DNA from: a virus
Taxonomy: Duplodnaviria; Heunggongvirae; Uroviricota; Caudoviricetes
Strand: one strand, 5' to 3'
DNA length: 27,110 bases
Virus record (IMG/VR): IMGVR_UViG_2579778745_000003
Coordinates: 1 to 27,110 of that record
Shown here: piece by piece, positions 1-27,110 of the stretch
Layout of the letters: each line of letters opens with the position of its first letter
How positions within the stretch are numbered: position 1 is the stretch's first letter
Notes under the pieces: generated by a model
Told to the model about the DNA's origin: nothing
Databases searched by the model: none
What the model saw: the letters and a program-made list of their open reading frames with translations, nothing else
Translations under genes and position numbers: made by a program

Positions 1-260
1 CGATGATCTGGCAGCCTGAGTTCACAGATAAAACACTCTCCAGGAAACCCGGGGCGGTTCAGGCGTTGATCGCTGCATTGGTGTGATTTGTTCTTCGGTA
101 AGTGATGAGTTATTCCCTAATGTGCCTGAATATGGTGGTATTGGATACCAGTTCCTGTATGAAGGCGATGAGCTTAAATGCTATGAACATGGTCTTCTTA
201 TCGAAAGCGTAGAATAATACGGCTTCCTTCCAACCGGCTTTATTGGCCGGTTTATTCAAC

Positions 261-269
261 TTATCCACA
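261..269. promoter_or_regulatory. DnaA box (TTATCCACA, perfect consensus) at the left edge of the plasmid origin; a weaker box-like TGTTGATAA lies at about 495-503
   Basis: Exact 9-mer TTATCCACA read at 261-269, directly next to the GATC cluster and iterons; P1 oriR is known to be flanked by DnaA boxes. Confidence 0.6.
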
Positions 270-273
270 GCAT

Positions 274-331
274 AGATCCAATAAACAGATCCTAAAGAGA
301 ACCTAGGAAGATCCAAAGAAGATCCCGGATC
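274..331. promoter_or_regulatory. Dam-methylation (GATC) cluster of the origin: four AGATCC heptamers plus GGATCG
   Basis: GATC at 275, 288, 310, 321 and 328 inside an AT-rich stretch between the DnaA box and the iterons; P1 oriR has the same arrangement of five GATC sites. Confidence 0.6.
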
Positions 332-370
332 GCTGTAAGCCGCGCCATTTCTGGCCTGAAATGGGATCAA

Positions 371-477
371 CATTGACTATACGCGATTTTATGTTGACTG
401 TGCACGATTTATTGTTGACTGCACGCGATTTATTGTTGACTATACGCGACAGAAACATTGACTGTACGCGATTTTAG
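371..477 (+). repeat. Origin iterons (incC-like): five direct repeats of about 17 bp, core TTGACT(A/G)T(A/G)CGCGATTT
   Basis: TTGACT cores at 373, 394, 415, 436 and 458, i.e. 21-22 bp spacing (two helical turns), immediately upstream of repA. Confidence 0.85.
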
Positions 478-551
478 AGCCTGACTATTCACAGTTGTTG
501 ATAACTGCAATCCAGATGACGCCAGGCCGCGCCACATATGGAGAAACCACG

Positions 552-1436
552 ATGCCGGAAGAAAATAAAGGCTTCCTTAGCGTTGAAGAAGTTGCTGGAA
601 ATACAGGAGAAATCCACAGCCTGAAACCCAATAACAATAGCACTATACAACCCATCGCTTTGTTGCGCTTAGGTGTGTTTGTGCCAACCTTAAAATCTAC
701 CAATGTGGCACTACGTCGCGGATCGTCAGTTACTACAAACACAACGAACGCAACCGAAGAACTATCAAGCCTCAAAATTGTTGAGCAGGAAGGCTATGAG
801 GGAATTGAAATTCATGGTCCACGCCTGGATATGGATACTGATTTTAAGGTGTGGGTGGGCATAACCTCCGCGTTGTTTGACTACGCACCTGATGATGACG
901 GTATAATCACCCTGCCATTCTCCGAGTTTGCCGATCGATGCGGCTATCCACGTAAGCGCCTTTCAAAGGCGTTCCGTAAAAGTATTGATGATTCTCTGAC
1001 ACGCATTCAGCAGACAGTTGTCAAATTCCGCTTCCCGGCGGCAAAAGGTCATCTCAATAACATTAACGTCAACTTGTTGGCATATAGCAGCCTGAATACC
1101 GAGCTTGATGTTATCGAGATCCAGCCGCAGAAACAGCTATCTGAACTTTACTATGTTGACTATAAGCGAATCCTGAAGCTGAAGATGCTGGATAAGCTCG
1201 GGCGCAAAGAGACGGCCAAGGTACTGTATACATTCTTTGAGGCTCTACCCGCCAACCCGGCACCTGTCAGCATTGAGCGCCTTAGAGCAAGGCTTAATCT
1301 CAAATCATCCGTTAGCGTGCAAAATAGCGTTATCAGAAAAGCCATGAAAGATTTAGAAGCTATTGAATATCTTAAATTTTCAGAGATAAAAAACGGCAGG
1401 AAAATCGGCTTCCAGATCCATAAGCGCAATCCATAA
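552..1436 (+). CDS. repA: Iteron-binding replication initiator RepA (P1 RepA family, divergent). ORF track starts at TTG 495; I prefer ATG 552, which has a GGAGA 7 nt upstream
   Basis: Flanked on both sides by iteron arrays; the segment NNNSTIQPIALLRLGVFVP resembles what I recall of P1 RepA; gene order ori-repA-incA-parAB matches P1. Confidence 0.8.
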   Translation: MPEENKGFLSVEEVAGNTGEIHSLKPNNNSTIQPIALLRLGVFVPTLKSTNVALRRGSSVTTNTTNATEELSSLKIVEQEGYEGIEIHGPRLDMDTDFKVWVGITSALFDYAPDDDGIITLPFSEFADRCGYPRKRLSKAFRKSIDDSLTRIQQTVVKFRFPAAKGHLNNINVNLLAYSSLNTELDVIEIQPQKQLSELYYVDYKRILKLKMLDKLGRKETAKVLYTFFEALPANPAPVSIERLRARLNLKSSVSVQNSVIRKAMKDLEAIEYLKFSEIKNGRKIGFQIHKRNP

Positions 1437-1700
1437 TATTGACTATATGCGATAGCGAGAAGTTGACTATAGGCGACATTCATTGACGCTGGTGGATTTT
1501 TGCTGGAGTCAATATTCTGCAAGTCGCTATTGAGATGGCTTTTAGGGTCATTTCATCGCGTATAGTCAACGTTTCTCCCGACAATATCTTACATAGTCGA
1601 TCTTTGGTGGAGTTAAATCGACTACAGTCAACTTTTGACTGTAGTCACATCGCGCATAGTCAACTATTCACATTAACCTTCGCGCATAGTCAACATTTGC
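1437..1700. repeat. incA-like copy-control iteron array, about nine copies in mixed orientation
   Basis: TTGACT cores on + at 1439, 1463, 1483 and 1635; reverse-complement AGTCAA cores at 1507, 1564, 1626, 1658 and 1688; degenerate copies at 1605 and 1643; CGCGCATAGTCAAC repeated exactly at 1651 and 1681. Confidence 0.8.
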
Positions 1701-1728
1701 GCGGTTCTCATCAAGCAGTGGTATTGAT

Positions 1729-2538
1729 ATGCAAGAAGAGAAACAACACTACCTCTACGTTCTGGTGCCAGAGAACGGAGATACTTTTAAAATCGGCATT
1801 TCATGTGGTCCATTGGCACGGTTTAAAGGGCTACAAGTGAGTCCCGATTTTGCGCTTTCACGGGTCTATCGTGGTACACGTTTGGCAATGGTTAATCTTG
1901 AGCGGGCTTTACACGCAACCTTTTTCCCCTGGAATGCGCCGTGGGAGAAAAGCGTCGGTGGCGGGCATACTGAATGGTTTACACGAGAGTGTCTTGATAA
2001 GGTTTTGGCTCATATCGAATATCTAAATGATATGTGGGGAGGGATTCTCGAGCGCATTAAGTCGAATGATTTACTTCAGCGTCCAGTAGATGCTGCTTGC
2101 TCTTTCGAAAAAGAGCTGGATGTTACTTCTATCGTGACTTTCAAAGATGACGCAGGAATGAGGGACGTGGCTTATGTCTCCATATCTGGCTATGAACCGG
2201 ACGCGATCCGCGCTCAATGTGAATTGCTGAAAGCAATGTTTATGCTTCGGACTAAATATCCCTGGGATACAGGGCGGGTGTGCTTCCCTATGGAAGAGTT
2301 AACCGCCACCATTGATTCCCAGCTTTACCACGATAATCCAGAGAAGTTTTTTAGCCTTTTAGCCGGTAATGGGCTTAACTGTGTGTCCGGGCTGGGGCGA
2401 AGTAGAATCCAACATGCCTCGCTCTTCGGTCCCTTCTTTTACGATCGACACGGGTACTTTGAGGCTGAACTTCCGGCGCTTACGCGTGCTATAGATACTA
2501 TCGATTTCGAACGATTATTCGCTGCTCTTAGCAAATAA
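1729..2538 (+). CDS. Protein with an N-terminal T5orf172 / GIY-YIG-like domain (269 aa); C-terminal 170 aa unassigned
   Basis: N-terminus reads YLYVLVPENGDTFKIGIS...LERALHATF...GGGHTEWF, matching the T5orf172 motif pattern (YVY, KIG, ExxLH, EWF) as I recall it. Confidence 0.55.
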   Translation: MQEEKQHYLYVLVPENGDTFKIGISCGPLARFKGLQVSPDFALSRVYRGTRLAMVNLERALHATFFPWNAPWEKSVGGGHTEWFTRECLDKVLAHIEYLNDMWGGILERIKSNDLLQRPVDAACSFEKELDVTSIVTFKDDAGMRDVAYVSISGYEPDAIRAQCELLKAMFMLRTKYPWDTGRVCFPMEELTATIDSQLYHDNPEKFFSLLAGNGLNCVSGLGRSRIQHASLFGPFFYDRHGYFEAELPALTRAIDTIDFERLFAALSK

Positions 2539-2545
2539 CACTGAT

Positions 2546-2568
2546 GCCCCTGAACGGGGCTTTTTTGT
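2546..2568 (+). terminator. Rho-independent terminator (GCCCC-TGAAC-GGGGC followed by TTTTTT)
   Basis: GC stem-loop followed by a T6 tract directly after the stop at 2538. Confidence 0.65.
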
Positions 2569-2599
2569 GCCTTTCTTGTAACTCTCAATCGTGCAAAAT

Positions 2600-2700
2600 G
2601 AACCAAACATGCAGAGAATGCTATGTACAAGCATCTACGCATACATTATTATTTTATGCAGCATTTTTAATTAAATTCAAAAATACAGCATAAAGGATGA
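2600..2700 (+). promoter_or_regulatory. Putative par promoter/operator: AT-rich region with imperfect palindrome AATGCTATGTACAAGCAT (2617-2634) and flanking ATGCAG repeats
   Basis: Palindromes read upstream of parA; P1 ParA autoregulates through an inverted-repeat operator over its promoter. Confidence 0.4.
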
Positions 2701-2706
2701 CTTTCG

Positions 2707-3903
2707 ATGAGTGATTCCAGCCAGCTTCACAAGGTTGCTCAAAGAGCAAACAGAATGCTCAATGTTCTGACTGAACAAGTACAGTTGCAAAAGGATGAGC
2801 TACACGCGAACGAGTTTTACCAGGTCTATGCGAAAGCGGCACTGGCAAAATTGCCTCTACTGACTCGAGCGAACGTTGACTATGCCGTAAGTGAAATGGA
2901 AGAAAAGGGTTATGTTTTCGATAAACGCCCTGCTGGCTCTTCAATGAAATATGCGATGTCAATTCAGAACATCATTGACATATATGAACATCGCGGAGTG
3001 CCAAAATACCGGGATCGCTACAGCGAAGCGTATGTGATTTTCATCTCCAATCTTAAAGGCGGTGTGTCAAAAACTGTATCGACGGTTTCTCTGGCGCATG
3101 CAATGCGTGCCCACCCTCATCTTCTGATGGAAGATTTAAGGATTCTGGTTATTGACCTTGATCCGCAATCTTCAGCAACGATGTTTTTAAGCCATAAACA
3201 CTCTATTGGTATCGTAAACGCAACATCTGCACAGGCTATGTTGCAGAATGTAAGCCGTGAAGAGCTGTTAGAGGAGTTTATTGTTCCTTCTGTTGTACCT
3301 GGGGTTGACGTTATGCCTGCGTCGATTGACGATGCCTTTATTGCATCCGATTGGAGAGAGCTGTGCAATGAGCATCTACCGGGTCAGAACATCCATGCTG
3401 TCCTGAAAGAAAATGTGATTGATAAGCTGAAGAGCGATTATGACTTTATCCTCGTTGATAGTGGTCCTCACCTTGACGCCTTCCTGAAAAATGCTTTGGC
3501 CTCGGCCAATATACTGTTTACACCTCTGCCGCCAGCAACTGTCGATTTCCACTCATCGCTTAAATACGTTGCCCGCCTTCCTGAGTTGGTAAAACTCATT
3601 TCGGATGAAGGCTGCGAGTGCCAGCTTGCGACTAACATTGGTTTTATGTCCAAGTTGAGTAACAAGGCAGATCATAAGTATTGCCATAGCCTGGCTAAAG
3701 AAGTGTTCGGTGGGGATATGCTTGATGTCGTCCTCCCTCGCCTTGACGGTTTTGAACGCTGCGGCGAGTCTTTTGACACTGTTATTTCAGCTAACCCGGC
3801 AACGTATGTTGGTAGTGCTGATGCATTGAAGAACGCGCGAATTGCCGCGGAAGATTTTGCTAAAGCAGTTTTTGACCGTATTGAATTTATCAGATCTAAC
3901 TGA
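2707..3903 (+). CDS. parA: Partition ATPase ParA, type Ia (Walker-type with N-terminal HTH), 398 aa
   Basis: Deviant Walker A KGGVSKT; length and sequence match my memory of P1 ParA; AAGGA RBS; followed by parB and parS. Confidence 0.93.
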   Translation: MSDSSQLHKVAQRANRMLNVLTEQVQLQKDELHANEFYQVYAKAALAKLPLLTRANVDYAVSEMEEKGYVFDKRPAGSSMKYAMSIQNIIDIYEHRGVPKYRDRYSEAYVIFISNLKGGVSKTVSTVSLAHAMRAHPHLLMEDLRILVIDLDPQSSATMFLSHKHSIGIVNATSAQAMLQNVSREELLEEFIVPSVVPGVDVMPASIDDAFIASDWRELCNEHLPGQNIHAVLKENVIDKLKSDYDFILVDSGPHLDAFLKNALASANILFTPLPPATVDFHSSLKYVARLPELVKLISDEGCECQLATNIGFMSKLSNKADHKYCHSLAKEVFGGDMLDVVLPRLDGFERCGESFDTVISANPATYVGSADALKNARIAAEDFAKAVFDRIEFIRSN

Positions 3904-3919
3904 GGAGTAAGAAACCCCC

Positions 3920-4921
3920 ATGTCAAAGAAAAACAGACCAACAATTGGGCGAACCCTTAATCCTTCAATATTAAGCGGATTTGATAGTTCTTCAGCCTCT
4001 GGCGATCGAGTCGAGCAGGTATTCAAGTTATCAACTGGTCGCCAGGCCACATTTATTGAAGAGGTAATACCTCCGAACCAGGTAGAAAGCGATACCTTTG
4101 TTGATCAGCATAACAACGGGCGTGACCAGGCATCTCTTACGCCAAAATCATTAAAAAGTATCCGAAGCACTATTAAGCATCAGCAATTTTACCCTGCAAT
4201 AGGTGTTAGACGGGCTACAGGGAAAATTGAAATTTTGGATGGTTCCCGGCGTCGAGCTTCTGCCATCTTAGAGAACGTAGGGTTGCGGGTTTTAGTCACG
4301 GACCAGGAGATCAGCGTTCAGGAAGCGCAAAATTTAGCGAAAGACGTTCAGACAGCATTGCAGCACAGCATTCGAGAAATAGGTCTGCGTTTGATGCGAA
4401 TGAAAAATGATGGGATGAGTCAGAAGGATATTGCAGCCAAAGAAGGGCTGTCTCAGGCGAAGGTCACGCGTGCTCTCCAGGCAGCGAGTGCTCCGGAAGA
4501 ATTAGTCGCCCTTTTCCCTGTTCAGTCGGAATTAACCTTTTCGGACTACAAAACGCTTTGTGCTGTTGGCGACGAAATGGGGAACAAGAATTTAGAGTTT
4601 GATCAGCTTATTCAAAACATATCCCCGGAAATAAACGACATCTTATCCATTGAAGAAATGGCCGAAGATGAAGTTAAAAATAAAATCCTGCGCTTGATAA
4701 CAAAGGAAGCCTCACTACTCACGGATAAAGGTTCTAAAGATAAGTCCGTAGTTACTGAATTATGGAAATTTGAGGACAAGGATCGCTTTGCAAGGAAGCG
4801 CGTGAAAGGCCGTGCATTTTCTTATGAGTTTAATCGACTTTCAAAAGAGCTACAGGAAGAACTCGACAGGATGATTGGGCATATCCTTAGAAAGAGCCTC
4901 GATAAAAAGCCGAAGCCTTAA
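3920..4921 (+). CDS. parB: Centromere-binding protein ParB, 333 aa
   Basis: Length and sequence match my memory of P1 ParB; position between parA and parS. Confidence 0.93.
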   Translation: MSKKNRPTIGRTLNPSILSGFDSSSASGDRVEQVFKLSTGRQATFIEEVIPPNQVESDTFVDQHNNGRDQASLTPKSLKSIRSTIKHQQFYPAIGVRRATGKIEILDGSRRRASAILENVGLRVLVTDQEISVQEAQNLAKDVQTALQHSIREIGLRLMRMKNDGMSQKDIAAKEGLSQAKVTRALQAASAPEELVALFPVQSELTFSDYKTLCAVGDEMGNKNLEFDQLIQNISPEINDILSIEEMAEDEVKNKILRLITKEASLLTDKGSKDKSVVTELWKFEDKDRFARKRVKGRAFSYEFNRLSKELQEELDRMIGHILRKSLDKKPKP

Positions 4922-4925
4922 ACTT

Positions 4926-5008
4926 TCGCCATTCAAATTTCACTATTAACCAACTGTTTTTAAAGTAAATCTATCTAAAATTTCAAGGTGAAATCGCCAC
5001 GATTTCAC
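4926..5008. promoter_or_regulatory. parS: parS centromere: box B TCGCCA (4926, 4994), box A ATTTCAC (4937, 5002; inverted at 4988) flanking an AT-rich IHF-like core
   Basis: Hexamer and heptamer motifs read directly in the P1 parS arrangement B-A-[IHF]-A(inv)-B-A. Confidence 0.8.
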
Positions 5009-5146
5009 CTTGGATTTTACCTTCCTCCCCTACTCCCGAAAAAAATAAAAAAATTGCTTGTCACGAGAAAGTCAACAAGTGACTTTCAATAAAATCTCTT
5101 CCGAAAAGGGATTCACACAAGTGCCTTGTGTTTAAGGAAGAGTAAA

Positions 5147-6853
5147 TTGAGTAACTTACGCGAATACCAGAATCGTATTGCAGATATCGCAAAACGCTCT
5201 AAAGCTGTGCTTGGCTGGGCAAGCACTGCGCAGTTCGGTACTGATAACCAATTCATTAAAGATGATGCCGCGCGTGCCGCATCTATCCTTGAAGCTGCAC
5301 GTAAAGACCCGGTTTTTGCGGGTATCTCTGATAATGCCACCGCTCAAATCGCTACAGCGTGGGCAAGTGCACTGGCTGACTACGCCGCAGCACATAAATC
5401 TATGCCGCGTCCGGAAATTCTGGCCTCCTGCCACCAGACGCTGGAAAACTGCCTGATTGAGTCCACCCGCAATAGCATGGATGCCACTAATAAAGCGATG
5501 CTGGAATCCGTCGCAGCAGAGATGATGAGCGTTTCTGACGGTGTTATGCGTCTGCCTTTATTCCTCGCGATGATCCTGCCTGTTCAGTTGGGGGCAGCTA
5601 CCGCTGATGCGTGTACCTTCATTCCGGTTACGCGTGACCAGTCCGACATCTATGAAGTCTTTAACGTGGCAGGTTCCTCTTTTGGTTCTTATGCTGCTGG
5701 TGATGTTCTGGACATGCAATCCGTCGGTGTGTACAGCCAGTTACGCCGCCGCTATGTGCTGGTGGCAAGCTCCGATGGCACCAGCAAAACCGCAACCTTC
5801 AAGATGGAAGACTTCGAAGGCCAGAATGTACCAATCCGAAAAGGTCGCACTAATATCTACGTTAACCGTATTAAGTCTGTTGTTGATAACGGTTCCGGCA
5901 GCCTACTTCACTCGTTTACTAATGCTGCTGGTGAGCAAATCACTGTTACCTGCTCTCTGAACTACAACATTGGTCAGATTGCCCTGTCGTTCTCCAAAGC
6001 GCCGGATAAAGGCACTGAGATCGCAATTGAGACGGAAATCAATATTGAAGCCGCTCCTGAGCTGATCCCGCTGATCAACCACGAAATGAAGAAATACACC
6101 CTGTTCCCAAGCCAGTTCGTTATCGCGGCTGAGCACACGGTACAGGCGGCGTATGAAGCACAGCGTGAATTTGGTCTGGACCTGGGTTCCCTACAGTTCC
6201 GCACCCTGAAGGAATACCTGTCTCATGAACAGGATATGCTGCGTCTTCGCATCATGATCTGGCGTACTCTTGCGAACGACACCTTTGACATCGCTCTGCC
6301 GGTTAACCAGTCCTTTGATGTATGGGCAACCATCATTCGTGGCAAATTCCAGACTGTATATCGCGACATTATTGAGCGCGTTAAATCTTCTGGTGCGATG
6401 GGGATGTTTGCTGGTGCTGATGCAGCATCTTTCTTCAAACAGTTGCCGAAGGATTTCTTCCAGCCAGCCGAAGACTATATCCAGACTCCGTATGTTCACT
6501 ACATCGGTACCCTGTTCGGTAACGTGAAAGTGTACGAAGTACCTGCTGGTATTTGTAAGAACTTAACGACAGAGAACATTCAGTTCAGCTCGATGGATGT
6601 GCTGTGCTACGTCCGTGATGAAAATCCGGGTAAAGCAGGCTTCGTGACTGGTGATGCTGTCCCGGCCATCCCGTTCCAGCATCCGACCACTCCGGCGCTG
6701 GTCAACCGTACCACGCTGTGGGGTTCGGCTATCAACGATATGCACCCACGCAACGGCGCTGATTACTTCACTCGTGTAACGCTGACAATGGCCAAAAAAG
6801 GCGGGCTTAACTTCATTAGCGGCGACACGATTGATGCCGGTGACTCTGAGTAA
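5147..6853 (+). CDS. Major capsid protein candidate (P1 gene 23-like). ORF track start is TTG 5126; I prefer TTG 5147 after AAGGAAG
   Basis: Position right after parS as in P1; large protein; first late gene with its own upstream region. Functional assignment rests on synteny. Confidence 0.5.
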   Translation: MSNLREYQNRIADIAKRSKAVLGWASTAQFGTDNQFIKDDAARAASILEAARKDPVFAGISDNATAQIATAWASALADYAAAHKSMPRPEILASCHQTLENCLIESTRNSMDATNKAMLESVAAEMMSVSDGVMRLPLFLAMILPVQLGAATADACTFIPVTRDQSDIYEVFNVAGSSFGSYAAGDVLDMQSVGVYSQLRRRYVLVASSDGTSKTATFKMEDFEGQNVPIRKGRTNIYVNRIKSVVDNGSGSLLHSFTNAAGEQITVTCSLNYNIGQIALSFSKAPDKGTEIAIETEINIEAAPELIPLINHEMKKYTLFPSQFVIAAEHTVQAAYEAQREFGLDLGSLQFRTLKEYLSHEQDMLRLRIMIWRTLANDTFDIALPVNQSFDVWATIIRGKFQTVYRDIIERVKSSGAMGMFAGADAASFFKQLPKDFFQPAEDYIQTPYVHYIGTLFGNVKVYEVPAGICKNLTTENIQFSSMDVLCYVRDENPGKAGFVTGDAVPAIPFQHPTTPALVNRTTLWGSAINDMHPRNGADYFTRVTLTMAKKGGLNFISGDTIDAGDSE

Positions 6854-6879
6854 TCAGGGGAAGTTCTCCGTTTAACATA

Positions 6880-6898
6880 GCGCCCCCGTGCGGGGCGC
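6880..6898 (+). other. Intercistronic GC-rich hairpin (GCGCCCC / GGGGCGC) with no U-tract
   Basis: Inverted repeat between the capsid-like and sheath-like genes. Confidence 0.4.
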
Positions 6899-6913
6899 AT
6901 AACAGGGAAAGTT

Positions 6914-8503
6914 ATGTCTCAATATTCAATTCAACAGTCATTAGGTAATGCATCCGGCGTCGCGGTTAGCCCGATCAATGCCGATGCGACGTTATCTACC
7001 GGTGTTGCATTAAATAGCAGCTTATGGGCTGGTATTGGCGTATTTGCGCGTGGCAAGCCGTTTACTGTTCTTGCGGTTACTGAGTCCAATTACGAAGATG
7101 TTCTCGGCGAACCGCTGAAGCCGTCTTCCGGCTCACAGTTCGAACCAATTCGCCATGTATACGAAGCTATTCAGCAAACGTCTGGTTATGTTGTTCGCGC
7201 TGTTCCGGATGATGCGAAGTTCCCGATTATTATGTTCGATGAATCAGGCGAACCGGCTTACAGTGCGTTGCCATACGGTTCTGAAATTGAACTTGATAGT
7301 GGCGAAGCCTTTGCTATCTACGTTGATGATGGTGATCCGTGTATTTCACCTACCCGTGAGTTAACCATCGAAACGGCAACAGCGGACAGCGCGGGTAATG
7401 AACGCTTCCTCTTAAAACTGACCCAGACGACTTCGCTCGGCGTGGTAACGACCCTGGAGACACACACTGTGTCTTTGGCGGAAGAAGCGAAAGATGACAT
7501 GGGCCGCTTGTGTTATCTGCCTACGGCTCTGGAAGCCCGTTCTAAATATCTGCGCGCGGTTGTTAATGAAGAGCTGATTTCGACAGCGAAAGTAACAAAC
7601 AAAAAATCGTTGGCGTTCACTGGCGGTACCAACGGCGATCAGTCGAAAATCTCAACCGCTGCGTACCTGCGTGCGGTTAAAGTGCTGAATAATGCGCCGT
7701 ACATGTACACCGCTGTTCTTGGCTTGGGCTGCTATGACAATGCGGCTATCACCGCATTAGGTAAAATCTGTGCAGATCGCCTGATTGATGGCTTCTTTGA
7801 TGTCAAACCGACATTGACGTACACGGAAGCGATCTCTGCTGTTGAAGATACCGGTTTACTTGGTACCGATTATGTAAGCTGTGCTGTCTATCACTACCCG
7901 TTCTCCTGCAAAGACAAATGGACCCAATCCCGTGTGGTCTTTGGTCTGTCTGGCGTGGCGTATGCGGCGAAAGCTCGTGGCGTCAAGAAAAACTCTGATG
8001 TCGGCGGTTGGCATTACTCACCGGCTGGTGAAGAACGTGCCGTCATTGCTCGTGCGTCAATTCAACCGCTGTATCCGGAAGATACCCCGGACGAAGAAGC
8101 AATGGTCAAGGGCCGTCTCAATAAAGTATCTGTTGGCACCTCTGGCCAGATGATCATCGACGATGCTTTAACTTGCTGCACGCAGGATAACTATCTGCAC
8201 TTCCAGCACGTCCCATCCCTGATGAATGCAATCAGCCGTTTCTTTGTCCAGTTAGCCCGACAGATGAAGCATAGCCCGGACGGTATTACTGCGGCTGGCC
8301 TGACTAAAGGGATGACCAAACTTTTAGATCGCTTTGTCGCCTCCGGCGCTCTGGTGGCTCCTCGTGATCCTGATGCTGACGGTACAGAACCGTATGTGCT
8401 GAAAGTTACGCAGGCGGAATTCGATAAATGGGAAGTAGTCTGGGCCTGCTGCCCGACTGGCGTAGCCCGTCGTATCCAGGGCGTACCGCTGCTTATTAAG
8501 TAA
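6914..8503 (+). CDS. Contractile tail sheath protein candidate (P1 gene 22-like), 529 aa
   Basis: Size and position in the late operon; AGGGAAAG RBS. Identity by synteny only. Confidence 0.45.
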   Translation: MSQYSIQQSLGNASGVAVSPINADATLSTGVALNSSLWAGIGVFARGKPFTVLAVTESNYEDVLGEPLKPSSGSQFEPIRHVYEAIQQTSGYVVRAVPDDAKFPIIMFDESGEPAYSALPYGSEIELDSGEAFAIYVDDGDPCISPTRELTIETATADSAGNERFLLKLTQTTSLGVVTTLETHTVSLAEEAKDDMGRLCYLPTALEARSKYLRAVVNEELISTAKVTNKKSLAFTGGTNGDQSKISTAAYLRAVKVLNNAPYMYTAVLGLGCYDNAAITALGKICADRLIDGFFDVKPTLTYTEAISAVEDTGLLGTDYVSCAVYHYPFSCKDKWTQSRVVFGLSGVAYAAKARGVKKNSDVGGWHYSPAGEERAVIARASIQPLYPEDTPDEEAMVKGRLNKVSVGTSGQMIIDDALTCCTQDNYLHFQHVPSLMNAISRFFVQLARQMKHSPDGITAAGLTKGMTKLLDRFVASGALVAPRDPDADGTEPYVLKVTQAEFDKWEVVWACCPTGVARRIQGVPLLIK

Positions 8504-8512
8504 GGGAATACA

Positions 8513-9328
8513 ATGAGCAAAAACTTTTTTCAATCCGGGGCATTTTTGGGGAATGGACTGTCTCGTTTCGCTTTGAACTCTGATCCTGTGCAGCTGATGG
8601 AGTCTGCCCGAGCAAGCGCTGAACCGCCAACAGATCCGGTTATTAATAATAATCCGGAACCGGCGGCACAGACTAACGATAACGTTCCATCTGCCCAGGC
8701 TCCTGAGCAAATCCTGGAAGGGAAAGACGGTAAAGAATGGACCGTCGAACAGGCGCACCAGATGATTCTGGAAGCTGCAAATCGAAGTGCTATGCAAAAT
8801 GCGTTGAGTGATGCGGCCGACGCCGTTTTCGCCTGGGCTGATAGCGGTGATCTGACTTTCGACTCCCTTGATGGTTTCGTTCAGGCTATCGCTGGTATCT
8901 CTGATGACGACGACTCCGAAGTTACAGAAGAACAGGACGATGCCTATAACGAAGCATGGGCAAATGTTGCTGACTTCCTCGCAGCATGCGGTGTAGATGA
9001 TGACCTGATCGAAGCACTGGCTGACGATGAAGACGACGACGCAGCTGCTGATGTTGGTGCCTCTATCGCTGGTTTAGATAGCGACGACCGCGACGAACTA
9101 GAAGCGGCGTTTGTTGTTGCTGGCACTTCTGATGAAATGCTGACTGAAGCATTTAAGAAGGTTGTTCGTAACGGTGAGATCAAACTCATCCGTAAACGCC
9201 TGCGTAAAAAACGTCTGACTGCGGCTCAAAAATCGGCGCTGAAAAAAGCGCGTCGAAAAGCCCAGACCGGCGCGGCAAAACTTGCCCGCAAAAAGTCAAT
9301 GAAACTGCGCCGTAAGCGCCTTGGCTAA
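8513..9328 (+). CDS. Strongly acidic protein (D/E-rich middle) with a polybasic C-terminal tail (RKRLRKKRL...KLRRKRLG), 271 aa
   Basis: ORF with composition read from the translation; 9-nt gap after the previous gene. Confidence 0.6.
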   Translation: MSKNFFQSGAFLGNGLSRFALNSDPVQLMESARASAEPPTDPVINNNPEPAAQTNDNVPSAQAPEQILEGKDGKEWTVEQAHQMILEAANRSAMQNALSDAADAVFAWADSGDLTFDSLDGFVQAIAGISDDDDSEVTEEQDDAYNEAWANVADFLAACGVDDDLIEALADDEDDDAAADVGASIAGLDSDDRDELEAAFVVAGTSDEMLTEAFKKVVRNGEIKLIRKRLRKKRLTAAQKSALKKARRKAQTGAAKLARKKSMKLRRKRLG

Positions 9329-9335
9329 AGGAGGA

Positions 9336-9353
9336 GGCCGGAGAACTCCGGCC
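9336..9353 (+). other. Hairpin GGCCGGAG-AA-CTCCGGCC overlapping the RBS of the next gene
   Basis: Perfect 8-bp inverted repeat between the stop at 9328 and the ATG at 9364. Confidence 0.4.
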
Positions 9354-9363
9354 TTTAACTTGA

Positions 9364-9945
9364 ATGGCACCTATTCCTTATGGGGTTTACAGCCAGGCTG
9401 ACGGTGTATCGCCATTTCTGAAAGTTACTTTAACGAACTCTCAGTACCAGGTTACCGGATATATCAGCCAGGGGGCGGCAATGAACATGGCCCAGAATTG
9501 GGAAGCGCCGTTTACCGGTATGTCCATGGGATCTGTTGCTGGTGCCTTCAGTGGTTTTGCGCAGGTTGGTACTGAAACAACGTCGGTTGCCCGTTGGAAC
9601 AGCTTAATGGTTTGGGAAGGGGGAACACCGCCGACTTTCACGCTGCCAGTAACTTTCATCGCTTTGTTTGACCCATTCACGGAGGTTTCAGGAGCTATCG
9701 CCGCATTGTCAGCGATGATTAGCCCGGAACTTAAAGATGCCAGTATTGGTGGTCGAATCCCGGAGCGCGTGACGCTAAACATTGGTCGCCGGATCAACAT
9801 CATTGATGTCGCTATCCAGGACATAAGTTTCGATCTCGATGCGCCCAGGGACAGCAATGGGCATTTCCTGAAAAACACCGTCAACCTCCAGTTGACCGGT
9901 TCTTCGATATATAACAGCTCCGATATTGTTCGGGCGTTCCAGTAA
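9364..9945 (+). CDS. Virion structural / tail morphogenesis protein, 193 aa
   Basis: ORF in late operon with GGAGGAGG RBS; function not recognisable. Confidence 0.5.
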   Translation: MAPIPYGVYSQADGVSPFLKVTLTNSQYQVTGYISQGAAMNMAQNWEAPFTGMSMGSVAGAFSGFAQVGTETTSVARWNSLMVWEGGTPPTFTLPVTFIALFDPFTEVSGAIAALSAMISPELKDASIGGRIPERVTLNIGRRINIIDVAIQDISFDLDAPRDSNGHFLKNTVNLQLTGSSIYNSSDIVRAFQ

Positions 9946-9956
9946 AAGGATTTTAT

Positions 9957-10466
9957 ATGGGGCACAATAACACTAAGGGAAACCGTAAATTTATTAAGGG
10001 CCGCTATACTGCCAACGCGGCCAAAGGCGAACGACTGGTATCTTCTGAATTCCAGCTCACTTTTGCAGGCCATGAAGATATCAGCGTACTGGTTCGCACG
10101 TCGCAAATTCCTGAAATGACCCGCGAGGATGTGGAGGACTATGGTCCGAATGGTGTGAAGTTCAACCAGCACGGACCAATTCGAAACTCTGGGGAAATCC
10201 AGGTCCAGTGCGTGGAGACTATCGAAGGCGATATTCTTCAGTTCATCAAGGATCGCATTGCGGCGAAGGACTATGTTGATATCACGATGGCTGCTACCCC
10301 TGAATCCAAATCTTCCGGGGTTAACGCTGTGACAAAAGCTGCTACAACAATTGAAATGTTGGACTGCAAAATCTACAGTGATGCAATCGACTTTAGTACC
10401 GAAGATGTGACTGCCGCTGTGCGCCCGTCACTTCGTATCGTCTACAACTGGATTGAGTGGGATTAA
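9957..10466 (+). CDS. Virion structural protein, possibly tail-tube-like, 169 aa
   Basis: ORF with AAAGGA RBS; last gene before a strong terminator. Confidence 0.5.
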   Translation: MGHNNTKGNRKFIKGRYTANAAKGERLVSSEFQLTFAGHEDISVLVRTSQIPEMTREDVEDYGPNGVKFNQHGPIRNSGEIQVQCVETIEGDILQFIKDRIAAKDYVDITMAATPESKSSGVNAVTKAATTIEMLDCKIYSDAIDFSTEDVTAAVRPSLRIVYNWIEWD

Positions 10467-10485
10467 GAGTCATCCCTTGTATTTT

Positions 10486-10512
10486 AAAGCTCCTTCGGGA
10501 GCTTTTTTATTT
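10486..10512 (+). terminator. Rho-independent terminator (AAAGCTCC-TTCG-GGAGCTTT followed by TTTTTTATTT)
   Basis: Perfect stem with a tetraloop and a T-tract directly after the stop at 10466. Confidence 0.8.
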
Positions 10513-10582
10513 GGAGAGGAAAGGGTGCATTGAGGATACCTGACACACGAAGAGTGGCGAGGATCTCTCCCCGCCAGGTCTC

Positions 10583-10738
10583 TTACCTTTCAGATTCGTA
10601 GGCTGTGAAGACAGTGACCTCCGTCTGGCCGGTTCGGATTCGTACCTCGCAGAGGTCTTTCCTCGTTACCAGTGCCGTCACAATGACGGTTAAACAGATG
10701 ACGATCAGAGCGATTAACATCGCTTTTTGCTGCTTCAT
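10583..10738 (-). CDS. hok: Hok/Gef-family type I toxin, 51 aa: MKQQKAMLIALIVICLTVIVTALVTRKDLCEVRIRTGQTEVTVFTAYESER
   Basis: Hand translation of the - strand; single TM helix followed by the conserved RKxLCExR...EVxxFxAYE pattern of Hok proteins; not in the ORF track because it is under 60 aa. Confidence 0.85.
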   Translation of the reverse strand: MKQQKAMLIALIVICLTVIVTALVTRKDLCEVRIRTGQTEVTVFTAYESER

Positions 10739-10796
10739 AGCCTGCTTCTCCTTGACCTTTTGGTCGGTAAGAGGCTAATCTACGTATGCTAAGCAT
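10590..10796 (-). CDS. mok: mok-like overlapping reading frame (68 aa) that would couple translation into hok
   Basis: ORF in another frame that starts upstream of hok and overlaps almost all of it, as in R1 hok/mok/sok. Confidence 0.45.
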   Translation of the reverse strand: MLSIRRLASYRPKGQGEAGYEAAKSDVNRSDRHLFNRHCDGTGNEERPLRGTNPNRPDGGHCLHSLRI

Positions 10797-10850
10797 AGAT
10801 ATGGCCTCAGATTAATGTTAAGCGTCTTGCAGGACGCGTAATGTTATCTG
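10780..10850 (+). ncRNA. sok: Putative Sok-like antisense RNA; boundaries approximate
   Basis: Antisense to the mok start and hok leader; TTGACC at 10752 as a possible -35; palindrome TATGCTAAGCATA (10785-10797); hairpin GCGTC-TTGCAG-GACGC (10831-10846). Confidence 0.3.
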
Positions 10851-10919
10851 GGGCTTTCTTCTATCTGCTTTTCGGGTAATGCCTGAAGCAGATAGCCTCA
10901 AGCACCCGCAACGATTGTA

Positions 10920-11165
10920 TCAATGTCTGGCTTTTTTTCTATAGAAATCACCTGGAAGGGTGAATATCCACATCAGAAGAAATGTTGCAGCAAACATGAT
11001 CCCTAATGGCCAGACCGCGCCAAAGAAAATCCATACTAAGATCTCCTCTGCTCGTTCTTTGCGGTCGATATCGACAAGCATTTTTCGGCTGATCATGTAT
11101 ACACAGAAGCCAATACAAACATATCCTGCAAAAGCGATCGCTAACTGTAAAAGATCAGATTGCAT
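10920..11165 (-). CDS. Small membrane protein with two predicted TM helices, 81 aa from ATG 11165 (ORF track starts at 11246, inside repL)
   Basis: Two hydrophobic stretches; GAGG RBS upstream of the internal ATG; sits between repL and hok. Confidence 0.45.
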   Translation of the reverse strand: MQSDLLQLAIAFAGYVCIGFCVYMISRKMLVDIDRKERAEEILVWIFFGAVWPLGIMFAATFLLMWIFTLPGDFYRKKARH

Positions 11166-11215
11166 CTCCGACCTCAAACTGAAAACGCCAGGTGACTCCA
11201 GATTAGAGCAATCTA

Positions 11216-12061
11216 TCACCCTCTGAATCCTGCCGGTATACCCCATTGTTCGTTATCTTTATTTTTGGCTAAAACCGCATTAAGAGCTTCGTTTACCGTC
11301 ATGCAATGCGGCAGATTATCGAAGTTTGATATCCCGCCAATATCAGGAGAACGCTTGTCCTTCAGGTAAGCATATTTCCGCGCTGCCGCCTCTACTTTCT
11401 GCTTGAACTCATGTTTTTGAGCGCGTTTTTTGGATAACCGCAGATTGTCAGCCTTTGCTTTTGCCTCAGCGATCCATGAAGTCAATTTTTTGAGTCTGGT
11501 CGTTCCGGCACCGCCGGAAACTGATCTTTTTATTTTTTTAACTTGTGACTTCTTATTCTTTATTGCCACGTCATCCTGACAGGGGGAGGGGGTATCATTT
11601 TGACATGGGGGTGTGGATAAAAAATTAAATAAAGCCAATGTCTTAGCGAGAACAGCTTTAACCTTGGTTGCCGCTGAAGAGATCTTTAATTTGCTTTCAA
11701 TCAGCGCATTTTTGGCTTGTTGTGCGAAGGCCAAAAAGGATGGTGTAAACCGGTACAGGTTAGCGCGACGTTCACGGTGATCGCCGATAACAATCTCTAC
11801 AGACAGAATTCCTTTGTTTACAGCTTCACGGAATGCACGAACGACGGTTGATTGGCTATAACCAGTTTCTGCCGCGATCAGGCGGTGAGGCTTGTGAATG
11901 AAGTATTCACTAGTTGTTGCCGCGAGATTTGCACATTGCGACAGGATATGCCCGGCGCTACGGGATAGACCGGAGTGTGTTACAAAGCAGGCCAATTCAT
12001 AGCCAGAAAAAGTAAAATCGCTCATCGTTATACAGCTCAGGAAAGTGACTTTAGCCAGCAT
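11216..12061 (-). CDS. repL: L-replicon (lytic) replication protein RepL candidate, 281 aa
   Basis: Directly downstream of kilA on the same strand, as in the P1 kilA-repL operon; the 281-aa length matches my recollection of P1 RepL. Confidence 0.6.
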   Translation of the reverse strand: MLAKVTFLSCITMSDFTFSGYELACFVTHSGLSRSAGHILSQCANLAATTSEYFIHKPHRLIAAETGYSQSTVVRAFREAVNKGILSVEIVIGDHRERRANLYRFTPSFLAFAQQAKNALIESKLKISSAATKVKAVLAKTLALFNFLSTPPCQNDTPSPCQDDVAIKNKKSQVKKIKRSVSGGAGTTRLKKLTSWIAEAKAKADNLRLSKKRAQKHEFKQKVEAAARKYAYLKDKRSPDIGGISNFDNLPHCMTVNEALNAVLAKNKDNEQWGIPAGFRG

Positions 12062-12090
12062 TACAATGCTGGTGGTTCTTACTACGTCTG

Positions 12091-12891
12091 TTAGCGCGTT
12101 GCCGCGACAGGTACCAGCACACCAGCATCAAGCAATCGCTTCATCAGCCACTGCTGACCTTTGCCGGTTATACGAGTCGTGAAAGAAATCCTGCTTCCAT
12201 TGCTTGTATCGATCACGGTTTCTTTAAGGGTGAAATACCCACGGGATATGTATTCTTGTTTGGGGACGTTCCTGCGTTCACCGGTTGCGATCAGAATTCC
12301 GTTATCACGCAACCAGGTGAAGAGATAGTTTTGGCCCAGGCCGAGCACTTTGGCATAGTTGCCGATTAGAACTCCGCTGGCGGTAGCAACGCGTTCGGCG
12401 AATTCGACTTTAGGTGCATCCATAAGCATTTTTTGCTCCAGCCGTTGCTTTTGCTCTGCCAGGTCGGCAGCCAAACGGAGAGCTTCAGGGAGACTCTGCG
12501 GAATAGCAGGTTGTAATCTTCCGGCTCGATAGTCGATAAATGTCTGGTTTACCTTCAGCCGAAACGCGGGAGAAATCCAGCCTGCGTACTCCACAGCGAG
12601 CAATTCATGGGCAAAAGTGCCGCCGCCACGGCCTTCGAAAGAAACTATGCAATTCTGCATAGTTTCTTTTTCAAGCTCTTCGATGAGCTGTTTGGCTGAC
12701 AGCGTTCTTAGCCATTGAGCTGGCGCTTTATGGGCACCGAGTCCGCTCGCTCTGTGTAGAGCATTAAGGTTGTAACGGCCAGCGCGGTCGGTCGTAATTT
12801 CAACACCACAAATAACAGGCAGAGTGGTTGAAGGATCGACATTTTGATGAAGGTTTGATATATTCATATCCGCATTGAATGTTTGTTGCAT
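12091..12891 (-). CDS. kilA: KilA: N-terminal KilA-N domain plus C-terminal KilAC (antirepressor-type) domain, 266 aa
   Basis: Domain pattern read from the translation; GGAGA RBS; C1 operator upstream; synteny with repL. Confidence 0.8.
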   Translation of the reverse strand: MQQTFNADMNISNLHQNVDPSTTLPVICGVEITTDRAGRYNLNALHRASGLGAHKAPAQWLRTLSAKQLIEELEKETMQNCIVSFEGRGGGTFAHELLAVEYAGWISPAFRLKVNQTFIDYRAGRLQPAIPQSLPEALRLAADLAEQKQRLEQKMLMDAPKVEFAERVATASGVLIGNYAKVLGLGQNYLFTWLRDNGILIATGERRNVPKQEYISRGYFTLKETVIDTSNGSRISFTTRITGKGQQWLMKRLLDAGVLVPVAATR

Positions 12892-12960
12892 TTTTTCTCC
12901 AAATTTGCATCAACCTTCAATCACCAGCTCGAAATGGTGATTCTTTGCACTTAGAAAACG

Positions 12961-12977
12961 AAATTTATTAGAGCAAA
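12961..12977 (-). promoter_or_regulatory. C1 repressor operator Op53-like: TTTGCTCTAATAAATTT on the - strand, 16 of 17 matches to ATTGCTCTAATAAATTT
   Basis: 17-mer read directly, about 70 bp upstream of kilA; the C1 operator consensus is from memory. Confidence 0.75.
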
Positions 12978-13022
12978 TTTTTCTGGCCCGATCCAGATCG
13001 GGTTGGTCGATCTGCTCAGAAA

Positions 13023-13048
13023 CCTGCCAGTTTGCTGGCAGGTTTTTT
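13023..13048. terminator. Hairpin CCTGCCAG-TTTG-CTGGCAGG just downstream of ant; T-tract strong on +, weaker on -
   Basis: Perfect 8-bp stem; next to a GATC-rich palindrome CCCGATC-CA-GATCGGG (12987-13002). Confidence 0.45.
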
Positions 13049-13054
13049 CTTTTG

Positions 13055-14098
13055 TTAACCTATTGCTACTGGTTTTAACAAACCAGCATCAAGTAGCTTG
13101 CGAGTTAACCACTGCTGGCCTTTACCCGTTAATTGGGGCGTCAGCCGTATCTGGTAGCCATTTTCATCATCCAGCACCACTTCTTTCACCGTGAAATATC
13201 CGGCGTTGATGTACTGCTGGCGCGGTACGTTTTTGCGCGCACCAAAAGCCATGAGAATGCCGTTCTGGCGCAACCATGAGAAAAGGGCGTTTTGCTTAAG
13301 TCCAACGACCTTTGCAAAGTTCCCGATCAGGATTCCATTAGCCGCTGATACCCGGTCGGCAAAATCGACTTTAGGGGCTGCGGCCACCAGCTGTTGTTCC
13401 AACTGCATTTTCTGTTCTGCCAACTCGGCAGCCAGGCGTAGAGCTTCTGGTAATGTTTGGGGGATCGATGGGGTAGGTGAGTTTGCCTGCTGCAATTCTT
13501 CCAGTTTGTCGATCAGCGAACGGCGGACCGCTTTCGATTCGCGCGCGGCGACTCGCAGGGCTTGTTTGTAGGTCATGGTTATGACAACCATAGGCGTACC
13601 GCCACCTGGCGGCACGGTTGCACTTTTTGTGTAACCGTCCTCACCTTCTAATTCGTCGAGTATTTTTTCGATGAATTTGTTGTTCCGAACCTCTGGTTCC
13701 CCACATAACTTACGCGCTTCATTGACCATCTTTAACAGTGTCAGGCTGTCGATTGTGTCTCCGGTGGTGGGGATGACATTCACGGCTGGTGCTGACGTTG
13801 CTGAAGCAACAGGTGCTGGTTTTTTAACATTCAAATTATTACTGGTCATTCTATGTGCCTCCTTTCTCATTTCTGCTGCCACCGTTGCGTAACGTAGACG
13901 TCCTTGTTCAATCAAATAATCCCTGATCTCGGCTATCAGTAGCCTGTTGATCACAGCCTTATCTGTTCGGGTATAAAAACGCCTGGTTATCATGAAATAG
14001 TTGGCAATTGCGCCGGGGATCTCCCGTGTCGGCATACAGGCAGTATGCAGGGCGATCGCTTCGGCTATTTCATTACGGGTGACGAGAGGTTTTTTCAT
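13055..14098 (-). CDS. ant1: Antirepressor Ant (Ant1; Ant2 would be an internal in-frame start), 347 aa, with C-terminal KilAC domain
   Basis: C-terminal 150 aa clearly paralogous to KilA's; AGGGGG RBS; start overlaps the icd stop (ATGA); immI gene order. Confidence 0.8.
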   Translation of the reverse strand: MKKPLVTRNEIAEAIALHTACMPTREIPGAIANYFMITRRFYTRTDKAVINRLLIAEIRDYLIEQGRLRYATVAAEMRKEAHRMTSNNLNVKKPAPVASATSAPAVNVIPTTGDTIDSLTLLKMVNEARKLCGEPEVRNNKFIEKILDELEGEDGYTKSATVPPGGGTPMVVITMTYKQALRVAARESKAVRRSLIDKLEELQQANSPTPSIPQTLPEALRLAAELAEQKMQLEQQLVAAAPKVDFADRVSAANGILIGNFAKVVGLKQNALFSWLRQNGILMAFGARKNVPRQQYINAGYFTVKEVVLDDENGYQIRLTPQLTGKGQQWLTRKLLDAGLLKPVAIG

Positions 14099-14316
14099 AA
14101 AACCCCCTGAACGTCAGCAGAGAAGGGGAGGTTCCAGTAACTAAGTGAATTGCGCGAGTTAGTAGAAAAACGGGCAGTAAAAATGCAGGGACCATCAGGC
14201 AATTGAGAGCGTGCTTCGTCTTCAGTTGCTGCGATAACGAAGTGATAGTGGTGTTTTTTACAGGAATAGAAACGCCAGATGAATTCTGGGCGTGCGCAAG
14301 GATTGGCATTAACCAT
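14095..14316 (-). CDS. icd: Icd-like small protein (interference with cell division), 73 aa, translationally coupled to ant
   Basis: 73-aa ORF whose stop overlaps the ant start, with GAGG RBS; matches the P1 c4-icd-ant layout. Confidence 0.6.
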   Translation of the reverse strand: MVNANPCARPEFIWRFYSCKKHHYHFVIAATEDEARSQLPDGPCIFTARFSTNSRNSLSYWNLPFSADVQGVL

Positions 14317-14349
14317 AGTTACGGCCTCACAATCAGGTTTAACAACCTG

Positions 14350-14560
14350 CTACCCGCTGCTAAACAGGTGGCAGGACGTGACGGGGTTAGCAGACTGGCG
14401 ATTGTGAAACCAGCAGGCCGAAGCCTCCCCATCACGCCCCACCATAATTTGGGCGTAACGCGGTTTTACGGACACAAAAATACCGCAATATCGGATATCT
14501 GCGGCTGTCCGCACAATCATTCAGGCTGCTAAACCCGGTCGCAGAATTTGCTACGACGGC
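14350..14560 (-). ncRNA. c4: c4-type antisense RNA and its target region; exact ends not resolved
   Basis: Between Op51 and icd; GCTGCTAAAC occurs twice on + (14356, 14527) with its complement GTTAGCAG at 14387, as expected for antisense/target elements. Confidence 0.4.
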
Positions 14561-14630
14561 GGAACTATAAGCCTGAACGATTAAAAGGTCAATATGATGC
14601 GAAAAGATAGCATTCGTGACTTAAAAATAC

Positions 14631-14647
14631 AAATTTATTAGAGCATT
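14631..14647 (-). promoter_or_regulatory. C1 repressor operator Op51-like: AATGCTCTAATAAATTT on the - strand, 16 of 17 matches
   Basis: 17-mer read directly at the head of the c4-icd-ant unit. Confidence 0.75.
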
Positions 14648-14743
14648 GTTTGTTTAATAAACGCACAATTGGATCTAATAACCTCTTTTTTTTAAAGGCG
14701 AAAATATGTACCCTAAATGAGTTATAAGGCAGGCGAGGTTATA

Positions 14744-15235
14744 ATGAGAAAACTATTACTACCGTTATTATTTATGGCTGGGACTGTTAATGCAGCATCA
14801 AGCGTAAAGGAGATTTGTACCGATTATACGAAATACCTTGGGCACGTTTACGGATTTGCTGTCAGTGAAGACGAATCCATGCGCAAGAAGTTACTGTCAG
14901 ATATGAAGCGCCTTAAACTTTCTGAAGCGATGGTGCAGCAGGAACTGTATAAAGTCTCAACCAACGCAAATGCTAAATACCAATATTCTCGCCTATTAAA
15001 CCCCGATGCAAATGAGATCAATCGAAGCACTTTCGATTATATGGTAAAGGCATGCGAAACCGCTCCTGATTTTGCTATCCCTAGCTGGGGTGTGCTGGTG
15101 GCGAGCAATGCCGTTAATAAAGAAGATGTTGGAAGAAATGGCATTGACTCAATCAGAAATGCCCCAGGAATGCGCCATCAAAACGTGCAGGGTACGCTTG
15201 AAGAACGAGCCAGGGGGCCGGGTGTAGCTCCATAA
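14744..15235 (+). CDS. Secreted protein of unknown function, 163 aa from ATG 14744 (ORF track start 14717); C-terminus carries a motif shared with Sit
   Basis: Signal peptide MRKLLLPLLFMAGTVNA-AS; GAGG RBS 6 nt upstream of 14744; AT-rich codon usage. Confidence 0.7.
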   Translation: MRKLLLPLLFMAGTVNAASSVKEICTDYTKYLGHVYGFAVSEDESMRKKLLSDMKRLKLSEAMVQQELYKVSTNANAKYQYSRLLNPDANEINRSTFDYMVKACETAPDFAIPSWGVLVASNAVNKEDVGRNGIDSIRNAPGMRHQNVQGTLEERARGPGVAP

Positions 15236-15323
15236 TTTAATGAATAATATTAAATTCTCTGGGCATAGTGGATCTAACAATATGGACTATGCCTATAATA
15301 TCTAAAACAAAAAGGATAAAAAT

Positions 15324-15830
15324 ATGAAATTATATAAGTCATTGTATAGCTTTTTATTAATGTCCTCTTTTCTGCCATTATCAGCAATGGCAGGTTCTAC
15401 CGTTTGGACGGTAGGAGGTGAGCAAGGGTGGAGAGAAATCTCTGCAACCAATGACGATGGTTATACAATTAACTTTTCTTGTGATGCTGGAGCAAGGGAA
15501 GGTTCCGAAGATCATATAGCTGGAAGAAATTTGTATGTAAGTGGAGGGAAAGAGAATGCTGATTTTTCTACACGCGACACAATTTCTCGTAAAGCTGATG
15601 TAATTACCTTAATTGTTGGTCCGGATAGCTTTAATATTGGTACGCAAAACACTGCTCCAAATCGTAGGGAATGGTATTCTTTTTGGAAGTCAGCGTCAGC
15701 CACAAAAGAAAAAAACATGGATGTATATATCGGATCGCGTCGAATTACATCATTCTCTCTTGATGGAATTTCAAGTATTTACAAGGAAGCTAAAAATGAT
15801 GGATGTTTAAAGCAAGATGACGGTGAATAA
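15324..15830 (+). CDS. Secreted protein with two Cys, unknown function, 168 aa
   Basis: Signal peptide MKLYKSLYSFLLMSSFLPLSAMA-GS; AAGGA RBS. Confidence 0.7.
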   Translation: MKLYKSLYSFLLMSSFLPLSAMAGSTVWTVGGEQGWREISATNDDGYTINFSCDAGAREGSEDHIAGRNLYVSGGKENADFSTRDTISRKADVITLIVGPDSFNIGTQNTAPNRREWYSFWKSASATKEKNMDVYIGSRRITSFSLDGISSIYKEAKNDGCLKQDDGE

Positions 15831-17001
15831 AGTGAAGGATATTAAAAAACTTGCACTTGGCTCAGTAAGCGATCTCTATAATAGAGATTCAAATATTACC
15901 TGGCGTGATAATTTAAGTAAAATCAAAATCGCAGGATATACATCGGCAAGTGATTTATTAAAATCAGAATATGCTTCTAATAATTTGGTTAGACAGTTGG
16001 CAGAACTGCAAAAAAACGCAATCATTCCATCGTATAGAGAACATATGGCAAACTTGCAAGAACAGTTAAGAATAGGGCGGCTAGCTCAAGAACAAATAGC
16101 AAGATTGAATTTGCAATCGTTACTTAGTGATTCTGTTAAAAAACAGCTTGCGAACATGACGAGCTTGAGAAGAATAAATAGCAAGCATCGTGAATTTCTT
16201 GAAATTCTACAGAAACAGGCCAAGGTTTATCCCCCGCATGATGCAAATAAATACATTCAAATGCTAAGGAAGCAGGCAGAAATTGCTATGCCGTTACGAA
16301 ACCAGTTCGAGATGCTTAATAAGCAAGCTGGTTTAAATAACATGCAAGCAATACTTAATGAATTGCGACAAAATGTAAGTCATAAGATAGATTTAAACAA
16401 TGAAATAAAAGAATCATTAAAACAATATACCCTAGCGCAAAAGGCTTCATTACATCAAATAATGGAGCAAAGTCTTTCATCAATTGCACAGGCTTATGTC
16501 GAAGGTGCTATTGAAACATCTCACAACGAAAGTGATGTTCAAGACAAAGGATTAAATAAATCCAGTTCGACGTTCATTGATTCATTTAAGTCGCTCCCTC
16601 ACCCGCTTCAGTTTATTATTATGTGGCTTTTAACAGAAGTGGTGCTTGGCGCTATTGCTGATTATGCAAAAGAACAAATCTTATCGCAAATACACAAGAC
16701 AGAATCATATTCTGTATCCCTATATGAGGATGCACCAATATCAAAACAAAAATTAATTAAAGAAAACACAGAAATTAAGTGGGAAGATCTCAATGGTTTT
16801 AGGTTTATAACTGGTGATAACGTAAGATTACATGTCAGTCCTTCTTTAAATAGTGAAGTGATTGAATGCATTGGCAAAAACACAATTGTTGCTATTTTAG
16901 ATAAGAAAGATCGTCAATGGCTTTACGTGCAGGTTAAATCAGGGGATGAGTTTATTACTGGTTGGATTACACGAACATACACAAAGCCTCTTAAGGCTTG
17001 A
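15817..17001 (+). CDS. Coiled-coil protein with one hydrophobic segment and a C-terminal bacterial SH3 (SH3b)-like domain, 394 aa
   Basis: Repeated LxKQA heptad-like segments; hydrophobic LQFIIMWLLTEVVLGAIA; C-terminus ...GWITRTY resembles SH3b; overlaps the previous gene by 14 nt. Confidence 0.65.
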   Translation: MTVNKVKDIKKLALGSVSDLYNRDSNITWRDNLSKIKIAGYTSASDLLKSEYASNNLVRQLAELQKNAIIPSYREHMANLQEQLRIGRLAQEQIARLNLQSLLSDSVKKQLANMTSLRRINSKHREFLEILQKQAKVYPPHDANKYIQMLRKQAEIAMPLRNQFEMLNKQAGLNNMQAILNELRQNVSHKIDLNNEIKESLKQYTLAQKASLHQIMEQSLSSIAQAYVEGAIETSHNESDVQDKGLNKSSSTFIDSFKSLPHPLQFIIMWLLTEVVLGAIADYAKEQILSQIHKTESYSVSLYEDAPISKQKLIKENTEIKWEDLNGFRFITGDNVRLHVSPSLNSEVIECIGKNTIVAILDKKDRQWLYVQVKSGDEFITGWITRTYTKPLKA

Positions 17002-25830: not shown

Positions 25831-27110
25831 ATGAATGACGTTACAGTTGTTACATCGGTTACTTACCCATCACCCGAGTCGTTGGCTCTGGTGGCTGATG
25901 TGCAATACCACGAACCATATCTGTCAGCCGCTCTAAACCGAAAATTCAGGGGAATTGTTGACCCGGGATTTTATGCTGGTTTCTTGCCTAAGCCTGGCGG
26001 TGGGATGAACCTGTTAATCACCTCAGTGGATGGAGATAAAACCGCTGGCGCGGCGTCAGTGGATATTGGTGAATTCTACCAGGTAACTATTCAGCATCGT
26101 AAGGATATATCTCTTGCACTTAACGCAGGCAAGAAATATGCAATTGTGCTGAAGGGAAGATACCTTCTTGGAGAAGATACCTATCAGGTGAATACCGCGT
26201 CACATATTCATGCAGCTGAATTTGTTGCCAGAACCTATACCGATTCATATCAGTTAGGTGATGGGGAACTGCTGGTTTGTACGGTGAATATCCCTGCTGG
26301 CGTATCTACCATTACTCAAGAGATGATTGATACATCCGAGCGTATCAACCGCACGATCGGCATTGATATTTCAGACTCTGTAACCAGTACCAGAAGTGAT
26401 GTTGCTGCGAGTTCGCTGGCAGTTAAAAAAGCCTACGATCTGGCGAAAAGCAAGTATACGGCGCAGGATGCAAGCACAACGCAAAAGGGATTAGTTCAGC
26501 TCAGTAGTGCTACTGACAGTACGTCCGAAGCGCTGGCCGCCACACCGAAAGCAGTCAAGGCAGCATATGACCTGGCTAACGGGAAGTATACAGCCCAGGA
26601 TGCAACCACGACACAAAAAGGGATAGTTCAGCTTAGTAGCGCCACGAACAGCACGTCTGAAACGCTGGCAGCGACACCAAAAGCTGTTAAGGCGGTAATG
26701 GATGAAACGAACAAGAAAGCACCATTAAACAGCCCGGCACTGACCGGAACGCCAACAACACCAACAGCGCCACAGGGGACTAATAATACCCAGATCGCAA
26801 GCACGGCTTTCGTTATGGCCGCGATTGCCGCACTTGTAGACTCGTCGCCTGACGCACTGAATACGCTGAACGAGTTAGCGGCGGCGCTGGGCAACGACCC
26901 GAATTTTGCGACCACCATGACTAACGCGCTTGCGGGTAAGCAACCGAAGGATGCCACCCTGACGGCGCTGGCAGAGCTTGCTACATCAGCAGATAAACTC
27001 CCATATTTTACAGGGGAAGATCGTGCCGCGTTAACCGCGTTGACAAGTGTTGGACGTGCCATTCTTGGTAAAACCAGCACTCAGGGCGTTCTTGATTACC
27101 TTGGTTTGGG
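25831..27110 (+). CDS. Tail-fibre protein, 5' part only (P1 S / Mu S-like); runs off the window end
   Basis: Hand-translated open frame from ATG 25831 with no stop to the window end; tail-fibre-type repeats ...KAVKAAYDLA...; absent from the ORF track because it has no stop. Confidence 0.8.
   Translation, partial: MNDVTVVTSVTYPSPESLALVADVQYHEPYLSAALNRKFRGIVDPGFYAGFLPKPGGGMNLLITSVDGDKTAGAASVDIGEFYQVTIQHRKDISLALNAGKKYAIVLKGRYLLGEDTYQVNTASHIHAAEFVARTYTDSYQLGDGELLVCTVNIPAGVSTITQEMIDTSERINRTIGIDISDSVTSTRSDVAASSLAVKKAYDLAKSKYTAQDASTTQKGLVQLSSATDSTSEALAATPKAVKAAYDLANGKYTAQDATTTQKGIVQLSSATNSTSETLAATPKAVKAVMDETNKKAPLNSPALTGTPTTPTAPQGTNNTQIASTAFVMAAIAALVDSSPDALNTLNELAAALGNDPNFATTMTNALAGKQPKDATLTALAELATSADKLPYFTGEDRAALTALTSVGRAILGKTSTQGVLDYLGL
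26431..26694 (+). repeat. Two tandem 132-bp (44-aa) repeats inside the tail-fibre gene
   Basis: AYDLAKSKYTAQDASTTQKGLVQLSSATDSTSEALAATPKAVKA followed by AYDLANGKYTAQDATTTQKGIVQLSSATNSTSETLAATPKAVKA; period exactly 132 bp. Confidence 0.85.

What the first reader, a model, noticed from the sequence alone, without database searches (positions are those of the whole stretch)
1729..2538. T5orf172/GIY-YIG-like protein wedged between the plasmid replicon and the partition operon
The 269-aa protein carries the T5orf172 signature pattern (YLYVL...KIGIS...LERALHATF...GHTEWF) in its first 100 residues, followed by an unassigned 170-aa region. It has its own terminator at 2546-2568. This domain family occurs in nuclease-like and phage-defence contexts, and its placement in the core maintenance region means it would be inherited with the plasmid. 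It may correspond to an uncharacterised P1 upf gene at this position; I cannot confirm that.
Basis: partly seen in the sequence, partly recalled or inferred. Interest (0 to 1): 0.5.

Follow-up and report, generated by a model that had tools for sequence, protein, structure and literature searches.

The report
Replicon-edge nuclease of P1-like phage-plasmids
A real, widespread but uncharacterised gene of P1-like phage-plasmids encodes a T5orf172 (GIY-YIG-type) nuclease joined to a domain predicted to fold like a plasmid replication initiator; it sits at the edge of the swappable replication cassette, is absent from P1 itself and is often mutated, so it looks like a selfish or competitive nuclease, not a maintenance gene.

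Summary
ORF 1729-2538 (+) encodes 269 aa. Residues 8-85 hit Pfam T5orf172 above the curated cut-off, all family-invariant residues are present, and a terminator follows at 2546-2568.

The suggestion that it is a P1 upf gene is wrong. P1 has only incA iterons here. The window is a p0111/SJ46-type P1-like phage-plasmid.

An exhaustive search of 1.84 billion proteins found three other full-length relatives (44, 27 and 25% identity). All sit in the same slot: repA, incA-type iterons, this gene, then Ppar-parA.

The gene is the last gene of a replicon cassette that has been exchanged between backbones. Homology resumes 63-84 bp after its stop codon.

At least five independent inactivating mutations occur in 50 loci, against none in repA, parA or parB. 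No defence-system profile matches.

Best reading (confidence about 0.4): a homing-endonuclease-like or Odn-like nuclease acting on related replicons.

The parts
355..371 (.). Left edge of the replicon cassette. P1-like identity (87%) ends at about 355; the origin iterons begin at 371.
   Evidence: blastn of window against P1; iterons
371..471 (+). Five origin iterons (consensus TGTTGACTATACGCGA, 21-22 bp spacing); equivalent of incC/oriR
   Evidence: family D1
552..1436 (+). repA, Rep3-family initiator of the p0111 type. The ORF list starts at TTG 495; the conserved start is ATG 552 (294 aa, as annotated in RefSeq).
   Evidence: It is 43% identical to P1 RepA, 83% to L003 RepA and 85% to the L008 (pNCYU-26-73-5) RepA.
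1437..1698 (.). incA-like control iterons: two in origin orientation (1437-1452, 1461-1476) and four inverted (1556-1574, 1618-1636, 1650-1668, 1680-1698). The last one ends 30 nt before the ORF's ATG.
   Evidence: The same arrangement (last iteron 25-35 nt before the ATG) is seen in L003, L004 and L005, which carry different iteron sequences.
1729..2043 (+). N-terminal T5orf172 / GIY-YIG-fold nuclease domain (aa 1-105). Conserved residues: Y10, K21-I22-G23, R31, E58, H62, E82-W83-F84.
2044..2109 (+). Linker between the domains (aa 106-127); low model confidence over 117-127
2110..2538 (+). C-terminal domain (aa 128-269) plus stop codon. It is an orphan by sequence, fast-evolving and acidic (pI about 5.1). 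It is predicted as a winged-helix core (H157-175, E183-187, H188-194, H198-211, E215-220, E227-231) whose best structural matches are Rep-initiator WH1 domains.
2546..2568 (+). Intrinsic-terminator-like hairpin with a T-run after the ORF
2605..2706 (+). Right edge of the cassette. From 2605 onward the window is 99.4% identical to P1 (the Ppar promoter/operator region upstream of parA).
2707..4921 (+). parA (2707-3903) and parB (3920-4921), 100% identical in protein to P1 ParA and ParB

Best explanation
The gene encodes an accessory, self-interested DNA endonuclease attached to the plasmid-replicon cassette of P1-like phage-plasmids.

Proposed anatomy:
- The N-terminal T5orf172 (GIY-YIG-fold) domain is the catalytic part.
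- The fast-evolving C-terminal domain is predicted to fold like the WH1 domain of iteron-plasmid Rep initiators and supplies targeting.
- Targeting could work by recognising origin/iteron-region DNA. Given the domain's acidic character, docking onto a Rep initiator bound there is also possible.

Proposed action:
- When two related phage-plasmids meet in one cell, the nuclease cuts the rival element in or near its replicon.
- This destroys a partition-incompatible competitor, provokes recombinational repair that copies the nuclease gene and its linked replicon cassette into the rival, or both.
- This corresponds to the behaviour of a free-standing homing endonuclease or of the ICP1 origin-directed nuclease Odn.
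- Once fixed in a lineage the gene has no targets left and decays.

Shown here: domain identity, conserved catalytic-type residues, fixed genomic slot, position at the cassette boundary, presence/absence polymorphism, fast C-domain divergence, recurrent inactivation.

Inferred: nuclease activity, the target, and the consequences of cleavage.
For: 1. Nuclease domain
- The T5orf172 hit is above the Pfam cut-off.
- G23, R31, E58 and E82 are invariant, and Y10, K21, I22, H62, G79, T81 and F84 are at least 90% conserved, across 141 relatives.
- These residues are also invariant in the four family members that are 25-44% identical.
- E58 aligns with Odn E180. The E180A mutation abolishes Odn cleavage (PMC8263062).

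2. Fixed slot
- All four full-length homologues found among 1.84e9 representative proteins lie between the incA-type iterons and Ppar-parA of P1-like elements.
- The ATG lies 25-35 nt after the last iteron in all four, despite three different iteron sequences.

3. Exchange boundary
- Window against P1: 99.4% identity begins 67 bp after the stop codon.
- L003 against L004: the backbones are 96-98.6% identical on both sides of a non-homologous cassette that ends 84 and 63 bp after the stop.
- T5orf172 genes sitting at boundaries of genetic exchange is a published pattern (PMC10448857).

4. Presence/absence at one site
- L004 has a RepA 83% identical to P1 RepA and carries the gene; P1 does not. 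The difference is a clean indel between incA and Ppar.
- pNCYU-26-73-5 has the window-type replicon without the gene.

5. Fast C-domain evolution
- Window against L003: RepA 83%, ParA 89%, N-domain 64%, C-domain 32% identical.
- DNA homology disappears exactly over 2042-2645.

6. Rep-like C-domain
- The top Foldseek hits are the same proteins; the best has probability 0.90.
- Among relatives of the N-domain, Rep3_N/Rep3_C is the commonest partner domain.

7. Dispensability and decay
- At least five independent inactivations occur in 50 loci, against none in repA, parA or parB.
- Polymorphic codons (synonymous-only: amino-acid-changing) are 25:31 for this gene, 44:4 for repA and 50:1 for parA.
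Against: - No cleavage site, target or activity is known.
- The whole protein is acidic (pI about 5.5) and so is its C-domain (pI about 5.1, net charge -4 to -10 in all four homologues). RepA has pI 9.3. This is untypical of a sequence-specific DNA-binding module.
- The Rep-WH1 resemblance is at fold level only, from a model with mean pLDDT 73 built on five sequences. No Foldseek hit reaches E<=0.001.
- Profile comparisons with RepA and with the Rep3 parts of fusion proteins are negative.
- Within the p0111 lineage the gene accompanies essentially every replicon (399 against 402 plasmid records), so ongoing homing is not observed.
- The P1/p0111 junction could stem from a single old recombination event.
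- No independent promoter was found. The promoter scan found no more hits than in shuffled sequence.
- A more distant relative of the N-domain sits in a chromosomal neighbourhood that looks like a defence island.
Confidence: 0.4

Rival explanations
1. Stand-alone anti-phage or anti-MGE defence nuclease carried as cargo. It would cut incoming foreign DNA, or the host's DNA in an abortive response, and so protect the lysogen.
For: - A relative of the N-domain (P0013, Cupriavidus) lies among Mrr_cat, WYL/WCX and Hypoth_Ymh genes.
- Fast evolution and frequent loss are also typical of defence genes.
- The gene is present in 412 of 5,426 complete E. coli genomes.
Against: - No PADLOC model matches, and NCBIfam gives nothing.
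- There are no partner genes; the neighbours are repA and parA.
- The full-length family is confined to a single slot in one kind of element. It does not move between defence islands.
- A Rep-like C-domain and travel with the replicon cassette are not explained by this reading.
Confidence: 0.15
2. Domesticated replication or copy-number accessory. The WH1-like domain pairs with RepA or with iteron complexes to modulate initiation or handcuffing, or it processes DNA structures at the origin. The nuclease fold would serve a housekeeping role for the plasmid or act only as a scaffold, as in the T5orf172-derived repressor CapR.
For: - The gene has a constant position directly after the incA-type iterons in four diverged replicons.
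- No separate promoter or terminator lies between repA and the gene, so co-transcription with repA is possible.
- The fold resembles the Rep WH1 domain, which is the Rep dimerisation module.
- The acidic domain would suit binding to basic RepA.
- There is a precedent for a domesticated T5orf172 protein (CapR; PMC10448857).
Against: - P1 and pNCYU-26-73-5 replicate with closely related RepA proteins (83% and 85% identical) and have no such gene.
- At least five independent knock-outs persist in natural plasmids.
- The C-domain is only 32% identical between replicons whose RepA proteins are 83% identical and whose iterons are nearly the same. This argues against tight co-adaptation with its own RepA.
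- All catalytic-type residues are retained.
Confidence: 0.2
3. Decaying passenger. The gene is a former mobile nuclease gene that hitch-hikes with the successful p0111 replicon and has no present function.
For: - About one fifth of sampled loci carry stops, a frameshift or an IS insertion.
- Among polymorphic codons, amino-acid-changing ones (31) outnumber synonymous-only ones (25).
Against: - Open reading frames of full length, with all conserved motif residues, persist in four lineages that have diverged to 25-44% identity.
- Within the lineage, pN/pS is about 0.3 and not 1.
- 39 of 47 full-length ungapped copies (of 50 loci sampled) are intact.
Confidence: 0.1

Closest known systems
ICP1 Odn (gp88), the origin-directed nuclease of a Vibrio phage (PMC8263062)
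   Same: - It has a T5orf172 catalytic domain, and the required glutamate (E180) aligns with E58 here.
- The nuclease is joined to a module related to a replication initiator.
- It acts in conflicts between mobile elements whose replicon modules are swapped.
   Different: - The domain order is reversed. Odn has its DNA-binding part at the N-terminus.
- Odn's DNA-binding part is clearly homologous in sequence to PLE RepA_N (42% identity; the Pfam copy used here matches that region to DUF6945). Here the resemblance is to Rep3-type WH1, at predicted-fold level only.
- The domain here is acidic.
- Odn is encoded by a lytic phage against a satellite. This gene sits inside a plasmid replicon next to its own iterons.
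- The target here is unknown.
Free-standing GIY-YIG / T5orf172 homing endonuclease genes of phages (I-TevI and the T4 seg genes, from general knowledge; ICP1 T5orf172 HEGs, PMC10448857)
   Same: - It is a small stand-alone gene between conserved essential genes.
- It lies at a boundary of genetic exchange.
- It is present or absent at one site in otherwise collinear genomes.
- It has a nuclease domain, a linker and a variable targeting domain.
- Degenerate copies occur.
- The N-terminal position of the catalytic domain is as in I-TevI.
   Different: - About 87% of T5orf172 HEGs carry CapR/DUF723/DUF4397 zinc-finger DNA-binding domains. None is present here.
- The protein is acidic.
- Neither homing nor any cleavage site has been shown.
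- The host is a plasmid prophage replicon, not a lytic phage genome.
T5orf172-Rep3 fusion proteins (P0017, P0047, P0118; uncharacterised metagenomic proteins)
   Same: They belong to the same N-terminal T5orf172 subfamily (E 1e-9 to 2e-4 against the family profile). The nuclease is followed by a Rep initiator WH1 domain, with or without WH2.
   Different: Their Rep3 domains are recognisable by Pfam. The C-domain here is not. Their function and genomic context are unknown.
SLX1 / HIGLE structure-specific GIY-YIG nucleases
   Different: They are eukaryotic and work with an SLX4 partner and a RING/PHD domain. The match probably reflects only the shared GIY-YIG fold.

Membership tests
T5orf172 domain family (Pfam PF10544, GIY-YIG clan) | Profile match above Pfam's gathering score | tested here: met
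   26.9 bits against a cut-off of 20, E=6.9e-6, residues 8-85. 135 of the 141 closest relatives also match.
T5orf172 domain family (Pfam PF10544, GIY-YIG clan) | Conserved motif residues: YxY, KIG, Arg, ExxLH, and Glu in TEWF | tested here: met
   Y8/Y10, K21-I22-G23, R31, E58, H62 and E82-W83-F84 are all present. G23, R31, E58 and E82 are invariant in 141 relatives. E58 aligns with Odn E180.
T5orf172 domain family (Pfam PF10544, GIY-YIG clan) | GIY-YIG alpha/beta fold | tested here: met
T5orf172 domain family (Pfam PF10544, GIY-YIG clan) | Metal-dependent DNA cleavage | not testable with these tools
   Needs biochemistry.
Canonical GIY-YIG catalytic domain (Pfam PF01541) | Profile match | tested here: not met
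   PF01541 is not listed even at E<=1. Only 1 of the 141 relatives matches it. The RefSeq name 'GIY-YIG nuclease family protein' therefore holds at clan or fold level only.
Free-standing homing endonuclease gene | Presence/absence polymorphism at one site between otherwise collinear genomes | tested here: met
   P1 (absent) against L004 (present), whose RepA proteins are 83% identical. The indel lies between incA and Ppar.
Free-standing homing endonuclease gene | Position next to essential genes and at a recombination boundary | tested here: met
   The gene lies between repA/iterons and parA. Homology between cassette variants resumes 63-84 bp after the stop codon in two backbone comparisons.
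Free-standing homing endonuclease gene | A sequence-specific DNA-binding domain | tested here: inconclusive
   The C-domain is predicted as a winged helix. However, it is acidic, has no basic recognition helix and matches no DNA-binding family by sequence.
Free-standing homing endonuclease gene | Cleavage of the allele that lacks the gene, followed by gene conversion | not testable with these tools
   Needs co-infection or co-residence crosses.
Odn-like origin-directed nuclease | Targeting domain homologous to a replication initiator's DNA-binding domain | tested here: inconclusive
Odn-like origin-directed nuclease | Iteron-dependent cleavage of an origin | not testable with these tools
   Needs in vitro nuclease assays.
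Known anti-phage defence systems (PADLOC-DB 2.0) | Match to a defence-protein profile | tested here: not met
   0 families at E<=1.
   In NC_005856 the repA-parA interval holds the incA iterons and Ppar only; upfA is upstream of oriR. No remnant of the gene is detectable in the P1 spacer.
Rep3 initiator WH1 domain (Pfam PF01051) | Profile match | tested here: not met
   None of the four C-domains gives a Pfam hit at E<=10. The resemblance is structural only.

The most novel reading that the evidence does not exclude
The protein is a 'Rep-mimic' weapon of plasmid-against-plasmid conflict. Its WH1-like domain mimics or docks onto the initiator of a rival (or cognate) iteron replicon and so brings a T5orf172 nuclease to that origin. 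The cut eliminates a partition-incompatible P1-like competitor and drives replacement of its whole ori-repA-incA cassette by gene conversion. This would make it a homing-type element whose cargo is a plasmid replicon. It would also explain the IncY/p0111 replicon dimorphism of P1-like phage-plasmids.
Probability: 0.2. Interest if true: 0.75.

Novelty: new variant of a known kind. Interest (0 to 1): 0.5.

Why it matters
P1-like phage-plasmids are common carriers of resistance genes in E. coli and Salmonella. This gene is present in 412 of 5,426 complete E. coli genomes. The only mention found in the searched papers calls it an 'unknown protein'.

If it is an active nuclease aimed at related replicons, it would give a mechanism for two things:
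- the wholesale swapping of replicon cassettes between P1-like backbones (IncY against p0111);
- exclusion between co-infecting phage-plasmids.

It would also extend the Odn principle, a T5orf172 nuclease joined to an initiator-like module, from one Vibrio phage-satellite pair to enterobacterial plasmids. The hypothesis can be tested with standard P1 genetics and mini-replicons.

Tried and rejected
- P1 upf gene: rejected by the P1 annotation.
- Sequence similarity of the C-domain to its own RepA: BLASTP found nothing. hhalign against a six-member RepA alignment gave probability 0.2%. hhalign against the Rep3 parts of T5orf172-Rep3 fusions gave 0.5%.
- C-domain against PDB sequences: best E 0.28. 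Against Pfam: nothing.
- First AlphaFold run on a three-sequence alignment: too poor to use (pLDDT 50). Its Foldseek hits were all non-significant.
- Remnant of the gene in the P1 incA-Ppar spacer, or downstream of repA in pNCYU-26-73-5: only chance-level tblastn matches.
- Truncated protein clusters P0002 and P0003, at first taken for pseudogenes: both lie at contig ends. They were not counted as inactivations.
- Search for an independent sigma-70 promoter in 1437-1728: none on the + strand, and the number of promoter-like sites in the region is no higher than in shuffles.
- Wider family members: the GTDB species representatives gave one locus. IMG/VR gave 43 loci, all 91-100% identical by best-matching segment. 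PLSDB and the phage collection hold no 25-45% relatives in P1-like elements.
- Alignment A2 was too diverse for a locus search.
- Literature searches linking P1-like phage-plasmids with GIY-YIG, or GIY-YIG with iteron plasmids, found nothing beyond the Odn paper.

Full report
**1. The observation.**
The ORF at 1729-2538 (+) exists, starts with ATG and encodes 269 aa. Pfam T5orf172 (PF10544) matches residues 8-85 at 26.9 bits, above the cut-off of 20 (E = 6.9e-6). MUG113 and Tox-URI2 are below threshold, and the canonical GIY-YIG model PF01541 is not hit. PHROGs holds a full-length family of unknown function (phrog_2876) and gives a weaker match to an 'endonuclease' family. PADLOC and NCBIfam give nothing. 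A GC-rich hairpin with a T-run follows at 2546-2568 (dG -11.9 kcal/mol, z = -2.7). The description is therefore correct.

**2. What the window is, and the P1 question.**
The region is 99-100% identical to SJ46, JL22, RCS47 and several hundred plasmids in which RefSeq names the gene 'GIY-YIG nuclease family protein'. These are P1-like phage-plasmids with the p0111 replicon. [quoted passage not shown] In P1 itself, the interval between repA and parA holds the nine incA iterons, a spacer and Ppar, with no ORF, and upfA lies upstream of oriR.

In the window, five origin iterons lie at 371-471. Six more fill the repA-ORF spacer: two direct at 1437-1476 and four inverted at 1556-1698. The last iteron ends 30 nt before the ATG.

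**3. A tiny family in a fixed slot.**
Word-indexed searches of 5.8e9 proteins and an exhaustive HMMER search of 1.84e9 cluster representatives were run. They found only three other full-length relatives:
- P0004 (44% identical);
- P0009 (27%, Salmonella);
- P0011 (25%, faecal metagenome).

About 150 further hits match only the N-terminal ~100 residues. All three relatives lie in the same position of P1-like elements: repA, then iterons, then the gene, then parA-parB. The P1-type neighbours (PAAR-motif protein, RdgC, the double methylase) are present around them. In all four loci the ATG follows the last iteron by 25-35 nt, although three unrelated iteron sequences are involved.

**4. The edge of a swappable cassette, and an indel.**
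- Window against P1: 87% identity ends at about 355, and 99.4% identity starts at 2605, which is 67 bp after the stop codon.
- L003 against L004: the backbones are 94-98.6% identical, but the stretch from the origin iterons to 84 and 63 bp after the stop codon shows no homology.
- So the unit [ori iterons - repA - incA iterons - this gene] has been exchanged between backbones at least twice, and this gene is its last gene.
- L004 has a RepA 83% identical to P1 RepA and carries the gene, whereas P1 does not. The difference is an indel between incA and Ppar, and no remnant is detectable in P1.
- Conversely, pNCYU-26-73-5 is a different phage-plasmid whose RepA is 85% identical to the window's. 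It has the downstream iterons but no such gene.
- Within PLSDB the p0111 replicon (399 records) and the gene (402 records) are almost perfectly linked.

**5. Evolutionary behaviour.**
Between the window and L003, RepA is 83% identical and ParA 89%. The N-domain is 64% identical and the C-domain only 32%. DNA homology vanishes exactly over 2042-2645. Between L004 and L005, the only DNA homology inside the cassette is the N-domain, at 75.8%.

Inside the p0111 lineage, pN/pS is about 0.3 for this gene, 0.00-0.04 for repA and 0 for parA.

The figures for the 50 sampled loci are below. 'Intact' counts full-length ungapped copies with an open reading frame. 'Synonymous-only' and 'amino-acid-changing' count polymorphic codons.

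| Gene | Intact | Synonymous-only | Amino-acid-changing |
|---|---|---|---|
| repA | 49/49 | 44 | 4 |
| parA | 43/43 | 50 | 1 |
| parB | 48/48 | 73 | 18 |
| this gene | 39/47 | 25 | 31 |

The gene has suffered at least five independent inactivations:
- Q228* in SJ46;
- S112* shared by five loci;
- W68*;
- a frameshift near codon 41 in an E. albertii plasmid;
- an IS605/TnpB-type insertion with a 229-bp deletion.

Two truncated protein clusters turned out to be contig-end artefacts and were not counted. The gene is thus dispensable for plasmid and phage functions. Even so, it has kept a full ORF and all motif residues through divergence down to 25% identity.

**6. The protein.**
G23, R31, E58 and E82 are invariant in 141 relatives, and Y10, K21, I22, H62, G79, T81 and F84 are at least 90% conserved. 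E58 aligns with E180 of ICP1 Odn. The E180A mutation abolishes Odn cleavage in vitro and in vivo (PMC8263062).

Foldseek ranks the same proteins first (best E 0.035, probability 0.90), but none reaches E<=0.001. The secondary-structure order 157-231 is that of a winged helix.

At sequence level nothing is detectable against RepA, the PDB, Pfam or the Rep3 parts of fusion proteins. Among relatives of the N-domain, the commonest partner domains are Rep3_N and Rep3_C; P0017, P0047 and P0118 are examples.

One caution applies. The protein is acidic (pI about 5.5) and its C-domain more so (pI about 5.1, net charge -4 to -10 in all four homologues), whereas RepA has pI 9.3. This fits a protein-docking WH1-like module better than a classical DNA-binding domain.

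**7. Interpretation.**
The anatomy matches published behaviour of T5orf172 genes. They act as free-standing homing-endonuclease genes that sit beside essential genes and at boundaries of genetic exchange (PMC10448857). In Odn, such a nuclease is joined to an initiator-derived module and cuts a rival element's origin (PMC8263062).

I therefore favour a selfish or competitive nuclease aimed at related replicons, with confidence 0.4. Activity, target and outcome are inferred, not shown.

The rivals are:
- a defence nuclease (0.15). A Cupriavidus relative lies in a neighbourhood that looks like a defence island, but there is no PADLOC hit and the family occupies a single fixed slot;
- a domesticated replication accessory that interacts with RepA (0.2). 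This fits the position, the possible co-transcription with repA and the acidic WH1-like domain. Natural knock-outs, replicons that lack the gene, and the poor co-variation with RepA argue against it;
- a functionless passenger (0.1).

**8. Novelty and score.**
The gene is annotated but uncharacterised. No paper in the searched library links P1-like phage-plasmids with a GIY-YIG or T5orf172 nuclease.

In kind it is a T5orf172 nuclease, but it differs in three ways:
- an unusual architecture: N-terminal catalytic domain plus an orphan, predicted Rep-WH1-like, acidic C-domain;
- an unusual home: the edge of a plasmid replicon cassette;
- high prevalence: 7.6% of complete E. coli genomes.

I rate it a new variant of a known kind, with interest 0.5.

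Noticed in passing
window 1154-1169: An iteron-like sequence (TGTTGACTATAAGCGA, 94% match to the origin iteron) lies inside the repA coding region.
   Followed up: no
window 1469-1442 (- strand): A promoter-like site (TAGTCA-16-TATAGT) lies within the first two downstream iterons and reads back toward repA, so it could drive an antisense transcript. The total number of promoter-like sites in the region is no higher than in shuffled sequence.
   Followed up: no
window 495-552: The mechanical ORF for repA starts at TTG 495. The conserved start, also used by RefSeq, is ATG 552, giving 294 aa.
   Followed up: partly
L008 (CP042620.1, pNCYU-26-73-5) 4195-5652: A 93.6-kb phage-plasmid that is not arranged like P1 carries the same replicon type: its RepA is 85% identical and the downstream iterons are present. 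The replicon is followed by tail genes on the other strand. It has no nuclease gene and no adjacent par operon.
   Followed up: partly
L035, L036, L038, L039, L040 (codon 112 of the gene; window equivalent 2062-2064): The amber allele S112* (TCG to TAG) is shared by 5 of 50 loci. It cuts the protein in the linker between the two domains, so a stand-alone 111-aa nuclease domain could still be made. RefSeq annotates such copies as 'hypothetical protein | GIY-YIG nuclease family protein'.
   Followed up: partly
L054 4295-6057: A 1.76-kb insertion encoding an IS605/IS200-family TnpB-like protein replaces nt 295-523 of the gene.
   Followed up: partly
L006 1-76; L007 end; L056 end: Draft assemblies repeatedly break inside this gene: protein clusters P0002 and P0003 have 205 and 229 member sequences, and their representatives (the only members examined) lie at contig ends. 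In L006 the first 76 nt of the contig do not match the window. This may point to repeat or IS insertions, or to co-resident variants.
   Followed up: partly
L004 7065-7295 vs L005 5157-5387: The nuclease N-domain shares 75.8% DNA identity between two cassettes whose RepA proteins are only 43% identical and show no DNA homology. This suggests the N-domain has been exchanged between cassettes, or is under strong constraint.
   Followed up: no
L009-L012 (PLSDB typing): MOB-suite types these p0111 P1-like plasmids as replicon 'IncHI1B', which conflicts with the PlasmidFinder name p0111 used in the literature.
   Followed up: no
E. coli complete genomes: Seven of the 421 matching places are on chromosomes, not plasmids. 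Some records hold only part of the gene, for example H159 (nt 553-810) and H106 (aa 99-269).
   Followed up: no
L058 (Cupriavidus nantongensis CP168302.1) 1799-7983: The distant N-domain relative P0013 lies among genes for an Mrr_cat/Zn-ribbon protein, a WYL/WCX protein and a Hypoth_Ymh protein. This neighbourhood looks like a defence island.
   Followed up: no

Follow-up and report, generated by a model that had tools for sequence, protein, structure and literature searches.

Does the slot between the late genes and the L-replicon of a P1-like phage-plasmid hold a complete type I toxin-antitoxin system and, if so, what would such a system do for a replicon type whose addiction module is phd-doc? 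The window analysed here, the whole stretch of 27,110 nucleotides from the IMG/VR record IMGVR_UViG_2579778745_000003, belongs to a P1-like (Punavirus) phage-plasmid in which the bplB, repL, kilA and immI region is syntenic with P1. An earlier reading of the letters, referred to below as the original prediction, had placed a hok/mok/sok cassette between the late genes and the L-replicon, and the flanking genes agree with this position, with the tail gene bplB on one side and repL on the other (Table 1). Judged from sequence and predicted structure, the slot holds a complete hok/mok/sok type I toxin-antitoxin cassette of ~430 bp, extending from the hok promoter to the fbi element. This assignment is supported by the Hok profile, the covariance model of the leader, the mok offset, the pairing of tac with fbi and the mapping of Sok from sokW.

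Genomic setting of the cassette

In a blastn comparison with P1 (NC_005856), homology stops at 10508 and is back at 11202. The left breakpoint lies directly after the terminator hairpin of bplB and the right breakpoint within the C1 operator Orlf, and the 1.8 kb that carry pmgF-rlfB-rlfA in P1 are replaced by 693 bp. The rlfA-rlfB-pmgF region is one of eight hypervariable regions in P1-like phage-plasmids (PMC9603915). That P1 itself lacks hok at this position and uses phd-doc had been part of the original prediction and is correct: the reference P1 has pmgF-rlfB-rlfA, and phd-doc is present in its complete genome. A hok locus elsewhere in canonical P1 was ruled out by a search of the whole genome, which gave no Rfam sok match and a best tblastn E-value of 2.4 for Hok.

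Base composition gives no clear island signature. Since homology to other phage hok loci spans only 10523-10919, it was a minimal cassette that was acquired. The neighbouring 81-aa ORF matches phrog_3772 (function unknown) over the whole profile, at residues 28-108 of a 108-aa ORF, and has no significant Pfam match; PGAP gives it 81 aa in pE2-2, a near-identical plasmid. It is preceded by a Shine-Dalgarno sequence (SD; GAGG, 11175-11172), its stop codon directly adjoins the -10 box of hok, and in other phages it is not adjacent to hok.

Relative to P1, only half of Orlf (ATTGCTCTAAT) survives at the right breakpoint (11196-11212, minus strand). Full matches to the C1 operator, with one mismatch each, are found upstream of kilA (12961-12977) and upstream of c4 (14631-14647). 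The C4 antisense RNA of the immI region (14364-14449, minus strand; Rfam, 69.6 bits) and its a1/b1 target (14518-14570, minus strand; 55.5 bits) are intact. Two further stretches, 355-4977 and 14883-17103, have no match to P1 (OP279344) by megablast; the former matches pE2-2, where it encodes a RepB-family initiator, a GIY-YIG nuclease and ParA/ParB. Both fall in regions known to vary, the plasmid replicon/partition region and the sim region, and the element is therefore probably a non-IncY (p0111-type) P1-like plasmid.

Table 1. Features in and around the bplB-repL slot, in window coordinates; nt, position in the hok mRNA
Feature	Coordinates	Strand	Basis and remarks
bplB (tail gene)	9957-10466	+	
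Segment in place of pmgF-rlfB-rlfA	10509-11201	-	blastn breakpoints against NC_005856; holds hok/sok and the 81-aa ORF
Full-length hok mRNA, ~399 nt, predicted	10509-10907	-	Fold; hokW homology spans 10523-10919
fbi, CCUCAAUGCACCC (nt 373-385)	10523-10535	-	Pairs with tac nt 1-12; 92% identical to 933W
3' stem-loop, GGCGGGGAGAGAUCCUCGCC (nt 333-352)	10556-10575	-	MFE fold; contains the IS186B target GGATCTCTCC
hok, 51-aa membrane toxin	10583-10738 (stop included)	-	Pfam PF01848; 92% identity to HokW
mok, 68 codons	10590-10796	-	Overlaps hok out of frame; AUG 58 nt upstream of hok AUG
hok SD, GGAG (nt 157-160)	10748-10751	-	Block CAAGGAGAAG.AGGC.ATGAA conserved in all three loci
Sok promoter, inferred	10752-10781	+	-35 TTGACC (10752-10757); -10 GCTAAT (10774-10779) or TAATCT (10776-10781)
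Sok RNA, 71 nt, predicted	10788-10858	+	Exact column mapping from annotated sokW (933W)
mok SD, GAGG (nt 100-103)	10805-10808	-	Invariant in three-way alignment; sequestered in full-length fold
ucb/anti-SD, AAGCCCC (nt 52-58)	10850-10856	-	MFE partners; Rfam consensus tac/ucb stem
5' stem-loop, CUAUCUGCUU...AAGCAGAUAG (nt 13-47)	10861-10895	-	Repeat search; Rfam consensus helix
tac, GGGUGCUUGAGG (nt 1-12)	10896-10907	-	100% identical to 933W, 83% to R1-type locus; pairs with fbi
hok promoter, putative	10914-10941	-	Consensus scan; -35 TAGAAA (10941-10936), 16-nt spacer, extended -10 TG-n-TACAAT (10919-10914)
81-aa ORF	10920-11165	-	Two hydrophobic segments; neighbour in the replaced segment, outside the toxin-antitoxin system
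repL	11216-12061	-	

The Hok toxin and the mok reading frame

The 51-aa product reads MKQQKAMLIALIVICLTVIVTALVTRKDLCEVRIRTGQTEVTVFTAYESER and had been predicted to show the classic Hok layout, which the ORF list, hydropathy and profile searches confirm. A single hydrophobic segment (residues 6-24, mean Kyte-Doolittle value 3.07) is followed by a polar tail (-0.77), and C15 and C30 are equivalent to C16 and C31 of R1 Hok, as judged by inspection of the offset between both sequences. The search with Hok/Gef models that had been proposed as a check gave a match to Pfam HOK_GEF (PF01848) at 78.7 bits (E = 2.4e-22; cut-off, 22 bits) over profile positions 1-42 of 42, and PHROG 251, 'MokW-like host killing', matches with E = 4.9e-32. 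These E-values rule out a chance ORF. Two NCBIfam models score below their curated cut-offs, NF007279 (Hok subfamily PRK09738) at 49.5 bits against 73 and NF007290 (HokA equivalog) at 38.1 bits against 89; as both are narrower subfamily models, membership in the Hok/Gef family is unaffected. The protein is 100% identical to the PGAP-annotated hokD product WP_001313475 of pE2-2.

The hok AUG lies at nt 170 of the mRNA and the mok AUG at nt 112, where it aligns with the start codons of mokW and of the R1-type mok; the mok SD is located 8 nt upstream of the mok start. In R1, mok starts at 116 and hok at 174, i.e., with the same 58-nt offset (PMC9841398). The overlapping 68-aa frame had been assigned to mok by its position, and both the ORF list and this R1-like offset agree. 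The Mok product has no match in Pfam or NCBIfam, which is expected, as it is the translation of mok that matters rather than its product (PMC9841398).

Relative to 933W, a single base is inserted at 10756 (the T of GGTCAAGG, minus strand). The insertion moves mok from in frame with hok (57 nt) to out of frame (58 nt, R1-like) and, on the other strand, changes the Sok -35 box from TTGCCT to TTGACC and lengthens the spacer of the Sok promoter by one base. The in-frame, 57-nt version is also carried by an IncFII locus encoding the R1 Hok protein, and the frame relation between mok and hok therefore varies within the family.

Anatomy and folding of the hok mRNA

The element upstream of hok is a promoter by its sequence, and presumably acts as one; its -10 box aligns with TAGAAT in 933W and TATGAT in the R1-type locus. 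The mRNA is numbered from position 1 of the Rfam model (10907), and its 3' end is placed by analogy with R1, where the full-length RNA stops just past fbi. The Rfam family RF01794 ('sok') matches 10733-10907 on the minus strand at 114.9 bits (E = 8.5e-26; cut-off, 59 bits), over model positions 1-157 of 157. This is the hok-sense strand, as it is in 933W (1713-1887 of the locus record L002). Because the family scores on the hokW/mokW strand of 933W, while sokW is annotated on the opposite strand, RF01794 is a model of the hok mRNA leader. The consensus of this model contains the tac/ucb stem of the processed RNA, a stem that is satisfied here.

All the hok mRNA elements defined in R1 (PMC9841398) are present, namely tac, ucb, the mok SD, mok, the 3' hairpin and fbi. 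By definition, the partner of ucb is the mok SD in the closed form and tac in the open one, and in R1 the counterpart of the 3' hairpin ends and protects the truncated hok mRNA (PMC9841398). The 5' stem-loop is built on the 10-bp inverted repeat CTATCTGCTT / AAGCAGATAG (10861-10870 / 10886-10895), the core of a 21-nt imperfect repeat (10850-10870 / 10886-10906). This repeat had been proposed to form the 5' hairpin of the hok mRNA; it exists and fits the 5' stem-loop of the Rfam model, but the coordinates first given, 10870-10904, are ~9 nt off.

The minimum free energy (MFE) fold of the 399-nt RNA has -154.7 kcal/mol (z = -8.76), with none of 100 shuffled sequences as stable. In this fold, all twelve nucleotides of tac are paired with fbi and ucb pairs with the mok SD, which corresponds to the closed form. 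Compared with the R1-type locus, two of the tac/fbi pairs are changed on both sides with pairing kept: U4-A382 and G3-C383 of the present RNA correspond to G4-C388 and C3-G389 there. For 3'-truncated RNAs (350-365 nt), the MFE structure is the metastable tac hairpin, and the open tac/ucb form lies 2.6 kcal/mol higher. The cost of forcing the tac/ucb stem, +2.6 kcal/mol, is bracketed by those of the functional controls (933W, +1.7; R1-type locus, +3.2), and because both of these fail alike to give the open form as MFE, the failure probably reflects the limits of MFE prediction rather than a defective locus. In a three-way alignment, the blocks that are conserved even in the R1-type locus are exactly the functional ones.

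The predicted Sok antisense RNA

The original prediction had Sok on the plus strand, opposite the leader, where promoter-like and hairpin elements had been noticed, and the mapping of sokW agrees. The sokW transcript is an experimentally detected antisense RNA (PMC8621323). The predicted Sok consists of a 15-nt single-stranded 5' tail, which covers the mok start, followed by a long terminator hairpin; its complement includes both the SD and the start codon of mok. A slightly extended stretch of this RNA folds at -30.6 kcal/mol (z = -4.7). The promoter-like elements emerge from alignment with TTGCGC-17-TATCCT of the R1-type locus and TTGCCT-17-TAACCT of 933W, whereas a scan with a generic sigma-70 consensus found the hok promoter and not that of Sok. 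The target of the Sok 5' tail, only 65% identical to 933W, is the most divergent part of the leader; this suggests a Sok specificity separate from that of 933W and makes cross-neutralisation doubtful.

Relation to known systems

The closest relative is hokW-mokW-sokW of the Stx2 phage 933W and the Sakai prophage Sp5, with 86.5-87.6% DNA identity over 10523-10919. HokW likewise has 51 aa and Sok 71 nt in both, and tac, the hok SD and AUG, nearly all of fbi and the sokT hairpin are identical in 933W and the window. Both cassettes reside on temperate phages, 933W being an integrated lambdoid prophage and the present element a plasmid prophage. They differ in the offset between mok and hok (57 nt in 933W; 58 nt and out of frame here) and in the Sok -35 box.

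The family prototype, hok/sok (parB) of R1, shares the gene order, the RNA elements and a convergent Sok, and its mok AUG precedes the hok AUG by the same 58 nt (PMC9841398). R1 and the present element are both low-copy plasmid replicons, and the pairing of the mRNA ends is kept through compensatory changes. However, R1 Hok is only ~42% identical to the Hok described here, the present leader is shorter, and DNA identity is confined to the functional blocks. For R1, the comparison was with an R1-type IncFII locus, not with R1 itself; this locus codes for the R1 Hok protein and has mok in frame with hok.

In P1-like plasmids, a 51-aa protein identical to this one bears the label 'type I toxin-antitoxin system toxin HokD', after hokD (relF) of Escherichia coli, a name that is only a label. 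The hokD locus of K-12 is not known to have the regulatory mok/sok part upstream; the copy in the window is complete. The addiction module of the same replicon type, phd-doc, with Doc encoded in pE2-2 and P1, is a type II system that works by protein-protein interaction and has a translation-inhibiting kinase as toxin; it shares neither sequence nor mechanism with hok/sok and has another location on the genome.

Prevalence and alleles of the slot

A query spanning the junctions (10400-11300) is covered to at least 80% in 262 PLSDB plasmids, where PGAP annotates hokD, and in six phage records, one of which is annotated MokW. A P1-type bplB is found in ~680 PLSDB plasmids. The hok-bearing allele (262 of the ~680) is the commonest bplB-repL allele among sequenced P1-like phage-plasmids, next to a canonical P1 allele in 99 plasmids and a hok-less allele in 125. 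The cassette in this slot is thus already known, through the hokD and MokW annotations in hundreds of public P1-like records. A 2019 paper noted '2 orfs including antibacterial toxin' in the slot, and the literature holds a general mention of toxin-antitoxin modules of types I and II on a P1-like plasmid; a literature search for P1-like elements or phage-plasmids together with hok found no dedicated study of hok/sok function.

The hok-less allele, seen in phage 673R5 (1480-2420 of L005) and RCS47 (2231-2404 of L004), corresponds to 10773-10941 of the window. It keeps the hok promoter, the leader and the Sok region with a Sok-type promoter, TTGCTC-16-GCTAAT, and has lost the Hok coding sequence. 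The two leaders match the full RF01794 model at 89.7 bits (673R5) and 68.5 bits (RCS47). After the AUG in the hok position follows a non-hydrophobic 53-aa ORF, antisense to a plus-strand gene of 171 or 198 aa; these 171/198-aa ORFs, which replace hok in 673R5 and RCS47, have no significant Pfam match. The orphan Sok of this allele could be an anti-addiction element directed against hok-bearing P1-like plasmids.

The 10-bp sequence GGATCTCTCC occurs once in the window (0.03 occurrences expected by chance), at 10561-10570, which is within the 3' hairpin of hok, 13-22 nt downstream of the stop codon. It is the target duplication of IS186B in the P1-like plasmid pSvP1 (PMC6906374). As this sequence lies in the hok 3' hairpin, the IS186B of pSvP1 sits between hok and fbi. 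IS186 and IS150 interrupt chromosomal hok loci of E. coli K-12 at the same place.

Proposed function and alternative roles

The locus itself provides features of sequence and structure, and a mechanism can be proposed for it on the model of R1 and hokW. From a weak constitutive promoter, a stable hok mRNA of ~400 nt would be made that, with its 5' tac and 3' fbi paired and the mok SD masked by ucb, would not be translated. Slow trimming of the 3' end to the hairpin at nt 333-352 would allow tac to pair with ucb and free the mok SD, and ribosomes translating mok would then open the start site of hok. As long as the element is kept, the short-lived Sok, made from a strong convergent promoter, would pair with the trimmed mRNA over the mok SD and AUG, and the duplex would be destroyed by RNase III. 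Upon loss of the plasmid prophage, Sok would decay first, Hok would be made, and its single transmembrane helix would damage the inner membrane, so that the segregant dies. Through such killing of segregants, the cassette would act as a second addiction module next to phd-doc.

We give a probability of about 0.8 to the reading that the cassette is an intact, working toxin-antitoxin system, an R1-type post-segregational killer adding to phd-doc, and a second addiction module alongside phd-doc is its most likely role. HokW is toxic and is neutralised by sokW (PMC8621323), and pE2-2 carries both hokD and doc. The 262 intact copies say little about purifying selection, as they are at least 99% identical. 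A low-copy plasmid with par, cre/lox and phd-doc may, however, gain little from another killer, and hokW-sokW, the closest studied relative, has been connected with lysis after induction and not with maintenance (PMC8621323).

A functional locus whose main role is lytic is the alternative to be taken most seriously, although we regard it as unlikely: induction would lead to loss of Sok, and Hok would weaken the inner membrane, with earlier lysis and more release. The cassette is 87% identical in DNA and its Hok 92% identical to hokW-sokW, the deletion of which halved the release of Sp5 progeny and delayed growth arrest by ~40 min (PMC8621323). Moreover, hok is co-directional with and lies just downstream of the C1-repressed kilA-repL operon, with its C1 operator at 12961-12977. 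As only a weak terminator-like site (10963-10948) intervenes between this operon and hok, read-through after induction could run against the convergent Sok promoter. That the cassette is wired to the lytic switch in this way, with read-through depleting Sok and freeing Hok as an early lysis aid, is a more speculative proposal, to which we give little credence; if true, read-through would also provide a mechanism, so far missing, by which sokW RNA is lost on induction, as reported for Sp5. On the other hand, P1 has its own holin, antiholin and endolysin (lydA/B/C, lyz), and canonical P1 lyses normally without hok. The lytic role is carried over to P1-like elements by analogy, and the read-through is purely conjectural.

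Exclusion of other phages through abortive infection, in which shut-off of host transcription by the incoming phage would deplete Sok and release Hok, is improbable as the main role. Defence cargo is frequent in the variable slots of temperate elements, and R1 hok/sok on a high-copy plasmid lowered the plating efficiency of T4 by 42% and its plaque size by ~85%, according to the summary given in PMC8621323. This effect is small and depended on a high copy number, and P1-like plasmids are present at roughly one copy; beyond hok/sok there is nothing defence-like at the locus, the 81-aa ORF having no known family. It is slightly less probable still that the cassette is a relic without activity that is passively carried along, as are most hok loci of the E. 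coli K-12 chromosome. The slot does decay in relatives, with 125 plasmids keeping the hok leader and sok after loss of the Hok coding sequence and an IS186B in the hok 3' hairpin of pSvP1 (PMC6906374). In the window, by contrast, the ORFs are uninterrupted, the RNA folds like the functional controls, and the key blocks share 92-100% identity with the functional locus of hokW. With all its elements intact, this copy is unlikely to be a relic.

Implications

As hok/sok is a textbook system, the value of this locus as a discovery is small. It does illustrate two weaknesses of automated annotation: type I toxins systematically escape ORF tracks whose cut-off is 60 aa, and an annotation derived from RF01794 ('sok antitoxin') would put Sok on the wrong strand. 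P1-like phage-plasmids, which often carry resistance genes, may persist better with a second addiction module.

Follow-up and report, generated by a model that had tools for sequence, protein, structure and literature searches.

An exported-protein cassette facing the predicted C1 operator Op51 of a P1-like phage-plasmid appears to be an allele of the variable sim locus and may be transcribed largely independently of C1

In the window, by which we mean the whole stretch of 27,110 nucleotides that was analyzed, positions 14560-14750 are the canonical immI control region of a P1-like phage-plasmid. The immI unit on the minus strand and its control elements are as follows.

13055-14316, minus strand: icd (14095-14316, 73 aa) and ant1/ant2 (13055-14098, 347 aa), open reading frames with about 96% identity to P1.
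14364-14449, minus strand: gene for the C4 antisense RNA (Rfam RF01695, 69.6 bits; P1 annotation).
14518-14570, minus strand: c4-a1b1 leader element with the decoy targets of the C4 RNA (Rfam RF03163, 55.5 bits, above the gathering score).
14564-14592, minus strand: constitutive promoter P51b (P1c4), TTGACC-17-TATAGT (promoter scan 10/12; PWM score 14.2; P1 annotation).
14604-14632, minus strand: C1-sensitive promoter P51a (P2c4), −35 TTGTAT at 14632-14627 and −10 TATCTT at 14609-14604 (positional homology to the P1 annotation; PWM score 9.3).
14631-14647, minus strand: C1 repressor operator Op51 (Oc4), AATGCTCTAATAAATTT, matching the consensus at 16 of 17 positions and identical to the annotated P1 Oc4.

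Operators were scored against the asymmetric 17-bp C1 consensus ATTGCTCTAATAAATTT, and a search of the whole window with up to three mismatches returned two matches, Op51 and Op53 (12961-12977), where 0.12 would be expected. By its sequence, its position and its identity with the P1 site, 14631-14647 is a predicted C1 operator, located on the minus strand exactly where the initial annotation had placed it. The site lies upstream of c4 and is overlapped by the −35 hexamer of P51a, and the GenBank remark on P1 Oc4 names the expression of c4 alone as controlled. C1 would accordingly be expected to act at this single asymmetric operator, over the −35 of P51a, with the constitutive P51b downstream, and both promoters would drive a1b1-c4-icd-ant on the minus strand. 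The proposal that Op51 heads the c4-icd-ant unit is confirmed by the order of the elements, in which the Rfam matches to C4 and c4-a1b1 are followed by icd and ant1.

On the other side of the operator, the following features lead to the right boundary of the variable locus.

14648-14669: hypervariable spacer from Op51 to the conserved leader, containing the predicted PsimA −35.
14650-14679, plus strand: predicted weak sigma-70 promoter, the equivalent of P1 PsimA mapped by alignment, with −35 TTGTTT at 14650-14655 or, as in the P1 annotation, TTTAAT at 14653-14658, and −10 TCTAAT at 14674-14679.
14670-14743, plus strand: conserved gene 1 leader, with the Shine-Dalgarno sequence GAGG at 14735-14738, nearly invariant in 49 unique sequences.
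14744-15235, plus strand: gene 1, an exported 163-aa 'SimA-domain' protein with a signal peptide and two conserved cysteines.
15234-15299, plus strand: intergenic hairpins and TATAAT (15294-15299), comprising an AT-rich hairpin (15234-15256) and a 10-bp stem (15260-15269/15286-15295) that includes GGCATAGT/ACTATGCC.
15324-15830, plus strand: gene 2, an exported 168-aa protein of PHROG 3429, with a 28%-identical partner in the Ro157c2YLVW-type cassette.
15817-17001, plus strand: gene 3, 394 aa, or 389 aa if the PGAP start at 15832 is used; its N-terminal part is long and helical, it has one hydrophobic helix, and its C-terminal domain is SH3_3-like.
17106-17124, plus strand: late promoter LPsit, AAATGACAACTCGTAGAAT (P1 and P7 annotation; late-promoter pattern search), the right boundary of the variable locus.

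The initial annotation had put the first cassette gene about 100 bp from Op51, in agreement with the 96 nt that separate the operator from the gene 1 ATG (14744); an upstream in-frame ATG at 14717 lies 69 nt from it. The cassette was also correctly described as AT-rich, with a GC content of 34-42% against 46-53% in the flanks. Among the three cassette proteins, none scored above threshold in Pfam, the sub-threshold matches being PTPlike_phytase for gene 1 and SH3_3 for gene 3 (26 bits, just under the cutoff of 27); none matched a PADLOC model at E values up to 0.1 or an NCBIfam family, and the PHROG matches were to families of unknown function. The AF2 model of gene 1 is all-alpha (pLDDT 82), with no fold match in structure searches, and that of gene 3 has a pLDDT of 38.

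Comparison with P1 suggests that the cassette is a variant of the known variable sim locus of that phage, in which the divergent layout is already known. The initial description of one C1 operator between two divergent units was right, and this layout is not peculiar to the cassette: P1 has the same operator and promoters (Oc4, P2c4, P1c4 and the predicted PsimA; AF234172, 48108-48223), with c4, icd and ant in the same order and orientation. Alignment shows that Op51, the entire intergenic region and the beginning of gene 1 are common to the window, P1 and Ro157c2YLVW. P1 and the window have the same leader, the same Shine-Dalgarno sequence and the same initial ~45 codons in gene 1, and the 22-nt spacer differs at four bases (14648, 14662, 14663 and 14668). 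Whereas gene 1 is of full length in the window, P1 carries a 52-aa simA, which is a remnant of the 5' part of that gene, and then simB and simC. The P1 simABC set occupies the same slot between Op51 and LPsit, is likewise divergent from c4 and low in GC, has the same head and encodes only products with signal peptides, but SimB and SimC have no detectable counterpart in genes 2 and 3, with no similarity in BLASTP.

Homology to P1, P7 and Ro157c2YLVW resumes at 17095-17103. Between Op51 and LPsit, we found about six cassette classes among 62 complete loci, all encoding proteins with signal peptides, and the full sim head was present in 263 of the 570 PLSDB plasmids with a match to the immI leader. 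The P7/SJ46/RCS47-type loci (upf50.5 lipoprotein and upf50.0 DUF5384) have the same Op51 and LPsit boundaries, exported products and divergent orientation, but lack the sim head, their homology to the window stopping at 14645, inside the operator. The sim region has been listed as hypervariable and low in GC (PMC9603915, PMC6906374). In the portions of the literature available to us, an exclusion phenotype is documented for P1 sim only and not for the cassette analyzed here. A CRISPRi screen (PMC10695390) has shown the sim genes of P1 to be dispensable for lytic growth.

The arrangement also resembles the moron or lysogenic-conversion slots of lambdoid prophages, which are low in GC, interchangeable and non-essential, have a weak promoter of their own and lie between two conserved transcription units. 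Unlike these, the cassette slot keeps a conserved 5' head, consisting of the leader and the signal peptide, across alleles, and a terminator scan found no terminator bracket at it.

The initial annotation reasoned that, if the cassette promoter overlapped Op51, the cassette would be under repression in the lysogen and would come on at induction. Under such a bidirectional operator, C1 would also repress the cassette, which would come on with the early genes and have a lytic role; a cargo locus thought to serve the lysogen (superinfection exclusion) would then function specifically at induction, with Op51 as a switch shared by the antirepressor and the cargo. The operator edge is indeed only 3-6 bp from the predicted −35, and because TTGTTT starts 3 bp from that edge, bound C1 could hinder RNA polymerase or its UP-element contact. 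Conservation is strong in the leader between the −10 and the ATG, with the −10 block of PsimA identical across 67 loci, and P1 has at least one other C1 operator between divergent units, the monovalent O26 (Op82) between gene 26 and pmgL. However, in the three other P1 cases that we checked, the operators overlap a hexamer of the promoter that they control (OrepL the −10 of PkilA, Oc4 the −35 of P2c4, and O26 the annotated hexamers of the pmgL promoters), whereas Op51 ends at 14647, outside both predicted PsimA hexamers, and overlaps only the promoter on the immI side. The PsimA equivalent has a PWM score of 4.7, which is at noise level (408 plus-strand sites score at least 4), on the same scale on which P51b and P51a reach 14.2 and 9.3. 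Moreover, its predicted −35 is hypervariable and differs among relatives, and nearly half of the P1-like elements, those of the P7 type, differ right after Op51, with a 282-nt gap to the first gene and no promoter candidate that overlaps the operator.

A second, partial operator had been suggested at about 14673-14684. The sequence concerned, GGATCTAATAAC, is located at 14671-14682 and, taken as a C1 operator (14669-14685), matches the consensus at 11 of 17 positions. Because the window contains 56 sites with at least 11/17 matches, compared with ~62 in Markov simulations, 14669-14685 is not operator-like beyond chance, and the second operator is best regarded as a chance match. GGATCTAATAAC includes the predicted plus-strand −10 as well as a Dam GATC site (14672); another GATC is present at 15271. 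A plus-strand C1 site at 14648-14664 was likewise considered and rejected, with 10/17 matches in the window and 8/17, as read by eye, in another haplotype.

For expression, P1 simA served as a proxy, having the same head as gene 1 but belonging to a different element. In RNA-seq of wild-type P1vir infection (PMC8201110, Table S1), the log2 values at 10 and 30 min were 2.7 and 8.5 for simA, 4.7 and 11.1 for simB, and 5.9 and 12.1 for simC, as compared with 8.5 and 11.2 for icd, 10.0 and 12.7 for ant1, 8.5 and 12.8 for kilA, and 3.1 and 10.9 for the late gene pmgC, all of them fold changes over a near-zero baseline that are not length-normalized and of unconfirmed strandedness, from infection samples only. 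At 10 min, when the C1-controlled operons were fully on, simA was the fifth lowest of the phage genes, which argues against induction together with the early genes. P1vir carries a substitution in the neighboring P2c4 region (PMC8198154). In these data, the only expression data at hand, the shared promoter region behaves as a weak promoter that is not C1-early.

Given the absence of hexamer overlap, the noise-level promoter, the unconserved −35 and the low simA level at 10 min, the proposed control of the cassette through Op51 is not supported, and we consider a bidirectional operator unlikely. The evidence points away from a switch shared by the antirepressor and the cargo, and the layout is best seen as the ancestral, already annotated arrangement of P1. 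Loss of the repressor probably does not switch the cassette on. We consider it reasonably likely, and the best explanation of the observations, that the cassette is a sim-locus allele that faces Op51, is transcribed weakly and largely independently of C1, and carries envelope or exclusion-type cargo. The allele starts on the plus strand in the low-GC slot between Op51 and LPsit, where the sets of exported proteins found in P1-like elements are interchangeable. Under this model, weak transcription would come from the PsimA equivalent, the poor sigma-70 promoter just past the operator, and perhaps also from an internal one at the TATAAT before gene 2, and the late rise of the cassette RNA during lytic growth would be due chiefly to amplification of the template. 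If its transcription is weak and largely independent of C1, the cassette would therefore behave as lysogenic-conversion or exclusion-type envelope cargo and not as a C1-controlled early lytic unit. The analysis establishes where and what Op51 is, the immI elements, the shared sim head, the boundaries of the locus and the export of its products; where the promoters lie, whether C1 is dispensable for control and what the cassette does are inferred. Apart from regulation, the useful yield is a precise map of the slot where P1-like phage-plasmids swap cassettes of exported proteins, the recognition of P1 simA as a relic of a longer conserved gene, and an unexplained hypervariable patch beside the operator.

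In the parts of the P1 literature that our search covered, we found no mapped transcription start for PsimA, which is a GenBank prediction, and no mention of Op51, P51a or PsimA. A further candidate −10, TATAAT at 14740-14745, corresponds to that of P1 PsimB and overlaps the gene 1 start codon (ATGAGT-17-TATAAT, PWM score 10.2). The leader RNA (14670-14765) folds less stably than its shuffles (z = +1.99). The sole structural feature there is an 8-nt pairing, ATAACCTC/GAGGTTAT, which would cover the Shine-Dalgarno sequence.

Among 60 IMG/VR loci, nucleotide diversity was 0.18 in the spacer next to the operator, compared with 0.05 for the 4-fold synonymous sites of the neighboring genes and 0.004 for Op51, and some positions of the 22-nt patch have three or four alleles. 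GTTTGTT, GCATGCT and AATTGTA are examples of its haplotypes. Because the spacer haplotype is not associated with the cassette class, the patch is not merely a flank of the cassette. One could imagine that Op51 is two-faced and that its coupling to the cargo is tuned by lineage via this patch, which varies several-fold more than synonymous sites and could set whether the plus-strand promoter falls under the C1 footprint; some P1-like elements would then express the cargo in the lysogen and others on derepression only. We regard such tuning as very unlikely. In a rare haplotype (...ATTAATTGTATAATAAAT), the sequence makes a TATAAT for which the spacer and −35 would cover Op51.

Alternatively, the cassette could be a late unit, transcribed once the lytic cycle is past its midpoint by a route that does not involve a canonical Lpa promoter, such as read-through of plus-strand late transcripts from the gene 23-bplB operon or a non-canonical late promoter, with a role in virion release or in guarding the dying cell against superinfection. 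The rise of the sim genes from 10 to 30 min (5.8-6.4 log2) is near that of late genes (~7-8) and above those of early (~3-4) and plasmid (~1-2) genes (PMC8201110), and the cassette runs in the same direction as the late pmgC-tub-pmgB-sit operon and lies immediately upstream of it. However, many weakly expressed genes that are not late (res, cin and insB) show a similar rise in the same data, and transcripts reading through would need to traverse ~4 kb of antisense repL-kilA-ant-icd. On the plus strand, LP23 (5077), LPsit (17106) and LPs (25336) are the only matches to the late-promoter pattern (AA[AG]T[GT]ACT[TA]-N4-TAnnAT, with at most one mismatch in the box), and no Lpa late promoter was found in 14600-17100, the palindrome included; the minus strand has one match, with one mismatch, at 5139-5157. 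A late unit of this kind thus seems quite improbable to us. Separately, the sim rise of ~6 log2, which is nearer to that of late than of plasmid genes, may be more than amplification of the template can account for by itself.

Silencing of the AT-rich cassette by an H-NS-type factor, with expression under special host conditions and no relevance of Op51, would agree with the GC contrast to the flanks, with the description of the locus as a low-GC recent acquisition (PMC6906374) and with the very low early level of the P1 counterpart; we give it little credence as a separate account, and it is compatible with, rather than exclusive of, the preferred reading of a weakly transcribed, largely C1-independent sim allele.

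The region between genes 1 and 2 had been thought to contain a regulated internal promoter, on the basis of a palindrome adjoining a TATAAT. The elements were located exactly as described (GGCATAGT at 15262-15269, ACTATGCC at 15286-15293 and TATAAT at 15294-15299), with no −35 present. Taken further, the palindrome (15262-15293) could be an operator through which a dimeric regulator acts on an internal promoter for genes 2 and 3, given that the −10 hexamer, itself perfect, directly follows a perfect 8-bp inverted repeat and that the stems are identical in 11 copies while the loop and the downstream bases vary. By itself, however, the palindrome says little because about nine perfect 8-bp inverted repeats with loops of up to 20 nt are expected in a window of this size; its half-sites lie 24 bp apart, center to center, with a 16-bp gap; the best PWM score for the TATAAT is 7.0, with a 19-nt spacer; the cassette contains no regulator gene; and the gene 1-gene 2 spacer of the Ro157c2YLVW type has no analogue. 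An operator of this kind is therefore highly doubtful. The stems, being invariant in the 11 copies, offer no covariation, and the spacer of the Ro157c2YLVW type is unrelated. The 15260-15295 hairpin was also considered as an intrinsic terminator and rejected because no T-run follows the stem; the terminator scan was silent here. The RNA of the whole gene 1-gene 2 spacer folds at −16.8 kcal/mol, better than 200 of 200 shuffles (z = −2.95), and its 10-bp stem and second hairpin would be explained no less well by an intercistronic mRNA element than by an operator.

The window, 27 kb long, is P1-like phage-plasmid DNA (Punavirus), reversed with respect to the P1 reference and with 95-97% identity to P1, P7, RCS47, SJ46 and others over 13000-19500, the central block excepted. 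Its relevant features are as follows.

11216-12061, minus strand: repL
12091-12891, minus strand: kilA
12961-12977: Op53/OrepL, match to the C1 consensus with one mismatch
13055-14098, minus strand: ant1/ant2
14095-14316, minus strand: icd
14328-14335, 14358-14364, 14368-14444, 14511-14518 and 14526-14532, minus strand: C4 loops and targets, from covariation across 79 loci
14364-14449, minus strand: C4 antisense RNA (Rfam, 69.6 bits)
14518-14570, minus strand: c4-a1b1 leader (Rfam, 55.5 bits)
14631-14647: Op51/Oc4, match to the C1 consensus with one mismatch
17156-17722, plus strand: pmgC (tub, pmgB and sit are likewise on the plus strand)

A search of the whole window for the C1 consensus ATTGCTCTAATAAATTT, allowing up to 3 mismatches, returned only these two operators, with one mismatch apiece, against 0.12 matches expected. 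The initial annotation, which placed a C1 operator at 14631-14647 at the head of the c4 unit, was largely correct: Op51 is identical base for base to the annotated Oc4 of P1, the former Op51, described there as a 'monovalent C1-controlled operator' that 'controls expression of c4'. The reported distance of about 100 bp to the first cassette gene also holds, with 96 bases to the gene 1 ATG at 14744, which is the PGAP start in the near-identical plasmid pUTME-12-1; an alternative in-frame ATG upstream, at 14717, is the start given for simA in the P1 record. Equally, the cassette is AT-rich as described (GC 34-42% vs 46-53% in the flanks). In the GenBank record of P1, the simA, simB, simC operon likewise diverges from c4, and Oc4 lies between P2c4 (former P51a, with its -35 overlapping the operator) and a 'predicted sigma 70 promoter PsimA'. 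The operator and divergent cassette are the ancestral P1 arrangement, annotated before.

The proposal that the cassette is repressed by C1 and activated at induction is not supported by the geometry of the predicted promoters, by conservation or by the available expression data. In window coordinates, PsimA as annotated consists of a -35 TTTAAT (14653-58) and a -10 TCTAAT (14674-79); an alternative, better spaced reading joins TTGTTT (14650-55) to the same TCTAAT over 18 nt. Op51, ending at 14647, overlaps a PsimA hexamer in neither predicted reading and would cover about -56 to -40 as counted from the predicted start, whereas hexamer and controlling operator overlap in the P1 cases examined (OrepL and the PkilA -10, Oc4 and the P2c4 -35, O26 and the pmgL promoters). 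On the position-weight scale, the minus-strand c4 promoters P51b and P51a score 14.2 and 9.3, and predicted PsimA scores 4.7; the window holds 408 plus-strand sites with scores of at least 4. Transcription from the top plus-strand candidate, ATGAGT-17-TATAAT at 14717-14745 (score 10.2; 'PsimB' in P1), would start downstream of the gene 1 ATG. Between Op51 and gene 1 the consensus scan reported no promoter on the plus strand, and a pattern built from six annotated P1 late promoters detected no Lpa-type late promoter ahead of the cassette, its plus-strand matches being limited to LP23, LPsit and LPs.

Diversity was measured in 60 IMG/VR loci, chosen by the conserved leader and not by the operator. 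Op51 is essentially invariant (pi 0.004), and the leader with the first 36 codons of gene 1 is unusually uniform (pi of 0.005 at 4-fold sites), whereas the 22-nt patch at 14648-14669 has a pi of 0.18, rising to 0.29 in the first nine nucleotides (14646-14654), vs 0.05 at the 4-fold synonymous sites of icd, ant1, kilA and pmgC. Pi exceeds 0.3 at 7 of the 22 patch sites vs 7.3% of synonymous sites (binomial P 7e-4, only approximate because patch sites are linked). Several patch positions carry 3-4 alleles, and there are at least 14 haplotypes, none tied to a cassette class; the TG at 14651-52 is near-invariant, with a single T-to-C change at 14651 among 49 unique sequences. In P7-type loci, the first ~8 nt past the operator are variable too. 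This hypervariable patch beside Op51, a minor new point, encloses the predicted PsimA -35, and its variability argues against a conserved promoter-operator geometry.

Expression of the sim head, the leader and gene 1 beginning shared with P1, can be followed in the only relevant dataset found, the P1vir infection RNA-seq of PMC8201110 (Table S1; infection samples only, at 10 and 30 min), whose library is of unstated strandedness and which gives fold changes relative to a practically empty baseline, without length normalisation. At 10 min in the wild-type host, the C1-controlled operons were high (log2: icd 8.5, ant1 10.0, kilA 8.5, repL 7.5, ban 6.9) and late genes low (pmgC 3.1, tub 3.5); simA, simB and simC stood at 2.7, 4.7 and 5.9, simA being the fifth lowest among roughly 110 phage genes listed, and reached 8.5, 11.1 and 12.1 at 30 min (PMC8201110). 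With C1 control not operating, the head promoter thus lies outside the early units, at least in P1vir, which carries a substitution in the adjacent P2c4 region (PMC8198154). The simA < simB < simC gradient suggests internal starts.

Within the leader, which overall is not unusually structured (z = +1.99), ATAACCTC (14678-14685) is fully complementary to GAGGTTAT (14735-14742), which includes the gene 1 Shine-Dalgarno sequence; this pairing could cover the ribosome-binding site, but only in transcripts that begin upstream of 14678. The T8 run at 14686-14693, at the predicted head transcription start, shows a run-length polymorphism, with T7 in 9 of the 49 unique relatives.

The second partial operator suggested between Op51 and the cassette is not borne out. 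The string in question, GGATCTAATAAC, lies at 14671-14682, two bases left of the position first given, and 14669-14685, aligned on its CTAATAA core, matches the C1 consensus at 11/17 positions, the chance level: 56 sites in the window are at least as good, vs ~62 in first-order Markov simulations. The sequence thus rejects it as a C1 operator. The segment is invariant in 67 relatives, as is the entire stretch from 14670 to the ATG, and contains both the predicted -10 and a Dam GATC. Separately, TGGATCTAA occurs in the window only at 14670-14678 and 15269-15277, both on the plus strand, 74 nt upstream of the gene 1 start and 55 nt upstream of the gene 2 start, with a Dam GATC inside each copy (chance ~0.03); the second copy is weakly conserved, reading GGACCTAA in 3 of 11 related cassettes.

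In the gene 1-gene 2 spacer, the palindrome GGCATAGT (15262-69)/ACTATGCC (15286-93) and the TATAAT (15294-99) are where the initial annotation put them, but the regulated internal promoter proposed there lacks a credible -35 (top score 7.0 with a 19-nt spacer in the position-weight scan). We read the element as an intercistronic mRNA hairpin, possibly plus a weak internal promoter. The spacer RNA folds at -16.8 kcal/mol (z = -2.95; none of 200 shuffles as stable) into an AT-rich hairpin at 15234-56 and a second one whose 10-bp stem, 15260-69/15286-95, closes a 16-nt loop; the stems are invariant in all 11 cassette copies, with variation in the loop (15273 T/C) and past the TATAAT. The palindrome is less likely to be a DNA operator; chance alone would give ~9 perfect 8-bp inverted repeats (loop 3-20 nt) in the window. 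An intrinsic terminator is ruled out because no T-run follows the stem. The Ro157c2YLVW-type spacer holds no analogous element.

The slot that the cassette occupies is known to be hypervariable, and the cassette is one of its alleles; two papers already count simABC among the hypervariable, low-GC regions of P1-like elements (PMC9603915; PMC6906374). An alignment that also included P7 shows the operator and the complete intergenic region, together with the start of gene 1, to be common to the window, P1 and Ro157c2YLVW. Pairwise BLAST homology to the window ends at 14883 in P1, at 15223 in Ro157c2YLVW and at 14645, inside the operator, in P7, and resumes in all three at 17095-17103, just ahead of the late promoter LPsit (17106-17124). 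Among 570 PLSDB plasmids matching the immI leader, 263 have the full sim head, and in most of the rest, as in P7, the break falls at the operator; 35 PLSDB plasmids carry at least 80% of the cassette. From 82 IMG/VR loci with the Op51 pattern plus reference loci, 62 complete loci were classified: gene 1 with a 158-aa partner (21), P1 simABC (14), P7 upf50.5/upf50.0 (14), the window type with genes 1, 2 and 3 (10), and rarer forms. Proteins with signal peptides or membrane segments are encoded in every class.

P1 SimA (52 aa) agrees with residues 1-45 of the long ORF in the window, beyond which substitutions that create TAA end it, so simA is a 5' relic of the longer conserved gene 1; most head-bearing relatives have gene 1 at full length (163-224 aa). 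The relic status of simA is a second minor new point. Between window 14744-14888 and positions 2218-2384 of the P1 locus (L001), homology runs to about 14888, after which simB begins in P1.

The gene 2 product is exported, and a 28%-identical counterpart adjoins gene 1 in the Ro157c2YLVW class. The gene 3 product is helical over a long N-terminal part, contains a single hydrophobic helix and carries an SH3_3-like domain at its C-terminal end (26 bits, under the cutoff of 27). PADLOC models matched none of the three cassette proteins. From the exported products and the position, we infer that the cassette may be envelope-acting or exclusion-type cargo, like sim. Gene 3 (15817-17001) has variants of 394/389, 352 and 325 aa (L006, L008 and L039 among the relatives), with differing N-terminal parts and an invariant C-terminal SH3-like domain; Citrobacter, Salmonella and Yersinia have relatives, carried on contigs about as large as P1-like elements. 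The 3.3-kb slot version between Op51 and LPsit in IMGVR_UViG_2913167280_000003 (L025) has a 154-aa ORF (MKRLQAFKFQLRQDG...) ahead of gene 3, presumably resembling an IS-associated protein, and gene 2-like ORF fragments after it.

Beside pmgC, an 11-bp perfect inverted repeat, CTCGTAGAATC (17115-17125)/GATTCTACGAG (17139-17149), extends from inside the LPsit -10 to the pmgC ribosome-binding site and would fold into a hairpin where the late transcript begins. A sub-threshold isrK Rfam match (43.7 bits; gathering score 50) at 14476-14557, minus strand, overlaps the c4 leader. In a comparison of 79 P1-like loci, the b' loop of C4 RNA (CACAATC, CGTAAGT, CACTAAC, CATTCGT, CACAAGT) covaries perfectly with the b1/b2 targets, and the a' loop (CTGCTAA, CTGTCAA) with the a1/a2 targets; the 8 loop/target combinations seen imply that immI specificities far outnumber the classical P1/P7 pair.

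Follow-up and report, generated by a model that had tools for sequence, protein, structure and literature searches.

Sequence homology between the tail of a long-form SimA protein and a conserved segment of the tape-measure protein Sit in P1-like phage-plasmids

Envelope exclusion systems and the sim locus

Several phages encode envelope proteins that block the genome entry of related phages via the incoming tape-measure protein. T4 Imm binds the tape-measure protein of T4 (bioRxiv 10.64898/2026.03.06.709160), exclusion by HK97 gp15 is dependent on the incoming phage's tail (PMC3594210), and TP-J34 Ltp targets the tape-measure protein (Bebeacua 2013). For none of the three has a copied tape-measure segment been reported. 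Imm, gp15 and Ltp are membrane proteins or lipoproteins, whereas the protein described here, ORF-A, is predicted from its sequence to be of a soluble secreted type, is unrelated to them in sequence and has no PADLOC match. Furthermore, these proteins bind or depend on the tape-measure protein, whereas the link of ORF-A to it consists of shared peptide homology. Colicins, with their TolB and TonB boxes, exemplify short linear motif mimicry in envelope import. Like these boxes, the ORF-A segment is a short conserved peptide on a disordered region and could, by analogy, compete for a site; the likeness is one of mechanism only, and no sequence resemblance between the ORF-A segment and known Tol or Ton boxes was seen.

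Within P1, one comparison is SimC, which is reportedly the exclusion factor of this phage; exclusion is said to occur with a truncated SimA. SimC and ORF-A belong to the same operon, and both carry a signal peptide from which periplasmic action would be expected. However, ORF-A has no sequence similarity to the SimC family, whose homologues are separate genes. How P1 and other phages with contractile tails bring their DNA through the periplasm and over the inner membrane is poorly understood, and the same holds for the way in which sim blocks this step. The role of Sit as a tape measure has been described (PMC9024508). P1-like phage-plasmids have eight hypervariable regions, among them the sim region, listed as variable region 4 (PMC9603915); the sim genes are non-essential (PMC10695390).

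The window, that is, the whole stretch of 27,110 nucleotides analysed here, belongs to a P1-like (Punavirus) phage-plasmid. Its genes run in the order repL, kilA, ant1 and icd (all on the minus strand), c4, a variable cassette, pmgC, tub, pmgB and sit (Table 1). The cassette slot, which holds the superimmunity or superinfection-exclusion operon simA-simB-simC in P1, is occupied in the window by ORF-A, ORF-B and ORF-C. Compared with P1, a YfjT-like protein (ORF-B) and an SH3-domain protein (ORF-C) thus replace SimB and SimC. A candidate C1 operator lies in the divergent c4/simA control region, just 5' of ORF-A, and we infer its function from the P1 annotation.

Table 1. Features of the sim cassette and of sit, in window coordinates
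Feature	Position	Strand	Description
C1 operator (Oc4-type)	14631..14647	-	AAATTTATTAGAGCA; aligns with the annotated P1 Oc4 and PsimA region
ORF-A	14744..15235	+	long-form SimA-family protein, 163 aa; gene 1 of the sim locus; stop 15233-15235
Sec signal peptide (predicted)	14744..14794	+	MRKLLLPLLFMAGTVNA; cleavage after V-N-A, ASS next; conserved across the family
All-helical globular domain	14798..15127	+	aa 19-128; two invariant cysteines, C25 and C104
Flexible C-terminal tail	15128..15232	+	aa 129-163; bears the Sit-like segment; AF2 pLDDT 48-70
Core of the shared segment in ORF-A	15158..15223	+	NAPGMRHQNVQGTLEERARGPG
ORF-B	15324..15830	+	168 aa, signal peptide; YfjT-family / phrog_3429; PF27224 tags on orthologues
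ORF-C	15817..17001	+	394 aa, C-terminal SH3_3-like domain; cassette gene 3; phrog_7086
pmgC	17156-17722	+	next gene after the cassette
sit	19322..22684	+	tape-measure / injection transglycosylase, 1120 aa; full-length match to phrog_2533; P1 annotation
SLT lytic transglycosylase domain of Sit	21533..21850	+	aa 738-843; Pfam PF01464, 53.8 bits, E=1.7e-14
Sit post-SLT segment (motif 1 and flanks)	22061..22198	+	KIGNAVGVNDLVNKFMNGRGMRREVVQGTLEERARGKGTATAAGNV; core 22109-22174
Sit motif 2	22283..22339	+	GIDGLFDKLRNSPGMRKNN; partial duplicate of the N-terminal half of motif 1

The first cassette gene as a long form of simA

The first cassette protein is not the product of a novel cassette gene. Its profile match, N-terminus and locus identify it as the long form of P1 SimA, of which the 52-aa simA product of P1 is, on sequence comparison, only a 5' remnant. 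ORF-A matches phrog_3933, the SimA family that bears the NCBI name 'simA domain protein', at E=2.4e-113, with protein residues 10-171 aligned to positions 1-162 of the 213-position profile. An alternative upstream start at ATG 14717 would yield 172 aa; the start at 14744 has a GAGG Shine-Dalgarno sequence 7 nt 5' of it, and the equivalent Met starts the homologues. ORF-A is 96-98% identical to the proteins P0001 and P0003, and its N-terminal stretch of about 45 aa, signal peptide included, is identical to P1 SimA. The P1 protein itself (P1_gp043; MSYKAGEVIMRKLLLPLLFMAGTVNAASSVKEICTDYTKYLGHVYAFAINDY) is annotated as a 'putative superimmunity accessory function', and its match to ORF-A ends after about 45 residues. 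Both genes open the sim operon in the same slot, with c4 on one side and pmgC on the other, and ORF-A, like simA in the P1 and vB_EcoM-Ro157c2YLVW records, is divergent from c4/icd/ant and upstream of pmgC-tub-pmgB-sit. P1 SimA is without the helical domain and without the Sit-like tail, whereas the window form reaches 163 aa and the forms of other elements 176-250 aa. Because the P1 protein is a remnant that lacks the tail, the similarity to Sit described below is invisible in P1 itself.

The cassette is a mosaic. Its flanks are 94-98% identical to P1 in DNA, and homology to P1 is lost inside ORF-A at about 14883 and returns at about 17103, whereas homology to phage vB_EcoM-Ro157c2YLVW extends up to 15223 and returns at 17095. 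That phage carries a 215-aa allele which, after ...RGPG, goes on with TNSPMGNLSPEELQEY. Since its DNA homology to ORF-A stops exactly at 15223, this position is read as a mosaic junction, and the junction accounts for the approximately 50 C-terminal phrog_3933 profile positions that are missing from ORF-A. It cuts the window allele directly after the motif shared with Sit, an arrangement that we counted against a decoy function of the tail. A plasmid collection yielded 267 records with a simA gene or remnant: 84 hold most of the 215-aa form, another subset matches residues 1-161, like the window, and roughly 150 keep a P1-type remnant of 48 aa only, the last figure being an estimate from identity bands and the rows listed. 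As these roughly 150 plasmids match over the first 48 aa only, simA is dispensable; its frequent decay was likewise counted against a decoy.

In most lineages the usual downstream partner is a gene of the ORF-B type, so that SimA is paired with a secreted protein of the YfjT family, as in the window. In one lineage, L160, homologues of SimB (59% identity) and SimC (44% identity) come after a full-length, motif-bearing SimA of 179 aa. ORF-C is 86% identical in DNA to the SH3 gene of plasmid LR890336, and its Pfam SH3_3 score of 26 bits falls slightly under the cut-off of 27. PADLOC and NCBIfam contain no family for ORF-A, ORF-B, ORF-C, SimB or SimC.

The secretion of ORF-A, proposed earlier, agrees with the Sec-type signal peptide predicted from its sequence. 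Together with the two invariant cysteines, this signal peptide and its V-N-A site are consistent with a periplasmic location. In the AF2 model, the signal peptide stretch has a pLDDT below 50, and the helical domain ranges from 88 to 97 over its 10-residue blocks. The helical domain is an orphan that resembles no known inhibitor of lysozymes or transglycosylases in sequence or fold. An identity as a PTP-like phytase (PF14566) was rejected: the score of 25.2 bits lies below the cut-off of 27 with partial profile coverage, the conserved cysteines are not surrounded by a C-x5-R motif, and no fold match was obtained.

Two classes of tail were distinguished among SimA-like proteins. In class i, N-x-x-GMR-x-Q is followed by V-(Q/E)-G-(T/S)-L-x-x-R-A-x-G-x-G, often with T-x-x-x-x-G-N added, giving a Sit-like stretch of about 40-48 aa. 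In class ii, only N-x-x-GMR-x-Q is retained, and the rest is swapped for a Cys-containing helical module; the retention of the short half only in this class was also counted against a decoy. N-x-x-GMR-x-Q itself hardly varies within the family: its mean pairwise identity is 0.78, compared with 0.73 for the helical domain and 0.47 for the linker before it; for the C-terminal half the value is 0.67 in class i. N-x-x-G-M-R-x-Q is thus an island, conserved like the folded domain, in a tail that the model predicts to be flexible.

A peptide shared by SimA and Sit

The sequence-only reading had drawn attention to a resemblance between the C-terminus of the first cassette protein and two motifs in Sit. 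The peptides are present as described. The C-terminus of ORF-A reads ...IDSIRNAPGMRHQNVQGTLEERARGPGVAP up to the stop codon (...NGIDSIRNAPGMRHQNVQGTLEERARGPGVAP over a longer stretch), motif 1 of Sit has the core NGRGMRREVVQGTLEERARGKG within the wider stretch VNDLVNKFMNGRGMRREVVQGTLEERARGKGTAT, and the common core GMRxxxVQGTLEERARGxG is identical at 15 of 19 positions. In the alignment, NAPGMRHQNVQGTLEERARGPG of ORF-A is placed on Sit residues 930-951. The Smith-Waterman score of 90 compares with a mean of 37.7 (sd 5.2, maximum 65) over 2000 shuffles, with a Gumbel p of about 2e-6. By BLASTP against all six-frame ORFs of the window, Sit was the sole non-self match to ORF-A, at E=1e-6. Beyond this single pair, the families phrog_3933 and phrog_2533 cross-match reciprocally with E from 1e-7 to 2e-4, and hhalign joins an alignment of 21 SimA-like members to one of 11 Sit members with a probability of 96.4% and E=1.1e-9 over 39 columns. 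These comparisons establish, at the level of sequence, that the ORF-A tail segment is homologous to a conserved post-transglycosylase segment of Sit. The shared segment is 22-45 aa long depending on the allele and extends, in longer members, to about 40-48 aa up to G-x-G-T-x-x-x-x-G-N. ORF-A is not itself a member of the Sit family (phrog_2533), as about 36-41 residues align to Sit and it has no SLT domain. Literature searches returned no report of the similarity between SimA and Sit, and no solved structure was found for Sit or for SimA-like proteins.

A common or low-complexity segment in unrelated proteins, the outcome under which the earlier proposal was to be abandoned, is ruled out. Among 1.84 billion representative proteins, a 48-column profile made from the segment had 9 matches at E<=0.001, all of them Sit-type proteins, SimA-type proteins or fragments of these, that is, two families only. 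A homology search with the 129-aa Sit segment returned frameshifted fragments only, and a search with full-length Sit gave only near-identical proteins among the best 120 matches listed.

Alignments bear out that the motif is kept both in Sit homologues and in proteins at the same locus of other P1-like elements. In Sit, the conserved post-SLT stretch reads ...TGLxFxPxxxP...GGxxDKxG...KFxNxxGMRxxVVQGTLxxRAxGxGTxTxxGN, and within it K, G-M-R, G, R-A, G and G do not vary in the alignment of 11 lineages (E. coli, Salmonella, S. arizonae, Klebsiella aerogenes, Cronobacter, Pantoea and metagenomic), one of which, from Pantoea, is roughly 40% identical. The Sit of L160, which lies outside this alignment, keeps GMR, G and R-A and has S-K-G instead of G-x-G. 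The segment is hence conserved in the twelve lineages read, and it is almost invariant in 77 E. coli-type loci.

The tail had further been proposed to combine both Sit motifs; the resemblance stands, and the combination is better read in another way. Against motif 2 alone, ORF-A gave no significant match (E=0.14, BLASTP, window ORFs), and the match to motif 2 is credible only because this motif partially duplicates motif 1 in its N-terminal half. Motif 2 lies inside an insertion of about 60 aa that is confined, in the alignment, to the Sit rows of the E. coli P1 type. The Sit proteins of Salmonella, Klebsiella and Pantoea carry NAPGMRHQ or NSRGMRHE within motif 1 itself, and the best explanation of the tail is therefore a retained ancestral N(A/S)(P/R)GMRHQ state.

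The age of the two copies can be judged from their codons. Nine of the 15 identical core residues use different synonymous codons, in line with the codon differences first noticed in the window. When tail and cognate Sit are compared over 27 residues in six lineages, 13-18 are identical, and 9-12 of these are encoded by different codons. Nei-Gojobori estimates over the 22-codon core, which are short samples with a consistent result, gave a dS from 1.31 to saturation, a dN of 0.2-0.4 and a dN/dS of 0.12-0.26 (Table 2). The claim that the peptide is conserved, as opposed to recently copied in DNA, is thereby upheld, and synonymous saturation in six lineages rules out a recent DNA copy or recent gene conversion. 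The two copies parted long ago, and the peptide is kept in both by purifying selection.

Table 2. Synonymous and nonsynonymous divergence between the SimA tail and the cognate Sit
Lineage	dS	dN	dN/dS
Window	1.62	0.20	0.12
L002	1.68	0.23	0.13
L005	2.12	0.36	0.17
L077	1.31	0.35	0.26
L079	saturated	0.30	not defined
L004	saturated	0.39	not defined

In seven lineages, which are not phylogenetically independent, each class i tail was also paired with the Sit that its own element encodes. The identity sum of the cognate pairs was 115, the maximum attainable, against a permutation mean of 105.6; only 16 of 5040 permutations reach 115 (p about 0.003), and BLOSUM scoring gave the same result. Some co-variation is thus observed, in that each lineage's tail is most like its own Sit among these seven non-independent lineages. 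For the N-x-x-GMR half alone, co-variation was not significant in eight lineages (p=0.16). Individual residues illustrate the pattern. On a 94-kb phage-plasmid contig of Candidatus Pantoea alvi, the SimA-like gene lies more than 12 kb from sit, in other surroundings; the tail of its product is NAPGMRHQAVKGSMAERARGDGT, and the Sit encoded on that contig has NAPGMRHQVATGSMADRAYGMGT. Both Pantoea proteins have G-S-M-A where the E. coli pair has G-T-L-E. Similarly, the SimA proteins of L005 and L160 have G-x-G-V, with G-P-G-V and S-K-G-V in their respective Sit proteins, whereas most others have G-x-G-T. Old partial gene-conversion events may be a source of this co-variation.

Possible roles of the shared segment

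The homology raises the question of what a copy of a tape-measure segment might do in the envelope of a lysogen. That the SimA tail imitates the Sit segment and so interferes with incoming phages is plausible from the sequences, and we put it forward tentatively. ORF-A would be exported to the periplasm of the lysogen. On tail contraction of a related phage, the C-terminal part of Sit would enter the periplasm first, and its N-x-x-G-M-R...G-T-L-x-x-R-A-x-G-x-G segment would then engage a partner, either a host envelope component or a tail-tip or hub protein of the phage. The tail of the resident SimA, presenting the same peptide in excess, could occupy this partner or plug the vacated site. 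Cell-wall passage or channel formation would be disturbed, which would contribute to exclusion. Indirectly, such a role is favoured by the place of the gene in the sim operon, by the conserved island in the flexible tail and by the co-variation of each tail with its cognate Sit, and Imm, gp15 and Ltp offer precedents for exclusion via the tape measure. In its narrower form, in which the tail is a co-evolving periplasmic copy of a Sit docking segment that excludes P1-like phages by competing or plugging, the proposal is possible but doubtful. The sequence of P1 SimC, a characterised exclusion factor that is without the GMR motif, weighs against a decoy, as does exclusion by P1 with its truncated SimA.

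Among the other explanations, an unlikely one that fares best is that Sit and SimA independently use the segment as a generic envelope-anchoring peptide for peptidoglycan or for an abundant periplasmic or membrane component, with no competition between them and with the activity of SimA residing in its helical domain or its partners. The position of the Sit segment directly after the peptidoglycan-cleaving SLT domain would suit such a shared ligand. So would the second secreted protein that nearly always accompanies SimA-like proteins, the short motif to which class ii is reduced and a helical domain conserved as much as the motif. However, a generic peptide for a host ligand would be expected in other secreted proteins as well, and the profile search found it in two families only. 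A constant host ligand would also need no cognate co-variation, although differences between hosts could mimic it.

It is decidedly unlikely that the segment is an evolutionary relic, left when an ancient recombination joined a 3' fragment of sit to the gene of a secreted protein, or the reverse, and persisting, with no functional tie to Sit, because it serves as a neutral linker or has a structural use. The high mosaicism of the sim locus, with junctions inside ORF-A itself, its standing as a variable region of P1-like phage-plasmids and the frequent truncation of the gene are what one would expect of such an origin. Neutral persistence nevertheless accords poorly with the residue identity still kept in six lineages despite saturated synonymous sites, and with a motif conserved above the surrounding tail. 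The cognate co-variation likewise speaks against a relic, and so does the persistence of the segment in Pantoea, whose SimA-like gene is not linked to sit.

Less probable again is a handle for the cassette partners. Here the tail would bind the co-encoded ORF-B, or SimB/SimC, and keep an effector partner inactive until incoming Sit displaced the tail or was captured. Secreted proteins of the ORF-B or SimB/SimC type consistently follow SimA-like genes, SimC is the known exclusion factor of P1, and the co-variation with Sit fits this arrangement equally well. However, P1 SimC functions beside a truncated SimA, and the unrelated YfjT-like and SimB/SimC families would all need to recognise one peptide. 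Least probable is direct inhibition of Sit, in which the tail would mimic an intramolecular element docking on the SLT domain or on a hub-binding C-terminal region, so that SimA binds expelled Sit and blocks its transglycosylase activity or oligomerisation: the location of the Sit segment between the SLT domain and a conserved C-terminal region, the precedents of exclusion proteins that bind tape-measure proteins directly and the co-variation expected of a contact with Sit itself favour it, but AF2 of the C-terminal 420 aa of Sit (7-sequence alignment, mean pLDDT 43.7, uninformative) showed no confident packing of the segment on SLT (pLDDT below 50), and the helical domain is unlike known lysozyme or transglycosylase inhibitors in sequence or fold.

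Should the mimicry not be confirmed, the annotation of simA is still corrected and a conserved segment of Sit is defined. The shared peptide is a concrete handle of about 25-45 residues that predicts sites of escape mutations and can serve as bait in pull-downs of its partner. The comparison of sequences suggests what is new here: a protein of an envelope exclusion operon that is tied to the tape-measure protein via a shared, self-derived peptide. It also suggests that P1, the laboratory reference, carries a decayed version of a three-gene system. If the imitation of Sit by the SimA tail is true, SimA would be the first exclusion protein to work via a copy of the tape-measure protein's own motif, and Sit residues 915-960, approximately, would be a functional contact for P1 genome delivery. 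P1-like phage-plasmids spread resistance genes in Enterobacteriaceae. Confirmed mimicry would add a new principle of phage-phage exclusion, that of self-derived peptide decoys, and would help to account for the recombination hot spot that the sim locus forms in these elements.

Truncation and recombination at simA

Comparison of P1 simA with ORF-A, the long-form SimA of the window, revealed that the 52-aa P1 product comes from a mere 5' remnant, comprising the signal peptide and ~25 further aa, of a gene that elsewhere encodes 163–250 aa, with homology between the two elements ending at ~14883. Therefore, the label "putative superimmunity accessory function" given to it in P1 describes a truncated gene. 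At the opposite end of ORF-A, homology to the 215-aa allele of phage Ro157c2YLVW ends exactly on the final codon of the segment shared with Sit (G-P-G), beyond which only three further residues, VAP, precede the stop codon; the end of the motif in ORF-A is a recombination junction. The coordinates of these and other features are listed in the table.

Coordinates of features at the sim locus, within sit, and in compared elements
Feature	Location	Description
simA remnant	L001 (P1) 8718-8876
Matching part of ORF-A	window 14717-14883
C1-operator-like sequence	window 14631-14647	Oc4 type
12-mer	window 14670-14681 and 15269-15280
End of motif in ORF-A	window 15223
Inverted repeat	window 15250-15305
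ORF-B	window 15324-15830	168 aa, secreted-type, phrog_3429
ORF-C	window 15817-17001	394 aa
Sit region holding the SLT domain	window 21422-22000	Sit aa ~700-890
Sit insertion holding motif 2	window 22199-22380	~60 aa
Candidatus Pantoea alvi PSNIH6, 94,409-bp contig	L081/L082 10001-10531; L083 3001-6372
Distant P1-like metagenomic contig	L076 6851-8038

Several short sequence features were also observed around ORF-A. A C1-operator-like sequence lies immediately 5' of the gene, and the 12-mer TGGATCTAA(T/C)AA, with a Dam GATC site inside it, is present 5' of ORF-A and ORF-B alike and may be a component of similar promoters for both. Immediately 3' of the ORF-A stop codon is an imperfect inverted repeat with 20-nt arms (75% complementary; spacing, 16 nt; core, GGCATAGT...ACTATGCC), and no T-run follows it.

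Allelic variation within sit

The SLT domain of Sit, the tape-measure/injection transglycosylase, occurs as two clearly distinct allelic types, and that of the window clusters with those of Cronobacter phage JK004, the S. arizonae element, and L077 rather than with that of P1, a pattern that indicates mosaic exchange inside sit. Among the alignment rows, the insertion holding motif 2 was present only in E. coli P1-type Sit. Motif 2 itself partially duplicates, in tandem-like fashion, the N-terminal half of motif 1, and two allelic forms are in circulation (RNSPGMRKNN and INARGMRSNN).

Cassette composition and locus arrangement

Orthologues of ORF-B are tagged YfjT (PF27224) in Pfam. In most lineages a gene of this type comes after the SimA-like one, and SimB/SimC-type genes occupy its place in some (L045 and L160). 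The end of ORF-B overlaps ORF-C, the third cassette gene, by 14 nt. The C-terminus of ORF-C contains an SH3_3-like domain scoring slightly below the cut-off (26 bits), and an amidase PHROG also matches this stretch weakly. At the DNA level, the gene is 86% identical to one annotated as "SH3 domain-containing protein" on E. coli plasmid LR890336.

In the distant relative from Candidatus Pantoea alvi PSNIH6, the SimA-like gene lies apart from the tail genes, between Rz/Rz1-like lysis genes upstream and methyltransferase and helicase genes downstream, and the small secreted protein encoded after it is a different one. In the distant metagenomic contig, pmgC directly follows bplB, and both the immI region (c4/icd/ant) and a sim locus are missing from the interval; the immI-sim block as a whole thus behaves like a module that can be inserted.
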